Assembly: GCA_965223845.1 (NCBI GenBank)
Contig: CBDCXR010000004.1
Coordinates: 6,688,001-6,752,000 of the forward strand
DNA length: 64,000 nucleotides
Origin: Planctomycetota bacterium
GTDB taxonomy: Bacteria; Planctomycetota; UBA8108; SXIK01
Direction of reading: 5' to 3'
Both the position numbers and the translations under genes were made by a program. Each line of letters begins with the position of its first letter. Positions within the stretch are counted from its first letter, which is position 1. The notes under the pieces were generated by a model that was not told the origin of the DNA, did no database searches, and was given only the letters and a program-made list of their open reading frames with translations. Shown piece after piece: positions 1 through 64,000 of the stretch.

Positions 1-377
1 GCCTGCGGATCGCTTCTCGATGCCGCCCGAGATGCCTCGTTCTCCGGCTCTCAAGCATGTCTTGCGCAGACTCTTAGCCGCGCGTCTTTGCTCCCGTCCG
101 ACCCCGCATCGACGTCTCGTGCTCGAGTTGAACCACACACCCGAGGAGCTCCAGACCGGTGTAGTCGCCGCCGTAACTCGGAGTCGAGAAAAAAATACGC
201 GCTGCTGATCGTCGCCGCCGAATTCCCCGCACCACGACGCCTGCGCGTCCCGCTTCGCCGATCGAACTGCTCCCTTCTCGCGCTTGATCTTTCCCCGTTA
301 CGGCCCCCGAGAATCCGGGCTGGTCTGATCGGGGTAGCGAGGGCCTACCCCGCGGACACCAGCACGAAGGGAGCAGC

Positions 378-1367
378 ATGAAAGCGAACTTGACGGCACC
401 TGCTATCGGCGCGACTCCGTACTCGAGAGGACTCGACGGCATCCTCGAGCGCATGCGCGGAGGAGATGTGGACGGCGGCATGGGCGAGCTCTTTCGCTCG
501 CTCAAGTCGTGGCGCGCGAACGCCGCCGGAGACTGGGAAGACGTGATCGAGCGCCAGTGTCTCGCGCATCCGGTCGCCGACGCGATCTTTCAGGATCCGA
601 TGGCGTTTCATTCCTACACTCGGCCCCGGGGATATCCCGGCGACGCTGAGCTCCTCGACTACATCTACGGACTCAAGGCGAGCGAGGTCGCGACGAACGC
701 ATCGCCTCTCGGTCGCGCCGTGCACGAGTTTCTGTACGACGCGCCGGCGGCCCGAGCGGTGAGAGCGCGTCGCGAGGTGCTCGCGCGGCTCGTCGATGAA
801 ACCGCCGCACGGGTAAAGAACGCTCGTGTCCTGTCGATCGCCGCCGGACACCTTCGCGAAGCGGCTCTCTCGAGCGCCGTGCGTGAAGGAAGGCTCGGCG
901 AGTACGTCGCGCTCGACCAGGACGAGCGCAGTCTCGAGGAGATCGAGGCGAGCTACGGCTCTCTCGGCGTGCGAACGGTTCCGGGCTCCGTACGCGATCT
1001 CCTCGCTGGACGCGTCGAGTTCGCGGGCTTCGATCTCGTCTACGCGGCCGGGCTCTACGACTACCTCCAGCAGCGCACGGCGCGCCGGTTGACTCGCATC
1101 ATGTTCGACGCGCTTCGGCCGGGCGGGAGACTCCTCGTCGCCAATTTTTTGCCGGACATCGGCGACGTCGGCTTCATGGAGAGCTACATGAGCTGGCAGC
1201 TGATCTACCGGTCGCGCCCTGAGCTCCTCGACGTCGCCGAGGAGATCCCCATCGCGAGTCACGATCGGCTCCGGCTGTACACCGAGCGAAGTCGCTCGAT
1301 CCTCTTCCTCGATGTCGAGCGGAACGAAGAGAGGAGGGCGAACGATGCTTGCGAAGGAGATCTTTAA
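378..1367 (+). CDS. Class I SAM-dependent methyltransferase, PhcB-like (fatty acid methyl ester synthase family)
   Basis: 329 aa ORF with RBS-like AAGGGAG. Motifs RPRGYPGD, VLSIAAGHLRE (SAM motif I variant), FDLVYAAGLYDYL and LRPGGRLLVANF. The PhcB-like assignment is from remembered family motifs. Confidence 0.8.
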   Translation: MKANLTAPAIGATPYSRGLDGILERMRGGDVDGGMGELFRSLKSWRANAAGDWEDVIERQCLAHPVADAIFQDPMAFHSYTRPRGYPGDAELLDYIYGLKASEVATNASPLGRAVHEFLYDAPAARAVRARREVLARLVDETAARVKNARVLSIAAGHLREAALSSAVREGRLGEYVALDQDERSLEEIEASYGSLGVRTVPGSVRDLLAGRVEFAGFDLVYAAGLYDYLQQRTARRLTRIMFDALRPGGRLLVANFLPDIGDVGFMESYMSWQLIYRSRPELLDVAEEIPIASHDRLRLYTERSRSILFLDVERNEERRANDACEGDL

Positions 1368-2412
1368 TCTCGGCGGGCGCTCGACGCCGCGCGGGCTCGC
1401 GATCTTCGCCTTCGATGCGGCGCTCTACCTCGCCATCACTGCGGCCATCGTCCGGGTCGACTCGCTCTGGCTGAAGCTCGCGCTCGGCGTCGCCGGAGGC
1501 TTCGCGATCGGGTTTCTCTTCCTTCTCGGGCACGACGCCTGCCACCAGAGCCTCACGCCGCGGAAGCGGCTCAATCACGTCCTCGGTCGCCTTGCGTTTC
1601 TGCCGAGTCTCCATCCCTTCAGCCTTTGGGATCTCGGGCACAACCGCGTCCATCACCGCTTCACGAACCTGCGCGAGAAGGACTACGTCTGGGCGCCGCT
1701 CACGCTCGAAGAGTACGAGCGAGCGAGCCGCTGGCAACGTTTAGTCTATCGCTTCTACCGCACGCCGATCGGTTGTCTCTGCTACTTCCTCGTCGACATC
1801 TGGTGGCGGCGCATGTTCGCGTACGAACTGACGGTGAAGAGTCGCACGTGGACGTATCAACTCGATCGCGCCCTCGTCGCGGTGTTCATCGTCGCGCAAG
1901 TCGCGGGGATCTGGACCCTCGATCGCTGGTTCCATCCCGGTGCGGCGACCGGCGCGGGGCACACCGTGATCCTCTTCGGCAGCGCTCTCGTCCTTCCCTT
2001 CCTCGTCTGGAACGCCCTCGCGTCGTTTCTCATCTACCTCCACCACACGCATCCGACAGTGCGGTGGTACCGCGAAAAGAGCGACTGGGCGCGCGCGAGC
2101 GTGCAGCTCGAGAGCACGGTCCACACGGTGTTTCCCGGTCCGATCAATTGGCTCCTCCACCGGATCATGGAGCACACCGCCCACCATGTGAATCCGGCCA
2201 TTCCCTGCTACCACCTGAAAAAGGCGCAGGATTACATCGTCCGCCATCATCCCGACCAGGTCGTCGTCGAGCGGTGGTCGCTCCGGAAGTTCCTCGACTC
2301 CGTCCGACGCTGCAAGCTCTACGACTTCGATCGCGGCGTGTGGACGGACTACGAGGGGCGAGTGACGTCGGTATCCGCGGCGGCACCGGCCGAGACCGCA
2401 GCGAGTGCTTGA
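1345..2412 (+). CDS. Membrane fatty acid desaturase (DesA/omega-6-like)
   Basis: Three His boxes HDACH, HNRVHH and HTAHH plus TM segments. ATG at 1345 follows GAGGAGG and overlaps the upstream gene end. Confidence 0.9.
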   Translation: MLAKEIFNLGGRSTPRGLAIFAFDAALYLAITAAIVRVDSLWLKLALGVAGGFAIGFLFLLGHDACHQSLTPRKRLNHVLGRLAFLPSLHPFSLWDLGHNRVHHRFTNLREKDYVWAPLTLEEYERASRWQRLVYRFYRTPIGCLCYFLVDIWWRRMFAYELTVKSRTWTYQLDRALVAVFIVAQVAGIWTLDRWFHPGAATGAGHTVILFGSALVLPFLVWNALASFLIYLHHTHPTVRWYREKSDWARASVQLESTVHTVFPGPINWLLHRIMEHTAHHVNPAIPCYHLKKAQDYIVRHHPDQVVVERWSLRKFLDSVRRCKLYDFDRGVWTDYEGRVTSVSAAAPAETAASA

Positions 2413-2414
2413 TC

Positions 2415-5400
2415 ATGGTCTACCCGACGCTGAACGGATCCTCCGCGCGGTTGATCGCACCGCGCGACCTAGACGAGTACCTCGAGCTCTACCGGGCGAT
2501 GGTGATGGCGCGCGCGCTCGACGAAGTGGAACGCGCGCTCGTCGAACGCGGCGAGGCGCACTTCCACGTGAGCGGCGCTGGACACGAGGGCATCGCCGTC
2601 GCGAACCGTCACCTCGAACCGGAGGATTGGCTGCATCCCCACTACCGTGACAAGGCGCTTCTGCTCGCGCGGGGCGTTCCAGTCGTCCGGTTTCTCGACG
2701 CGCTCGTCTCGAACGCGCGATCGCATTCCCGGGGACGCCAGATGAGCGCTCACATGAGCGCGCCCGAGCTCCGCGTCCTGAGCACGGTCGGTCCGGTCGG
2801 AAACAACGCGCTGCAAGCGGTCGGAGTCGCCGCCGAGGTCGCGCGCGGGCCCGGGTCGCCGATCGTTTTCTGCAGCCTCGGCGACGGAACGACGCAAGAA
2901 GGCGAGGTTCTCGAGGCTGTCGCCGAGGCGGCGCGCTCGGAGCTCCCCGTTCTCTTCGTCGTCGAGGAGAATCGCTACGCGATTTCGACCGAAACCGCGG
3001 GCCGGACGTTCTACGATCTGCCGCGCGGACCCGCGTCGGAGCTCTTCGGCGTGCCGATTCTTCGCGTCGACGGCGCCGACGTCTCGGCGGCGGACCGCGT
3101 CCTCGGAGCCGCCATCGGTCGCATGCGCAGCCAGCGCTCGCCGGCGATCGTGATCTTCGAGGTCGAGCGACTCTGTAGCCACACGAATGCCGACGATGAG
3201 CGCGTCTACCGCTCGGAGAAGGAGCGGCTCGAGGCGAGGGAGTCGCGCGATCCGATTCCGGTTCTCGAGGAGCAGCTTCGGCGCTCGGGCGTCACGGAAG
3301 ACGCGCTCGGGCGCTTGCGCGACGAGGTCACAGAGTCGCTCAGCGAGGCGACGGCGTCCGCGCTCGCGGTGGGGGATCCCGAGCCCGCGCTCGACGCTCG
3401 TCCCGCCGCCTTGGCGTCGATGGGTCACGAGTACCGAGGGCGAGAGAGCGGTGAGCAACGGACGATGCTCGAAGCGATGCGTTCCGTGCTCGAAGCCTGG
3501 CTCGAGTGCGATCCTCGCGTGTCGATCTTCGGAGAGGACATCGAAGATCCGAAGGGAGATGTCTTCGGACTGACGCGCGGGCTCAGCACGCGATTCGGCG
3601 ATCGCGTCCGCAATTCGCCCCTCAGCGAATCGACGATTGTCGGGGTCGCCATCGGACGCGCCCTCGCCGGCGGACGACCTGTCGCGTGCATTCAATTCGC
3701 GGACTTCCTTCCCCTCGCGTGGAACCAGATCGCCGCCGAGCTCGGCACCATGGCGTGGCGAACGGACGGCGGCTGGGAAAGTCCGGTGCTCGTCCTCGCG
3801 CCCTGCGGCGGCTACCGGCCCGGGCTCGGACCGTTTCATGCGCAGACCTTCGAGTCGAGCCTCGCGCACGTTCCGGGCATCGACGTCGTCGTTCCGTCGA
3901 CCGCCGGCGACGCGGCGGGACTCCTGAACGCCGTGCTCGCGTCGAAGCGACCCACGGTGTTCCTCTACCCGAAGATCTGCCTCAACGATCCGTCGCGTTC
4001 GACGTCGAATGACATCGGCGCGCATTTCGTTCCGGTCGGCGTCGCTCGCCGCCTGCGTTCGGGCGACGATCTCACGCTCGTCAGTTGGGGGAGTACGATC
4101 CCTCTTTGTGAGCGGGCCGCACAGACGCTCTCGGAGGCCGGCGCGCGAGTCGATCTCTTCGATCTCCGCTCGATCGCGCCCTGGGACCGCGATGCCGTGC
4201 TCGAGTCGGCGCGGCGGACGCGCCGGCTTCTCGTCGTTCACGAGGACAACGCGACGTGCGGATTCGGCGCGGAGATCGTCGCGACCATCGCGGAGGCTTG
4301 CCCCGCGGTCGAATGCCGTCGGGTGACTCGTCCCGATACTTACGTTCCGTGCAACTTCACGAACCAGATCACGGTCCTTCCGTCGTACCGCTCGATCGTC
4401 TCGGCAGCGGCGGAGCTGGTCGATTTCGAGCTCGAGTGGCGGGATCGCGAGGTCGACGCGAGCGACGAGGTGATCGTTCCGGCGCATGGATCGAGTCCGG
4501 CGGATCAGTCGGTGAGCGTCGTCGAGTGGCTAGCCGCGCCCGGCGACGAAGTCGAAGCGGGAGCGACGATCGCCGAGGCCGAGGCGGACAAGGCGGTCTT
4601 CGAGATCAAAGCCCCGCGTCCCGGAACGATCCGGCGGCTCTGCGTCGGGCCGGGCGAGACGGTGCGCGTCGGAGAACCTCTCTACGCCCTCGAGGCCGTC
4701 GGCCGCGAGCTCGCCGGTCGACGGGCCGGGCGGGCGAGGGCGCGTCGTGAGCGGCGCGGGAACGAATCCCCGCACCTACGCCGACGTCCGCGTCGGGGCG
4801 ATGCGCCGCGACCCGGGACTCTCGCTGAACCGGCAGCGGAGCGGACCGGCGTCGTTCGGCTGGCGCCTCCGTGCTGCGCGCTCGGTTCCCGCATCGTGAC
4901 GAACGAAGAGATCGCGGCTCGGTTTCCCGATCGGAGCGCCGAGGACATCCGAACTCGAACCGGTATCGAGCGCAGGCGGCGCGTGAACGCTGACGAAGAC
5001 GCGTTCGCGCTCGCCGTCCGCGCGAGCTCTGCTGCGCTCGAGCGCGCCGGGCTCGCCGCGTCCGATCTCGATCTAGTCGTCTGCAGCACGACGACTCCGC
5101 CGCTCGCGAGCCCGACGCTCGCGTGTCGAGTGCTCGATGCGCTGTCGGAGTCGGGTCGCGCCTACGCGGAGGCGTACGACCTCAACGCCGCCTGTTCGGG
5201 GTATCTCTACGCGCTCGCGAGCGCATACGACTTTCTCTCTGCGCGTCGCGCGGGGATCGCGCTCGTTCTCACGGCCGAGGTACTCTCACCGGTCCTCGAC
5301 GAGGCAGATTTTGCTACGAGCATCCTCTTCGGCGACGCAGCATCGGCGACGATCCTTCGCGCGGGTCTCGAAGCGGGCGATGCGCGCAGCGCGGTCGGCT

Positions 5401-5843
5401 GGACCGTGAGCGGACGGCCGTTCGTGACGGCGCGCGGCGAACGTGGGTCGCTCCTCCGTGTTCCGCACGCTGGGGCCGGCTTCGCGAGCATGCAGGGTCG
5501 ACGCGTCTTCGGCGAGGCGGTGCGCGCGATGAGCGATGCCCTTCACCGGGCCGCGAGCGCTGCGGGCAGCTCGGTCGGTGATCTCGACTGGATCGTGCCG
5601 CACCAGGCGAACTCTCGGATCATCGAGGCGGTGACGCATCGCCTCGGGGGCGATCCGGTACGCGTCGTCGACTGGATCCGCGACTGGGGGAACACCTCTT
5701 CGACGAGTATCCCCCTCTGCCTCGAGAGGCTCGCGCTCGAGCTCGGCGGCGGCGAGAGACTGGGGCTCTGCGCCTTTGGTGGCGGGCGGACCGCGGGGGC
5801 GGCGGTGCTCGAAACGAGACGGACTGGCCCTCCGGGTGCGTGA
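2415..5843 (+). CDS. Fusion protein: 2-oxoacid dehydrogenase E1alpha + E1beta + lipoyl domain + FabH-like ketoacyl synthase III
   Basis: ThDP motif GDGTTQEG...EEN; E1beta motifs GEDI..PKGDVFG, NSPLSE and GPFHAQT; lipoyl Lys in EADKAVFE; KAS III triad AACSG / PHQAN / GNTSS. Start ATG 2415 is 2 nt after the desaturase stop. Confidence 0.9.
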   Translation: MVYPTLNGSSARLIAPRDLDEYLELYRAMVMARALDEVERALVERGEAHFHVSGAGHEGIAVANRHLEPEDWLHPHYRDKALLLARGVPVVRFLDALVSNARSHSRGRQMSAHMSAPELRVLSTVGPVGNNALQAVGVAAEVARGPGSPIVFCSLGDGTTQEGEVLEAVAEAARSELPVLFVVEENRYAISTETAGRTFYDLPRGPASELFGVPILRVDGADVSAADRVLGAAIGRMRSQRSPAIVIFEVERLCSHTNADDERVYRSEKERLEARESRDPIPVLEEQLRRSGVTEDALGRLRDEVTESLSEATASALAVGDPEPALDARPAALASMGHEYRGRESGEQRTMLEAMRSVLEAWLECDPRVSIFGEDIEDPKGDVFGLTRGLSTRFGDRVRNSPLSESTIVGVAIGRALAGGRPVACIQFADFLPLAWNQIAAELGTMAWRTDGGWESPVLVLAPCGGYRPGLGPFHAQTFESSLAHVPGIDVVVPSTAGDAAGLLNAVLASKRPTVFLYPKICLNDPSRSTSNDIGAHFVPVGVARRLRSGDDLTLVSWGSTIPLCERAAQTLSEAGARVDLFDLRSIAPWDRDAVLESARRTRRLLVVHEDNATCGFGAEIVATIAEACPAVECRRVTRPDTYVPCNFTNQITVLPSYRSIVSAAAELVDFELEWRDREVDASDEVIVPAHGSSPADQSVSVVEWLAAPGDEVEAGATIAEAEADKAVFEIKAPRPGTIRRLCVGPGETVRVGEPLYALEAVGRELAGRRAGRARARRERRGNESPHLRRRPRRGDAPRPGTLAEPAAERTGVVRLAPPCCALGSRIVTNEEIAARFPDRSAEDIRTRTGIERRRRVNADEDAFALAVRASSAALERAGLAASDLDLVVCSTTTPPLASPTLACRVLDALSESGRAYAEAYDLNAACSGYLYALASAYDFLSARRAGIALVLTAEVLSPVLDEADFATSILFGDAASATILRAGLEAGDARSAVGWTVSGRPFVTARGERGSLLRVPHAGAGFASMQGRRVFGEAVRAMSDALHRAASAAGSSVGDLDWIVPHQANSRIIEAVTHRLGGDPVRVVDWIRDWGNTSSTSIPLCLERLALELGGGERLGLCAFGGGRTAGAAVLETRRTGPPGA

Positions 5844-6013
5844 TGCGAGCGCGCTTCGCGCGGAGGTCTGCGGGGGCGTCGCGATCGCGATTGACTTCCG
5901 TTCGGGCGAGGAAATAATCGCATCCTTCGTGCCGGGGCCGCCGCGACGGATCGGGGTCCGATCCGCGGGCCGCCGGCATCGCTCGCCCCCGCTCTCTCCC
6001 GAGGCCACCCGCG

Positions 6014-7660
6014 ATGAGTCAGGAACCGTCTTCGGACCTCATGAAGGAGGTCGTCTCCCTCTGTAAGCAGCGGGGCTTCGTGTTTCAGTCGTCGGAGATC
6101 TACGGCGGGCTGAAGAGCTGCTACGACTACGGGCCGCTCGGCGTCGAACTGAAGCGGAACATCATGAACGAGTGGTGGCGCACGATGGTCCACGAGCGCG
6201 AGGACATCGTCGGCCTCGACGCGTCGATCATCATGCACCCGCGCGTCTGGGAGGCGTCGGGGCACCTCGCCGGCTTCTCCGACCCTCTCGTCGATTGTCT
6301 GATCAGCAAGGAGCGCTTTCGCGCCGACCACGCACCGCGCCCGAGCGTCGGCGACGAGCTGCCGCTCGCATGCGCGGACAAGGGACAAGCGAAAGCCTAC
6401 GGCGAGGCGATCGAAAAGCGCTTCGGCGTCGCGCTCAAGCGCGCAGGAAAAACCCTCCACGGACTGAAGGTCGTCGACGACAACACGATCGGATTCTTCC
6501 CCGATGGCGACGGCGAGTCGACGTCGACGTTTCCATTCCCGGGCTACGTCAGTCCCGAGCTCGGATCCCCGTTTCTCAGCGACGAGCGACAGTTCAATCT
6601 GATGTTTCGCTCGAGTCTCGGGTCGGTCGATCCGTTCGAAGAAACGGCGAAGGCACTCGAGGGGAAGAGCCTGAGCGCGGCCGAGATTCGTGCAGTTCTC
6701 GACGAGAAGATGAAGGAGAGCGCCGTCTATCTCCGTCCCGAGACGGCGCAGGCGATGTTCGTTCAGTTCGCGAACATCCAGAAGGCGCTCTCGCTCAAGG
6801 TGCCGTTCGGCATCGCGCAGATGGGAAAGTCGTTCCGGAACGAGGTCACGGTCGAGCACTTTATCTTCCGCTCCTGCGAGTTCGAGCAGATGGAGATGGA
6901 GTACTTCGTCGAGCCCGGGAAGCAGGCCGAGGCGCTCGAGTACTGGAAGAACGAGCGACTCGCCTGGTACCAGCGCTACGCGAACGATCCGAGCAAGTTC
7001 CGTCTGCGAAAGCACGATCCCGACGAGCTCGCGCATTACGCCGACGACTGCTACGACGTCGAGTACGAGTATCCGTGGGGTTGGGGCGAGCTCGAGGGAA
7101 TCGCGAGCCGGACGGACTACGACCTGAAGAAGCACTCGCAGCACTCGGGCGCTTCGCTCACGTACTTCGATCAGGAGGCGACCGACCCCGAGTCGGGGAA
7201 GAAGGGCTGGCGCTACACGCCCTACGTCATCGAGCCGGCCGCCGGCGCGACGCGGACGACTCTTCTTTACCTCCTCGACGCGTTTGCATACGACTCGCCG
7301 CGCCCGGACGCGAGCGGAAAGACGAAGACGCGGCGTGTTCTCAAGCTCCACCCGCGGTTCTCGCCGTACAAGGCAGCGGTCTTGCCGCTCGTCAAGAAGG
7401 ACGGGATGCCCGAGCTCGCGCGCGAGATCGTGCAGCAGTTCTTCGCGAGCGGCGTCAACGCGAAGTACGACGAGCAACACGCGATCGGGAAGCGCTACGC
7501 GCGGCACGATGAGGTCGGAACACCGTACTGTCTCACCATCGACGGCGATTCGCTGAAGGATGGCACCGTGACGATCCGCGAGCGCGACTCGACCGATCAA
7601 GATCGCATCAAGATCGAGGAGGCGCTCGCCATCGTCGAGAAACGGCTGGAGACCGCCTGA
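6014..7660 (+). CDS. glyQS: Glycine--tRNA ligase (alpha2 type)
   Basis: YDYGPLG, YLRPETAQ, GKSFRNE, EFEQME, ELEGIASR and anticodon-binding domain IGKRYARHDEVGTP. Confidence 0.97.
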   Translation: MSQEPSSDLMKEVVSLCKQRGFVFQSSEIYGGLKSCYDYGPLGVELKRNIMNEWWRTMVHEREDIVGLDASIIMHPRVWEASGHLAGFSDPLVDCLISKERFRADHAPRPSVGDELPLACADKGQAKAYGEAIEKRFGVALKRAGKTLHGLKVVDDNTIGFFPDGDGESTSTFPFPGYVSPELGSPFLSDERQFNLMFRSSLGSVDPFEETAKALEGKSLSAAEIRAVLDEKMKESAVYLRPETAQAMFVQFANIQKALSLKVPFGIAQMGKSFRNEVTVEHFIFRSCEFEQMEMEYFVEPGKQAEALEYWKNERLAWYQRYANDPSKFRLRKHDPDELAHYADDCYDVEYEYPWGWGELEGIASRTDYDLKKHSQHSGASLTYFDQEATDPESGKKGWRYTPYVIEPAAGATRTTLLYLLDAFAYDSPRPDASGKTKTRRVLKLHPRFSPYKAAVLPLVKKDGMPELAREIVQQFFASGVNAKYDEQHAIGKRYARHDEVGTPYCLTIDGDSLKDGTVTIRERDSTDQDRIKIEEALAIVEKRLETA

Positions 7661-7819
7661 GGCGCGTGCTATATCCTAAGCTTGCCATGAAACGGCGAGC
7701 AAAACGGCGCAGAGAGGAAAGCGTCGTTTGCCGCCCGGCAGTGGCAACGTCGGGGTTTTGAGGAAGCGATGGTTCGGCGACGGTCTCGCCGAATGACGCG
7801 CGCGTCCGGAGGTTCGTGC

Positions 7820-8938
7820 ATGGCGGTGACCGACGCCGAATTCCGCCCTCAGATCGATTCCTACAGCGGCCCGCTCGACCTGCTGCTGTTCCTCGTGAAG
7901 AAGGACGAGGTCGACGTCTTCGACATTCCGATCGCCCGCGTGATCGAGCAGTACCGTGGATTCCTCACGCTGCTGCAGGAAATCGATCCCAACGCCTGCG
8001 GTGAATTTCTCGTTCTCCTCGCGCAGCTCATCGAAATCAAGTCGAAGCTGCTTCTTCCCCGGGAGATCGTCGAGGGCGAGGACGAGGAGTACGAAGACCC
8101 CCGGCTCGAGCTCGTCCAGCAGCTCCTCGAGTTCAAGAAGTACAAAGAGCGCGCGCTGCTTCTCGAGTCGCGCTACGAGGAGTTCAGCCGGCGCTACCGG
8201 CGTCCCGCGGTGGCGCTTCCCGAGTTCGATGAGACCGCGACCGGACCCGTGTTCGTCGGGAAGGTCACGGTGTGGGATCTCCTCACGGTCTTTCAGCGCA
8301 TCCAGCTTTCGCTCGGGGAGCGCGGACCCCACCGCGTCGTCCTCCACGAGCGCTCGATCGAAGAATACACCGCCGACGTCGAGCTCGTTCTCTGCGAAGC
8401 GCCGAGCGGACGACTCCTTTTCTCCGCTCTCTTCGCGAACGTCACCTCGCGCGACGATGCGATCGGTCTTCTCCTCGCCGTGCTCGAGATGGCGAAGACC
8501 TACCGCGTCGCCATCGAGAGAGACGACGGCGCGGTAGTCGAGGAAGGGGACGAGCCGATCTACCTCCGGCTGCGGAGCCCGGAGGAAACCGAAGCGATCA
8601 TGGAGCAGCACCGCGCGGACGAAGCCGAAAACGCCGATCCCGCCGAGACGGCGCTCCTGCGCGGGGAGGGGGACGAGGCGCGGAAGGAACCGATCCGCTC
8701 GACCGAGGAGCGCGAGATCGACGACACCGTGCCGGATGGCGTCAACGAGAGCGATGACGCCGAGGTGCCGCCGGGCGCCAACCGCATCGATCGGTCTCTC
8801 CGCGGACCGAGTGCGAGCGAGCTCGCCGAGGAGCTCGAAGGAACGAAACGCCAAGCGGAAGACCGACACGGCGAAGCGCCCGATCCGGGTGGCGTGGAGC
8901 CCGACCCGGACGGGACGGAGCCCGAGCCGCGCTCGTGA
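7820..8938 (+). CDS. scpA: Segregation and condensation protein A (kleisin) with acidic C-terminal extension
   Basis: YSGPLDLLLFLV, IKSKLLLP, EDPRLELVQQLLEFKKYK and C-terminal LLAVLEM. Confidence 0.9.
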   Translation: MAVTDAEFRPQIDSYSGPLDLLLFLVKKDEVDVFDIPIARVIEQYRGFLTLLQEIDPNACGEFLVLLAQLIEIKSKLLLPREIVEGEDEEYEDPRLELVQQLLEFKKYKERALLLESRYEEFSRRYRRPAVALPEFDETATGPVFVGKVTVWDLLTVFQRIQLSLGERGPHRVVLHERSIEEYTADVELVLCEAPSGRLLFSALFANVTSRDDAIGLLLAVLEMAKTYRVAIERDDGAVVEEGDEPIYLRLRSPEETEAIMEQHRADEAENADPAETALLRGEGDEARKEPIRSTEEREIDDTVPDGVNESDDAEVPPGANRIDRSLRGPSASELAEELEGTKRQAEDRHGEAPDPGGVEPDPDGTEPEPRS

Positions 8939-9933
8939 AGCTCGTCTTCTTCGGATCGGGCGAGTTCGCAAAGCCCGTGCTCGAGCGTCTCGCCTCGCTT
9001 CGCGATGCGCATCCTCTGCTTCTCGTCGTCACGCGTCCGGCGCGTCCCGCCGGCCGAGGAAATCGTCTCCGCGAGACTCCGGTCGCCGAGCTCTGCCCGA
9101 AACTCGGCCTCGAATGCGTCGCGCCGGAGACGACGAAGGCGCCGGAATTCCTCGCGCGCATGGAGAAGCTCGACGCCGATCTCTACGTCGTCGCGGACTT
9201 CGGGGAGATTCTTCGCCCCGATCTCCTCGCGCTGCCGGCGATCGGAGTCTACAACCTTCACGGTTCGATCCTTCCGCGCTACCGCGGGGCGGCACCCGTC
9301 GCGCACGCGCTTCTCGCGGGGGAAGAGGAGACGGGAGTGACGCTCTTTCGGATCGAGCGCGGGCTCGATTCGGGGCCCGTTGTCGACACCGCGCGCCTTC
9401 CGATCGAACCGGAGGAGAACGCCGCCGAGCTCGAAGCTCGGCTCGCGCACCTCGCGGCGGATCTCATCGAGCGGAGCCTGCCGCGATTCGCCGGCGGTGA
9501 CGTCGAGGAAACTCCGCAGCGACACTCGGACGCGACCTTCGCACCGAAGCTCGAGAAGCGCGACGCCGAGATCGACTGGCGCCGGAGTGGGGTGGAGGTC
9601 TTGCGTCACGTGCGCGCGTACAACCCGGAGCCCGGCGCGTTCACCTTCCTCGAGCGCGAGGGTCGTTCTCGAGAGCGCACGGTCGTCCGCCGGGCGGGGA
9701 AGGCGCCGATCGAGGCGGTGCCTGCCGAAGCGACCGGCTCGCATTCGGGACCCGGCGCGATTCGCGCGACGAAGCGGCGACTCTTCGTCCTCTGCGGCGA
9801 GGAGGCGATCGAGATTCTCGAGCTCCAGCGTCCCGGAAAGGGTGCTGTCTCGGCGTCGGCCTACCTTCAGGGGCAGCGACTGGACGGTGCAGAGCGATTC
9901 GGAGTTTCGCCCGAGCGCGAAGGTTCGAGTTGA
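8935..9933 (+). CDS. fmt: Methionyl-tRNA formyltransferase
   Basis: MKLVFFGSGEFA, NLHGSILPRYRGAAP, LDSGP and APKLEK. Confidence 0.96.
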   Translation: MKLVFFGSGEFAKPVLERLASLRDAHPLLLVVTRPARPAGRGNRLRETPVAELCPKLGLECVAPETTKAPEFLARMEKLDADLYVVADFGEILRPDLLALPAIGVYNLHGSILPRYRGAAPVAHALLAGEEETGVTLFRIERGLDSGPVVDTARLPIEPEENAAELEARLAHLAADLIERSLPRFAGGDVEETPQRHSDATFAPKLEKRDAEIDWRRSGVEVLRHVRAYNPEPGAFTFLEREGRSRERTVVRRAGKAPIEAVPAEATGSHSGPGAIRATKRRLFVLCGEEAIEILELQRPGKGAVSASAYLQGQRLDGAERFGVSPEREGSS

Positions 9934-10037
9934 CAGTCGCGGTCCTCGCGACTGGGATGCGCGTCCCGAACTCAGAGGTCGACGAGAGAAAACCCCAAAC
10001 CCTTCGTGGTAAAACTCCTCAAGGCTCAAGCTAAGCG

Positions 10038-11441
10038 ATGGATCCACACCACAGCCCGGCAAACCCGCCGCCCGTTCACGCCGAGAACCGGCAGGCCGCG
10101 CTTGAGCTCCTGATTGCCGCCGACAAGGGCGGGGAGTTCATCGATGCACTTCTCGCTCGCGCGTACGATCAGGTGACGAAGCGGAATCGCCCGCTCCTTC
10201 AAGAACTCACGTACGGCGTGATCCGGCATCGCGGCACGCTCGACGTGCTCCTCGACTTCCACCTCCGCGCACCGCTCAGGCGACAAGAGCCCGCCATGGC
10301 TTGGGCGCTTCGACTCGGCGCCTACCAGCTCGTCTACTTGACGAAGATTCCGGCGCACGCCGCGGTCTACAACACGCTCGAAGCGCTCAAGCGGATCGGG
10401 AACTTCAACCGCAAGGCGATCGGCTTCGCGAACGCGGTCCTGCACAAAATCAGCGCGGAGGTGCGCTACAAGACTCCGGAGCCCGCGGACGATCCGGACG
10501 ATCCCACCGTGCTTCCGATCCGCGCGGGGTACTGCCATCTCACCCGACCGGTGCTTCCGCTTGTCCGCCTCGATCTCGCCGGGCACATCGCGCTCAAGTA
10601 CTCGCATCCGAAGTGGCTCGTCGAGCGCTGGCTCGCTCGCTTCGGCGACGACGAGGCACGGAGACTCTGCGCTTCGAACAACGAGACGCCGGTCGTCACG
10701 GCGCGCGTGACGGCGCTCGCTCCCTCCGAGGAAGAGGTTCTCGCGTCGCTCGCCGAGGAGGAGTTCGAGGTCGAGCGAACCGATTGTCGCGGCGTGTTTC
10801 GACTCCGTCGCGGTGATCTCCATAGCGCTCGAGCCCGTCGAGAGCGCTGGATCCAGATTCAGGACGAAACCGCGGTCCGCATCGGACGCGAGCTCGCGCC
10901 GCCGGCCGGAGCACGCGTCGCCGACCTTTGCGCCGCACCAGGCGGAAAAGCGGTGCAGCTCCTCGAGTGCGTGGAGGGATCCGGCCAGCTCGTCGCACTC
11001 GACGCGAACGACGAGCGTCTCGCGACTCTCGAAGAAACGCTCCGGGGCTACGGATCGTCGTACCGGGTCGAGCGTGCGCCGTCCGATCCCGACGATCTCA
11101 CCCTCGAAGATCGATTCACGCACATCCTCGTCGATGCGCCGTGCTCGAACACGGGCGTTCTCGGTCGGCGGCCGGAGGCGCGGTGGCGGATTCGCGAGCG
11201 CGATCTCGAAACGCTTCCGGAGCTCCAGGGAAAGCTCCTCGAGGCGGCCTATCGTCACCTCGAACCAGGCGGGCGACTCCTCTATTCGACCTGCTCGATC
11301 GAGCCCGAAGAGAACGAAGGCGCAATCGCGAGGTTCACCGCGGCGCACGACGATCTCACCGAGCTGAAGACCGAGTACTATCTCCCGCACCGCGCCGCGG
11401 GCGACGGAGGGTTCTTCAGCTTGCTGCTTCGCAGCCGCTGA
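10038..11441 (+). CDS. rsmB: 16S rRNA m5C967 methyltransferase RsmB/Sun (NusB-like N-domain)
   Basis: ELTYGVIRH, LRLGAYQL, YSHPKWLV, DLCAAPGGK, DAPCS and YSTCS; adjacent to fmt. Confidence 0.92.
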   Translation: MDPHHSPANPPPVHAENRQAALELLIAADKGGEFIDALLARAYDQVTKRNRPLLQELTYGVIRHRGTLDVLLDFHLRAPLRRQEPAMAWALRLGAYQLVYLTKIPAHAAVYNTLEALKRIGNFNRKAIGFANAVLHKISAEVRYKTPEPADDPDDPTVLPIRAGYCHLTRPVLPLVRLDLAGHIALKYSHPKWLVERWLARFGDDEARRLCASNNETPVVTARVTALAPSEEEVLASLAEEEFEVERTDCRGVFRLRRGDLHSARARRERWIQIQDETAVRIGRELAPPAGARVADLCAAPGGKAVQLLECVEGSGQLVALDANDERLATLEETLRGYGSSYRVERAPSDPDDLTLEDRFTHILVDAPCSNTGVLGRRPEARWRIRERDLETLPELQGKLLEAAYRHLEPGGRLLYSTCSIEPEENEGAIARFTAAHDDLTELKTEYYLPHRAAGDGGFFSLLLRSR

Positions 11442-11451
11442 GGCGCGAGAG

Positions 11452-11739
11452 TCATCCGATGCGATCCGCCGGATGCGGCACGCGGTCGACGAGCGGCAGG
11501 ACCTGCGGCTGGTAGATCTCGGTGTACGCCTTCGCCGTGCGGTGGACGTCGAGCGCGTCCTGGTCGCTCCACCACTCGTTGAGGAGAAACACCCGGCGAT
11601 CGCTCTGCGAGTGGTAGACCTCGAAGCGCTCGCAGCCCGGTTCTTCCTGCGAGAGGCGAGCTTGCTCGCCGAGGAGGCCTTTGACGCGGTCGATGTCTGA
11701 TTCATCGCGGACGGTGAGAATGACGTTGACGTGGATCAT
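11452..11739 (-). CDS. Antibiotic biosynthesis monooxygenase (ABM) family / putative quinol monooxygenase
   Basis: 95 aa with the typical ABM pattern EEPGCERFEVY...FLLNEWWSDQDALDVH. Confidence 0.85.
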   Translation of the reverse strand: MIHVNVILTVRDESDIDRVKGLLGEQARLSQEEPGCERFEVYHSQSDRRVFLLNEWWSDQDALDVHRTAKAYTEIYQPQVLPLVDRVPHPADRIG

Positions 11740-11976
11740 GTTTGGTCTCGGTGCCTTATCCGTTCCCGACAAACTTCATCTTCCCTCTTCCCTTTTCCTC
11801 TTCTCGCCTGTTTCTCCGTGCGAACGTTGTTCCGGGCGCAAGCTGAATCCTAAGCGCATGGACTCCTCTTCGGGAACGGGAACGGGAACCGGAGAGCAAA
11901 ACCCATCCGACATTGCGCCGCACCGCCGACGCAGCGACAATCGGTGCTGGATCGGGGTCATTCAAGGAGTCCGCCA

Positions 11977-13419
11977 GTGTATTCGAAATCGCCCACTCTC
12001 GGTGCCATCGCTCTCATCGCCGGCTTTCTCGCGGCCGCATCCACTCGCGCCGAGGAGCCGGCCGTTCGCATCGGTACGAACGCGGGAGAGCTTCACCCCG
12101 ACGTTCTTCTTCCCACGATCGACGGCGGAACGCTCCGTCTCTCCGATTATCGCGGGAAGAAGATCTTCCTCTTTCACTTCGCCTCGTGGTGAGCGGGCTG
12201 CCGACGCATTCTGCCCGTGTGGCAGAAAACGCTCGCGCCTCTCGTAACGGCGGGGAAGATCGTCGCCATCGGGGTCGTTCAAGAGCAGCACGCCGATCGC
12301 GCGCGACTCTACCGTCAGTGGCGAGAGCTCGATTGGCCGATTGCGATCGACTCGCTCAATCTCCTGGGTCACCGTGCGGTTCCCATCCCGATGGGGATCG
12401 ACGAGCACGGCGTCGTTCGCACGCCGAAGCTGAAACCGAACGAGATCGAAGAGTTTGTCGCGCTCGAGTTCGCGGCCCCGGGTCCGCTCCCGAAGGAGTT
12501 CCGCGCAACGCTGCCAGACCCCATCGCGCTCGCGGCTCGCGCTCGTTTCGCGCTGACGGCGGAGTCGTGGTTCGATCTCGGCGATGCGCTCTTTCTCTTT
12601 GGCGGTGAGTCGCGTCTCGGTGCAGCGATCGACGCGTACCGCCGGGGTCTCGAACGAGAGCCGAACGCCGCCCGGGGGCAGTTCCGTCTCGGCGTCGCGC
12701 TGCGGCGTCGGCACGATTCCTACGGGAGGACGAAGGGTGACGCCCAGGCCGCGGTCGACGCGTGGGGACGCGCGCTCGCGCTCGATCCGGGACAGTACAT
12801 CTGGCGCCGGCGGATTCAGCAGTACGGACCGCGTCTCGACAAGCCCTACAACTTCTACTTTTGGGTCGAAGAAGCGCGAAAGGAGATCCGCGCGCGGGGC
12901 GGAGCGCCGATCTCGCTCTCCGCCGAGCCGCGTGGCTCGGAGATCGCACCGCCGCGGAGCTCGAGCGACGCCGAGGATCGCCTCGCTCCGAAGGATGTCG
13001 ATCCGAAGCGCGGCCTTCCCGTCGACCGGAAGCGCCTCGTCGGCATCGACACGATCGTCACCCCGGCGCGCATTCGACCCGGTGAACGCGTTCGCGTCCG
13101 CGTGATCCTCCGGCTAGATGCGAAGCAACGCCCGTACTGGAACAACGAGAGCGCGGGGCTCTCCGTTTGGGCGAAGGAGTCGGGCGAATTTCGCATCGAG
13201 GAGGGCGAGTTTCGCTACGCGCCGCCCAAGTCCCCCGAGACCCGCGAGGAACGGGTGCTCGAGTTCGAGGCGGCCGTCGGCGCGGAGGCGTCGGGTCGAC
13301 TGAGCATCCCCGCGTACGCCGCATACGATGTGTGTCTCGACGCCGAGGGAGTTTGCTACCGCTACCGGCAGGACTTCGAGATCTCGGTCGAGGTCGATCC
13401 GGCGGCGGCGAAGATCTGA
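11977..13419 (+). CDS. Putative secreted selenoprotein: redoxin/TlpA-like domain (UxxC) + TPR + DsbD-N-like domain; in-frame UGA at 12190-12192
   Basis: GTG start after AAGGAG and a signal peptide. LSDYRGKKIFLFHFASW-TGA-AGCR continues in frame into ORF 12217..13419. A SECIS-like hairpin follows the UGA. Confidence 0.8.
12191..12234 (+). promoter_or_regulatory. Putative bacterial SECIS element
   Basis: Stem TTCTGCC (12209-12215)/GGCAGAA (12221-12227) with G-containing loop CGTGT about 23 nt after the UGA; lower stem GAGCG/CGCTC. Confidence 0.7.
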
Positions 13420-13430
13420 GGGACCAGGAG

Positions 13431-13560
13431 GAAGAGGTTCACACGAAGGACCGCGAAGAAAGACGAAGGGAGAGGTAAGAGTAGGGGGTGGGAGTAGGAA
13501 GGATGGAGAAAAGAGAAAGAGGTTCACACGAAGTCTGCGCGCTTCGTGTGAACCTCTTTC
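13431..13560. repeat. Intergenic repeat element (AAGAGGTTCACACGAAG units) with a perfect 19-bp hairpin
   Basis: One unit at 13431; inverted repeat 13515-13533/13542-13560. The same unit occurs in the element at 48077-48353. Confidence 0.8.
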
Positions 13561-13591
13561 TGCTTCGACTCCGGGCGCGGGACGCGCCGGT

Positions 13592-14725
13592 TCAGTCGCT
13601 CGCGGTCGGTGCCGATTCCGGCGCCCCTGCCGGCTCGCGCTTTGGGGCGGGTGCCTTCTCCCGGATGAGCGGTTCGACTTTCGACTTGAGCTGCTCGTAG
13701 TTGTGGTATCCGCTCACGCGATGGCGCACGGCCCCGTCGCGTCCGATGAAGAACGTCGTCGGGAAGCCGCGGAGATTCGGGACGGCCCCCAGTCTCTCGG
13801 CGGTGATCATCGTGAGCGGGTAATTGATCTTGTTGTCCTTTGCGAACTGCTCGACGCGCTTCGTCAAGAAGTCGTTCGGAGGCTGTCGCTCCCACGTAAG
13901 CCCAATCACGGCGAAGCCTTTGTCTTTGTACTCGTTTTGAAGCTGGACGAAGTGCGGGATCTCCATCTTGCACGGCGGGCACCACGTTCCCCAGATATCG
14001 AGGATGATCACCTTGCCGGCGAAGTCTTTCTCCTTGAGCTCCTTGCCGGCGAGATCCGGAAGCCCGTACGCGAGACGAGAGATGCCGCGGAGGCTCTTCT
14101 TCACGATCGCCTCGAACGTCTTGTCGCTCTTGAGAGAGGCGAACGCCGGTTCGCGTCGGATCTGATCACCGTTCCAGTAGCCCGCAGCCACCGCGTTGTC
14201 GAGGGTCGCTAGCGCGGCTTTCGAATCTTTTAGATGCGCGAAATTGACCGACCGCCGGAAGAGCACGCCGGCGAGATCGGAGGAAAAGCCTCCCGGCTGG
14301 AGCTTCGGCAGCGCGTCGATCGCTTTCTGAAGCACTTCGTTCGACTTCTTGAACTCGCCCGCCGTCGTGTGGTGCTCGGCGATGAATCCGTAGACCGCGG
14401 TCTTGTTCGCGTCCGCGGCCTTCTCGAGCTCGCCGTTGAGAAATGCGATCGCGGCGGCGTGGTCGCCGCTGGCGGCGAAATTGTTGTGCGCGCGCTCGAC
14501 GATGAACGGGCGGTTTGCGTTGCCGGCGGGGAGGATCTTGAGGATCTCTTCGTAACTTTTGTGCGCCCCGGGCCGGTCGCCGGCCTCCTCCTTCTGCCGG
14601 GCAGTTCCGAAGAGCTGCTGCAGCTTCTGAATGTCTTCTTGGCTGAGCGGGTTTTCTTGGGCGGAGACCGCCGCGGGCGCCACGCTCGCGCAGACGAGGA
14701 GAAACCAAGCTCGGAAAAGTTTCAT
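13592..14725 (-). CDS. Secreted TPR-containing TlpA-family disulfide reductase
   Basis: Signal peptide, helical TPR-like N-half, GKVIILDIWGTWCPPC and GFPTTFFIGRDG. Confidence 0.9.
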   Translation of the reverse strand: MKLFRAWFLLVCASVAPAAVSAQENPLSQEDIQKLQQLFGTARQKEEAGDRPGAHKSYEEILKILPAGNANRPFIVERAHNNFAASGDHAAAIAFLNGELEKAADANKTAVYGFIAEHHTTAGEFKKSNEVLQKAIDALPKLQPGGFSSDLAGVLFRRSVNFAHLKDSKAALATLDNAVAAGYWNGDQIRREPAFASLKSDKTFEAIVKKSLRGISRLAYGLPDLAGKELKEKDFAGKVIILDIWGTWCPPCKMEIPHFVQLQNEYKDKGFAVIGLTWERQPPNDFLTKRVEQFAKDNKINYPLTMITAERLGAVPNLRGFPTTFFIGRDGAVRHRVSGYHNYEQLKSKVEPLIREKAPAPKREPAGAPESAPTASD

Positions 14726-14913
14726 GAAAGACTCCGTCGGGGGGCGGTTCAGGGGAAATCGCCGGGGCGGGTGGTGATCGCGCCCGGTCCTTGTTTATAA
14801 CGGTTGCGCGCGTCGCGAAGTTCGGCTTTTTTCGCGGAACTCGGCTTCTCTCGAGCCGAATCTTGGGACTGTGGCCGAGGATCCCGAAGAACGGACAGGG
14901 GGTCGAACCCGAA

Positions 14914-15663
14914 ATGGCGGAGCAGAGAACGATCGTCGGTCCCACCCCTCGCGCCGCCGCTCTCCAGGCGGGGCGGATGCTCCGCCGCGCGTGCGACGAG
15001 GCGACCGGTGCGCGCGTTCGTGTCGTCTTCGCCGGCGGGACGACCCCGCGCGTCGTCTATGAGCTCCTCGTCGAGAAGTACCGCCGCGCGATTCCGTGGG
15101 AGCGCCTCGAGGTGTTCTTCGGTGACGAGCGCTCCGTCGGTCCGGAGGACCCCGAGTCGAACTTCGGTCTCGCCGAGCGCCACCTCTTTCCCGCCGTCCC
15201 GATTCCGCGCGAGCAGATTCACCGCATGCGCGGCGAGGCGGAAGATCTCGACCGCGCCGCCTCCGAATACGAAGAGAGGGTGCGGACGCTCGTTCCCCCC
15301 GGGAGCGCGGGCGTGCCGATGTTCGATCTCGTCTGGCTCGGCTTCGGCGCCGATGGCCATGTCGCGTCGCTCTTTCCGGGCACGCGCGCGTGCGACGAGC
15401 GCGAGAAGCTCGTCGTCGCGAATCCCGTCCCCGCGCTCGAGACGACGCGGCTCACGATGACGCTTCCCCTCCTCAGCGCCGCGCGCCGAGTACAGCTCCT
15501 CGTGACGGGCGAAGAGAAGGCGACCGCGATCGGCGACTACTTCGTACGTCGATCGAGCGAGTCACCCGCGCGTGCGATCGCGCCGGCCGACGAACTCGAG
15601 TGGGTTCTCGATCGGGCCGCGGCGACTGAGCTCACGCGGGACCTCTACGCCGATATGGAGTGA
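14914..15663 (+). CDS. pgl: 6-phosphogluconolactonase
   Basis: AGGTTP, FFGDERSV, SNFGLA, LGFGADGHVASLFP and RLTMTLP. Confidence 0.93.
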   Translation: MAEQRTIVGPTPRAAALQAGRMLRRACDEATGARVRVVFAGGTTPRVVYELLVEKYRRAIPWERLEVFFGDERSVGPEDPESNFGLAERHLFPAVPIPREQIHRMRGEAEDLDRAASEYEERVRTLVPPGSAGVPMFDLVWLGFGADGHVASLFPGTRACDEREKLVVANPVPALETTRLTMTLPLLSAARRVQLLVTGEEKATAIGDYFVRRSSESPARAIAPADELEWVLDRAAATELTRDLYADME

Positions 15664-15750
15664 TCTCGCGCGCCCGGTGACCGATCGGATCTCGCCGCGG
15701 AGCTGCGACGCCCGCGGCGCGCTCCCCGGCCCGAATCCGCGGCGCTCGGA

Positions 15751-16626
15751 CTAGCTGCTCTTCGCGGTCGGAACCGGTCGCGGCACTGCGTAGCTCTCAC
15801 TCTCGGCGGGGAACGAGCGCTCGCGGACGTCCTCGCGATACGCCGCGATCGCCTCGAGCCCGAGCGAGTAGCCGTCGAGATAGCGCCGGACGAACTTCGG
15901 TGCACGTCCGGGGATGAGGCCGAGGAGATCGGAGAACACGAGGATCTGACCGTCGCAGGCCGCGCCCGCGCCGATGCCGATCGTCGGGATGCGAAGGCGG
16001 CGAGTGATCGTCTCGGCCAGACTCACCGGGATCCCCTCGAGCACGATCGCGAACGCTCCCGCTTCCTCAAGGGCAATTGCATCATCCTCGAGGCGCGCGG
16101 CTTCGGCGGGCTGGCGTCCCTGAACCTTGTATCCACCCATCGCGTGGAGCGACTGCGGCGTGAGTCCGATGTGCCCCATCACCGGGATTTCGTTCTCGAC
16201 GAGCGCGCGGACGAGCTCGCCGCGCGCTGCGCCGCCCTCGAGCTTCACCGCCTCCGCGCCGCTCTTCACGAACCGAACGGCCGCGTCGAGCGTCGACGGG
16301 AGATCGACGTGGTACGAACCGAAGGGCATGTCCGCGACGAGGAGCGCGCGCTCGACTCCGCGCCTCACCGCGCGCACGGCGACGAGCATCTCGTCGAGCG
16401 TGACGGGGAGAGTGTTCGGATAGCCGAGCGCGGTATTCGCGAGACTGTCGCCGACGAGGATGATCTCCATCCCGCCCCGGTCGGCGAGCAAAGCCGACGG
16501 ATAGTCGTACGCCGTGAGCGCGCTGATCGGCCGACCGTCGCGCTTCCAATCGGCGAGACTCGGTACGGTGACCTTCTTTTCATCCGGGTCCCGACTCGGC
16601 GGGGGCGCGTTTTTTGGGCGCGTCAT
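15751..16626 (-). CDS. panB: 3-methyl-2-oxobutanoate hydroxymethyltransferase
   Basis: [35 protein letters not shown] and IGIGAG..CDGQILV. Confidence 0.97.
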
Positions 16627-17018
16627 CGCGAGCCTCCGTATACGGCTCCAGCGCGGATCGAGTCGCTCTTTTCGACGACCCGGTTGTCCTCGCCCAAGAG
16701 GAGGACGCGCGGGCGGTGCCGCCGCACTTCGGCCTCGTCGAACTGCGCGTAGCTGCAAACGATGATCTTGTCGCCCGGGTGGACAAGATGTGCGGCCGCT
16801 CCGTTCACGCAGAACTCACCGCTTCCGGGCTCACCCTCGATCGCGTAGGTCGTGAGGCGCGCACCCGACGTGACGTCGTAGATCGACACTTGCTCGTAGG
16901 GCCGGATGTCGGCCTCGGCGAGGAGGTCGGCGTCGATCGTGATGCTCCCCTCGTAGTCGAGGTTCGCTTCGGTGACCGTGGCTCGATGGAGCTTCGATTT
17001 GAGCAGGGTGCGGATCAC
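16623..17018 (-). CDS. panD: Aspartate 1-decarboxylase
   Basis: [19 protein letters not shown] self-cleavage site and NGAAAHLV. Confidence 0.97.
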
Positions 17019-17117
17019 GGCGTCTCTCTCCCGGGCTGGGATGATCGCTCCGACGGGTGGCGCACGAGCCCTCCCGTTGATGAAAGCCTACTCCGTCCGG
17101 CAACTATCCCTCCAATA

Positions 17118-17140
17118 AATACTGGATATGAATCAGTATT
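17118..17140. promoter_or_regulatory. AT-rich inverted repeat, candidate regulator site between panD and the LysR gene
   Basis: AATACTG-N9-CAGTATT in the divergent intergenic region. Confidence 0.5.
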
Positions 17141-17241
17141 AGTCGTAGGAATATCGGGGCTTCCCCTACAACGTTCGAACGTCGGCCCGAGGGCAGGCCG
17201 CGGACCGGACGCATCCGGCGAAGACGCGAGGGACTTCCGTC

Positions 17242-18108
17242 GTGGATCTCCACAAGCTCCGAGGATTCTATTCCGTCGCGCGGTTCGGCGGGTTTACCGC
17301 CGCGTCGAAGCGACTCCAGCTCGCGCAGCCGACTCTCAGCCTGCAGGTGAAGTCGCTCGAGACGGAGCTCGGGCGAAAGCTCCTCGAGCGCAACCCGCGC
17401 GGCGTCAAGCTCACCGCCGAAGGCGAGGTCCTCTTCGGCCTCGCCGAGAAGATCTTCGAGACCGAAGCCGAGATCGACGCCCTCTTCCGCGACCGCGACC
17501 GCTTCGAGCCGGCCCGACTGGGAATCGCGACGAACCAGTCGATCGCCGCGCACATCCTTCCCCCGCGGCTCGAGGAGTTTACGACCCGCTTCCCGAAGGT
17601 CGAGATCAACATCCACAACCTCCGGACGGCCGACATCCTCGCCGCGGTGAAGGACGGATCGATCGACTTCGGTCTGATCCTCATCGACCCGCAGGACAAG
17701 GACCTCGCCGCTCGAAGTGTGCTTCCCTACGAGATGGTTCTCGTCGCGCCGCGCGACCATCCCTTGAGCCGCAAGCGCGGTGTCGCGCTCAAGGACATCG
17801 CGAAGTACCCGTTCATCTCCTACACCCGCGATACGGAGACGCGTCAGCTGATCGACCAGCCGTTCGACGCGATCGGGCAGAAGGTCTCCGTGCGCATGGC
17901 GCTCGGAAGCACGGATCTCATCATCACGTACGTCGGACTCGGCTACGGGATCTCGATCATCCACGATCTCAACATCGACGAGGCGAACCGCGTGCATCTC
18001 CACGTGCGGCCGCTGAAGCGCGTGTACCGGCGGCAGTACATCCATCTCATCTTTCGAAAGGATGCAGAGCTGAGCGGGGTGGCTCGGGCGTTCGTGGATC
18101 TCTTCTAG
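17242..18108 (+). CDS. LysR-family transcriptional regulator
   Basis: HTH GGFTAASKRLQLAQPTLSLQVKSLE..LG..LLER plus a substrate-binding domain. Confidence 0.95.
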   Translation: MDLHKLRGFYSVARFGGFTAASKRLQLAQPTLSLQVKSLETELGRKLLERNPRGVKLTAEGEVLFGLAEKIFETEAEIDALFRDRDRFEPARLGIATNQSIAAHILPPRLEEFTTRFPKVEINIHNLRTADILAAVKDGSIDFGLILIDPQDKDLAARSVLPYEMVLVAPRDHPLSRKRGVALKDIAKYPFISYTRDTETRQLIDQPFDAIGQKVSVRMALGSTDLIITYVGLGYGISIIHDLNIDEANRVHLHVRPLKRVYRRQYIHLIFRKDAELSGVARAFVDLF

Positions 18109-18504
18109 TGGCGTTTGCTTTCTTGAGTTCTCACGGGAAGAGATTCATGCGGATGACGCGGCGGCCGTGCGGTGCACATCGCTCCTGGTCGTCGGAGGCG
18201 CGGACCGGTTGTTCCCGCCCGGCGTACCCAGAGGCGCGCGTAGGAAGGCCGATGCAGCCGAGGGGCGACGAATCGACAACGTCGGCGGGCACGTCGAATC
18301 GACAGACGGTGCTCGCCACGGGTCTTTCTCACGACCGGTGAGCTCTCTCGAGCTGAGATCGTGTCTGCGCCCGAGAGATTCGCACTGGCGTCAGCGATTC
18401 GCGATAAGACTCTCGAGACCCGCGCCTGCTGACGCCGTCATAGCTCCGAATCGTGACCCCCTCGGTGCTCGCCGCGCGTCAAGCCGGCAGTTTTTTCTTG
18501 CGCC

Positions 18505-18543
18505 ACCTACACATCGTAGGCATCATGCCTACAGATAGTAGGT
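18505..18543. promoter_or_regulatory. Tandem BlaI-type operators
   Basis: CCTAC-ACATC-GTAGG (18506-18520) and CCTAC-AGATA-GTAGG (18528-18542), immediately upstream of the AAAGGAGG RBS of the BlaI-family gene. Confidence 0.8.
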
Positions 18544-18558
18544 AAAGGAGGTGCGAGC

Positions 18559-18963
18559 ATGGTGGATTCCTCTCCGCCGCCGCTGTCGGACGCGCAGCGC
18601 GAGATCATGGAGATCGTCTGGGACCGCGGCGAGGTGACCGTTGCCGACGTCTGGGAGGCACTCGAGGAGCGGCGAGGGGTGGCCCGGAACACAGTGCAGA
18701 CACTCATGGCCAGACTCGAGGAGAAGGGCTGGATCGAGCATCGCACCGTAGGCCGCACGTTCGTCTACTCGGCGGTTCTTTCCCGCGATGCTTCCCGCGG
18801 GCGTTCGCTCCGAACGCTCCTCGAGACGCTCTTCCAGGGTTCGACGACCGACCTGGTGACCGCCCTCCTCGAAGACCGTTCCCTGAGCGCCGACGAAGCG
18901 GATCGCATTCGCGCGATGATCGACGACGCCGAGCGACGCAGAAAGAAGCAGAGGCGACGATGA
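18559..18963 (+). CDS. BlaI/MecI/CopY-family repressor
   Basis: LSDAQREIMEIVW, NTVQTLMARLEEKGWI and GRTFVYSA. Confidence 0.95.
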   Translation: MVDSSPPPLSDAQREIMEIVWDRGEVTVADVWEALEERRGVARNTVQTLMARLEEKGWIEHRTVGRTFVYSAVLSRDASRGRSLRTLLETLFQGSTTDLVTALLEDRSLSADEADRIRAMIDDAERRRKKQRRR

Positions 18964-21518
18964 GTGCTTGGAACGATCGCGACACGCTGCTTCTCGGGTT
19001 GACGATTGCGGCACAGCTTGCCGTGATCGCTCTCGTCGCATTTGCTGCGGGTCGATTGACGCGGCGAAACGGAGTGCTTCGCTATTCGTTCTACGTGGGG
19101 GCTCTTCTTCTCATGCTGCTCTCGCCTGCTCTCGCGATCATCGGCCAGCGCTGTGAGATCGCCTTCTTCGCCGTTCCGGTCGAGGCGGATGATCCGCTCG
19201 GCCGTGCCGCCAGTTCGCCGCGCGATCCCGGCGATGCGTCCGGCGGGACGATCGAGTTCGTTTCTCTTCCCGCGTCGACGAACCGCCCGTGGTCCGGGGA
19301 GACGACGTTCACGTTCGCGGCGGGATTCCCCGCAGCGGGTCGACCGTCGGAGGCGGGTGCTTCGTCGGTGGCGCTCCCCCCGACGTCACTCCCGCCGGAG
19401 GAGAGCGATTCCCACGTGTTCGTGCTCCACTTCGCGCTCGCCGTCTGGGGCGCCGGGGTGGTGTTCCTTCTCGCTCGACTTCTCGCGGCGTACCGGTCCC
19501 TTCGACGGATTCGTCGTGACGCCGTCCCGCTCGCTTCGCGCCATTTGGAGCCGCTGCGCGACTGGCTGAAGTCCGCTTTCGCCGATCGTCCAATCCCTCC
19601 GATCGTCACCTCGAACCTAGCGCCGACTCCGATCTCCTTCGGTTTCGTGCGTCCGCTCGTCGTTCTCCCTCACGGCCTCATCGATTGTCTCGAGCGCGAG
19701 CAACTGCGACAGATCATCGCGCACGAGGTCGCCCACGTCGTGCGTCGCGATCAGTGGATGCTCTTTCTCGAACGCATCGTCGGTGCACTCTTCTGGCCGC
19801 ACGTGGTCGTGCACGCGCTCCAGCGCGCGATCGATCGAGCGCGGGAGGAGATCTGCGACAACTTCGTGCTGAGGTTTTTCGACGCGGCTTCCTACAGCCG
19901 CACTTTGCTCTTTGTCACCGAGTGGAGCGCCCGCCGCCCGCAGCCGAGCCTCGCTGCGGGACTTCTCAAGCGGCGGAAGCTCGAGACCCGCATCGCCGGA
20001 CTTTTGGATGGAAGGAGAGTCCTCATGACGCGTCCGTACCGTTCCACCGTGTTTTCTCTCGTTCTCGGATTGACACTACTCTCGACACTGCTCCTCGGAG
20101 CCGGAGTGCGTACGGAGAGCGACCCACCGGAGCCGGCCGATCCGTCGGGTGAGGGCGCCGCGAACGCGGAGCCACCGAACGATCCGAGTGCGCTCCCAGC
20201 CGAGTCCGTGCGCGACGAGATCTTGCTCGCCGCCGGGGTTCTCTCCGAAACCCTTCTCGGCGGTGGAGAGTCTCAGACGAACGAAGCGCCGGAGGAGGGC
20301 GTCGAGGGTCCCTCGGCGAAGAAGAAGACAGCGACCTCGCCGGAGGACAGCGAACCGAAGGAAGGCGCTCCCGATCAGCCTGGGAAGGCGAACGACTCCG
20401 CGGAAGAAGAGCTGAATGCCGAGATCGAACGCTACTTTTGGCGGGTGCTCGATTCCAGTGGAGACGCCGACGAGAACTCGAACAAGCTTACTCTCCAGCG
20501 GTTCGCCCTCGATTTGACCGGTCTCCCGGGCACCGCCGACGACTTCCAGACGTTCCCCGTTCCCGAGGGAGCGAAGTCACTGAAGGACTGGCTCTACCGA
20601 GATGTCGACGGCGACGGCAAGCTCGACTTGATCCTCTCCCATGGAAGCCCGGACGGCACGGCCTTTGGCTCCGATCCCGAACGCATGTATCGCGATTGGA
20701 TCATCCGGTCGAACACGCAAGGCTGGCAGCAGGTGTTCGGCCGGCCGAACGAGTACGGTTGGACGACCAAACTCGTGTATGAACCGAGACTCCTTTCGGG
20801 GACTTCCGTTTCTGGCGAGTGGATCCAGGTTTCCGATCCTGCTCTGGTCTCCGCCTTGGGTGGAGCCCAGCTCCGGCCGCTCGATGCGCTCCTTCGATCG
20901 CAACTCGAGTTGCCGGAAGGACAGGGACTCAGTGTTGCTGCGCTCACCGAAGACGGCGCCGCCGCGAACTCTGGATTCCGTGCGAACGACATCCTCGTCT
21001 CCGTCGACGGCCGTCCGCTTCGGCGGCCGGCGGAACTGCTCGAAGCGTCGCGATCGGGGCAAACGCCGACGATCCATGTGGTACGAGATGGCGCTCGACT
21101 CGAGCTTCTCTGGCGTGTCCCTCCGGTCGAGCCACCCAAGATGGAGGATCACGTCGAACAGCCGTACTGGATCGGCGTTCGCGTCGAGCGCGTGCACGCG
21201 ACCACACGGAGGCAACTCGGTCTCGAGGAACGCGAGTACTGCTATTTGAGCGCCGTGGTCTCGAACGGCCCGGCGGAGCGAGCGGGACTCAAGGTCCACG
21301 ATATCGTCGTGAGCGGCGACGGAACGTCGATCACGAACCTGAAGGAGCTTCGCGACTATGTCGTCGCGTCCGAAGGCAAGGCGATCCTGCTCAAGATTCG
21401 CCGCGGCGGTCGGTTGCTCTTTGTGTCGGTGGTTCCGGAGAAGCCGGCGGCGACGAGGCCGTCCACGGATACGGAACCAGAGAGCGCCGGAGTGGAAGGC
21501 GCTGCGGCGACGAACTGA
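18960..21518 (+). CDS. BlaR1-like M56 metallopeptidase with two C-terminal PDZ domains
   Basis: TM segments; AHEVAHVVRRD; REEICD; PDZ motifs GAAANSGFRANDIL and GPAERAGLKVHDIV; ATGA overlap with the BlaI gene. Confidence 0.9.
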   Translation: MSAWNDRDTLLLGLTIAAQLAVIALVAFAAGRLTRRNGVLRYSFYVGALLLMLLSPALAIIGQRCEIAFFAVPVEADDPLGRAASSPRDPGDASGGTIEFVSLPASTNRPWSGETTFTFAAGFPAAGRPSEAGASSVALPPTSLPPEESDSHVFVLHFALAVWGAGVVFLLARLLAAYRSLRRIRRDAVPLASRHLEPLRDWLKSAFADRPIPPIVTSNLAPTPISFGFVRPLVVLPHGLIDCLEREQLRQIIAHEVAHVVRRDQWMLFLERIVGALFWPHVVVHALQRAIDRAREEICDNFVLRFFDAASYSRTLLFVTEWSARRPQPSLAAGLLKRRKLETRIAGLLDGRRVLMTRPYRSTVFSLVLGLTLLSTLLLGAGVRTESDPPEPADPSGEGAANAEPPNDPSALPAESVRDEILLAAGVLSETLLGGGESQTNEAPEEGVEGPSAKKKTATSPEDSEPKEGAPDQPGKANDSAEEELNAEIERYFWRVLDSSGDADENSNKLTLQRFALDLTGLPGTADDFQTFPVPEGAKSLKDWLYRDVDGDGKLDLILSHGSPDGTAFGSDPERMYRDWIIRSNTQGWQQVFGRPNEYGWTTKLVYEPRLLSGTSVSGEWIQVSDPALVSALGGAQLRPLDALLRSQLELPEGQGLSVAALTEDGAAANSGFRANDILVSVDGRPLRRPAELLEASRSGQTPTIHVVRDGARLELLWRVPPVEPPKMEDHVEQPYWIGVRVERVHATTRRQLGLEEREYCYLSAVVSNGPAERAGLKVHDIVVSGDGTSITNLKELRDYVVASEGKAILLKIRRGGRLLFVSVVPEKPAATRPSTDTEPESAGVEGAAATN

Positions 21519-21528
21519 GAATCGTAGC

Positions 21529-22191
21529 TTAACGCGGCTCAGTCGGAGCTTGCGTCCCGGGCGATCGCGGTGGCGGCGGCCACGGTGCGTCGACGCCGTA
21601 GCCCTCGCGGTTGCCCGGATCCGCCATTACACGATCCGTCGTGATGGTGAAAACTCCGAGCGTCCCCCCTCCGGGAAACTCCACCTGCCATTCGACGGGT
21701 CCGAATTCGTAGAAGAGGAGGATCTCGTCCTCGTCTTCATCGCGCCAGTACGGTGCGCCGAACCGCGCGACGAATTCCGCTTCCGTCGTGGAACCTCCGA
21801 TCGGGATCTCCTCGCCGTCGAGCTCGATCCTCCCGTCGAAGGTCGAATGCCCGAGCCCTTTCGCGAGGGGGTTGTTGCGAGCGATGGACGGGTCGTTCCA
21901 GCGGACCAGGATCCAATCGACGGTGTCGGAGCACCCGATCTCGAACGCGTTCGCGATGTGGGCGTAGGCGTAAGGCGGCTCCTCGGGCCCTTCGCTTCGG
22001 GTGATCAATCCGAGATCCGACATTGTCTGTGGGGACATGGGCTCCACTCTCTTTCCGACAACCAAGCCGGCGAGCGAGGGAGCACCGAGGTCGAGAACGA
22101 GAGATTCGCGCTGCGGCGAACGCGAGCAACCGGTCCCGCTGGCGAGAGTCACGATAGCAAACGCAATCCAAGAGGCGGTGCGAGTCACCAT
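21529..22191 (-). CDS. Hypothetical lipoprotein
   Basis: Signal peptide ending in a lipobox-like GTGC; plausible codon usage. Confidence 0.65.
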   Translation of the reverse strand: MVTRTASWIAFAIVTLASGTGCSRSPQRESLVLDLGAPSLAGLVVGKRVEPMSPQTMSDLGLITRSEGPEEPPYAYAHIANAFEIGCSDTVDWILVRWNDPSIARNNPLAKGLGHSTFDGRIELDGEEIPIGGSTTEAEFVARFGAPYWRDEDEDEILLFYEFGPVEWQVEFPGGGTLGVFTITTDRVMADPGNREGYGVDAPWPPPPRSPGTQAPTEPR

Positions 22192-22297
22192 AGGATGCTC
22201 CGGCCGAATTCACTCGATTCGAGAAACTCGCGATCTTGCGTACGTACGTCGCGCCGCGTTCAAGGGCGCCGTACGCTGGAGACGCGACTCGAACGGT

Positions 22298-22561
22298 TCA
22301 ACCGTCCGTACGTTCGCGCGGTCCATGTCGAACGCGGGCCCAAAGAAGGCAAGTGAGCACCGCGAGCGGCGTCGCCTGCAGTAGTGTAGGAACGAACCAA
22401 CTGATCGCGGTGTCGTAGACGAATCTCCAGTTCGTTCCCTCTTCGTCGCGAAAAATGCCGCCGGGGTTCTCGAGCCACTCCCAAATCGTCACGAACGAGG
22501 TGACGGCGATCGCGATGGTGATCCCGCACGCGATTCCGATCAGCGTTCTCTTGAACAACAC
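22298..22561 (-). CDS. Small hypothetical membrane protein
   Basis: Two hydrophobic segments around WEWLENPGGIFR...GTNWRFVYDTAISWF. Confidence 0.65.
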   Translation of the reverse strand: MLFKRTLIGIACGITIAIAVTSFVTIWEWLENPGGIFRDEEGTNWRFVYDTAISWFVPTLLQATPLAVLTCLLWARVRHGPRERTDG

Positions 22562-22724
22562 GGTTTCGTCGACGCGTCCTCTCGTCCGCGGTCGCCTACT
22601 CCTTGCCGCGGTAGACGGCGAGTCGCCGAATCGACCTCGTACCCGTCGGCCGACTCGGGTTCATGGCTAGATCAGAGTCTACCCGGGCGCATGTTCGAGA
22701 CGGACGAGACAGCGGGAGTGGACT

Positions 22725-24050
22725 CTAGATCCGATACCCATCCGGAACGCGCGCCGCGCGCGGTACGACGACGATCCCGTCGCGGATCGTGACGGTCCCG
22801 TCCTCGTAGTCCTCGCGCCCTTCGAGATTCTGAATGCGGACGTCACGACCGATGTGGACGTTCTTGTCGATGATCGCGTTCTCGACGATCGAACCTTCGC
22901 CGATCCCCGCGCGCGGGACGTGCTCGCGTGCGTCGCGCTCGATCTCCTCGGGGGTTTCGTACGAGTCGGCGCCCATCATGAACGAGTTTCGGAGGACGCA
23001 GTCCTTCCCGACGACCGAGCGAATCCCGATGACGGAGTTTTCGATCCGAGCGTCCTCGATGAGACAGCCCTCGGAGATCAGCGAGTTCGTCACGCTCGCC
23101 GCTTGAATCTTGGTGGCCGGGAGAAGCCGCGCGCGCGTGTAGACCGGATTCTCCTGGAGGTAGAAGTTGAATTGCGGCAGGGCCTGCGCGAGGTCGAGAT
23201 TCGCTTTGTGGAACGTGCGAATCGTTCCGACGTCCTCCCAGTATCCGTGAAAGAGGTGCGCTCGCACTTCGCAGCGATCGAGCAGAGACGGGAGCACTTG
23301 CTTTCCGAAATCGGAGTATTCGTTGTCGAGCGCCTTTTCGAGGCGGTCCTGGTCGAACACGTAGATCCCCATGTTCGCGAGGAAGTACGGCCCGTGTGCC
23401 GGGTCGAGGCCGAACTGCGCGAGCATGTCCGGCGTCGCCTCGAGTCCTTCGAAGAGAGCGTCGTTGTCGCCGGGCTTCTCGATGAACTCGAGCACGCGCC
23501 CCGTTTCGGGGTCGATCCTCATGATCCCGAGGCTCCGCGCTTGCTCTCGCGGTACGAGGAGCCCGGCGATCGTGACTTCGGCCGCACCCACTGTTTCGCC
23601 TCCGCGATGCGTCCGAAGCACGTCGCGAAAATCCATCTGATAGATCTGGTCACCAGAAAGGATCAGCGCGTAGCGCCCGCCGACGTCGTGGAGTCGCTTG
23701 AGGTTCTTGCGCACCGCGTCCGCCGTCCCCTCGTACCACGCGTGATCGAGCGAGTAATTCGGCGACTGCTGGGCGGCGAGGATTTCGACGAACGAAGGGG
23801 TGAAGCGATCGAAGTGGTAGCTGCGAGAAATGTGACGGTGGAGCGACGTCGAGTTGTACTGCGTGAGGATATAGATGCGGCGAAGACCGGAGTTGATGCA
23901 ATTCGAGATCGGGATATCGATGAGACGGTATTTACCGCCGAGTGGTACGGCCGGCTTCGATCTCTGGTGGGTGAGCGGGTAGAGACGTGTTCCCTGACCG
24001 CCGCCCATGATGATGCAGGTTACGCTGTGGTCGTAGGTGTCGGCACGCAC
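22725..24050 (-). CDS. glgC: Glucose-1-phosphate adenylyltransferase
   Basis: GGGQGTRLYPLT, KPAVPLGGKYRLID, GTADAVR, FIEKP, DFGK, YWEDVGT and a beta-helix C-terminus. Confidence 0.97.
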   Translation of the reverse strand: MRADTYDHSVTCIIMGGGQGTRLYPLTHQRSKPAVPLGGKYRLIDIPISNCINSGLRRIYILTQYNSTSLHRHISRSYHFDRFTPSFVEILAAQQSPNYSLDHAWYEGTADAVRKNLKRLHDVGGRYALILSGDQIYQMDFRDVLRTHRGGETVGAAEVTIAGLLVPREQARSLGIMRIDPETGRVLEFIEKPGDNDALFEGLEATPDMLAQFGLDPAHGPYFLANMGIYVFDQDRLEKALDNEYSDFGKQVLPSLLDRCEVRAHLFHGYWEDVGTIRTFHKANLDLAQALPQFNFYLQENPVYTRARLLPATKIQAASVTNSLISEGCLIEDARIENSVIGIRSVVGKDCVLRNSFMMGADSYETPEEIERDAREHVPRAGIGEGSIVENAIIDKNVHIGRDVRIQNLEGREDYEDGTVTIRDGIVVVPRAARVPDGYRI

Positions 24051-24195
24051 CGGCGGCGCCTCGCAGTGAAGAGTGTTTCGGTTTCAGCGGGGCGCCGCGC
24101 TCGGGCGAGTGAATCGCGCCGCTGTTGCTGTTCGCCATACTACCAGGGCGAACGGGATCGGCGAGGCCGCAGTTCGAAACTCTCGCGCGGGCGGC

Positions 24196-25176
24196 TCAGC
24201 GGGCCGGCGTCGACGTCCGGAGCTCCGCGACCGAGGTCCGGGATCCGTCCGCTTCGTCGGTGCCGCGGTCGAGTTCGTCCGCCGCGCCGCGAAGGGGATC
24301 ACCCTCTTCGTTCGTCATCGACTGAAGGCTCGTCTGGAGGCGTGAGAGGCGATCCTCCTGCAGTGCGACCGCGGCCGCGAGCTCGCTCCTTGCGCTCTCG
24401 AACCGCCGTCGTTCTTCGCGACGCCTCGCGCGGCTGTGGAACCAGCGGAAACCGGAGCGAGAGCCGCCGCCGGACACCGAGAGCGCGGTCGCGCGCTCGA
24501 CTCTCGGTCGCGCTTTCGCGAGCGTACCTTCGACGTCTACGGCGAGCTCGACGAGGCGATCGACCAGCCGATCGCGGGAGCGTCGAGCCTCCTCCGCGCT
24601 TCCGCGAGCGTTCGCGATCTGCTCGGCGCCCCGCCGGCGCAGCGCCTCGAGCGCCGCTTCCGTCGAGGCGAGCTGCTGCGCGAACGAAGCGGCGAGCTCC
24701 TCGCAGCGTCCTTCGAGGCTCTCGACTTCGGCGCGGAGCGAACGCAGCGCTCCGTCCTTCAGCTCGAGCGCGTCACGGAGCTCGTCGACCCGTGTTTTGA
24801 GGTGAGCACCGACCTGCCCCATCTGCTCGCCGAGCGAGCGGACTTCGCCCGCGATGTCAGCCTCGGCGAGCGACTGCTCCTCGAGCTCTCGCCGATCGCG
24901 TTCCCACTGTTCGGTGAGAGCGCGGGTCCTTTCCGTGACGAGCCGATCGATGTGCCGCTGAATGTGGCGCCACAGCCGCCGCGCCCCCTCCTCGTCGGGA
25001 AGGGAGATCTCGCGCGCACCGCGTTCCTCGTCCTCGAGCGACGCCGAGGCCTCGGCCGCGGGCGCCGTCGCCCGAGGCTCCTCGGTCTGCGTCTCGACGG
25101 ACTCTCCGTTCGCCTCGGGCGCATCGTGACGAGGCTCGACCCGTCGACGCCAGCGATCGAATAGCGCGGCTCTCAT
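24196..25176 (-). CDS. Hypothetical coiled-coil protein
   Basis: Long heptad-rich E/R/L/A ORF co-oriented between the galT-like gene and glgC. Confidence 0.6.
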   Translation of the reverse strand: MRAALFDRWRRRVEPRHDAPEANGESVETQTEEPRATAPAAEASASLEDEERGAREISLPDEEGARRLWRHIQRHIDRLVTERTRALTEQWERDRRELEEQSLAEADIAGEVRSLGEQMGQVGAHLKTRVDELRDALELKDGALRSLRAEVESLEGRCEELAASFAQQLASTEAALEALRRRGAEQIANARGSAEEARRSRDRLVDRLVELAVDVEGTLAKARPRVERATALSVSGGGSRSGFRWFHSRARRREERRRFESARSELAAAVALQEDRLSRLQTSLQSMTNEEGDPLRGAADELDRGTDEADGSRTSVAELRTSTPAR

Positions 25177-25240
25177 CGCCCTCACTTCCTCCACTTCTCC
25201 GCTGTCCCCGAAAATCCGCGCTGACGATCGAGAGTATAGC

Positions 25241-26365
25241 TCAGCCTGAGGGATCCGAGCTACCGTCTGCCGCGCCGCCGATCACGGAGGGACGACTCAC
25301 CGCCGAGTGGCGGCGCTCGATCGCCCCGCGGAGCTCTCGAGCGGCGATCTCCGCCGGCGTGTCGTTGATGTGGGATCCGCTCGCCCACTCGAACCCAGCG
25401 AGTTGGCTCGAGCGCGGAAGAAGTTCGATAAACCAGTGAAAAGGCGCCGTGTCGTCCGCTTCCGCTCGCTCCGCGTGGACGTCCCCGCGACGAATCGGTG
25501 CCGACTGAAGAATGAGATTGAACGCGACCGGGCCCGCCGTAACCGCGAGAGCTCGCGCTACCTTGCCGAGCAGATCCGCAAGATCGACGAGAGCGGAATC
25601 CTCGGCCGCGCGGTAGTCGGCGGCGTGATCGCGCGGGGTGACGCAGATCTCGTACGGAACCCGACTCGCGTGCGGGCAGAACGCGACGTGACGAACGCTC
25701 GCAGCGACGACGCGGTCGCCGACGTCGATCTCGTGAGCGATCCGCGAACAGAGGAGACAGTCCCCGCGGCTGGAACGACGCGTCTGAAACGCCCGCTCCG
25801 CCGTGACGAGAACTCGCGGGACGATCGGCGTCGCGAGAATCTGAGAATGCGGATGGTCGATCGTCGCGCCGGCGGAGCGGCCTTCGTTTCGAAAGACGTG
25901 CACACAAGCGATGCCGGGACGCGCGGCGATGGCGCGCATGCGATCTCGCCAGCAGATGAGAACGCGCGCGAGCTGCGCGGCCGGGAGCGTCGCGAGCGTC
26001 GCCGAGTGGGTCTCGGTTTCGATCACGACTTCGTGGACACCCGTCCCCGGCCGTGGTGGATCACAAGCCTCACCCGGAGGGAATTCGCGCTCGACCCGCG
26101 CCGTGTCGGGAGCGATCGCCGGATACTTGTTCGGGACGACGCGAAGCGTCCAGCCGGAGGCATCTCGAGGCGTATCTTCCGATCGCTCGGCCGCGACCTC
26201 CGGCGGCGTCTCGGCTTCGTTACCCGGGCAGAACGGACAATTCCTTTGCGAGGGAGTCTCCGCAGCCGTCGCCGCCGGCCGCGGCCGGCGCGCCCGAGCC
26301 GGCGCGACGAGGGTCCATTCGTCGCGAAGTGGTTCGTAGCGAAACTCGGGCTGCGTCGGGGGCAC
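25241..26365 (-). CDS. galT: GalT-family nucleotidyltransferase (galactose-1-phosphate uridylyltransferase-like)
   Basis: CPFCPGNE, RVVPNKYP, HEVVIE, GATIDHPHSQ and CLLC. Confidence 0.85.
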   Translation of the reverse strand: MPPTQPEFRYEPLRDEWTLVAPARARRPRPAATAAETPSQRNCPFCPGNEAETPPEVAAERSEDTPRDASGWTLRVVPNKYPAIAPDTARVEREFPPGEACDPPRPGTGVHEVVIETETHSATLATLPAAQLARVLICWRDRMRAIAARPGIACVHVFRNEGRSAGATIDHPHSQILATPIVPRVLVTAERAFQTRRSSRGDCLLCSRIAHEIDVGDRVVAASVRHVAFCPHASRVPYEICVTPRDHAADYRAAEDSALVDLADLLGKVARALAVTAGPVAFNLILQSAPIRRGDVHAERAEADDTAPFHWFIELLPRSSQLAGFEWASGSHINDTPAEIAARELRGAIERRHSAVSRPSVIGGAADGSSDPSG

Positions 26366-26686
26366 GGCGGATCAGATCCGTTCTCGGGGTGGGAGACTGT
26401 CGCGCATCCCCTCGGTCCGTCGGCCGCACCGGGCTGCGCCACACCGGCCCTGCGCGGGGATTGTCTCGCCGCGGGATTGTGGTTGCTTCGGCGGAGACTA
26501 TACTAACAGCGTGCCCGTAAGGTGAATTTCCTTCCGGCCGCTCGAGGTTCTCTCCGTGGGCGTCCAGTGCGGAGCGGACCGCCGGCGGAATGGACCGTAG
26601 GTCTCGACGACCGAATGGGATCTAAGGTTGAACTCGGTCGTCGAGCGGCGGTGGGACCGGTGAAACGCGAACGCAGTTCTCACGCG

Positions 26687-27187
26687 ATGATCTCTGAACT
26701 CGATCTTCCGCAAAAGCTGTTCACCCTCGAGGAGGCGAGCCGCACTCTGCCTCTCGTTTCGCGCATCCTGCGGGATATCGTGAACGCGTACTCGGAAATC
26801 GAGCGACGACAGCGGCGTATGCTCGAAGCGAGCACGAGCGGGATTGGCGAACCGGCGGTCGCGGGCGACGATGCACCGGGTCTCTCTCCGAGCGGCGCGG
26901 TCGTTCGCGCGGGGGACGAGCCCGTACTCGCCACCGTCGATCTCGACGCGCTCGCGAGGGAGGTCGAGGAGCTTCAGGAGGAGCTCCGCAGCTACGAAGC
27001 CGAGCTGCGGCAGCTGGGCTGCGTGTGCAAGGACCCGCGGGAGGGCTTAGTCGACTTCCCGGCGGAGCTCGACGGGCGCGTCGTCTTCCTTTGCTGGAAG
27101 CTCGGGGAGGACGAGATCGGGCACTGGCACGAAGTCGACGCTGGATTCGCCGGCCGTCAGACCGTCGGCGGCGTCTTTACGAGTTGA
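26687..27187 (+). CDS. DUF2203-family protein
   Basis: FTLEEA...LP, KDPREGLVDFP, LCWKLGE..I.HWH...AGFAGRQ. Confidence 0.85.
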   Translation: MISELDLPQKLFTLEEASRTLPLVSRILRDIVNAYSEIERRQRRMLEASTSGIGEPAVAGDDAPGLSPSGAVVRAGDEPVLATVDLDALAREVEELQEELRSYEAELRQLGCVCKDPREGLVDFPAELDGRVVFLCWKLGEDEIGHWHEVDAGFAGRQTVGGVFTS

Positions 27188-28276
27188 GACGCTCGTAGGC
27201 GGACTCGTCTCGAGGTGCTCGGTTCGCGCCGCCCGCCCGTGCGCTCGCGCGTCGACGTCCCAGCCGAGTTCTGCCGCGCGGATCTCCGCGCGTTCTCGTG
27301 ACGCTTCTCCGCCGCGCTTCGGCGCGATCCCATTGGCGCGAGCGAGAAGAATCTCTGCCCGCCTCGCGACCGGAGAGTTCGGAGCGGCGCTCAGGCAGCG
27401 CTCGAGGTACGTGCGCGCTCGATGGGCTCGACCCTGATCGAGATGGAGATATCCGAGCGAGAAGAGGATCCGCGTCCGCACCGCGGCCGGACCGGCGATC
27501 TCGACCCGAAGCGAGTCGGAGAGAACCTCGATCGCCCGCCCGACCTCGCCGAGTCGGCGCAGGCACCGAGCCCGCGCGAGGGCGAGCGTCGCGATGTGCC
27601 GAGCGGTCGGACCGTACCGAGTGGCCTCCTCGAGCAGCGCGTTTGCGCGCGTGAGCTTCCCCGTGTCGAGCAGGTACTCACCGCGGAGAAGGAGCGAACG
27701 GCCGTAGAGCGCCTTCGCGTCCTCGGCCGGATCCGGCCGTTCCTCGACACCGCGAGAAAGTCGATCGAAATGTGCCCGCGCGGCCGATCGCTCTCCGCGA
27801 ATCCAGTGGTAGTAGCCGAGCCAAAAGGCGGTGGTGGGGTCTCTGGGCGGCGATGCGCCGATCGAGCGGTGGATTCGCGCGGAGTGGAGGGCGTCGCGGA
27901 GGAGGTCGATCGTCTCTTCTCGGGTCTCGGCACGCTCCACTCGCACGAGCTCTTCTCCGCGCGGATCGAGGACGACGCCGATCGCTCGGTTTCCGACGCC
28001 GAAGCGCTCGCCGACCGACGGCTCGCGGGCCGAGTCGACGACGAGCGTCACCTCCGCGCCGACGCTCGACCATCTCTCGTCTCGGAGAACCGTCTCGACG
28101 AGCACGGCTTCGCCTTCACCCGGTGCGATCCACGCGACCGCGAGCGATCGAGGGGAGAGTGAACCGAGAACGTCATCGACCGAATCGCCGCGCACGAGCG
28201 CCGGGAGGCCGAGACCCGTGGCGATGATCGAAAACGCGAGTGTGGCTCGAAGCCTCTGGTCGTGTTGTCGCAGCAT
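27047..28276 (-). CDS. Hypothetical secreted TPR protein
   Basis: Signal-like N-terminus and TPR-like helices (FWLGYYH, LFSLGYLHLDQG). Start is uncertain and the 3' end overlaps the DUF2203 gene. Confidence 0.55.
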   Translation of the reverse strand: MLRQHDQRLRATLAFSIIATGLGLPALVRGDSVDDVLGSLSPRSLAVAWIAPGEGEAVLVETVLRDERWSSVGAEVTLVVDSAREPSVGERFGVGNRAIGVVLDPRGEELVRVERAETREETIDLLRDALHSARIHRSIGASPPRDPTTAFWLGYYHWIRGERSAARAHFDRLSRGVEERPDPAEDAKALYGRSLLLRGEYLLDTGKLTRANALLEEATRYGPTARHIATLALARARCLRRLGEVGRAIEVLSDSLRVEIAGPAAVRTRILFSLGYLHLDQGRAHRARTYLERCLSAAPNSPVARRAEILLARANGIAPKRGGEASRERAEIRAAELGWDVDARAHGRAARTEHLETSPPTSVSTRKDAADGLTAGESSVDFVPVPDLVLPELPAKEDDAPVELRREVD

Positions 28277-28896
28277 CCCGTTGTGTCGCGGAGTCGGTGT
28301 TCGGCGGTCGGTGATGCAGCGCGCTCCCGCGGGGGGGTGAACGCGCTCGCGACGTACCTCGTCCACGCTTGCCGGACGGGACATCGGAAGAGAATACCCG
28401 GCGGTTCCCAGAACGTCGAATCGGCGCCACGGAGCGCGGATGGCACCCGCGTCCGTCGGCACGAGGCTTGCCGTGCACGCGGACGCCTCGCGGATTCCGC
28501 GTGCACGGCATGGGGCTGCGTTGTTGTCGCTCCGCAGCATCTCTGGTCGCGGCGCGTCGGGAGAAACCCGGTGCCATCGCGACCGGGTCGAGCTAAAATG
28601 ACGATGTCAGACGACTGACCCACGCCGCGAATCGTCTTCGCGCGAGCCGCCGCGGAGCACGATCTTCACCAGTGGTTTTCGACCTTGCATCGGCCCTTCG
28701 TTTCGCGCGTGTCCGCCGTCCGTCCTCGACGCGGACGTGTGCGCGACGGCTCGGTCTCGGCTCGAGTTCTGCCGGATTCGGCGCGGTTTCCGATAAGCAC
28801 TCAAGCTTTCGGTCACGTTCGGACGAAAGAGCAAATGCGTAGCGTAACCGAGGGCCGACGAATCGTAGAGTAGAGCCCGTAGAGTTTCCGAGCGGC

Positions 28897-29436
28897 GTGA
28901 CGTCGCTCGACTTCGCGGTGAGCGAAGGAACCGAATCGCCCGAAGAGAATCCGCTTTCGACGGACCCGAAGCCGTTCGGCTCGGGAGATGTCCGCTCGCG
29001 GTTCTTCGGCGCGGCGGTGACGAGCTCACCTTCCGTGCCCGACACGCGGTCGACAACATTGGGATCACCCGCCGCCGAACACGATCACTCCGCCCAGGAG
29101 TCGTTCCTGAAGGACGACCGCATCGCCGGGTACTGGCCGTCGGAACGGAGAGCGATGCTCGTTCATCGCTTTTACCTCGTGAGCAAGTTTCGCCGCGAGG
29201 TCAGCGTCGAGGAGACGTTGACGAGTTGGGAGTCCGGCGGCGCCAAGGATTGGCGCAAGAAGAAGATGCGCCGCGACACGCAGCGGCAGATGCGCGAGAT
29301 CGAGCGGCACAAGTACTTCCTCAGTCAGCACGAAGGGGCGGATGTCGGATGGGAAGCGGCCGCCTCGGATTGGGTCGCCCGCCACAGCGCCGATTGGCGC
29401 GACTGGTGGGAACAGCAGCCCGATTCTTGCCCGTAG
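28897..29436 (+). CDS. Hypothetical protein with DUF4032-like repeats
   Basis: Two related segments, HRFYLVSK...VSVEETLTSW and HKYFLSQ..G.DVGWEAAASDW; start uncertain. Confidence 0.65.
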   Translation: MTSLDFAVSEGTESPEENPLSTDPKPFGSGDVRSRFFGAAVTSSPSVPDTRSTTLGSPAAEHDHSAQESFLKDDRIAGYWPSERRAMLVHRFYLVSKFRREVSVEETLTSWESGGAKDWRKKKMRRDTQRQMREIERHKYFLSQHEGADVGWEAAASDWVARHSADWRDWWEQQPDSCP

Positions 29437-31025
29437 CGAGCGCGCGAGCCCTCGCGATCGTGTTCGGGCTCGTCGCCCTCGACCTAGCGTCGACGGCGAC
29501 CGCGGGAGAGGACGACGCCGCATCGCGCCTCGTCCCACCGCGACTCTCGGTTGTCGCGCCGGCCGGCGTCACTCTCGACGAGGATCTAGCCGCCGCACTC
29601 CGTGCCGTTCGGATCGACGTCCGGTCGCTCGCGAGCGAGAGCTGGGCGAAGCTCGACCGGGGCGCGGTGGATGCGATCCTTCTTCCCGATGATCCCGCGG
29701 TCGATGACTACGCGGCTCGAGCGGCCGAGGCACTCGCCGCCCGCGGGACGCCCCTTGTCGTCGTGGGGCGCGCGGCGCGCGCGGCAGCGGACGATCCCGC
29801 TTATTCCCGCCGCATCGGTCGCGTCGGCATCCGGAGGCCCGCACCGCCGGGCGCGCTGGCGGTCGCGGTCGTCGATCAGCGCCATCCGGTGACGCAGTGC
29901 GTACCGCACCTCCTCCTCCCGGAGGCGCGAGTCGCGGTGGAGGCGGGTGGCGCCGTGCGCGTCGTTGCGCGGGCGATATCAGCGTCGCCCCTCGACCGCG
30001 GCGCAGCGTCCGAGGCCCCGGTTCGCGCTGCGATGGTCCCCGCGATGTGGACGGTCCGCACGGCGCGCGTCGCGGTGGGAGTCATCGCGATCGAACTTCC
30101 CCGCGTCGCTTCCACCGAGCGCGCTCGTGCGGACGAACCGAAAGAGTCGATCGAGAGCGAACCCGCGGTCCCGTCGGAGCGCGCCGATCTCTCGCGCCGC
30201 GATGCGGCCGCAGCCACCCGTGCGCTCGTCGCTGCGCTCACGGCTCGCTTCCTCGAGCTCGTCTGCGAGCGCTATCCGACCGCGCATCTTCCGGCGGATC
30301 TCCCCCTCGCCGCATGGCGACTCGGGCCGAACGACGTCGGAATCCTGCCCGGCGTTCCCGCGGCGCGCGGGTTCTACCGCGGCCGGCAAATCGCGCCCTA
30401 TATGACGTTTCACGGTGCGGACTGGCTCGAGCGCGCCGAACGAAGTCGAGAAGAGCGTCCGGACGAGGTCGTCCGTCGGCTGCGAATCGCCCCGGGGTCG
30501 GTGGTCGTCGATCTCGGCGCCGGGACCGGATACTTCTCTCGCCGACTCGCGCGCGCGGTCGGGCCGACCGGACGCGTTCTCGCCGTCGAGATTCAGCGCG
30601 AGATGCTCGAGCGACTCGTCGCCCGACTCGCCGCCGAGGGGATCACGAACGTCGAACCGATCCTCGCCACCGCGAAGGATCCTCGCCTCCCGGTCGACGC
30701 GATCGACCTCGTCCTTCTAGTCGACGTCTACCACGAACTCTCTGACCCCGCGCCCGTACTGGCCGGAGTGCGTCGCGCTCTCCGCCGCGGTGATGCGAAC
30801 CGCCCGCCGGGCCGTCTCGTTCTAGTCGAGTACCGCGGGGAGGATCCGTCGGTGGCGATCAAGCCGCTTCACCGCATGACGGAAGCGCAGGCGCGCGCCG
30901 AGCTCGAGGCGGTGGGGTATCGCTGGGTCGAGACGCTCGACTTCTTGCCGCTCCAGCACGTCCTTGTTTTCGAGCGAAGCGACGCAGCGGAAAGAGAGCG
31001 AAAAGGCGCCGATCGCGGCCGCTGA
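29427..31025 (+). CDS. Secreted protein with C-terminal class I SAM methyltransferase domain
   Basis: YRGRQIAPYM...GADWLER..R..EE.P, VVDLGAGTGYFS and LVDVYHE; ThuA-like hints in the N-half (VVDQRHPVT); start uncertain. Confidence 0.75.
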   Translation: MPVASARALAIVFGLVALDLASTATAGEDDAASRLVPPRLSVVAPAGVTLDEDLAAALRAVRIDVRSLASESWAKLDRGAVDAILLPDDPAVDDYAARAAEALAARGTPLVVVGRAARAAADDPAYSRRIGRVGIRRPAPPGALAVAVVDQRHPVTQCVPHLLLPEARVAVEAGGAVRVVARAISASPLDRGAASEAPVRAAMVPAMWTVRTARVAVGVIAIELPRVASTERARADEPKESIESEPAVPSERADLSRRDAAAATRALVAALTARFLELVCERYPTAHLPADLPLAAWRLGPNDVGILPGVPAARGFYRGRQIAPYMTFHGADWLERAERSREERPDEVVRRLRIAPGSVVVDLGAGTGYFSRRLARAVGPTGRVLAVEIQREMLERLVARLAAEGITNVEPILATAKDPRLPVDAIDLVLLVDVYHELSDPAPVLAGVRRALRRGDANRPPGRLVLVEYRGEDPSVAIKPLHRMTEAQARAELEAVGYRWVETLDFLPLQHVLVFERSDAAERERKGADRGR

Positions 31026-31171
31026 TCTCTCCGCCGCCATGGTGAGGCGTCCTCGCCCTTCCGGACGGCGGTCGGATCTGGCTTTCGGAATCGGCCACGG
31101 CCGGCAATCGCCGGCGCACGCCGGAACCGAGCGCCGTGAGATAACCGGGACCGGAGCGTTTCTGAGCGCGG

Positions 31172-32197
31172 CTACAAGTACTTCTCGAAGAAGCGGATGA
31201 TCTCCTCTCGACCTTCCGCGGTCTCCTCGTGGCCGACGTCGTAGCGGAGGAGACGCCAGTGTTCGGGCACGCCCGCGCGCGAATAGGTGGCACGCAGGTG
31301 GGAGTCGATGATGTCGAGTCCTTCGACGGGGGTGAGCTTGTCCTTCAGTCCGGCGAGTGCGAGATGCGGGCGCGGGCAGATCAGCTCGTTGATTTCGGCC
31401 GTCGTGAAGTGCTTGAGGAGACTCGGGACGTAGTAGTAGATGCCGTGGTAGCGGAGTCCGCGCTTTTTGAGGAGGGTGTGAAACTCGGTGAGGCAGCAGA
31501 TGTCCACGGTCGCGCGAATGCGCTTGTCGAGGGCGGCGAGCCACCACGCCATCGTGCTTCCCATCGAGATTCCGAGCGTCCCGATGCGGTCGGCCGCCAC
31601 ATCCGGACGCGAGCTTACGTAATCGACGGCGCGGAGACTGTCGTACACCATCATTCCCCAGAGGACGCGACCTTCCCACAGCATCGCCTTGAACGTATCC
31701 GATTCCGAGGTGTGACTCCGCTCGCCGAAGACCCAGTGGTCGATGGCGAGTCCGGCCCAGCCGTTCTCCGTGAGTGCGCGCGCGTAGGGCACGTCGTGGA
31801 GGTAGGAGCGGCCGTCGACGAATTCGCGTTTCCCAATCTTGTAGCCGCCACCGTGAGAGTGGTTGAAGACGATCGTCGGGAGTCGTCCGTTCGCGTTCTT
31901 CGGTCGCGCGAAGTACGCGGGGACGGGCTCGATGCCGTTGAGATCGAGCTCCAGGGTCTCGAGCACGTAGCCGTCGCGGTCTTCCTCCCCGAGTTTCCGC
32001 GACGTGATCGGACGGTCGCGCTCAGGGAGGTCGCCGAGAAGCCGGTAGAGCTCTATGCGCCGCGCGTCCACCGATACCGCGTCGTGTTCGGGGGGCCTCG
32101 GCGCGTTGGGTTTTGCGTCGTCGTTTCCGTTCACTGCGCCTCCGACGGTGAGCGAGCCGAGTAGGGCGAGAGTTTCGCGTCGAGTGAGCGAAGGCAT
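31172..32197 (-). CDS. Tat-exported alpha/beta hydrolase (dienelactone hydrolase/esterase-like)
   Basis: LTRRETL twin-arginine signal, nucleophile GISMG, catalytic D (KDKLTP) and H (VGHEET). Confidence 0.88.
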
Positions 32198-32240
32198 TCC
32201 GGATCTCCTTGCGTAGCGGCGAGAAGAACGAACCGTGGTC

Positions 32241-33560
32241 TCACCGGCCGGCTGAACGAGCTTCGACGCCGGTACGCCTCTCTTTTCGTTCGTCCGCGCG
32301 CGGCGCCGCTTCCGGTGCCCGGGCGTTCGTTGCCGAGCTCCACCGGCCGATCGATGAACTAGGAACGAACGAACCGGCTTGGGCGCGCGCTGTCGTCGCG
32401 GCGAATTCTTCGTAGCGATGCCGCTCGGGTGGCCGAAGCCGGGCCCGCTCAAACCGGCGCGAGTAGTTTTCCGCGAAGGAATACTCGAGCTCTGCATTCG
32501 TCGGAGGGCGAGTATCGAACACGCGCTTCCACACATCCGGAGGTTCCATGCACAAGTAGACGACCGGGCCGCGGTCGCCTGCGGTGCCGACCTTCGCGCG
32601 AATCGCGGCGGCGACGTGCCGGTACATCTCGATCCGCGTCGGTCGGAGATAGTGGAGCTTTCCGTCGGCGGCGGGAACGAGCTCGCCGGTGCGGAGATCG
32701 GAGCGGGGAAAGCGCTCGGCCATCGTGTGCTTCATTTCGGGCGGGAAGCGAAGCGAGCCGAGGCTGATCCACGCGATGCGGTTGAGCGAGACCGCACCGA
32801 AGATCGCGTCAATGAGCTCCGAGTAGCCGCTACGCCACTCGCGGTAGCGAACCATCGGATCGAGATGGAACCCGACCGGATACCCGTGCTCCGCGACCCG
32901 GCTTGCGGCGCGGAGACGCGCGGAGAGACTCGCCGTCTTCAACTCGTCGCGCTCGACCACCGCGACCGGATTCACCGACCAGGAAACGACGGTGCGCTCA
33001 CCAGCATCGAGCTCGAGGAGGCGGTCGATGTTATCCGTCTTCGTCTTCAGCTCGAGCACGGCGTTCGGGAGCTCCCGGAAGAAGGGCACCATGTGCGTGG
33101 TCGACTCGGTGAGCGGATCGAGGAGGAGGCTGTCGGAAAGCTCGCCCGTCCCGATGCGAAAGAGCCGCTCGGGAGCTTCGCTCGTCCGCGCGTGGATCTC
33201 GTCCGCGAGAGCATCGATGTTGCCGAACACCGTGATGTGGGGACTCGTCATGTAGAACTGGAGAATGCAGTACGTGCACTCCATCGAGCAGTTGTTCGCC
33301 TCGGCGACCGTGTGGAGATTGCAGCACGCGTAGTTCGTCTTCCAGCCCTGGCAGAGCTTCACGCTGCGTCCGAGGAATCGGCGGACGAGGAGGAGGCGCT
33401 TTCCCGCGGTGAGGCTCAGGTGGCGAGTGCCGTCCGCGAGTTCCCGCGTCGGCTCGAACGTGACCTCGATCGAGCCTGAGTTGCGAAGGATCGCGCGGCT
33501 GATCGGCGAGTCGGCGACCTCGGGGTCGATCACGATGCGGGCGAAGGTGGGGGCGATCAT
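32241..33560 (-). CDS. Spore photoproduct lyase-like radical SAM protein
   Basis: [35 protein letters not shown] and ISLGSLRF. Confidence 0.85.
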
Positions 33561-33689
33561 AGAGAGGCGAGTCTACCGGATGCCCGACGGCGCTGGGCAG
33601 GTCGATCCGCTGGAGGAAGGCAGATGTTTCCGCCGGGAGACGAGCCGAAGGCGAGCCCGGCGGGGCGAACCTTCGCGACGCCCCGGGGG

Positions 33690-33735
33690 AAAAAACTAGG
33701 CTCAGAGCGAGCGCAACGCGCCGGTTCTGAGCCTA
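33690..33735 (-). terminator. Intrinsic terminator
   Basis: Perfect 10-bp stem TAGGCTCAGA/TCTGAGCCTA followed on the minus strand by GTTTTTT. Confidence 0.8.
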
Positions 33736-34590
33736 ACGATCCGGTTTCCGCTCTCCACTCTCCTCAAAGGACGTTCCGCAGCGTCGCTTCTCTCAGAGAG
33801 TTGCGATCGAACTCTCCGCGCTGAAAGCGACTTTGGCGGGCGAACGCTTCGTCGAGTCCAGGGCTCGACTCAGTCCACCCGGTGTCGTCCACCCGGTCTC
33901 GCCTCGACGAACGTCGCGGCCAGACGATTCGACTCCTCTCCTTGTCTGTTCGAGTTCGTCAGCTCAGGTCCGCGCTCGCGACTGAAGCGCGTTCGTCTGG
34001 GTCCATGCCGGCGATCTGAGCGCGGCGCGTTCGGGCTCACCTCCGAGTTCGTCAACCGGAAGACAGACTCGGATCGTCGATCGCTGGCTTTACGTGCGCA
34101 CCCCATTGCTGTCTGAACTCGACCCCGATGTTCTCAGTATTCCGCTCGCGGCCTTGGCGACGACGGGTGTTCACCCGCTTGTGTTCGCGCGCCGCTCAAA
34201 CGACTCGCGTTCGATGCGGATCGCATTCGACGCACGCCGTCACACGGACGGATACGCCGGGAACCAACCGTCCGGCAGGGGCGTGAAGGCTTGCGCGCGG
34301 AGGCCAAGCCTTCACGCCTGCCGCCACCACCACGTACGAAGAGCTTCGGGATCGATGATCGGATTTAGTCGCCGTCCTCGCGCGGCAATTCGTTTCCGCC
34401 CGGGCGCATACACGCGCGCCGATTCGCCGGTGGCGTTCGTCGCGAACTTCTACGCGCAGTACCGAGAGAAGTGAGAAACGAACTGAGGTCCCGCTCCACC
34501 ACGGGCATGAGAGTTCGGTGAAGGGACCCTGCTGAGCGAGGAATAGCTGTCGAAAGCCAGCGCTGTCAGCGAACAGCGCACGAACGACGG
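33690..34590 (-). ncRNA. Candidate large structured noncoding RNA (~900 nt), family not recognised
   Basis: No credible ORF; bounded by a promoter and a terminator; many local hairpins and nested long-range helices. Confidence 0.6.
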
Positions 34591-34595
34591 GCGGA

Positions 34596-34625
34596 TTTAT
34601 ACTCGACCGGTGATGTCGACGTCAA
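34596..34625 (-). promoter_or_regulatory. Sigma70-like promoter
   Basis: Minus strand TTGACG (34625-34620), 18 nt spacer, TATAAA (34601-34596). Confidence 0.7.
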
Positions 34626-34713
34626 CGCGAAAAGAAAAGCTGAATCGAGCCTTTACATCGCGCGCGCGTTCTGGTTTTGCGCGGGGTCTGCAGAGCTCCG
34701 TCGATCGCGCGAC

Positions 34714-35739
34714 TCACTGTTCGCTACTCCAATTGCAGAGGCGTGCGCGGAGCTCGTCGAGCGATACGTGATGCGTGCCGATGTTGCTCACGGCAATCGC
34801 CGCGCTTTCGCTTGCTACGCGCGCGATGGTGTGAAGGCTCCAGCCCGCGGCGTTTCCGAGCGCGGCGACGGAGCTCACTGCATCGCCCGCGCCCGTCACG
34901 TCGCTCACGCTAGTCGCAGCGGATGGGATGTTCGACACGTCGCCGTCGCGACTGAAGATCGCCATCCCTTCTGCACCGAGAGTGAGAAGCACCTGCGCGT
35001 GACCGCCACGCTGTTTGAGCTCGCGCCCGAGGCGTTCGGTGTCGTCGAGGTCGCCACCCACGGCGCCGTGCGCTTCGCGGTCGTTCGGGATCACGAGGTC
35101 GAAGGATCGAAAGAGCGCGACGCGTTCGCGCGAGCTGCCGTGAAGGAGCGCGCCTGAGGACTGCGCTATGCTCGGCAGCTCGGCGAGGAGTCGACGAGTC
35201 ACGAGGTGATCGATCTGGTCGAGAACGACGACGACATCCTTTCCGTTCGACTCGCGGCGAACGGCGTCGATCACGCGGTCCTCGAGGGTCGCGTCGAGCG
35301 GCGCGTCGGGAAGGACGTCCATCCTCAGGATCTCTTGCGACGGCGAGTTGTCGACGCGTGACCGGAGCTTCGTGTAGGTGAACGTGCGCTGAGCAGAGTT
35401 CGTGAGCACGCCGCTCGTCCCGATGCCTTTCGCTTCGAGTTGGGCGCGCAGAACGCGGGCCGCGTCGTCGTCACCGGTGATCGCGACGAGCGATACCTCC
35501 GCGCCGAGATTTCGAATCGAACTCGCGAGATTACCCGACGCCCCCGCCCACTGTTTCTTCTCGCCGAGGCGCACGACGGGAATCGGCCCTTCCTTCGACA
35601 CCTCGTACATCTCGCTCTCTTGGTACTCGTCTAGGAAGAGATCTCCGACGACGAGGATCTTCAGTCCCTTGAACTCGTCGAGCGAGGCGAGGACGTCAGC
35701 CGGCACGGACGGGGATGGCGTGTCAGATGGGGTCGGCAT
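34714..35739 (-). CDS. PfkB-family sugar kinase (RfaE/HldE kinase-domain-like)
   Basis: ILVVGDLFLDEY, PNDREA, LTLGAEGM and DVTGAGD. Confidence 0.85.
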   Translation of the reverse strand: MPTPSDTPSPSVPADVLASLDEFKGLKILVVGDLFLDEYQESEMYEVSKEGPIPVVRLGEKKQWAGASGNLASSIRNLGAEVSLVAITGDDDAARVLRAQLEAKGIGTSGVLTNSAQRTFTYTKLRSRVDNSPSQEILRMDVLPDAPLDATLEDRVIDAVRRESNGKDVVVVLDQIDHLVTRRLLAELPSIAQSSGALLHGSSRERVALFRSFDLVIPNDREAHGAVGGDLDDTERLGRELKQRGGHAQVLLTLGAEGMAIFSRDGDVSNIPSAATSVSDVTGAGDAVSSVAALGNAAGWSLHTIARVASESAAIAVSNIGTHHVSLDELRARLCNWSSEQ

Positions 35740-36652
35740 CTTGGTAGTCGCGCGGAGAAACTCCACGCTCGCTTTTCTGCTTGAGCGCGAGAAGAACGGA
35801 GGCCCAGTACACGGCGCGGGGAGCGCGCCGAGCGTCGGGTGACCAGGGGCCGTGGTCGGTGAGCTCGACTCGCGTTGCGAGCTCCGTTTCAGCGATGCGC
35901 CATGAAATCTCCGCTCGCTCCTCCGGCGACCAGTACCAGTCGTGCGAGAGCTCTCCGCCTTCGCCGATCTCGATCCACGCGCGCGGACCGGGTGCGATGC
36001 CGAGTGAAAACTCGCCCCCGGTCTCGAGGTTCACCGCGACGTCGCGGCCCCACCAACTCGCGAGCTCCTGCGGGTCGGTGAGCTTCGACCAGATCACCCA
36101 CGGAAACGTCGTGACGTCGACGGCGAGCGAGAGCGGCGGTGCTCCTCGATCGATCGCACCGTAGTCGAGCCGCAGCGACGCCGAACCCGTTTCGACGTAC
36201 CCGCGGAGCGAAGGGAGGCCGACCGACCACCAATCCGGCGCGCCCGCCGGCCACTCCGCCGGTGCCCGATCTGCCGTTTGGACGACCGTCAGCTCGGTCT
36301 CCTCGAGGAAGTTCGCGAGCTCGTAGAGAACGATCGTCTCCACTCCGCCCACCGCCCAGCGATACCGGAGACGAGATCCGGGAGTGAGCTCGACGATTTC
36401 GCCGCGGGAACTCGCGGCCGCATCCGCGGCGGCTGAGGAAGCGCGGTCGATCGGTGTCGCCCCTTCGCAGTGGTAGGCGCCGCCGGGTTCGAGGTTTACG
36501 TCCGCCGAGTCACACCACCACTCGGTCAGCTCGTGCGCGTTCGTCAGCGCCCGCCAAACTCGCTCGGGCGGCGCGGCGATGCGCTCTCGGCGACGTACGG
36601 ACCACGGCGCACGCGGAGGACGAAAATCACTGAGGGGAACGAATCGAGTCAC
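35723..36652 (-). CDS. Tandem SRPBCC (AHSA1-like) domain protein
   Basis: IAAPPERVWRALT..ELTEWW and VIWSKLTDPQELASWW; start uncertain. Confidence 0.8.
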   Translation of the reverse strand: MTRFVPLSDFRPPRAPWSVRRRERIAAPPERVWRALTNAHELTEWWCDSADVNLEPGGAYHCEGATPIDRASSAAADAAASSRGEIVELTPGSRLRYRWAVGGVETIVLYELANFLEETELTVVQTADRAPAEWPAGAPDWWSVGLPSLRGYVETGSASLRLDYGAIDRGAPPLSLAVDVTTFPWVIWSKLTDPQELASWWGRDVAVNLETGGEFSLGIAPGPRAWIEIGEGGELSHDWYWSPEERAEISWRIAETELATRVELTDHGPWSPDARRAPRAVYWASVLLALKQKSERGVSPRDYQDADPI

Positions 36653-37143
36653 GGCATGAAGTCGGCGAGAGGAGCGGGGCGGGGCGAGACTGGGCCGCGC
36701 TGCACCCACTATAGCGCGCGCGGCGCCGTCGATACGACTCTCCGAAGCCGCTGGATGCTGCGGGAAGATCGTGGTAGTCGTGGAGTCGACTCCCGGTGGA
36801 AACGGTGGTTCCCGCTCCCGCGTGCGCGTCGCCTCCAAGGCCGCCGCGATCGCCGATCCGAATCTGAACCGGCTCGGCGATTCGCGCTTGCCTCGGGTCG
36901 GGCGCGCAAAGCGGAAGGATTCGACTTGCGGCGCCGCCGAAGACCGCCGACAACGAGAGTCGAGGCAGTGAGTGGAAAGGTCTCAAGCGGAAGGGTACGG
37001 GGGAGTGTGGGGCGTAACTCTCGGCGCGTGCCGTGAGTCGCGCCGCCGACAGGGTGGACGAGCCGAGGAGAGCGGCAGCGAGCGTGCGAGCGCTGCATCC
37101 TCTCGCGTGCTCAGTTTGATCCGGTGACGATGGGAGGAGAGTC

Positions 37144-38118
37144 ATGGGTCCATCCACTGCACGCGTCGAGTGTCGCGAGGCGACCGGATTTCGGGAAGTG
37201 ACTCTGCGCAATCGTCACTTCCAGCTGACCGTGCTCCCCGAGGTCGGGTGTCACTGGTGGCAGCTCTCGCTCTCCGCGGCGGGTGAGTGGCACGAGCTTC
37301 TTCTGCCGACGCCCGTGCAGGCGCTGACGACGGGACGCGGTCTCCGGGGTTCGTACGTTCTCGCGCCGTGGTCGAATCGCGTCGTCGACGGGCGGTTCGA
37401 GTACGCCGGCGAGACGTACACGCTCCGTCCGAACTACCCCGATGGCACGAGCATCCACGGCGACGTTCGTCTCCGTCCCTGGCAAGTCGAGGTCGAGGAC
37501 GACCAACTCTTCGAAGCCACGCTCGCGACGGCGGAAGCAGAAGAGTTCAACTTCCCCTTCGCGCTCGGGTTTCGCCAACGCTTTCGCCTCGCGGGAGAGC
37601 GTCTATCGGTCGAGTTCGAGATCGAGAATCGGGATCGCCGACGCGCGCCGGTGGGAGTGGGATACCACCCGTACTTCCGGCGGCGACTGACGAGTCGCGA
37701 TCGCGACCTCTACGTGCGCGTTCCCGCCGGAGCGATGTATCCACTCGAAGACTGCGTTCCGACCGGGCCCGCGGTCCGGGTCGACGCCGCGCGCGATCTG
37801 CAGGTCCTCGGTCCGCTCGGCGATCGAGAGCTGAACGATTGCTTGACCGAGCTCTCCGAGCGGGAGTTTCGCTTGATCTATCCTGGGACCGGGGTGGAAG
37901 TGCGGCTCACCGCGAGCGAGGAATTCGGTCACGTCGTCGTGTACTCACCGCGCGGGGACAAGGGCGAGCCGAGCGAGTTTCTCGCCGTGGAGCCGGTGAG
38001 TCACGTGACCGATGGCTTCAACCGACTCGCGCGCGGCGACGAGATGACGGGCGTGCAAGAGCTCGATCCGGGTGAGGTGTGGCGCACCGAGTGGAGTCTC
38101 ACGGTCGGCGATATCTGA
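37144..38118 (+). CDS. Aldose 1-epimerase family protein
   Basis: LAPWSNRV.DGRF, SIHGD, GYHPYF and LAVEP. Confidence 0.9.
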   Translation: MGPSTARVECREATGFREVTLRNRHFQLTVLPEVGCHWWQLSLSAAGEWHELLLPTPVQALTTGRGLRGSYVLAPWSNRVVDGRFEYAGETYTLRPNYPDGTSIHGDVRLRPWQVEVEDDQLFEATLATAEAEEFNFPFALGFRQRFRLAGERLSVEFEIENRDRRRAPVGVGYHPYFRRRLTSRDRDLYVRVPAGAMYPLEDCVPTGPAVRVDAARDLQVLGPLGDRELNDCLTELSEREFRLIYPGTGVEVRLTASEEFGHVVVYSPRGDKGEPSEFLAVEPVSHVTDGFNRLARGDEMTGVQELDPGEVWRTEWSLTVGDI

Positions 38119-38322
38119 GCGTGAGCTCGCGGCGGCGGTGCGTGTATCGCTCGCCGTGCGTTGACGGTCACGGAAGTTTCGCGCTCGGGCGAATCGAGCG
38201 TGCCGGAAAACCGCGCCTCTGCGTGGAAACGGGAGAAGCGGTTCTCGACTCGCACGCAAAGACAAGAGGCGCGGCGAGACTGAGGTCTCACCGCGCCTCT
38301 CGTCGAGTCGAAACGAGAAGAC

Positions 38323-41259
38323 TTAGCGTCGAGTATCCTCCGTCTTGCTACTGAGGTCGGACGTCGACTTGGAGTCGTCGGACGATCTCGAGAAGGAGTC
38401 GTCGGCGGATTCGAGAATCGCGAAGGACCCGAGGGCTTCGCGCTGGAACGCCCTCGACTTCACCGCTCTCACTCGAACCCGGTAGCTGCCTTCGTTCTTT
38501 TCCTCGGCGATCTCGTTCGGGTCTTCGGCGGACGGAGCCACCGCGAACGACTCTTCGGCGACGTACACGTTGCCGTAGAACCCGTCGTTGGCGGCACCGT
38601 CGCCGTGCTCCCCGTCGTCGTAGAGGCGGAGCACGGTGCGGGCGCCGCTCGGAGAATCGACGGTGGCTTCGACAAACGCACCGGCCGTCGGACTGCCGTT
38701 CGAGAGGACGGCCACGATCGGCACCGCGTCTCCAACGGAGTAGTCGGACCCGAGCTGCGGGACTTGGAGGAGCTCGAAGGTGCGCTCTGAATGTCCGCTC
38801 GCCATGACCTGGTAGTCGACGGGACCCGTGCCGACGGGGCCTTCGACGATCATGCGCCACCGGCCCGGGACGGGTGAGGAGAATCGCCACCCGACATGTC
38901 CCGAGGCGGCGTCCGAGAACGAGTAGGGCACTTTCGTGCTGTCGATCAGCTTGCCCTTCGGGTCGACCAGCGAGAGCTTCGCGCCCACGGCAGGAAAGGT
39001 GTCGAGCGTAAAGACGAGATCGGAGAGTTCGGTGTCGACGAGGACCGAGTGCTTCGCCGTCGGCGCGGCTACCGTGAGCTGCGAACGCTCGTGGAAGAGA
39101 CGCTGGCGCTCCTCGTTCACCGTCTGTGCGTACTCGTAGGTGTTGGTGAGGTCGAGGGTCAGGCCACCGATACCGCCCCAGAGGTCGCTTCCGTCGCTCA
39201 CCCAGACGTCGTTGTAGAAATAGCTTCCGCCGGTGAGCTCGGCGATCTCCTGCAGAAGCTCCTCGTCGGCCGCGGGACCGAACGCGATCGTGGTCACGGT
39301 GCACCCCGAAGCGATCACTTCATCCTTCACATCGTCCCAGTAGGCAGCCGTGTTCTCCATTCCGTCGGAGAGGAGCACGAATGCGCAGCGCGAATTGCCG
39401 GTGGGGCTGTTGTCCCACTGATCGACGGCCTCGAGGAGACCGTTCCCGATGCTCGTCGCGCCCGACGGCATCAACCCGCCGATGAAGCCCTTCGCCACCC
39501 AGCGGACGAGAGCGTCCGAAGCGACGAGATTGAAATTGGGTCCGGCCGCGTGATGGAAGGGAACCACGGAGAGTCCGTCGCCGTTTCGACCGACGTCCAC
39601 GTACAGCTTGGCGGCGTCGCGGGCGGCTTCGATCTTGCCGTCGGAGCCCATGGAGCCCGAGCGATCGAGGACGAGCACGTGATCAGTGAAGTCGTCGTCG
39701 TAGTGAACGGAGTTGACGTTCAGGTCCGACGCGATCGTGCTGTTCGTCCCGGGTTTCTTCAGCAAAACTTCGAGGTCGTAGGAGCCGTTGCTGTTCTGCT
39801 GCGGCGCCTCGATGAGCAGCCAGTACTGCTCTTGGATGAACGCGCCCGTTTCGATCGTCGCGTCGACGCCGCCGACTTCCGCGCGGAAGTGTTCCTTCGC
39901 GAGGCCGCCGACGACCGGGCTGCCACCACCGCCCGCCGTGATGAGGACCTGTGCCAAGAGCTTCCCGGGCGCGTTCGATGGGCCGACATGCGCGACCGCG
40001 ACCGAGTTCGGGAGCTTCACCTCGAGACTCGGATCCGGGCACGAAAAGGTGACGTCTACCGTGGATTCGCCGTCGAGGCTGCCGACGATCGCGATCACTC
40101 GATCCACTCCGTCGATGACGAAACTTTGCGCCCAGTCGTCTCCGCTACCGCTCACGTGCTGTCGAAAGGTCGATCCCTCCTGCGTGATGACGTGGTAGAA
40201 GGCTGGCCCGCTGTTTTCGTTATGAAACGACACGGAGATGACGTCCGCGCTGTTGCCCGGGGTCGCCTCGAAATACGTCACGCCATAGCTCGAGACGGCG
40301 ACATCGTCGAAGGTCGACGAACCGTTTTGACCGATCGTTCCAGCGTCGGCGGGGACTAGCGGTCCGTAGGGATGCGGATTCCCCGCCTGGTCTTCGTCGA
40401 CGTAGTTGTAGGACGCGTCCGGTACTCCGGTCAGATCCTTCGTCCAGTTCGCGACGGTGAACTGGCGGAACGCTCCGTGAAAATCCGTGCCCGCGCCGAG
40501 CTGGACGAGGGCGAGATCGACAGCGTCGACGTCGCTCGCGAACTGAGTGGCCTCGAAGAGCTCGACGAACGCGTCGATGCCGAGCTGCGGCTCACCGACG
40601 GTCGTTCCGAATTGCTCCGAGAAGTACTTCCACCAGAGCGCTGAGCGGTATCCGTTCCCGGCCGTTCGAAGATCGACGTTGGGATTGGCCAGGTAGTTGT
40701 TGACCTCCAGCGCGAAGGAGGACTGGGCGAGCATTGCGTCCTGGTAGTTGTCGATGTTGAGGAAGAGGCTGTCCTCGAGCGCGCGCGCAGTTCCCTCGAG
40801 GAGCCAATCGTCGAAATTGTTGCTGTAGCTGTACTGAATGAGATGGGCGATCTCGTGGCCGACGACTTTTTCGATCGACCCGTCGACGTTGAAGCAGCCC
40901 GTGAACGCGTCGAAGCCGGAGCCGTGCGGATTGCCGTTGCACGAGTCGCCGAGCCAGTTCATTCGCACGTTCATCTTCGGATTGCCGTTCAGATCCGGAC
41001 CGAGAAAGCCCAGTTCCAGGTAGCGATCCCAATAGAGCTCGGTCGTGTCGACGACGAACTCGGCTTCGGCTTGAGTGATGATTCCGTATTCATAATCGGA
41101 GGAGTTGCCTTCGTTGTAGTGGACGCAGATGTCGTGTGTGTCGCTGGTCGCGATATCCGGCACCCAGTCCCACTGATCACACCCGTTCGCTCGCGCCGGA
41201 CGGGCGGCGGCGACGAACACGACGAGAAACGCGAAACGCAAGAACTCTGAAAAACGCAT
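38323..41259 (-). CDS. Secreted zinc-peptidase + VWA + choice-of-anchor-X-like protein
   Basis: Signal peptide; HEIAH and WLLEGTA; VWA MIDAS DRSGSM / TSIG.GL / LLSDG; LYDDGEHGDGAANDGFYG. Confidence 0.85.
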   Translation of the reverse strand: MRFSEFLRFAFLVVFVAAARPARANGCDQWDWVPDIATSDTHDICVHYNEGNSSDYEYGIITQAEAEFVVDTTELYWDRYLELGFLGPDLNGNPKMNVRMNWLGDSCNGNPHGSGFDAFTGCFNVDGSIEKVVGHEIAHLIQYSYSNNFDDWLLEGTARALEDSLFLNIDNYQDAMLAQSSFALEVNNYLANPNVDLRTAGNGYRSALWWKYFSEQFGTTVGEPQLGIDAFVELFEATQFASDVDAVDLALVQLGAGTDFHGAFRQFTVANWTKDLTGVPDASYNYVDEDQAGNPHPYGPLVPADAGTIGQNGSSTFDDVAVSSYGVTYFEATPGNSADVISVSFHNENSGPAFYHVITQEGSTFRQHVSGSGDDWAQSFVIDGVDRVIAIVGSLDGESTVDVTFSCPDPSLEVKLPNSVAVAHVGPSNAPGKLLAQVLITAGGGGSPVVGGLAKEHFRAEVGGVDATIETGAFIQEQYWLLIEAPQQNSNGSYDLEVLLKKPGTNSTIASDLNVNSVHYDDDFTDHVLVLDRSGSMGSDGKIEAARDAAKLYVDVGRNGDGLSVVPFHHAAGPNFNLVASDALVRWVAKGFIGGLMPSGATSIGNGLLEAVDQWDNSPTGNSRCAFVLLSDGMENTAAYWDDVKDEVIASGCTVTTIAFGPAADEELLQEIAELTGGSYFYNDVWVSDGSDLWGGIGGLTLDLTNTYEYAQTVNEERQRLFHERSQLTVAAPTAKHSVLVDTELSDLVFTLDTFPAVGAKLSLVDPKGKLIDSTKVPYSFSDAASGHVGWRFSSPVPGRWRMIVEGPVGTGPVDYQVMASGHSERTFELLQVPQLGSDYSVGDAVPIVAVLSNGSPTAGAFVEATVDSPSGARTVLRLYDDGEHGDGAANDGFYGNVYVAEESFAVAPSAEDPNEIAEEKNEGSYRVRVRAVKSRAFQREALGSFAILESADDSFSRSSDDSKSTSDLSSKTEDTRR

Positions 41260-41630
41260 GACCGATCTCCCGGTTGCGGCCCCCGTGCCCCTGAGGCCTC
41301 GAATGGTGAATGGGTGAATGACTCACCAGTCCCGGGGGGAGAGTTCTTGGGGTGGCTCAGAATGTTTTTTGGGCGATCTCGGCGAATTCTTCGCGTTCGC
41401 GCGCGAACATACCGGGTTCGTCTGAAGATGATTACGTAATAATGATTATTGTTTGGTCGGTGGCGACCGCCGGACGACGTGCCGCTCGAGCCCGATCCCG
41501 GCCGAAGCAACCGCGGAGGCCCCCGCCGGCTTAGTTCCCAAGCGTGAACCGCCGCTTCGCGAGCAGTCCCTCCCCACGAACCCGCCGAAAGTTGGCGCGT
41601 TTGAAACGAGAACTAGCTCGCTCGAGCACC

Positions 41631-42545
41631 CTACGGTGCCGCGGGAACGGCTCCCGAGAACAGAGGCTCGCACTTCTGGCGGTGAAACACTCGCATCCAG
41701 TACGTTCCCGCCGGAAAGACGACGCCCTCCGTACCGTCGCGGTAGTGCTCGAGCGCCGCTCGATACCGCTTTCGAAAAGTAACGAGCTCGCGGAGCTCTT
41801 GGGCTCTCGGGCCGGGACGCCGCGCCTGAACCGCCGGCGAGAGCTTCCACTTCTTCTCGTAGCTCTGGGGCGAGTCAGTCGGGCTTTGATTCCGCACGCG
41901 TTTCGCCCCGAGGAACCCCGGACCCTCCTTCTCGACTTCGGCTCGACACGACGCCTGCCGCTCAGCTACTTCTCGCTCGAGCTTTGCTCTAAACGCCTCG
42001 AGATCGCCGTTCGCGAAGCAAGGAGGAGGTGCGATCTCGAGCGGGACCTCCTCCGGCATGCGATCCGAAAAGAACCAATCCGGCCTCTCTGCCTGGAGCG
42101 TCGTTCCGAGGTCACTCGGCCCGCTCCGCACCCCGGGCCAGTCCTTCGCGTCGCGTACGAGCCCCGACGACACTGGATTGCAGATCGTGTAGACGAGCTG
42201 CCGCAGCACGTCGTCCGGCTCGATCGCCCGCACGTAGCTCGGTCTCGCCGAGTCAAAAAGGTTGTCGAACCGGCCTCGCATCGCGTTCAAGCAACGAGCG
42301 AGGAGCAAGTTGAGGCGATGAAGAAACCGCGGGATTCGACCAGCCGGATCGGTGACGAGAAGGTGGTAGTGATTCGAGAGGGCGACGAAGCCGTGCACCT
42401 CGACGCCGGTCTTCTCCGCCGCGTAGGCGAGACAGTAGAGCACGGCGCGATTCACCCTCTCCTCCGGGCGAAGGAGAAACTGCCTCTGCACGCAGCGCCT
42501 CGTGACGAGATACGTGGCGCCGGGGAGTATCCGTCGGGCTTGCAC
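41631..42545 (-). mobile_element. REP-associated tyrosine transposase (RAYT, IS200-like Y1 HUH)
   Basis: YLVTRRC, HUH motif SNHYHLL, YTICNPV..GLV....DWP and C-terminal FPAGTY. Confidence 0.85.
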
Positions 42546-43082
42546 TCGAGATGGCCTCCTTCCGCGGGATCGGAGTGACGATGGAGAAGTTCGCCACCGG
42601 AGGAGGCAGCCGCGTCTCGAGCGACGCCCCAGCGAGCGAACCTATCAGCGGCGCGCACGTGGTTCGCTCGGCGGGTTCGGGCATCCGTAGCTTGAGGTCC
42701 GGCGCCTTGGTTCGCAAATCCGAGCCGGAAGAGGGGCGAGCGATCCGCGGCGGGCGCCGTCGTCTCCGCGAATCGTCGACGGCGGAGAGACGAGCCAGCT
42801 TCTTGCGGCGACCGTCCGCTCTTCGCGCCCGGGCGGTTCCTCCTCGATGCGCGCTGCGAGGCCCGAGGAGACCTGGGACCCGTCGGTGACGCTCGGTGCC
42901 GACTCAGCGAACGGAGAGGCGGACGAATCGGGGCTAAAGAAGTTCACCCGAGCGGCCGATCACTGGAGAGACGCGGTCCCCCGCGTTTTGAGGAGTCGTG
43001 CCCAACCGCGTTTCGCGGTCCAGCGCGAAGGGGGATCGCTTCGCTGACGACACCCTTAGACAGCAGTGAGGAGACTCGGGCG

Positions 43083-43298
43083 ATGGACGCCAATCGGATC
43101 GGAGAGGTCGCGGGCGTGGTGTGGCACCAGCTCGGCGAGAAGGAGATGTCGCTGTCCGAGCTCAAGAAGTGCGGGGAAGCGACGGCCGATGAAATCGTCG
43201 CCGCCGTCGGCTGGCTCGCGCGCGAGGGGAAGATCCGCTTCGAGACGAAGGGGCGCCGCGTGCTGCTCTCTCTTCAGACGAGCGACGTTCTCTGCTGA
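43083..43298 (+). CDS. Small winged-helix protein (DUF2582-like)
   Basis: IGEVAGVVW..L...AVGWLAREGKI; GAGGAG RBS. Confidence 0.85.
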   Translation: MDANRIGEVAGVVWHQLGEKEMSLSELKKCGEATADEIVAAVGWLAREGKIRFETKGRRVLLSLQTSDVLC

Positions 43299-43522
43299 CG
43301 AACGCGTCGCCCCTCGAGAACTTTTGGTCGATCCCCCGCGAGTCTCCCGTCTCAGCGGTGAGATCGGCCGGCAACTCGGCATCGTCTTGACGTTTCGCGC
43401 GTCGCCATCGCGGACGCGAGTTCGCTTGCCGGCCGCGCCAGCGTCGCTATCCGTCGGCGGCGCCCTCTGGCGGTTCCCCGCTCACTCACGGCCGAACCCG
43501 AGTTGCCGCGAATCGCGACCCG

Positions 43523-43786
43523 CTACCCGAGCGGATCGAAGCCGTCGTTCCAAACGATGGGAAAACGCATGAGCTCGGTCCACGCGATCTCCGCTCGGCC
43601 GACGCACTCGAGCTTCCCCGCGAGCTCTTGGCCACCGTCCGGATGGACGAGCGAGCGGACCTTCTCCCAGCGCGCGTCGCTTTCGCGGAGCGGGAGGGGA
43701 TCGTCGAAGGAGTGATCCGTCCCGTCGAGGTACGGACGAAAGTCGGCGACGTGTCCGTACGGGCTCTCATAAATGTAGAGTTCCAT
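43523..43786 (-). CDS. Hypothetical protein
   Basis: 87 aa with GC-biased third codon positions. Confidence 0.6.
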   Translation of the reverse strand: MELYIYESPYGHVADFRPYLDGTDHSFDDPLPLRESDARWEKVRSLVHPDGGQELAGKLECVGRAEIAWTELMRFPIVWNDGFDPLG

Positions 43787-43855
43787 GTCGCGTGCTCACC
43801 GTCGGGATAGAGTCGGAGCACTATACCGACTCCATCCGGCGGAATCGACGCCGAA

Positions 43856-44143
43856 TCAGCGACTCCGGCGAAGCGGAACGCGCCGGCGCGCGCGCGGCTC
43901 GACACCCGCGCTCCGGCGGAAGCTCGGACGCGGAGACTCGTCGGATCTTGCGGCGCTCGGACGTGCCTGCGTCTCCGCGCCGGCGGCGGACGCCTCGGGC
44001 ATCGCGCCGCCGCCCGCGCTGAAGAGGAGCGCGCAACTGGCGACGAAGAGCACGGCGGCGTTGCGAACGCTCGGGGCGAGGATCGGGTGACTCCGCCACC
44101 AGCGGACGATCGGGTCGATCATGCGAAGCTTCTCCTCGGTCAT
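43856..44143 (-). CDS. Hypothetical membrane-anchored protein
   Basis: Good codon bias in the N-half; one hydrophobic helix; AT-rich promoter-like region upstream (44198-44240). Confidence 0.5.
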   Translation of the reverse strand: MTEEKLRMIDPIVRWWRSHPILAPSVRNAAVLFVASCALLFSAGGGAMPEASAAGAETQARPSAARSDESPRPSFRRSAGVEPRARRRVPLRRSR

Positions 44144-44445
44144 GGGCCGAAGAAGTATAGATCCGGGGCCGGAACGCGGCCACTCGGACCCGCGCCCATT
44201 ATCGTAAAGGTATATTTTCTAAATAGTTGTGACAATTTCACCGAGGCTCGGCCGCCGCGCCGATTCCGCCGTCCACTCCGCAGGTGGATTCGTGCCGGAT
44301 CGCCGCGTCGAGCGAGGTATAGTGTCGAATCGCTTCGATTCTCGCTCCGAGCGTCCGAGCAAGAAGCGCGCCGTCCGGCCCGCGGCCCGGCGAAGCGCCC
44401 GAGCGTCGAGCGAGCCCGCTCTCCGATTCTGTGGATCCACATGTC

Positions 44446-45198
44446 ATGCCTTCGCGCCGACCGACCGACCTTCGACGTTCGCGCGGGTTTCTCGAGCGCA
44501 CTTTCCTTCGGGAGCTCGAGGAGCTGCGCGCCCCGCTCCTCGAAGAATCAGAGCGGGTCCGCCAATCGCGCCGGCGACGGCGGCGCTCGGACGATCGCTG
44601 CTGCCGGCGCCCGCTCAATCAGATGCGAATCTCGCCTCTCGAAGCTCGCGCGATCGCCGAGGCGCTCCGGCGAGATCCCACGCTCCGCGGTAAGCTGCCG
44701 GCGATCCGAGAGCGCGTCGCCGAGGAGCTGACGCGTCTCGCCGACACGTCCGAGCGCCAGAGCTTCGATTGTCCCCTCCTCGACGATGGACGCTGTCTCG
44801 TGCACACCGCAGCGAAGCCCATCGGGTGTCTCGCGTGGCACGCCGGGAAGGACTACTCGAAGTTGGGCTGGGACGCGTTTCGCCAGCGGGACGAGATGAA
44901 CGACGCCCTCTACGGGCCGAATTGGCAGTTTCGCGTGATCCCACTTTGGCTGAAACGCGTGCTCGGAGTGAAGGGCGCCCCGCGGCGGCGTGAGCCGACC
45001 GAGGAGGTGTCCCCGCGGTCCGGTCGATCGTTCGCGCGGGAAAGATCGCGCCGGCGACCCGATGCCGGGAATCCCAGAACGAGACGACGTGTCCCGAGAA
45101 GTGACGACTCCGAGGGCGCACGTCGCGACGAACCGACTGGCCGGCGGCGCGCGTCAACGCGAAAGGGACGCGGCCAGCGGAGACCGAGCGGAGCCTGA
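44446..45198 (+). CDS. YkgJ-like cysteine cluster protein with basic tail
   Basis: CC...ISPLEA, CPLLDDGRCLVH..KPIGC. Confidence 0.7.
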   Translation: MPSRRPTDLRRSRGFLERTFLRELEELRAPLLEESERVRQSRRRRRRSDDRCCRRPLNQMRISPLEARAIAEALRRDPTLRGKLPAIRERVAEELTRLADTSERQSFDCPLLDDGRCLVHTAAKPIGCLAWHAGKDYSKLGWDAFRQRDEMNDALYGPNWQFRVIPLWLKRVLGVKGAPRRREPTEEVSPRSGRSFARERSRRRPDAGNPRTRRRVPRSDDSEGARRDEPTGRRRASTRKGRGQRRPSGA

Positions 45199-45481
45199 GG
45201 CCGCGCGATCGCCGGGGAGTGGATCACGAACGGAAGGCTTGATCGCGGGTCGCGCGACCAACCGGTCTTTCTTCCGACGAGACCACTCGCCGTGAGACGA
45301 GCGGGACGACGGACCCGAGCAAGTCGAATGCGCATCCCAGTCGCCCGCTTCCGACCGGGAACACCGCTCCCCGGCGGTACACTCTCACTCGGACCGCGGC
45401 TCACGAGCCGAAGGCTCGCTCGTCGGGGTGAAGTCCGCGCGGCTCCGCCGCGCGGACGAGGGGGCTTCGAGAAAGCCCCCT

Positions 45482-45550
45482 AAAAAAAACAGAAGAAGCA
45501 CTAATCAACGATCGAGCGCGTTGCGCTCGATCGTTGATTAGTGCTTCTTC
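45482..45550 (-). terminator. Long hairpin terminator downstream of the bL37-like gene
   Basis: Perfect 28-bp inverted repeat 45492-45519/45523-45550 followed on the minus strand by TGTTTTTTTT; a second hairpin lies at 45460-45480. Confidence 0.8.
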
Positions 45551-45645
45551 CCCCAGGCCTTCGACTTCCCGCGGCTGCCTTTCCGGCCGTGGTTCGCCTT
45601 CTTACTGCGCCAGCTGAACTTGTAGGTGCGTCGCTTGCGGGCCAT
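45538..45645 (-). CDS. Putative 50S ribosomal protein bL37-like small basic protein
   Basis: MARKRRTYKFSWRSKKANHGRKGSRGKSKAWGKKH; the KANHG motif resembles actinobacterial bL37; own terminator. Confidence 0.65.
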   Translation of the reverse strand: MARKRRTYKFSWRSKKANHGRKGSRGKSKAWGKKH

Positions 45646-45836
45646 GGGACCGTTTCCCGTCTCGGTGAAGTCGTCGCGGGCTCTCGCGGAGCCCTTGCCC
45701 GGGCGGCCGGGCCGAAATCGAGGACCAGACCTTTTACCCGACCGGCCGGGGCGATACAAGGGCCTGCGCGGGACGGACTCGAGCGGGGCCGGCCGTCCCG
45801 AGCCCCACGCTTCGGTCCCCGCCTAAAGGCCCGGTC

Positions 45837-46385
45837 ATGTGCGAACGAGTCTCCGCTGATTCCGTGCTTTTCGAGGAGACCCAGTCCCTCGGGCGGTGGT
45901 GGACGTGGCTGCTCGTCGCTCCGGCCGGCGCCGGCCTCGTCGCGATTTTCGGCTACGGCATGTGGAAGCAGCTCGTTCGGGGGGAGGTCTGGGGCCAAAA
46001 TCCTCTCACGAACGCCGAGCTCGCCTGGGTCGGAAGTCTCTCGATCGCGATCGGCACCCTTTCGCTCGTTCTCCTCGCTCGGGCGCGGCTCGAGACCGTC
46101 CTCACTCGAAACGCGTTGTCGGTTCGCTTGTGGCCCCTGCGCGCGCGCTCGATTCTCCTCCGCGAGATTCGCTCGTTCACCGCGCGCGAGTACCGACCGA
46201 TCGTCGAGTTCGGCGGCTGGGGCATCCGTGGGTCGCGGCGAAATCGAGCGTACAATGCCTTCGGTCGAGAGGGCGTCCAGCTCGAGCTGACGGACGACAC
46301 GCGGATTCTCGTCGGATCGCAGCGTGCGCGGGAGCTCGAGCGGGCATTGGCGTCGGCGTGCGCGAGTGAATGTGCTGAAACGTGA
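45837..46385 (+). CDS. DUF6141-like membrane protein (PH-like domain)
   Basis: LFEETQ, two TMs, REYRPIVEFGGWGIR, AYNAFG.EGVQL and ILVGSQR. Confidence 0.75.
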   Translation: MCERVSADSVLFEETQSLGRWWTWLLVAPAGAGLVAIFGYGMWKQLVRGEVWGQNPLTNAELAWVGSLSIAIGTLSLVLLARARLETVLTRNALSVRLWPLRARSILLREIRSFTAREYRPIVEFGGWGIRGSRRNRAYNAFGREGVQLELTDDTRILVGSQRARELERALASACASECAET

Positions 46386-46419
46386 GTCACGTCGGCTCGC
46401 GAACCTGTCAGGAGAACGG

Positions 46420-48076
<1,657 letters not shown>

Positions 48077-48078
<2 letters not shown>

Positions 48079-48353
48079 AGATTTTTACACGAGGGGCGCG
48101 AAGGGGACGCGAAGGAAGACGAAGGGAAGAAAAAAGGAAATTGGGAAAGAGTCGGGATAGCCGCGAAACCCGGTCAATCATTCTCAGCGCCGCTGCGCCG
48201 GAGAGCATCGATACTCGGCGTGTCGCTGAACGCGCGAGCAACTGTTGAGGTCGAGCCGCCCGGACAAACCATCGTTTTCCGATCTCATTCTCATTCTTTC
48301 TCCTCCTTCGTCTTCCTTCGCGTCCCCTTCGCGCCCTTCGTGTGAACCTCTTC
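48077..48353. repeat. MITE/REPIN-like element with 49-bp terminal inverted repeats
   Basis: 48077-48125 vs 48305-48353: 45/49 complementary; shares GAAGAGGTTCACACGAAGG with 13431. Confidence 0.8.
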
Positions 48354-48361
48354 AAGAGCCA

Positions 48362-51300
48362 TCAAAACGCACAAACCGACGAACAACCCTCCACCCGCAC
48401 GCACCCGACGCCCAGCCCCGGCGGCGCCCCGCTTTCGAAGAGATACGCGAGGATGAAGAGCGAGTCGGCGATGTTCACCGCGCCGTCCGCGTTCGCATCG
48501 AGCACGAGGACGTTTCCCCCCTCAGTGAGCGCGCCCTCGCAAGGCGGGGTGCGCTCCGCCCCGTCGAAGAGCGCGAGGAGAAGCCACAGCGCGTCCGCGA
48601 TGTCGAGCGACTGGTCGGCATTGCCGTCGCCCGGAACGCGAAATCCTCCGGCCGGCGGCTCACCCGAGGACGGCAGTCCCGGCGTTCCGGCCGGCGCTGC
48701 GCTCGCGAACCACGCGTCGGGGACGCTGAGAACGTCGGGGTAATCGGCGCCCTCGTCGACGACCTGAAGCGACGGGCCCGCGCCGTCCGTCTCCGGGTGC
48801 CAGACATCCGAATAGACGAACTCGGTGATGATCCGGCCGTTCCGCAGCCGGACCTGAACGACCTCACCGCCGTTGTCGAGCCGGTCGTCGTACTCTCCGG
48901 CGATGTCGATCTCGCTCGTATCGTAGCGAAGTGCGAAGGCGTCGAGATTGCGGACGACGACGATGTAGTCCCCGGGCGCGAGGCGCTCGATCGGCGAGTC
49001 TCCGAAGTCGAACCTCACGCCGTCGGCGAGGATGACGTCGCGGAGATCGATCGCCGCGCCACTCACGTTGCGGAATTCGATGAACTCGAAGTCCGACCCA
49101 CCCGCCGGGTTGTACATGAGCTCGGTCACGCGGAGGGCAGCTTCCTCCGGAAGCGCAGCGAGCGGGGGACCCGCGGTAAACTCGATCGGGGACGACCAGT
49201 GACTCCACCGATTCGTCGTGTCGCGCACCCTGCAGCGAACGCGGTAGGTCCGGCCCTCGGCGAGGATCGGCGGGAGAGCGAGCACGAACGAGTCGGTGAC
49301 GTCACCGCTCTCCCAGGCCGCGGGCCACTCGTAGAGCTTGGGCGCGAGCGGATCGAAGCCCGGCGCGCCGGGATCCGTGACTTCGCCGATCCGCCACTCG
49401 AGCCCGGCGAAGGTGGCGGCACCCTGCGGATCGCTGAACGCATCCGACTCGAACGCGAGCGCGTCGAGCGGGAAGCCGCCGGGTCCGGTGTACGCGATGC
49501 TGGGCGTCGCCGGGATGCGCGATGAATCTCCCTCGGCGTTTGCGAGGTTGTCGAGATGCCGCGCCCGACCTCCGGCGGGGACGTCCGGCCCGGTCGATCC
49601 CGTCCAGCCGACGAAGGCGAAGTTCTTCATGTCGCGCACCTTCGTCTCGATCGGCCCGAAGTCCTGCGAGCCCGCGGCCGACGGCGCGCTGCGGTAGCGA
49701 TCGCGGTCGGCGTCGGAGAGATCGTGGACCTGGGCGGTGAGATCGTCGATGAGCTCGTGAATGACTTCTTCCGTCCAGATGAGATCGCGAAAACTCCGGA
49801 TGAAGTTTCGGTACTCCTGCTTGAACGCCGGCTTCCCCGGCGAGGCGAAAATCGCGTTCTTCGAGTAGTCTACGCCGCTGTTCCAGTTGGGTCCCCAGCT
49901 CGCGTCCGAGTCGTGAGGGAGCGTCCAGAGGCGACCGTACTGGCCCTCGGACGGCGCGAAGTACCAGGCGCGATTCTTGAGATGCGAGTCGGCCGGGCGG
50001 AAGTCGTAGTGACGAATCGCCTCGCAGATCGTGTGGTACGGATACCAGCGCGAGTAGTCGACGTGCTCGTCGAGCCACGAATCGGAGCGCTCGGGGCGGA
50101 GGTTGTTCCGAATGTTCTGAAAGTCGGCATCGTTGTCGACGGCGTCGAGGCCCTGGTGACGTTTCACGCGGTTTCCGTCGAAGATCTGGTCCTTCAGCTT
50201 ATAGAGGTTCCCGTCCGCGAGATCGTGCGCGTCGAGGAAGCGCGAGTCGTAGTTCTCGAACGCGAGGTGGATGCCGAAAAAGTCGCCGAAGTACTGGTCG
50301 AGCTCTTCTGAGTCGTCGATCACGCGAAGCTGGAAGGTGTGGACGAAGGGTGCCTCACCGACCATGTTCCAGAGAATCGCGTTCATCGTTTCGGTGAGGC
50401 CGAAGTTCCCGACGTCCTTGTTGTCGAACATCTTCCCCGTGTTGAGCGTCCGCCAGCGCGTCGGGTAGCGTTCGCCGAAGCGGTCGCGCGCGCGGAGGTG
50501 GTAGCCCTTGTTGAAGCGGAACCGAAAGGAGCGCTTCCCGCGACCGCCGTATCGATCGTTTGCCTGTCGGAGTCGATAGCGGATGTGGTCGTACACGATG
50601 CCGTCGTAGACGAAGGTTCCCTGCCAATTGAAGTGGTCGCGCGCGTTTTCGTTCGACTTCGGGATGTGGAAGGAGCTGTCGTACGCGATGCAGTGCGTGA
50701 GATCGCTTTCGAGGGTGAGCAGGTGGTAGACGGGAAGCGAGGTCATGACGTCTGCGTCGTAGACGTACGGCGTGCGCGACTGCACCGAGCGGACGGTCGC
50801 GGTGTAGGGAGGGACGCCGTCGTAGACGAAGTAGGCGAAGTTGCGCGACGGGTCATCGGCGTAGGGGACCGTCGCCGCAGCTCCCGCCGTGTCGCGCACC
50901 GTGATGCGGTAGCGGACGAGGGTGCGGTGCGATCGCGCGGGAAGCGTCGCCGTGTAGATCGAGTCGCCGCCGGTCTCATCGTCGCCCACGCCGTTGTCGT
51001 GCATCGCGACGCTCGTCCAGCTCGCCGGATTCTCGTACTCGGGGTTCGGATCGTGCGGGCGTTCCGGGTCGCCGAGGAGAACGCTGTGCGCGTGCGAGAG
51101 GAGCGACGGCACGTAATCGCCCGGTGAGACGATCTGGTAGGCCAGGTCGACGGCACTCACCCCGTCCGGATCCGTCACCTTCGCGGTGATCACCGCCTCC
51201 TCCGACGAGAGGGGTTGGCGCGGAGAGTGGTTCACCTGACGAGTCTGCGGCGGCGCGTTCGCGGCGAGGACGGAGTTCGCGAGGCCGGGTGTGGGCGGCC

Positions 51301-52348
51301 CGAGCGAATCGGGGTCGGTGCCCGGGATGAGGATCGACGCGTCGAACGAGAAGTCGCTGCTCGTCGCCGACTGATTGAGTCCGTGGACCGCGAGCAGGTT
51401 CGTCCCCGCGACGAGAATCGACGCCGGCGCCGGGAGGTCGACTTCTTCCCAGCCCGCTTCGTGATTCTGTCCGAGCGAGTCGTAGTCGAGCGCGCCGCCG
51501 GGTGCGTGCAGGCGGGCGACCTCTTGCCCGTTCAGCCACACGACGCAGCCGTCGTCGATGTAGACGCGGAGCTTCCAGCTCGGAGGGATGTCTGCAGGAT
51601 TCGGGATGTCGAACTCGTGCCGAAAGTACACGGTCGTGTAGCTGCCGCTCATGTCGCTCAGCACCGTGGCGTCATCGCCGTCGCCGTAACCGATGCTCGC
51701 CTCGCCGTCGTTCCACGATGCGTCTTCGTTGAAGCTGATTGTCCGCCAGTCGCTCGGCGGGTTCGACGTGCCCTTTCGATAGCGCCAGGCATCCGATTGC
51801 GGCGGAACGAAGAACATCGGCGGTACCGGCTCCGAAGCGCTGTCGAAACCCGACGCGCGCCAGCTTCCGCCGAGATCGTTGTCGAGCGACGGATGGATCA
51901 GCTCGAGCGAGCTGCCGCGACCACCGGAGGCGGTCGGCCAGGGAAACGCGACGCCGTAGTCGACTTCATCGATGAGCGTGCCGGCCGCGTCCCGGAGTGC
52001 GAGGCGCTCGCCGTCGTTCGAGAGACGACCCGTGTAGGGGCCGAGGTCCGGTGCGAAGCCGAACTCAGCGGTGAACGCGGCAGGATCTTCCGCGAGGACG
52101 AGAAACTCGCCCGCGGGCAACTCGGCGCCGGGGGGAAACACGAAGCTGATCCCGCTCGTGAACACCCAGCCCGCGAGATCGGCGGTCTCCGCCGACGCGT
52201 TGTAGATCTCGACAAACTCCGAGGCCGAAGTCTTGTCCGGCGGGTCGAAGTGAATCTCGCTGATGACGATCTGGGCGGGACAAGGCGCACTCGCGATCAG
52301 AGACGCGAATGCCGTGGCGAGGACGGCGCGGAGTGGTCGGAGGATCAT
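48362..52348 (-). CDS. Secreted lamin-tail-domain / CotH kinase-like protein with C-terminal dockerin-like domain
   Basis: IVISEIHF..EFVEIYN and LRVTELMYNP (lamin tail domains); CotH-like core (GNLYK, HDSDASWG); GDGNADQSLDIAD...DANADGAVNIAD. Confidence 0.85.
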   Translation of the reverse strand: MILRPLRAVLATAFASLIASAPCPAQIVISEIHFDPPDKTSASEFVEIYNASAETADLAGWVFTSGISFVFPPGAELPAGEFLVLAEDPAAFTAEFGFAPDLGPYTGRLSNDGERLALRDAAGTLIDEVDYGVAFPWPTASGGRGSSLELIHPSLDNDLGGSWRASGFDSASEPVPPMFFVPPQSDAWRYRKGTSNPPSDWRTISFNEDASWNDGEASIGYGDGDDATVLSDMSGSYTTVYFRHEFDIPNPADIPPSWKLRVYIDDGCVVWLNGQEVARLHAPGGALDYDSLGQNHEAGWEEVDLPAPASILVAGTNLLAVHGLNQSATSSDFSFDASILIPGTDPDSLGPPTPGLANSVLAANAPPQTRQVNHSPRQPLSSEEAVITAKVTDPDGVSAVDLAYQIVSPGDYVPSLLSHAHSVLLGDPERPHDPNPEYENPASWTSVAMHDNGVGDDETGGDSIYTATLPARSHRTLVRYRITVRDTAGAAATVPYADDPSRNFAYFVYDGVPPYTATVRSVQSRTPYVYDADVMTSLPVYHLLTLESDLTHCIAYDSSFHIPKSNENARDHFNWQGTFVYDGIVYDHIRYRLRQANDRYGGRGKRSFRFRFNKGYHLRARDRFGERYPTRWRTLNTGKMFDNKDVGNFGLTETMNAILWNMVGEAPFVHTFQLRVIDDSEELDQYFGDFFGIHLAFENYDSRFLDAHDLADGNLYKLKDQIFDGNRVKRHQGLDAVDNDADFQNIRNNLRPERSDSWLDEHVDYSRWYPYHTICEAIRHYDFRPADSHLKNRAWYFAPSEGQYGRLWTLPHDSDASWGPNWNSGVDYSKNAIFASPGKPAFKQEYRNFIRSFRDLIWTEEVIHELIDDLTAQVHDLSDADRDRYRSAPSAAGSQDFGPIETKVRDMKNFAFVGWTGSTGPDVPAGGRARHLDNLANAEGDSSRIPATPSIAYTGPGGFPLDALAFESDAFSDPQGAATFAGLEWRIGEVTDPGAPGFDPLAPKLYEWPAAWESGDVTDSFVLALPPILAEGRTYRVRCRVRDTTNRWSHWSSPIEFTAGPPLAALPEEAALRVTELMYNPAGGSDFEFIEFRNVSGAAIDLRDVILADGVRFDFGDSPIERLAPGDYIVVVRNLDAFALRYDTSEIDIAGEYDDRLDNGGEVVQVRLRNGRIITEFVYSDVWHPETDGAGPSLQVVDEGADYPDVLSVPDAWFASAAPAGTPGLPSSGEPPAGGFRVPGDGNADQSLDIADALWLLLALFDGAERTPPCEGALTEGGNVLVLDANADGAVNIADSLFILAYLFESGAPPGLGVGCVRVEGCSSVCAF

Positions 52349-52612
52349 GTTACGAACGGGCTACTCGCGGAGGGGGCAGGCGGATCGCGGCGCGGGCGAT
52401 CCGCGGGAAGCCTCGATTGTAGCAGCCCACTCGGCCTCCGACCGAGGATATGGCGAGCGCAAAATGCGGAGGGCCCCTCCGCGCCGAGACGCGAAGAGGC
52501 CCTCACTGTGTTGCGGCACTCCTCTTCGATGCTTGAATCGATTTCTCCGGGGGCGTACCGCCCGAGCGGGTCGCTCACCCCCGCGATTCAGGGGCGAGCG
52601 CCCGCGACTCCG

Positions 52613-53245
52613 CTACTGGTTGCGGAACGCGATGACTCGCGTAAAGTCCTGCGTTTCGACTGTGCCGTCGTCGGCCACCTTCCCGGCGGTGACAGTGACG
52701 GAGATTCCGTTGGTGAGGCCGGTGAAGCGGAGATCGAGGATGTCACCGACGAGCTGGATCGGCGTCGTGCCGGCCTCCGAGTAGACGATGTAGCCTTCGT
52801 CGATGCGTCCGTCGAGATTGTCGTCGATCCCGTTCCCGAGCGTCTCTCCAGCTTCCGGTTGGCGCTGAAGGGTGACCGTGGGGCTGTACACCGGCAGCCC
52901 GTTCTCGAGCCCGATGACCTTGCTGAACTGAATGAACTCGCTGTTCGTGATCACGATCGGGAGGAGCGACGCGGAGTCGGCGAGGACGACTTCCTCGGCG
53001 AGCCGCGCGAGGGCCCGCTGACCGATCTCGTTGACGACGCTTCGACGAACCTGCTCGTTGAACGCGTCCTGCGATCGCACCCAGAAGCTCATCGCGCCGG
53101 CGATGACGATTCCGAGCAGCGCGACCGTGATCGTGACCTCGATCAGCGTGATTCCGCTCTCTGCCGTGGTCGCGTCCCTTCGGTGAATTGGGCTCCCGGC
53201 GGGGGAGTGTCCAGCGGGACGACGAAAGTGAGTGCCGCAACGCAT
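52613..53245 (-). CDS. Prepilin-type N-terminal cleavage/methylation protein (PilW/GspJ-like)
   Basis: GITLIEV followed by a hydrophobic helix; start uncertain. Confidence 0.8.
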   Translation of the reverse strand: MRCGTHFRRPAGHSPAGSPIHRRDATTAESGITLIEVTITVALLGIVIAGAMSFWVRSQDAFNEQVRRSVVNEIGQRALARLAEEVVLADSASLLPIVITNSEFIQFSKVIGLENGLPVYSPTVTLQRQPEAGETLGNGIDDNLDGRIDEGYIVYSEAGTTPIQLVGDILDLRFTGLTNGISVTVTAGKVADDGTVETQDFTRVIAFRNQ

Positions 53246-53250
53246 CACGA

Positions 53251-53775
53251 TCAGATCCTCCTCTCGATGACCTTCATGTGTTCGACCTTCCACTCTCCGC
53301 CTTCCTCGACGAGCCGCAGCCGCAGCACCTTTCCGGGCGCGGAGTCGGGTTCCCACGGAAACGAGGTCCCGAAGACGTCTTCGACCGGGAGGTACGGCGC
53401 CTCGAGGAACACCCAGTCGCGCCCGCGGCGCACCGGACGGAGGCTGTCGAGGTCCGTGCGGCGGAGCAGCTCGTTGACCTCTACCGAGTCGTAGTCGCGG
53501 AGGCAGCGGCCGGTCATGACCGTGGCGCTGCCCTGGAACTGCTGACTTCCGATGCGGTCGACGATCGAGGCGACGGGATCGGTGCGCACTTCGTGCGTCG
53601 CCGCCATCTCCACGACGGGGGCGCCGCGAGCGATGCTCGGTTCCTCCGCCTCGGCTGAGCCGCCGGTGAGCGCGAGGAGTCCGGTGACGGCGAGTGCACC
53701 GCCCGCGCACCAGAGAACGGGATGCCTCCAGATGGTGCGGACGTCGCGATCTGGATTCGTTTGCGTTCGACTCAT
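53251..53775 (-). CDS. Hypothetical membrane-anchored protein in pilin cluster
   Basis: N-terminal TM; co-oriented and tightly packed with neighbours. Confidence 0.65.
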   Translation of the reverse strand: MSRTQTNPDRDVRTIWRHPVLWCAGGALAVTGLLALTGGSAEAEEPSIARGAPVVEMAATHEVRTDPVASIVDRIGSQQFQGSATVMTGRCLRDYDSVEVNELLRRTDLDSLRPVRRGRDWVFLEAPYLPVEDVFGTSFPWEPDSAPGKVLRLRLVEEGGEWKVEHMKVIERRI

Positions 53776-53862
53776 GGGATTCTCGTTCACTTCTATGCAG
53801 CCCGGAGCGAAGCACCGCCGTCGCGCCCGCGCGGCGGCGGTGCCGCTCTTCTCACAAACGGA

Positions 53863-55875
53863 TTAGGTCCCGGGTGGGGTCTGCTCGCCGCTTTCGCCGC
53901 TCGTGGACCCCGTGCCTTTGTACATGCTCCAGGAGAACGTCACGATGTCCTTCGTGAGCGTCGTCTGGCTCATGAGATCGATGTCAAAGTCGTCGTCGAG
54001 CTCGTTCAGCGTGTCCACCGCGGAGACGAGGTTCCCCTCGTCGTAGGTGATGTGGAGCTTGCCGTCGAGATCGAGCTTCAGCTTTTCTTTTTTGTCCGAG
54101 GGCGGGGAACCGAGCTGGAGCATGCCGTTGATCACGACGTCGCTGTCTTTCTGGAGCTGTGCCTTCATATGGGCTCCGGCGAGCGTGAAGAGGCCGTCGA
54201 CGTTGATGCTTCCGTCCATGACGTTGAGCTCGGCTTTGTTGGAGGTCGTATCGTCGTAATCGGTCGTCATCATGAACGAACCCGTCACGTTGACGGAGCC
54301 GCCGCTGTCGACGTCGAAACGAGTGTGATCGCCGTTCCCTCCGGCGCCGAGAACGACCAGGTTGCCGTCGACGTTCATGTCGCCACCCTTCAGCCAGATG
54401 CTCGGGTGCTTCTTCTCGGTGCCCATGACGATGATGTCGCCCGTCCAGTTGATCGAGCTGCCGCTCTCGAGGCGAATCTCGTCGTCGACGATGAGTGTTC
54501 CGTGACCGGAGATGTCTCCGCCCTTGAGAATCATCTTCTGCGACAGGTAGACGGTGACGGGCTCGGTCTCCGTTCCGTAGGTGAGCGCGCCCGACTCTTC
54601 AAGAAAATCGCTGTCGTCCTCTTCGGCCGCTGCCAGCTGACCCTCGAGATCCGTGACGAGAGCTTCCAGCTCCGTGAGCTCGCCGGCGACCTCGGGGTAT
54701 TCGATGCCGAGTAGCTCGGTGAGTTCGCCTTCGTACTTGCTGATTTGTCCGGGCGGGCCGTCTTCGGCGATGAGGGCTTCGAGCGTCGACTGCAAATCGG
54801 CAGCTTCTAGGTCGAGCGCATCGAGCTCGCTCTGAGTCGCTGCGAGATCGAGCTCCGCCTGTTCGAGCTGATCGGAGAGTGAAGTGGTGGTCGTCGAATC
54901 GCCGCTGCTGCTATCGGAATTCCCGGTTTCCTTGATCTGATCGAGCACGATGTCTGCGTCGGCGATCTCCTGCGTGAACTCCGCAACGAGATTCGTGTAC
55001 ATCGTCGAGAGGTCGTCGAGGCGCGAAGACGTGTGCGCGTTGTACTCGATCGGAAGCTCGATCTCGCCGGAAGCGACCGCCATCTCGTCCGCCCAGGCCT
55101 CGTACGAAGCGATCAGGTGGCTCGGCAGGTAGTCGCGGAGGACGTCGGTCGAGGCCTCACCGGCGTAGATGCTGTTGACGAGCGCATCGCTGTCGGTCTT
55201 GCCGAGATCGGAGACGAGAAACGACTCGAGGTCGGACGGGAACGACACCTGCGCCCCCGTGCCCTGCTTCGTCGTCGGCGAGAACGTGTTCGTTCCCGTT
55301 CCCACGATGCTCGACGAGGTGATCGAGCCGGATGCGATCGCGTCGGCAAACTCGCCGCCGAGCGTATCGTAGAGATCGGTCGAGCTCGTCACGAACGCGG
55401 GCCGATCGCCGCCGTCGATGAGAAGATCGGAGTTCTTCTTGAACTTGAAGTTCGTCATGTCGAGCTCACCGGCGACCGAGACCGCGGCCGTCGGAAACGC
55501 CGTGGTCGTGATCTGTCCGACGATCGTCTCCACGGTCGTCGTTTCGTCGTCGCTGGTGCCGGTCGACACGAGACGCCAGGCGTCGCCGCCGAGCGCCTCC
55601 GCCTGAACGGAGAACGTGCCCGCCTCCGTCACCTGCGTCGCGAACCCGATTCCGTCGCCGCCCGTGTCGATCTGCTCGGCGATCTCGAACTTCGCCTCCT
55701 CGAGTCCCGCTTCCGCGAGATAGAAGGCGGTCGTGTCCGCCTGTTTTTGCGTGACGTCTCGAGATCGTGTCGTCAAGACCGTGACGACCGAGGCCGTGGC
55801 CCCGACCATCGCGACGACGACGATGACGACCGTCAGCAGAGCAACACCGTGTTCTCTGCTTCCTCGTTGTTGCAT
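53863..55875 (-). CDS. PilX-like protein with acidic coiled coil and beta-rich C-terminus
   Basis: GVALLTVV hydrophobic helix and AFYLAEAGLEEA (PilX N-terminal motif). Confidence 0.8.
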   Translation of the reverse strand: MQQRGSREHGVALLTVVIVVVAMVGATASVVTVLTTRSRDVTQKQADTTAFYLAEAGLEEAKFEIAEQIDTGGDGIGFATQVTEAGTFSVQAEALGGDAWRLVSTGTSDDETTTVETIVGQITTTAFPTAAVSVAGELDMTNFKFKKNSDLLIDGGDRPAFVTSSTDLYDTLGGEFADAIASGSITSSSIVGTGTNTFSPTTKQGTGAQVSFPSDLESFLVSDLGKTDSDALVNSIYAGEASTDVLRDYLPSHLIASYEAWADEMAVASGEIELPIEYNAHTSSRLDDLSTMYTNLVAEFTQEIADADIVLDQIKETGNSDSSSGDSTTTTSLSDQLEQAELDLAATQSELDALDLEAADLQSTLEALIAEDGPPGQISKYEGELTELLGIEYPEVAGELTELEALVTDLEGQLAAAEEDDSDFLEESGALTYGTETEPVTVYLSQKMILKGGDISGHGTLIVDDEIRLESGSSINWTGDIIVMGTEKKHPSIWLKGGDMNVDGNLVVLGAGGNGDHTRFDVDSGGSVNVTGSFMMTTDYDDTTSNKAELNVMDGSINVDGLFTLAGAHMKAQLQKDSDVVINGMLQLGSPPSDKKEKLKLDLDGKLHITYDEGNLVSAVDTLNELDDDFDIDLMSQTTLTKDIVTFSWSMYKGTGSTSGESGEQTPPGT

Positions 55876-55945
55876 AGATCCCTCCAAACTACTGCTTCTC
55901 AATGCTCTCGATGTTTCGTGAATTCAGTGCGAGAGGCGGGTCGCA

Positions 55946-56344
55946 TCAGCCCTTCGCGTTATAGATCTGCGTGTCGAGCGTATATGTGAGCGGTGTGCCC
56001 GCGACGGACCAGGTCGCGGTGATCGAAACCTGCAAGAGCTTCGGTTCGATCGCGGTGACAGCGACGCTCAGAACTTCCGTCGGACCGGCCGTCCCGGTGA
56101 CATCCTCGACGTTGTACGTCTGGCCGTCGTAGGTCGACAGGATCGTTTCCGTGTCGACCGTACGGATCTCCTCGATGAGATTCTGCGCGGCTTGCAGAAC
56201 TCGCTGGCGCGACTCATCGACTTCGGTCTGCCGACTCGACGAGACGACGAGCGTGCCCATGCCGACGAGCGCGACGGCGAGGATCGTCATCGCGATGTGG
56301 ATTTCGATGAGGCTGAAGCCTTCGTTTCGAAAACTTGTCTTCAT
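55946..56344 (-). CDS. PilV-like minor pilin
   Basis: GFSLIE + hydrophobic helix; AQNLIEEIR. Confidence 0.85.
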   Translation of the reverse strand: MKTSFRNEGFSLIEIHIAMTILAVALVGMGTLVVSSSRQTEVDESRQRVLQAAQNLIEEIRTVDTETILSTYDGQTYNVEDVTGTAGPTEVLSVAVTAIEPKLLQVSITATWSVAGTPLTYTLDTQIYNAKG

Positions 56345-56697
56345 TCGGTGCATTTCGTCTCTCCCGCACTCGATCGATGACGCGTGCAATCGCACGAGAT
56401 GGCCGAGAAGAGTACGATGTGAATTATCGGGTGACAAAGTTTTCGGAAAGTTTGCGCGCGGCGTGTGCATCGAGAGCTCCGGCGCGGCGGTTGCACGCGC
56501 AAGCGCGCGGCCGAATCTTCGCGGGTTCTCGTCGGCCGCCGCACTCGTTCCCGTTCCCGACAGATTTCTTCTTCTTCTGCTGCTGCTGCCGATCCTCACT
56601 CCGCGCCGTCAGGAGGTTCTCCCTTTCACCGACGTCGCTCGCATCGCCAGAACGGGAGCGCGAGCGAGAGCGGGAACGCGAACCAACGTTCGCCCCG

Positions 56698-57573
56698 CTA
56701 CGCCCGCAGCGACGCGATGAACTGCTCCGTCGTCGGCGTCAGCTTCTTTCGGCGTTTGCGGATGATCCCGACCGGTCGCCGGAACTCGCAGTCCGAGATC
56801 GAGACCTCGAAGAGCATCCCGCGCTGGACTTCCCGCTCGACGCTCGGGCGCGGGAGGATGCTGATCGCCGATGAAATCTCGAGTGCTTGCTTGATCGTCT
56901 CGATGTTGTCGAACTCGCTGACGACATCCATCGCTACGTGGCGGCCCTTCAGCGTGCGATCGATCTCGTGACGGATGCGGAGCTCGCGATCGAAGCCGAC
57001 CATGCGCTCGCCGTCGAGGTTTCGCACGGACACGTTCTCTCGTCCCGCGAACGGGTGGCCGGGCGGGCAGACGACGACCATCGTCTCCTCGAGCCACGGG
57101 AGGAGCTCGAGGTGCCGGTGCGACTTCGGGTAGGAGACGACACCGAAATCGGTCTCGTCATCGAGCACCGCTGAGTACACCCGGCCGGGAAGCAAGTACT
57201 CGAGTCGGATGGTGGCCCCCGCGTTCTCCGTCATGAACGCCTGGATGTATCGACTGAGCGTGTGGAGACCGACCGAGTAGATTGAGGCGACCCGCACCGT
57301 CCCGACGAGTGCCTTGTGCTGGCGGCGAATCTCGTCGAGAAGGGTGCGGTGCTCGTAGAGGAGGCGCTGGCAGCCATCGAAGTACTGGGCGCCCTCCGGC
57401 GTCGGACGGAGCGGCCGACGCGTGCGGTCGATGAGCTGGAATCCGAGCTCGCTTTCGAGGTGGGCGACGAGCTGGCTCGCCGCGGGCTGCGAAATCCCGA
57501 CGGCGGCAGCGCCCTGAGAGAAGCTCTGTCGCCGGAGGACCGCGCAGAAGACCTCGAGTGCCTGGAAGTTCAC
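56698..57573 (-). CDS. LysR-family regulator divergent from gltBD
   Basis: SFSQGAAAVGISQPAASQLVAHLESELG and EFDNIETIK. Confidence 0.95.
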   Translation of the reverse strand: MNFQALEVFCAVLRRQSFSQGAAAVGISQPAASQLVAHLESELGFQLIDRTRRPLRPTPEGAQYFDGCQRLLYEHRTLLDEIRRQHKALVGTVRVASIYSVGLHTLSRYIQAFMTENAGATIRLEYLLPGRVYSAVLDDETDFGVVSYPKSHRHLELLPWLEETMVVVCPPGHPFAGRENVSVRNLDGERMVGFDRELRIRHEIDRTLKGRHVAMDVVSEFDNIETIKQALEISSAISILPRPSVEREVQRGMLFEVSISDCEFRRPVGIIRKRRKKLTPTTEQFIASLRA

Positions 57574-57611
57574 TGGTCACTGCCTCGCGGGGCGGCGCGG
57601 GAGGAAATAGA

Positions 57612-57685
57612 ATAAGAAGAGCTTATATGATATTCTCCTGCGATTCAATCGGCTGATTGACGAGATCGCGCCTCTGTGGCATTCT
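57612..57685 (+). promoter_or_regulatory. LysR box and sigma70-like gltB promoter
   Basis: ATAAG-N5-CTTAT (T-N11-A, 57612-57626); TCAATC-N4-GATTGA; TTGACG (57657)-17 nt-CATTCT. Confidence 0.7.
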
Positions 57686-57999
57686 CGGGGCTTGCTCGAA
57701 ACCCGGCCCTCGTGGGGGAGCCGGGATGACCTCCCCGCCTCGAGCGCCCGTAGATCAAACGAACTTCGGTTCCTGACTCCGCGGATTCGTGCCGCGCTGC
57801 GCGCGTGTCGGCTCAGGTTGGCCGTCGCGCTGTGAGGGTCTCGCGGGGGGCGTCATGCGATCGCGATCGTTCCCAAGCGACGACGTACCGCGGCCCCGTG
57901 GTTCGGTCACGCTGCGTAGAGCCGATGAGCTCCGCGGCCGAACCCCTACCGTGCGGATCCCCCTCACGGCGTGGTGCTGGCGGGAGACTGGAGTCCGTC

Positions 58000-60900
58000 A
58001 TGAAACGCGAGAAACAATCCCGTCGCCCGGCCGGAGTTCCTCCGGCGCGCGGCCTCTATGACCCCGCCCACGAGCACGATAGTTGCGGCGTCGGGTTCGT
58101 CGCCCACATCAAAGGGGACCGGAGTCACCAGATCGTCCGCGACGCGAACGAGGTCCTCCTCAACATGACGCATCGCGGTGCGTGTGGCTGCGAGCCGAAC
58201 ACGGGGGACGGCGCCGGATTCCTTACGGCGCTACCGCACGAGTTCCTCGCGAAGGTCGCCGAGCGCGATCTCGGAATCACGCTCCCGCCGGCGGGAAGCT
58301 TCTCTGCCGGTCTCGTGTTCCTGCCGCAGGACGACGCAGAGCGCGAGCGTTGCCGGCGCGAAGTCGCGGCGATCATCGCGGATCAGGGCCAGCGACTTCT
58401 CGGGTGGCGCTCCGTGCCGACCGACGCCGACGGCGCCGACATCGGGAACGCGGCGCGCGCGACCGAGCCCGTGATCGAGATGCTCTTCGTCGGTGCCGCT
58501 GACGGACTCGAGGGCGACGCGTTCGAGCGGCAGCTCTACCTCATTCGGAAGCGCGCGACGAGGCTGCTCCGCGAATCGGATCTCGTCGAAGCGAAGATGT
58601 TCTACGTCTGCAGCCTCTCGACGAAGGTGATCGTCTACAAGGGGCAGCTCACACCGGAGCAGGTGATCCCGTATTTTCCTGATCTCGCCGATCCGGACTA
58701 CCGCACGCACCTTGCGATGGTGCACTCGCGCTTCTCGACGAACACGTTCCCGTCGTGGGACCGCGCGCAGCCGAACCGCTTCATGAGTCACAACGGCGAG
58801 ATCAACACGCTTCGGGGGAACAGCAACTGGATGCGCGCGCGCCAGGGACTAGCTCGTTCGGAGCTCTTTGCGGACGAGCTCGAGAAGGCGTTCCCGGTTG
58901 TCGAGCCGGATTGCTCCGACTCCGGCACCTTCGACAATGTGCTCGAGTTCCTCCTCATGACGGGCCGTACGCTCCAGGAAGCCGTCATGATGATGATTCC
59001 CGAGGCGTGGCAGAACCACCGCAGCATGCCGGCGGACAAGAAAGCGTTCTACGAGTACCACTCGTGCCTCATGGAGCCGTGGGACGGTCCCGCTTCGATC
59101 GCGTTTACGGACGGCCACTACATCGGCGCGGTTCTCGACCGAAACGGCCTCCGACCGAGTCGCTTTTACGTGACGAAGGACGATCGTGTGATCATGGCTT
59201 CCGAGGTCGGCGTCCTCAAGGTCGACCCCGCGAACGTCGCGTACAAGGGACGCCTCCAGCCGGGGAAGATGTTCCTCGTCGACTTCGAGGAGGGGCGAAT
59301 CATCGCGGACGACGAGCTGAAGGGCGAGTTCTCCGCGCGGCGGCCGTACCGCGAGTGGCTCGACTCCGAGCGCCTCGAGTTTTCCGAGCTTCCGCCGGCG
59401 GAGCCCGAGCGCGTCGAGCGTAGCGGCCTCCTTCCGCGCATGAAGGCATTCGGCTACACCGTCGAGACGATGCAGTTCATGCTCATTCCGCTGATCACGC
59501 AAAAGCGCGATCCAGTGGGGTCGATGGGGAACGACTCGTCGCTCGCGTGCCTCTCCGACAAGCCGCGGATGCTCTACGATTACTTCAAGCAGCTCTTTGC
59601 GCAGGTGACGAATCCGGCGATCGACTCGATCCGCGAAGAGATCATCATGTCGCTCGCGACGTACATCGGGCCGGAGGGGAACCTTCTCGAGACCACGGCG
59701 GCACACGCCCATCGACTCGCGCTCGAGCACCCGATTCTTGCGAACGACGAGCTCGCGACGCTGAAGGCTCTCGACCACCGCGGCTGGCGGAGCCGGACGA
59801 TCGACATCACCTTCCCGCGGGCGGACGGTGAAGCGGGGATGATCGACGCACTCGATCGAATCTGCGCCGAGGCGGAGAGCGCGATCGAGGCCGGAGATTC
59901 GCTCGTGATTCTCTCCGACCGGGCGGTCGCCCCCGACCGCGCGCCGCTCAGCTCTCTCCTCGCCTGCGGCGCCGTGCACCACCATCTCGTGCGGAAGTCG
60001 ATGCGAACCCGCATCGGCATCGTCCTCGAGAGCGGCGAGGCGCGCGAGGTTCACCATCACTGCCTCCTGATCGGCTACGGCGCCGATGCGATCAATCCCT
60101 ACCTCGCGTTTGAAGCGCTCTGGCGCGCGCGAGAGGACGGCGTGCTCGCCGCCGAGTTCGAGAGTGACGCGGATGTCGTCGCCGCGTACCGAAAGGGCGT
60201 CGCAAAGGGGATGCTCAAGGTGATGGCGAAGATGGGGATCTCGACCCTCCAGAGCTATAAGGGCGCGCAGATCTTCGAAGCGGTCGGCCTCACCGACGCC
60301 GTCATCGCGCAGTGCTTCGCCGGGACCGCGAGTCGCCTCCAGGGCTGCGGTTTCGACGTGCTCGCTGCGGAGGCGCTTCGGCGACATGCGATCGGTTACG
60401 TCGAGCGCGATGGTCAGCCGGGGGCGGTGCTTCCGAACCTCGGCGAGTTCCACTGGCGTTCGGACGGCGAACGCCACATGTGGAGTCCCGACACGATCGC
60501 GAATCTGCAGGTCGCCGCGCGCACACAGGGAAAGGACGCCTACGCGGACTTCGCGCGCCTCGCCGACGAGGATGCGCGCAGCCGCTGCACCTTGCGCGGT
60601 CTTCTTCGGCTGAAGTCGGGCGCGAACGGCGGTTCGATCTCGATCGACGAGGTCGAGCCGGCCGCCGAGATCGTGAAGCGGTTCTGCACGGGGGCGATGA
60701 GCTTCGGGTCGATCTCGGCCGAGGCGCACGAAACGCTCGCCATCGCGATGAATCGTCTGGGAGGCAAGTCGAACACGGGCGAAGGCGGAGAGGACCCGGT
60801 GCGGTTCACGCCGCTCGAGAACGGAGATTCGAAGCGCTCGGCGATCAAGCAGGTCGCTTCCGGGCGGTTCGGCGTCACGACGTGGTATCTCACGAACGCC

Positions 60901-62586
60901 GACGAGCTTCAGATCAAGATCGCTCAAGGGGCGAAGCCGGGCGAGGGAGGCGAGCTCCCCGGCCACAAGGTCGACGAGACCATCGCGCGCATCCGCCACT
61001 CGACGCCGGGTGTCGGGCTCATCAGTCCGCCGCCGCATCACGATATCTATTCGATCGAGGACCTCGCGCAGCTCATCCACGATCTGAAGAACGCGAATCC
61101 ATCCGCGCGAGTGAGCGTGAAGCTCGTCTCCGAGGTCGGCGTCGGCACGATCGCGGCGGGCGTCGCGAAGGCGCACTCCGATCACATTCTGATCTCGGGT
61201 CACGACGGCGGCACGGGCGCGTCGCCGCTCACGAGCATCAAGCACGCCGGCCTGCCGTGGGAGCTCGGCATCGCCGAGACGCACCAGACGCTCGTTCTCA
61301 ATGATCTTCGCTCGCGCGTCGTCCTCCAGACCGACGGTCAGCTCAAGACCGGGCGCGACGTCGTTATCGCCGCGCTCCTCGGAGCGGAGGAGTACGGGTT
61401 CTCGACGGCACCTCTCATCACGCTCGGCTGCATCATGATGCGGAAGTGCCATCTGAACACCTGCCCGGTGGGGATCGCGACCCAGGATCCGGATCTCCGC
61501 GCGAAGTTCAGCGGCGCTCCCGAGCACGTCGTCAACTACCTCTTCCTCGTTGCCGAGGAGGCACGCGGGTACATGGCGGAGCTCGGGTTCCGTACGGTCG
61601 ACGAGATGATCGGGCGCTCCGACGCGCTCGAGGTGAACGCGGCGATTCGGCACTGGAAGTCGGACGGACTCGATCTGTCTCCGATCCTGATGCCGGCGGA
61701 GAAGCCGCGCGCGGACGTCGAGGTCTACTGCACGATCGAGCAAGATCACGGTCTCGACAAGGCGCTCGACAATCGCCTCATCGAGCTCGCTGCGCCGGCG
61801 ATCGACGGGGCCGAGCCCGTCGAGATCGACCTCCCGATCATCAACACGAATCGAACCGTCGGTACGACGCTCAGCCACACGATCGCCAAGAAGTGGGGCG
61901 CGGAGTGCTTGCCGGACGACACGATTCGCATCAAGTTCACGGGCTCCGCCGGGCAGAGCCTCGCGTCGTGGCTCTGTCGCGGCGTGTCGATCGAGCTCGA
62001 AGGCGACGCCAACGACTACGTCGGAAAGGGACTGTCGGGCGGAAGGCTCACGGTCTACCCGCCGCGCGAGTCGACGTTCGCGGCCGAGGAGAACATCCTC
62101 GTCGGGAACGTTTGCCTCTACGGCGCGACGAGCGGCGAGGCGTTCTTCCGCGGGCGGGCGGCGGAGCGGTTCTGCGTGCGGAATTCGGGCGCGCACGCCG
62201 TCATCGAAGGGATCGGTGACCACGGCTGCGAGTACATGACGGGGGGGCGCGTCGTCGTCCTCGGACCGACGGGCCGGAACTTCGCGGCGGGGATGAGCGG
62301 CGGGATCGCCTACATCTGGGATCCGGACCAGAGCTTCGCTGAACGCTGCAACGTCGAGATGGTCGAGCTTGAGCGGGTCGTCACCGAGGAAGACGAGATC
62401 GAGCTGCGGACGCTGATCGAGAAGCACCGCGATGCGACGCAGTCGCCAGTCGCGGCGGATGTGCTCGCGCGCTGGGAGGCGACGCTCGGAGAATTCGTCA
62501 AGGTGATGCCGATCGACTACAAGCGCGTTCTCGAGGCGGCGAAGAAACGAACGAGCGGCGAGGCCGACGAGCTGCAAGTGGCCTGA
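58000..62586 (+). CDS. gltB: Glutamate synthase large subunit
   Basis: [42 protein letters not shown] and GXGXG domain. Confidence 0.98.
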
Positions 62587-62709
62587 TGACACGAGAGCCG
62601 AGCCAAGGCGAAAGACTCGAACGTCGCGACCGAATCGCGGACGGTACGCTCTCGCGGAGATCCGCGAGCGCTGAACGATCGCGAGGGAGCGGCGAGGAGC
62701 AAGCACGAC

Positions 62710-64000
62710 ATGGGTAAGCCGACGGGCTTCAAGGAATACCAGCGCGCGACGGTGCCGTACGCCGATCCGAAGACGCGCATCGCGAACTACGACGAGTTTC
62801 TGGTCGAGGTGCCCGAAGAGCACCTGCGGACTCAAGGCGCGCGCTGCATGGACTGCGGCGTCCCGTTCTGCCAGTCCGGCACGGGCTGTCCCGTCGACAA
62901 TCTCATCCCCGAGTGGAACGACCTCGTCTACCACGGCCAGTGGCGCGAAGCGCTCGATCGGCTTCACAAGACGAACAACTTTCCGGAATTCACCGGACGA
63001 GTGTGCCCGGCGCCCTGCGAAGGCGCCTGCGTGCTCGGAATCCACGAGCCGCCCGTCACGATCAAAAACATCGAGAACGCGATCATCGATCGCGGCTTCG
63101 CCGAAGGCTGGGTGAAGGCCGAGCCGCCGGCGATCCGAACCGGGAAGAGCGTCGCCATCATCGGTTCGGGGCCGGCGGGGCTCGCCGCCGCCGCGCAGCT
63201 CAACAAGGCGGGTCACACGGTCACCGTCTACGAGCGCGACGATCGCATCGGCGGTCTCCTCATGTACGGGATCCCGAACATGAAGCTCGAGAAGTGGATC
63301 GTCGAGCGGCGGATCGATCTCCTCCGCGAAGAGGGCGTCCGCTTCGTGACCAACGCTCACGTCGGTGTGAACGTCGACGTTGCGGAGCTTCGCCGGGGGA
63401 GCGACGCTCTTCTCCTTGCCTGCGGAGCGACGAAGCCGCGGGATCTCCCGATTCCGGGACGCGACCTCGACGGGATTCACTTCGCGATGGAGTTTCTTCG
63501 CAAGAACACGAAGAGCCTTCTCGACTCGAAGCTCGCCGACGGGGAGTACATCTCGGCGAAGGATCGAGACGTGATCGTGATCGGCGGTGGCGACACGGGG
63601 ACGGACTGCATCGGGACATCGATTCGGCACGGGTGTAAGAGCCTCGTCAACTTCGAGCTCCTCGATCGTCCGCCCGAGTCGCGCGCACCCGACAACCCCT
63701 GGCCGCAGTGGCCGCGGATCTTCCGCGCCGACTACGGGCATGAAGAGTCGGAGGCGAAGTTCGGCCGCGATCCGCGCGAGTTCGCAATTCTCTCGACGGA
63801 GTTCGTCGGCGACGAGAAGGGGCGCGTAGCGGGAATCCGCACGGTTCGTGTCGGGTGGTCGAAGGACGAGAACGGGCGGCCGAAGTTCGAGAAGCAGGCG
63901 GGAACGGAGGAGGAGTTCAAAGCCGATCTCGTCCTCCTCGCGATGGGGTTTCTCGGTCCGGAAGAGACGCTCGTTCCGAAGCTCGAACTCGAAACCGATC
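62710..64000 (+). CDS. gltD: Glutamate synthase small subunit (partial; runs off the window)
   Basis: [36 protein letters not shown] and GGGDTGTDC. Confidence 0.97.

Follow-up and report, generated by a model that had tools for sequence, protein, structure and literature searches.

A fusion of E1, lipoyl and ketosynthase III domains, encoded behind a methyltransferase and a desaturase in a Planctomycetota bacterium, is a candidate CoA-independent starter synthase for fatty acids

In quinocarcin biosynthesis, QncN/QncL use a dehydrogenase-like E1 and a lipoyl arm to bring a carbon unit onto a carrier protein independently of CoA, the donor being a ketose and the peptidyl carrier being loaded by an E2-like acyltransferase. 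The textbook route to branched-chain priming of fatty-acid synthesis relies on a branched-chain 2-oxoacid dehydrogenase complex (E1/E2/E3) together with a stand-alone FabH (PMC9328018; bioRxiv 10.1101/2025.09.03.673897), and the accessible portions of these two sources make no mention of an E1-lipoyl-KSIII fusion. PhcB of Ralstonia has its role within the phcBSRQ quorum-sensing operon (PMC7694676), and the Xanthomonas signal DSF provides a precedent for a branched FabH primer that ends up in an unsaturated signal (PMC5011732).

The locus considered here lies in a window of 64,000 nucleotides, the whole stretch of DNA that was analysed. A methyltransferase, a desaturase and a large fusion gene are co-oriented on the + strand and tightly coupled, which confirms the packing reported in a first-pass annotation: the desaturase ATG at 1345 creates a 23-nt overlap with the methyltransferase, and the fusion ATG at 2415 lies 2 nt past the desaturase stop. 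The three genes are probably co-transcribed; the gene 3' of the fusion is glyS, preceded by a promoter-like site. A longer desaturase start at 1312 was dropped, there being no ribosome-binding-like site at that position, and a horizontal island was ruled out, GC and GC3 being without anomaly. The features are as follows.

378..1367, + strand: class I SAM methyltransferase (P0001, 329 aa) with motifs PRGYPGD (83-89) and AAGHLRE (155-161); uncharacterised family, often auto-named like PhcB
1332..1337, + strand: AGGAGG ribosome-binding-like site within the methyltransferase 3' end, a sequence match that sets the desaturase start at 1345
1345..2412, + strand: membrane His-box fatty acid desaturase (P0002, 355 aa) with HDACH (63-67), HNRVHH (99-104) and HTAHH (277-281); omega-6/Delta12-like going by relatives' names
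2415..5843, + strand: E1alpha-E1beta-lipoyl-KSIII fusion (P0003, 1142 aa), whole gene, starting with ATG at 2415
2490..3383, + strand: E1 alpha domain of the fusion, aa 26-323 (Pfam E1_dh, 26-323), with ThDP motif GDG...N (156-186) and H256; nearest solved alpha chain is the Thermus branched-chain E1
3459..4427, + strand: E1 beta domains, aa 349-671 (Pfam Transket_pyr, 349-522; Transketolase_C, 542-648), with E405, QFADF (427-431) and H475
4467..4688, + strand: lipoyl domain, aa 685-758 (Pfam Biotin_lipoyl, 685-758), with K726 (codon 4590-4592)
4881..5813, + strand: FabH-like KSIII, aa 823-1133 (Pfam ACP_syn_III, 921-987; ACP_syn_III_C, 1049-1133), with C927 (codon 5193-5195), H1063 and N1093 intact
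5891..5918, + strand: promoter-like site TTGACT-16-AATAAT before glyS, a consensus match only; likely end of the unit

The fusion resembles the textbook route in the fold and motifs of its E1 alpha and beta parts, its lipoyl domain, its Cys-His-Asn KSIII and its predicted net product. It departs from that route in being a single polypeptide, in which Pfam and NCBIfam detect neither an E2 catalytic domain nor an E3-binding domain, and in having a KSIII without the residues that contact the adenine of CoA. With QncN/QncL it would share delivery by E1 and lipoyl arm without CoA, the acceptor here being a ketosynthase cysteine.

The E1/lipoyl/FabH reading of the first-pass annotation was borne out, every domain call lying above its Pfam cut-off. 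The protein also reaches the cut-off of NF006829 (250.2 bits against 249), falls below that of TIGR00747 (216.6 bits against 292.1), and its modelled KSIII matches FabH with a TM score of 0.9 of the target. The ThDP-binding E1 residues G156, N186, H256, E405 and H475 are kept in all 190 aligned fusions, as are the lipoyl K726 and the KSIII C927, while H1063 and N1093 are present in 189, the remaining row being gapped. The stretch E-A-D-K726-A aligns with E2 lipoyl domains, making K726 the predicted acceptor lysine of a domain that would be lipoylated there. A 2-oxoacid-derived starter, as proposed at first pass, is supported.

An assembly artefact can be dismissed, since E1, lipoyl and KSIII domains are all present in each of the 119 non-self matches listed, which are 50-59% identical (P0011 being incomplete). 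It is carried by Planctomycetota, Verrucomicrobiota, Kiritimatiellota, Spirochaetota and some Rhizobium, and its tree largely tracks host lineage, with 9 phylum changes compared with 35.4 when shuffled; no plasmid record covers 80% of it. No description of an E1-lipoyl-FabH fusion was found in the literature searched, most subscription journals lying outside its scope, and the portions seen of PMC12664062, PMC4971678, PMC5998023 and PMC9102662 added nothing decisive. It is the fusion enzyme, more than the cluster, that is novel at this locus.

What sets the KSIII apart is the loss of the CoA-adenine clamp. Positions T28, W32 and R151 of the E. coli enzyme correspond to R840, D844 and F966 in the fusion, and the equivalent residues are absent from every one of 169 distinct fusions, probably through one single inherited event, compared with W32 in 13, R151 in 14 and T28 in 12 of 14 hand-picked stand-alone KSIII controls. 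The W32 position is mostly acidic instead (D or E in 151/169). In 23 of the 169 fusions, P0004 included, a Trp stands four residues before it and might partly compensate for the lost W32. The R249 position, to which we ascribe a presumed role in ACP binding, is kept in 159/169 fusions. N210 was tried as a further marker of lost CoA binding and dropped, because it is present in 0/14 controls. W32 and R151 are described as stacking the adenine of CoA (PMC4606726); a KSIII without these residues probably bypasses acyl-CoA, and we regard this part of our proposal, taken alone, as quite probable.

Could CoA nevertheless remain an intermediate, with the KSIII acting as a lipoyl-to-CoA acyltransferase in place of E2, or being fed acyl-CoA from a separate E2? 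The phosphopantetheine-binding positions R36 and N247 of the E. coli enzyme are indeed mostly kept (129/169 and 159/169). Yet the adenine-binding residues are missing throughout, and the Cys-His-Asn triad is complete in 169/169 distinct fusions, including the condensing H/N pair, for which a pure transferase would have no use. We consider this explanation very improbable.

We therefore favour, with some reserve, a reading of the fusion as a self-contained fatty-acid starter synthase in which an acyl group, most likely branched, passes from lipoyl arm to KSIII without acyl-CoA. The E1 alpha and beta parts, whose motifs are present, would decarboxylate a 2-oxo acid, presumably branched-chain, on thiamine diphosphate; the lipoyl arm expected on K726 would then be reductively acylated. 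With no E2 domain in between, C927 of the KSIII would take the acyl group straight from the arm, a transfer with which the clamp loss is consistent. Condensation with malonyl-ACP from the host would follow on the KSIII, and the host's FAS II would extend the product, most likely to iso/anteiso fatty acids. Finally, a host E3 would re-oxidise the lipoyl arm in trans. The 45 called and scanned genes of the window include no ACP, as the first-pass annotation had already stated, and no E2; no E3 was recognised among the window genes, where the only pyridine-nucleotide oxidoreductase-type matches are an FAD oxidoreductase and a glutamate-synthase small subunit.

Which 2-oxo acid would enter this sequence? 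Among solved structures, the nearest E1 alpha and beta chains are both branched-chain E1, the alpha ranking being led by Thermus branched-chain (1.7e-41), followed by human branched-chain (2e-28) and pyruvate E1 (2.6e-24), and a GRQM..H segment matches the Thermus and human branched-chain alpha chains. However, the P. putida branched-chain alpha chain ranks last, under the pyruvate E1s, and the top NCBIfam E1 models are pyruvate-type, every one under its cut-off, so that assignment to the branched-chain class is tentative. Imagine, then, that the fusion were a general pyruvate-fed initiator, passing acetyl-lipoyl on to acetoacetyl-ACP and straight-chain products. The pyruvate-type models would fit, as would the many carriers among the Planctomycetota, whose fatty acids are mostly straight-chain. 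E1 position 113, moreover, varies by lineage (H 121 / F 62 / M 7), so substrates may differ among lineages. Against this stand the branched-chain identity of the nearest solved chains, the GRQM..H match, and the position of E. coli F87, which in the fusions is mostly T, S or V and F in 0/184 rows, a small residue here presumably giving a roomier pocket. Lipid data from two carrier groups also point to iso acids, and a pyruvate-fed initiator seems to us improbable. A branched-chain 2-oxo acid is the predicted, sequence-based substrate in the starter-synthase reading.

These lipid links are to genera or families. Martinezella, the genus to which R. freirei is now assigned, is described with iso-C15:0 3-OH, which is not listed in the descriptions of Arminella and Gillisella (PMC13077888; PMC7656272 Table 3); R. 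leguminosarum has 1.2% iso-C17:0, R. freirei itself being absent from that table (PMC7656272 Table 3). The fusion also occurs in Pontiellaceae, a family whose cultured Pontiella produce i-C12/14/18 (PMC7356697). The fusion gene comes after olsE (565 bits, cut-off 475), which encodes a membrane-lipid hydroxylase, both in R. freirei and in a second Rhizobium. If the starter-synthase reading is true, the fusion would give fatty-acid synthesis a second point of entry, encoded by one gene and independent of the acyl-CoA pool. In PVC bacteria and spirochaetes, whose iso/anteiso lipids are taxonomic markers, it would be a candidate source of these lipids; in tropici-group rhizobia it would give a single-gene explanation of iso-C15:0 3-OH, and in E. 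coli a one-gene branched-primer module of use for producing branched fatty acids.

The methyltransferase belongs to a large family (1,385 representatives at E<=1e-30). It scores 24.6 bits in Pfam, under the cut-off of 27, and has no NCBIfam match; its model (pLDDT 91.8) has a class I SAM methyltransferase fold and aligns with members of that class at Z 15-20. The nearest solved structure, 3ocj (Z 20.0, rmsd 3.0, 245 aligned), is that of an uncharacterised protein, Atlas matches are unnamed methyltransferase clusters only, and the solved-structure and NCBIfam searches yield no function. Among 119 listed matches, 27 are named '3-hydroxypalmitic acid methyl ester biosynthesis protein' by JGI, which we take to be PhcB's orthology label; no PhcB sequence appears among the database matches, and no Ralstonia row among the plasmid matches listed. 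Members of the family recur with acyl-ACP machinery and sensor genes, and relatives have a divergent GGDEF-EAL gene upstream. One member is fused to a desaturase-ACP (P0475), another to a PKS dehydratase-PPTase (P0476), and in Deinococcus one is in the same operon as FeeM and an acyl-ACP desaturase. The desaturases of P0475 and Deinococcus were rejected as orthologues of ours, being without similarity to it and of other types.

The methyltransferase resembles PhcB in being a SAM methyltransferase whose relatives carry the automatically assigned methyl-ester-synthesis name and adjoin sensor genes, and differs in having no phcS/phcR-like genes, cognate sensor kinase or regulator downstream (377 bp are visible upstream). 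The PhcB-like assignment made at first pass is plausible on these grounds, and the names together with the recurrence beside acyl-ACP and sensor genes make a methyl-ester signal a plausible product of the family. The size of the family and its acyl-ACP and sensor ties suggest that fatty-ester signalling reaches well past Ralstonia.

The desaturase matches FA_desaturase (PF00487) at 102.8 bits (cut-off 29.7), and its three His boxes, invariant in 120/120 aligned rows, are those of acyl-lipid omega-6 (Delta12) desaturases. Many relatives are named omega-6/Delta12 desaturase by JGI, hence a putative Delta12/omega-6-like assignment; unlike the known enzymes, it scores far under the NCBIfam DesA/DesB cut-offs. 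No link between PhcB and a desaturase was found in the literature searched. Together, desaturase and methyltransferase probably form a module making an unsaturated fatty acid methyl ester.

Do the three genes belong to one dedicated pathway, in which the fusion provides a branched primer, the desaturase unsaturates the chain and the methyltransferase releases it as a methyl ester, giving a diffusible signal? A conserved three-gene pathway, as proposed at first pass, is not supported: tblastn/phmmer and profile HMMs run on 17,958 six-frame segments, with positive controls found, detected neither partner near the fusion in any of 80 loci (80 kept out of 578 stretches; 36 Planctomycetota; 62 with at least 2.1 kb upstream), and a conserved cluster is rejected at family level. 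Only L057, on a long branch, lies near our fusion in the tree, so 0/80 carries little information on the clade nearest to it. The desaturase family occurs in none of seven plasmid methyltransferase loci, and the fusion is annotated in none. Among the 119 listed fusion matches one pairs with a partner, on a same-sized contig; the close relatives P0008 and P0011 do not. The contig concerned, of 266,593 bp, is the only other to have the triple, inferred from matching size alone: it holds the best match for the fusion and the second or third for the other two genes, all 59% identical. Matching sizes alone likewise make it probable that two other contigs (266,593 and 2,783 bp) carry methyltransferase and desaturase together. 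The co-occurrence check set beforehand was therefore negative at family level and positive for one close relative only.

In favour of a dedicated pathway, besides this probable co-location, are the 23-nt overlap and 2-nt gap, the methyltransferase fusions P0475 and P0476, the Deinococcus operon, a LuxI/FeeM-like domain on two of 190 fusions, and the feeding of a branched signal by FabH primer choice in Xanthomonas (PMC5011732). RpfF, however, makes DSF as a free acid, and the scanned window genes include nothing RpfF-like; nor does the window hold a sensor, ACP or thioesterase. Equal identities of 59% fit plain retained synteny too. Delta12-type desaturases usually work on lipid-bound chains, so a dedicated pathway would need further steps. 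On balance we think such a pathway unlikely. Under the starter-synthase reading, the fusion would be a stand-alone membrane-lipid gene in most genomes and in this lineage would sit behind a separate two-gene module of desaturase and carboxyl methyltransferase.

The extra LuxI/FeeM-like domain of the two fusions implies that the fusion module is open to recruitment for specialised products. One may picture a widespread family of lipoyl-to-ketosynthase initiators without E2 or CoA, recruited here with the desaturase and PhcB-like methyltransferase for a branched unsaturated methyl ester signal, its LuxI/FeeM-fused copies making branched acyl amides or lactones; this combined reading is speculative, and we judge it rather unlikely as a whole. 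Elsewhere the neighbours of the fusion are lineage-specific and mostly housekeeping, and in one locus, L051, a lipoate ligase lies directly upstream.

The first-pass annotation described three tightly packed genes near the start of the window, and the coordinates agree:

378-1367, + strand, methyltransferase (P0001)
1345-2412, + strand, desaturase (P0002), overlapping the methyltransferase by 23 nt
2415-5843, + strand, fusion protein of 1142 aa (P0003), following the desaturase after a 2-nt gap

The next gene is glyS, preceded by a promoter-like site. As also reported at first pass, the 45 called genes of the window include no ACP gene; neither do they include an E2 or a recognisable E3. In the window fusion, E1 alpha, E1 beta, a lipoyl domain and both halves of a FabH-like ketosynthase (KSIII) exceed the Pfam cut-offs, with no E2 core found by Pfam. 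Each domain is well folded in the predicted model (mean pLDDT 86.3; disordered linker at about 765-811), which matches structures of branched-chain E1 beta and FabH.

Judged by sequence, the fusion is a member of a family. Of 8,000 candidates scored in a protein search, 2,063 pass 1e-50, and the E1-lipoyl-KSIII layout recurs in all 119 non-self rows among the matches listed. A full-text literature search, with subscription journals and supplements outside its scope, returned no account of such a fusion. Scanning one genome per species matched at least 592 stretches (578 confirmed), from which we kept 80 loci: by submitter's title, 36 Planctomycetota, 20 Verrucomicrobiota, 10 Kiritimatiellota, 10 Spirochaetota, 3 Rhizobium and 1 Chloroflexota. 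The KSIII domain is complete in 70; most of the remainder are cut off where the contig stops. On a tree built from 81 rows, namely 70 loci no shorter than 1,050 aa and 11 selected matches, 9 phylum changes are required, compared with 35.4 when labels are shuffled, so that the gene looks lineage-resident. The Rhizobium fusions (L073 8763-13303, L075 and L077) form a long branch among planctomycete copies.

Is the three-gene unit conserved? Profiles from 120 desaturases and 261 methyltransferases, run on six frames of the 80 loci, recovered all positive controls and no relative of either partner at any locus; in 62 loci the upstream sequence extends for 2.1 kb or more. Of the genes immediately next to the fusion, 78 were scanned, one for each cluster; most are unrelated genes, e.g. 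aconitase, SerRS, ThiC and LpxB, the lipid- or lipoate-related exceptions being OlsE, LpxB, lipoate ligase, glycine-cleavage P protein, a PEMT-like protein and a short-chain dehydrogenase. As a conserved cluster, then, the unit does not hold up. It is also doubtful that fusion, desaturase and methyltransferase form a dedicated signal pathway: neither partner occurs at those 80 loci, although each gene's list of 119 best matches has one entry on a 266,593 bp contig, and one methyltransferase and one desaturase match share contig size 2,783. These equal sizes suggest one further contig with the triple and two with the pair. The 80 loci hold almost no close relative of P0003, and the zero count therefore bears little on its own small clade, where the genes may be linked.

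All catalytic positions are fixed across 190 aligned fusion rows (some duplicated between match lists). With KSIII domains mapped onto E. coli FabH, 169 of 169 distinct fusions keep the triad and none has equivalents of T28, W32 or R151, although 23 carry a Trp four residues before the W32 position. In FabH, W32 and R151 stack the CoA adenine (PMC4606726, in excerpt). Stand-alone controls retain W32 in 13/14, R151 in 14/14 and T28 in 12/14, a comparison that hand-picking may flatter: the 14 genes, one per genus, came from 60 of 350 records similar to the fusion's domain, and within the span used for picking, Legionella, Nocardia, Paracoccus, Roseateles, Arthrobacter and Listeria were passed over, two of which are divergent and match weakly. 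N210, which does not tell fusions from controls, was dropped. The clamp was probably lost in one event, and on the simplest reading the acyl donor would no longer be CoA and would instead be the fusion's own lipoyl arm. The protein is predicted to work like a branched-chain dehydrogenase plus FabH but belongs strictly to neither system, because it has no E2 and no CoA clamp. The portions seen of two papers on verrucomicrobial branched lipids give an acyl-CoA route only. We regard as the best explanation, and as somewhat probable, that the fusion is a self-contained fatty-acid starter synthase in which the lipoyl arm would feed KSIII, bypassing acyl-CoA.

In a ranking that is not clean, the E1 comes out nearest to the branched-chain enzymes of Thermus and human. 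Its position 113, which may track keto-acid preference, is His in 121/190 rows (including the window copy and Rhizobium and spirochaete examples) and Phe in 62/190 (Kiritimatiellales and Pirellulales examples). Of 323 near-invariant columns, the window fusion differs at 17 (the median is 7), among them aa 1024 and 1125; these departures include Arg at the E. coli F308 position, found in 1/169, and an altered pocket or decay is possible.

What might the fusion make? Directly upstream of the fusion, R. freirei and a pair of Rhizobium sp. (L073, L075, L077) carry a fatty acid hydroxylase gene, which scores as olsE above cut-off in the two loci scanned, those of R. freirei and one other Rhizobium (OlsE role: PMC12971839, in part). 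R. freirei is now placed in Martinezella, whose description has iso-C15:0 3-OH, unlike those of Arminella and Gillisella (passages of PMC13077888). That acid makes up 1.1-14.0% in six tropici-group strains and is absent from R. leguminosarum, which has 1.2% iso-C17:0 (PMC7656272, Table 3). Pontiellaceae bins contain the fusion, and cultured Pontiella produce i-C12, i-C14 and i-C18 (PMC7356697, in extract). These links are two lineage-level coincidences. Planctomycetes have mainly straight-chain fatty acids, and a branched role leaves the large planctomycete group of carriers unexplained. Some copies probably serve specialised products, as suggested by an extension of roughly 260 residues, similar to LuxI/FeeM acyltransferases, in 2/190 fusions. 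In these two (P0110, P0111) the addition is C-terminal to E1-lipoyl-KSIII, has LuxI/FeeM acyltransferases as Atlas look-alikes (scores 0.93-0.96) and no Pfam match.

The methyltransferase family numbers 5,769 representatives at 1e-3. Among near matches of P0001, 27/119 bear an automatically assigned methyl-ester-synthesis name; the nearest solved fold, 3ocj, is uncharacterised. Six new representatives reach 430 aa or more, including P0475 (Delta9-type desaturase and ACP, then the methyltransferase-family domain) and P0476 (PKS dehydratase and PPTase-like region, then that domain). Rhizobium accounts for 127 of 144 plasmid matches. Among seven plasmid loci opened, the gene diverges from a GGDEF-EAL gene in four (L082, L083, L101, L104), probably one rhizobial lineage; the two could possibly form an undescribed signal-receptor pair. 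Of the others, one adjoins a kinase/regulator pair, one is broken, and one (L100 2458-5816, Deinococcus actinosclerus plasmid) holds, in a single operon, an acyl-ACP desaturase, a FeeM-like N-acyl synthase and a pair of methyltransferases, of which the last belongs to the P0001 family although it is annotated CheR. Three unrelated desaturase types thus accompany the family, which supports an unsaturated methyl ester as its product, a proposal to which we give an even chance.

The His boxes of P0002 are intact, and its relatives occur in Cupriavidus, Ramlibacter and Solimonas. The single desaturase plasmid locus opened (L081 7914-8996, Paraburkholderia sprentiae) places a 42% relative between cyoABCD (cyoD side) and nifHDK (nifH side), with no methyltransferase there.

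At 11977-13419 (+) in the window, two ORFs in one frame are split by TGA at 12190-12192; read through, they give W-U-A-G-C at a redoxin active site and match NCBIfam 'ResA-like WAxxUGC' at 1e-18, below cut-off, a probable selenoprotein. On a Streptomyces xanthii plasmid (L084 9944-12193), a fused E1 alpha/beta precedes an NRPS whose start matches the query's lipoyl region, possibly a lipoyl-loaded NRPS.

Follow-up and report, generated by a model that had tools for sequence, protein, structure and literature searches.

Among large non-coding RNAs, GOLLD, ROOL and OLE form families with Rfam models, and all of their stems have covariation support; GOLLD RNAs are in many cases longer than 800 nt, and GOLLD and ROOL are found in phages and prophages, often near tRNA islands, according to the extracts of the literature cited here (PMC12286853). 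The candidate discussed below, a stretch of ~900 nt in a Planctomycetota chromosome, shares only the size class with these RNAs and, like them, is non-coding; no function is known for GOLLD and ROOL. It matches none of their Rfam covariance models and no homolog of it was found. In contrast to GOLLD and ROOL as the extracts portray them, it shows no phage similarity, lies in 64 kb of DNA with 0 tRNA genes, and has metabolic genes as neighbours. A second group of related systems comprises 5' leaders that contain a terminator (of the riboswitch, T-box or attenuator type), which likewise consist of a promoter, an untranslated stretch and a terminator before a co-directional gene. Such leaders usually measure a few hundred nucleotides and are conserved together with the gene that they control, whereas the present candidate would amount to ~1030 nt, was found upstream of none of the homologous genes examined, and matches no leader family. 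The closest likeness is to genes for stable and small RNAs that possess a sigma-70 promoter and an intrinsic terminator of their own, as the signal architecture is the same, although the candidate unit matches no known RNA family in Rfam.

Here, we describe the gap of 1153 nt (33561-34713) that contains this candidate, located between the genes for a PfkB kinase and an SPL-family radical SAM protein on a host chromosome of 7.87 Mb with 65% G+C. The window, by which we mean the whole 64-kb stretch of DNA that was analysed, holds GlgC-, GalT-, methyltransferase-, aldose epimerase-, VWA-, PfkB- and AHSA1-type genes in the neighbourhood of the gap (Table 1). Contigs from three runs of one sample reproduce the gap DNA with 0 differences, and the gap DNA is therefore real; the public runs that contain it account for four contigs, all from one study and none recorded as RNA, and the contigs of the three runs may derive from the source sample of the assembly. 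We tentatively read the gap as holding a lineage-specific, self-contained non-coding transcription unit, a prediction from sequence that we consider quite possible rather than probable, and a discrete untranslated transcript of ~0.9 kb is plausible.

Table 1. Features of the gap and its surroundings, and three further units; positions refer to the window, or to the host genome where prefixed C4
Feature	Position	Strand	Basis or remark
AHSA1-like gene, precedes the PfkB gene	35723-36838	minus	
PfkB-family carbohydrate kinase gene, upstream neighbour	34714-35766	minus	Pfam PF00294, E 8.2e-27
Sigma-70-type promoter-like site	34596-34625	minus	TTGACG 34625-34620, 18-nt spacer, TATAAA 34601-34596
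Predicted ~900-nt untranslated transcript	33690-34589	minus	Promoter-like site at one end, terminator at the other; 901 nt between (census)
Perfect 14-bp hairpin, 11-nt loop, no U-tract on either strand	34280-34318 (arms 34280-93/34305-18)	minus	Repeat search
14-nt tandem duplication, unit GTCCACCCGGTNTC, two copies	33873-33900		TRF score 51
Intrinsic terminator	33690-33735	minus	39-nt hairpin (33735-33697) then T6; terminator scan and census
G+C-rich spacer, 129 nt, from terminator to SPL-like start codon, with further local hairpins	33561-33689	minus	
SPL-family (spore photoproduct lyase-like) radical SAM gene, downstream neighbour	32241-33560	minus	Pfam PF20903, E 9.2e-29
91-nt promoter-then-terminator unit in non-coding gap	C4:1054776-1054867	plus	L052/L055/L056 set
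438-nt promoter-then-terminator unit in non-coding gap	C4:5623636-5624074	minus	L052/L055/L056 set
288-nt promoter-then-terminator unit in non-coding gap	C4:7499920-7500208	plus	L052/L055/L056 set

The gap is truly non-coding. A first-pass annotation of the window had noted the lack of a credible ORF over ~1.1 kb, and each measure that we applied agrees with this. The G+C content by codon position is flat across the gap at ~0.6-0.7, in contrast to the flanking genes, where it reaches 0.85-0.9 at one position. A codon model built from long host-genome ORFs was scored in 60-codon windows: the best log-odds value in any of the six frames of the gap is 0.10 and most windows are negative, compared to a mean of 0.26 per codon and a 5th percentile of 0.012 for host genes. 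Finally, none of the 12 stop-to-stop frames of the gap (56-162 aa) matched a Pfam family at E<=1. How exceptional is such a gap? A crude home-made gene finder, the 4632 calls of which cover 86.9% of the chromosome, leaves 117 gaps of at least 1100 nt out of 4631, but most of these retain frame periodicity and probably represent missed genes. Periodicity is missing throughout in 8 of the 108 crude gaps of 1000-1500 nt, the studied gap included. A long aperiodic gap of this kind is thus uncommon in the chromosome, yet not unique.

The sigma-70 consensus consists of TTGACA at -35 and TATAAT at -10, spaced 16-19 nt apart. The promoter claimed in the first-pass annotation, TTGACG-N18-TATAAA with an implied start near 34589, is present in the sequence ~90-120 nt past the PfkB stop codon, and matches 5/6 positions in both hexamers when held against this general consensus rather than one derived for the phylum. 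Sites with at least 5/6 matches per hexamer number 65 over the two strands of the chromosome, this one included, compared to 13 in a reversed-sequence control on one strand. Although only 13% of the chromosome is intergenic, 48 of the 65 sites (74%) are, and 39 of these 48 face the start of a co-directional gene. A stricter promoter scan, which requires a T at the last base of the -10 hexamer, returned 0 sites here, because that base is an A in TTGACG-N18-TATAAA. Directly upstream of the -35 hexamer, the minus strand reads GCTTTTCTTTTCGCG (34626-34640), a T-rich tract that is unusual in a genome of 65% G+C and could serve as an UP-like element. We rejected this tract as a terminator since no hairpin precedes it.

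At the other end of the predicted unit, the hairpin of the terminator comprises a perfect outer stem of 10 bp, an internal loop and a 4-bp GC top, amounting to 16 pairs and -23.7 kcal/mol in our terminator census, with a T6 tract that starts one base past the stem. A separate terminator scan also returned this site, and both the minimum free energy (MFE) and the centroid structure contain the hairpin. On the plus strand no T-run follows it, and the site therefore has the G+C-rich hairpin and U-tract of an intrinsic terminator on the transcribed strand only, as annotated for 33735-33690. At least equally strong sites occur 72 times in the 7.87-Mb chromosome: 40 follow a co-directional gene by no more than 150 nt, 6 by 151-500 nt and 3 by more than 500 nt (the studied site among them), 17 are inside crude gene calls and 6 elsewhere in intergenic DNA. 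Their positions after co-directional genes indicate that such sites behave as real terminators in this genome. Neither the terminator scan nor the census places an intrinsic terminator between the PfkB stop codon and 33735. Transcription from the PfkB gene would reach the same terminator, and the terminator by itself therefore requires no internal start. Both signals are rare in the genome, and both belong to classes that are sited like working promoters and terminators.

The main positive evidence for a self-contained transcription unit in the gap, which makes such a unit plausible, comes from how often the two signals are paired. Our promoter and terminator censuses, which are crude home-made scans of the whole chromosome, found a promoter-like site in 80 and a terminator-like site in 135 of the 2462 gaps of at least 100 nt, and both in 12. 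The order is promoter then terminator on one strand in 9 of these 12 gaps, the reverse in 2, and in 1 the signals are on opposite strands. Arithmetic from the gap counts gives an expectation of ~1 ordered pair, which means that ordered pairs are ~8 times commoner than chance. The annotated combination of an own promoter, an own terminator and no ORF is thus borne out as far as the sequence signals go, with statistical support from the whole chromosome. Gaps of at least 600 nt contain seven ordered units including the studied one, and three of the seven are known: the rRNA operon (6.2 kb) and two units that enclose tRNAs (147 and 236 nt). Another three, of 91, 288 and 438 nt, have no Rfam match at the gathering score and are candidate small RNA genes, judged by the same two signals; in comparison to these and to the tRNA units the studied unit, at 901 nt, is far longer. 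The RNase P RNA and tmRNA of the host genome were not picked up by the census, which shows that its sensitivity is low, and its validation rests on the three known units.

How would such a unit operate? RNA polymerase with the housekeeping sigma factor would bind TTGACG-N18-TATAAA shortly after the end of the PfkB gene, initiate near 34589 and transcribe ~900 nt that can be translated in no frame. Release would follow at the hairpin and T6 of the terminator, 130 nt ahead of the SPL-like gene, and the same terminator would shield the SPL-like gene from read-through out of the AHSA1-PfkB genes. Such a unit would yield ~0.9 kb of untranslated RNA, confined to this genus or species, with the perfect 14-bp hairpin as the sole internal structure that is well supported. 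The use of both signals, a single RNA running between them, and any function are steps that we infer. Counting against the unit are the -10 hexamer without its usual final T, the 18-nt spacer, and the lack of conservation in 20 genomes of the order.

Does the gap carry a unit at all, or is it a spacer free of constraint? It may be leftover DNA at a rearrangement junction, in which case the terminator would end the AHSA1-PfkB transcript after a long tail, the hexamers would be a chance or vestigial occurrence, and any RNA would be functionless. We consider this explanation unlikely; the searches for related sequences count in its favour. Among 20 further genomes of the order, DNA searches found no homolog of the gap, and in sets of 60 relatives and 400 genomes of the phylum only chance-level pieces of 23-56 nt, in 5/60 and 13/400 genomes, which align at scattered positions of the query. 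The host genome returned the self-match and otherwise pieces of at most 38 nt, and plasmid and phage records contain nothing similar to the gap. The homologs sought for the annotated RNA were therefore found neither among the 60 relatives, nor in the 20 order genomes, nor in the 400 phylum genomes. By the same DNA search, RNase P RNA and tmRNA were each recovered in 2/3 same-family genomes at 75-81% identity, compared to 0/3 for the gap, so that an RNA conserved like them would have been seen. An origin from a mobile element was rejected, as there are no plasmid or phage matches and no terminal inverted repeats.

Broken synteny also fits a junction. Homologs of the SPL-like protein are present in 11/30 other genomes, and 11 metagenome loci and 4 genome loci were available as well; those orthologs that share 60-71% identity align from residue 1 onwards. 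Two same-family genomes have SPL-like orthologs (60-63% identity) with different neighbours and upstream gaps of ~260 nt and ~40 nt. The three same-family genomes contain no PfkB ortholog above 33% identity (best matches 30-33%). In genome G003, the gene directly preceding the SPL-like gene (L023 5542-6537) has its best host-genome match at C4:6774286-6775176 (47% identity), ~53 kb away from the host's SPL-like gene. Judged from these comparisons, the SPL-like neighbourhood is rearranged. Further points for an unconstrained spacer are the 14-nt tandem duplication, which resembles replication slippage, the path from the PfkB stop codon to 33735, on which no intrinsic terminator was found, and the folding results described below, in which most 150-nt windows are no more stable than shuffled sequence and long-range helices occur at chance level. 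However, promoter-like sites of this quality are few and mostly intergenic, ordered promoter-terminator pairs are in marked excess, and very few of the strong terminators lie as far as this one from the preceding co-directional gene. In addition, drift that erased all other signal should also have decayed an unselected hairpin of 16 pairs and two 5/6 hexamers, we infer. A non-coding transcription unit thus remains the reading that we prefer.

The first-pass annotation had also offered a very long attenuator-type leader for the SPL-like gene. Here, the site at 34625-34596 would be the SPL-like promoter, followed by a 5' region of ~1030 nt with a conditional terminator, and antitermination or attenuation would set expression. 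The arrangement of the locus is suggestive, as the terminator precedes the start of the co-directional SPL-like gene by 130 nt and most intergenic promoter-like sites face such a start. Neither the stricter scan nor the census found another promoter-like site in the spacer at 33561-33689, but the census detects a small share of real promoters, and absence from these 130 nt means little; the spacer is a probable short 5' region of the SPL-like gene. Comparison of upstream regions argues against a leader. It covered 10 of 15 SPL-like loci (41-71% identity), leaving out L034 (24 nt of upstream sequence), L035 and L037 (same match as L030), and L038 and L039 (40-41% identity; L039 is the same match as L033). 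None of the 10 loci contains gap-like sequence upstream of the SPL-like homolog (best E of 0.33 in blastn; nothing in nhmmer). Seven loci, in which the G+C content is at least 0.60 and the upstream sequence at least 790 nt long, could be judged for coding signal; a long non-coding stretch lies directly upstream in 0/7, and frame periodicity resumes within ~300 nt upstream of the gene start. The short upstream gaps and other neighbours of the same-family orthologs point in the same direction, as does the lack of an Rfam match to any riboswitch, T-box or leader family. Furthermore, the strong hairpin is formed in both predicted structures, and inspection by eye revealed no convincing antiterminator pairing. 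Taken as a whole, these comparisons weaken the proposal of a leader, which we now regard as improbable.

The annotation had primarily proposed a large structured RNA, i.e. one that adopts a defined higher-order fold and has a function in the cell, which would be a new class so far known from one genome. A self-contained unit of ~900 nt with a perfect 14-bp hairpin is compatible with this idea, and so is the whole-length folding z of -2.62 on the minus strand, which is near that of the first 900 nt of 16S rRNA (-2.42). The sense strand is however no lower than the plus strand (-2.86), so that the value is not strand-specific. Seven control gaps gave z values from +0.57 to -2.70 over 14 folds, and one of the seven equals the studied gap with -2.70 and -2.68 on its two strands. 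Known RNAs of the host genome span a similar range, with -2.05 for RNase P RNA and -3.91 for tmRNA. Folding z is a weak test here, since it separates the gap neither from structured RNA nor from a control gap. A scan with 150-nt windows gave a mean z of -0.44 on the minus and -0.73 on the plus strand, and a mean of -0.74 for 16S rRNA. Four of the 22 windows have z < -2 on the minus strand, and each of the four coincides with either the 14-bp hairpin or the terminator area; the 150-nt window 33591-33740 reaches -2.78 on both strands. Outside these two areas the minus-strand values lie between -1.3 and +1.5, which confines the excess stability to the two hairpin areas.

Individual helices lead to a similar conclusion. 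The part of the helix claims that holds is the 14-bp hairpin, which is above chance (14 bp is reached in 1/300 shuffles), has pair probabilities of 0.90-1.00 and a local z of -2.4 to -2.9. The long-range 10-nt complement 34553-62/34082-91 is present in the sequence, but perfect inverted repeats of at least 10 bp occur in 185/300 dinucleotide shuffles of the 900 nt (62%), the pair probability is ~0.33 for 7/10 pairs, and the helix is absent from the MFE and centroid structures. Likewise, the nested GCGAG-GAATA helix at 34536-45 can be traced in the sequence but has a pair probability of 0.0, and the annotated 6-bp local stems are not above chance. The Rfam comparison, listed with the annotation as a check on novelty, gave no family match: there were 0 matches at the gathering score in the whole 64-kb window, and at E<=10 the six matches in 33300-34900 scored 17-21 bits, where the gathering scores are 40-95 bits, and GOLLD, ROOL and OLE were not among the matched families. 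With the gap missing from all three family genomes, two of which have RNase P RNA and two tmRNA by the same search, and with neither phage nor tRNA context, we find no positive support for a large structured RNA and consider it decidedly improbable.

The repeated motifs of the annotation are present in the gap as described. The 11-mer CGAGTTCGTCA occurs twice (33951, 34044), and the 11-mer GTCCACCCGGT also twice (33873, 33887), within the 14-nt tandem duplication. We rejected both as genome-wide motifs, as their 26 and 8 genome occurrences give no sign of a regulon; for GTCCACCCGGT, the 8 occurrences, two of which are those in the gap, are about the number estimated from base composition.

That the promoter and terminator are the shell of a dead protein gene of ~280 codons with an eroded frame is very improbable: although the unit has a gene-like length with a 5' promoter and 3' terminator in a neighbourhood in flux, no frame retains codon periodicity or codon usage, the 12 frames have no Pfam match at E<=1, the proteins encoded upstream of orthologous SPL-like genes are unmatched in the gap (tblastn best E 1.8), and there is no similarity to plasmid or phage records.

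What would a non-coding transcription unit of this kind mean? The gap is best described as an orphan candidate of modest standing, real, uncommon and non-coding, with transcription signals that appear credible at the sequence level. That it encodes a functional ~0.9-kb RNA, structural or regulatory, with its own promoter and terminator in one little-sampled Planctomycetota lineage, and hence a new class of large non-coding RNA, is a slim prospect; the genus has as yet no further sequenced genome from which comparative evidence for such an RNA could come. A literature query for transcript maps of Planctomycetes gave nothing relevant among the 10 entries listed. A real and functional transcript would bring a large non-coding RNA to a phylum with almost none described. 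It would also imply that a simple census of promoters and terminators can pick RNA genes from high-GC genomes, in which RNA screens based on structure and composition perform poorly. The main value of the candidate is as a target for RNA-seq should the organism or its habitat be resampled, and the three shorter units are similar in this respect.

Several minor observations were made along the way. A second gap, C4:2038243-2039320 (L057, 1078 nt), also lacks frame periodicity, with a z of ~-2.7 on both strands and no Rfam match. Between the terminator and the SPL-like start, the G+C-rich 37 nt at 33641-33677 are 84-87% like four copies of an array with a 136-nt period at C4:5033518-5033963 (E ~6e-4 to 0.015), probably a chance or low-complexity match. 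Upstream of the gap, the AHSA1-like and PfkB ORFs overlap by 44 nt (35723-35766) as called from their first start codons, which suggests either that they form one operon or that the true PfkB start lies further in. Downstream, a minus-strand ORF at 31172-32536 has weak Pfam matches to alpha/beta-hydrolases (AXE1, DLH, BAAT_C; E ~1e-6) and overlaps a plus-strand ORF at 31229-32164 (311 aa, no Pfam match), which the crude gene finder prefers. This minus-strand ORF in addition shares ~295 nt with the 3' end of the SPL-like gene, and its true start is therefore probably internal.
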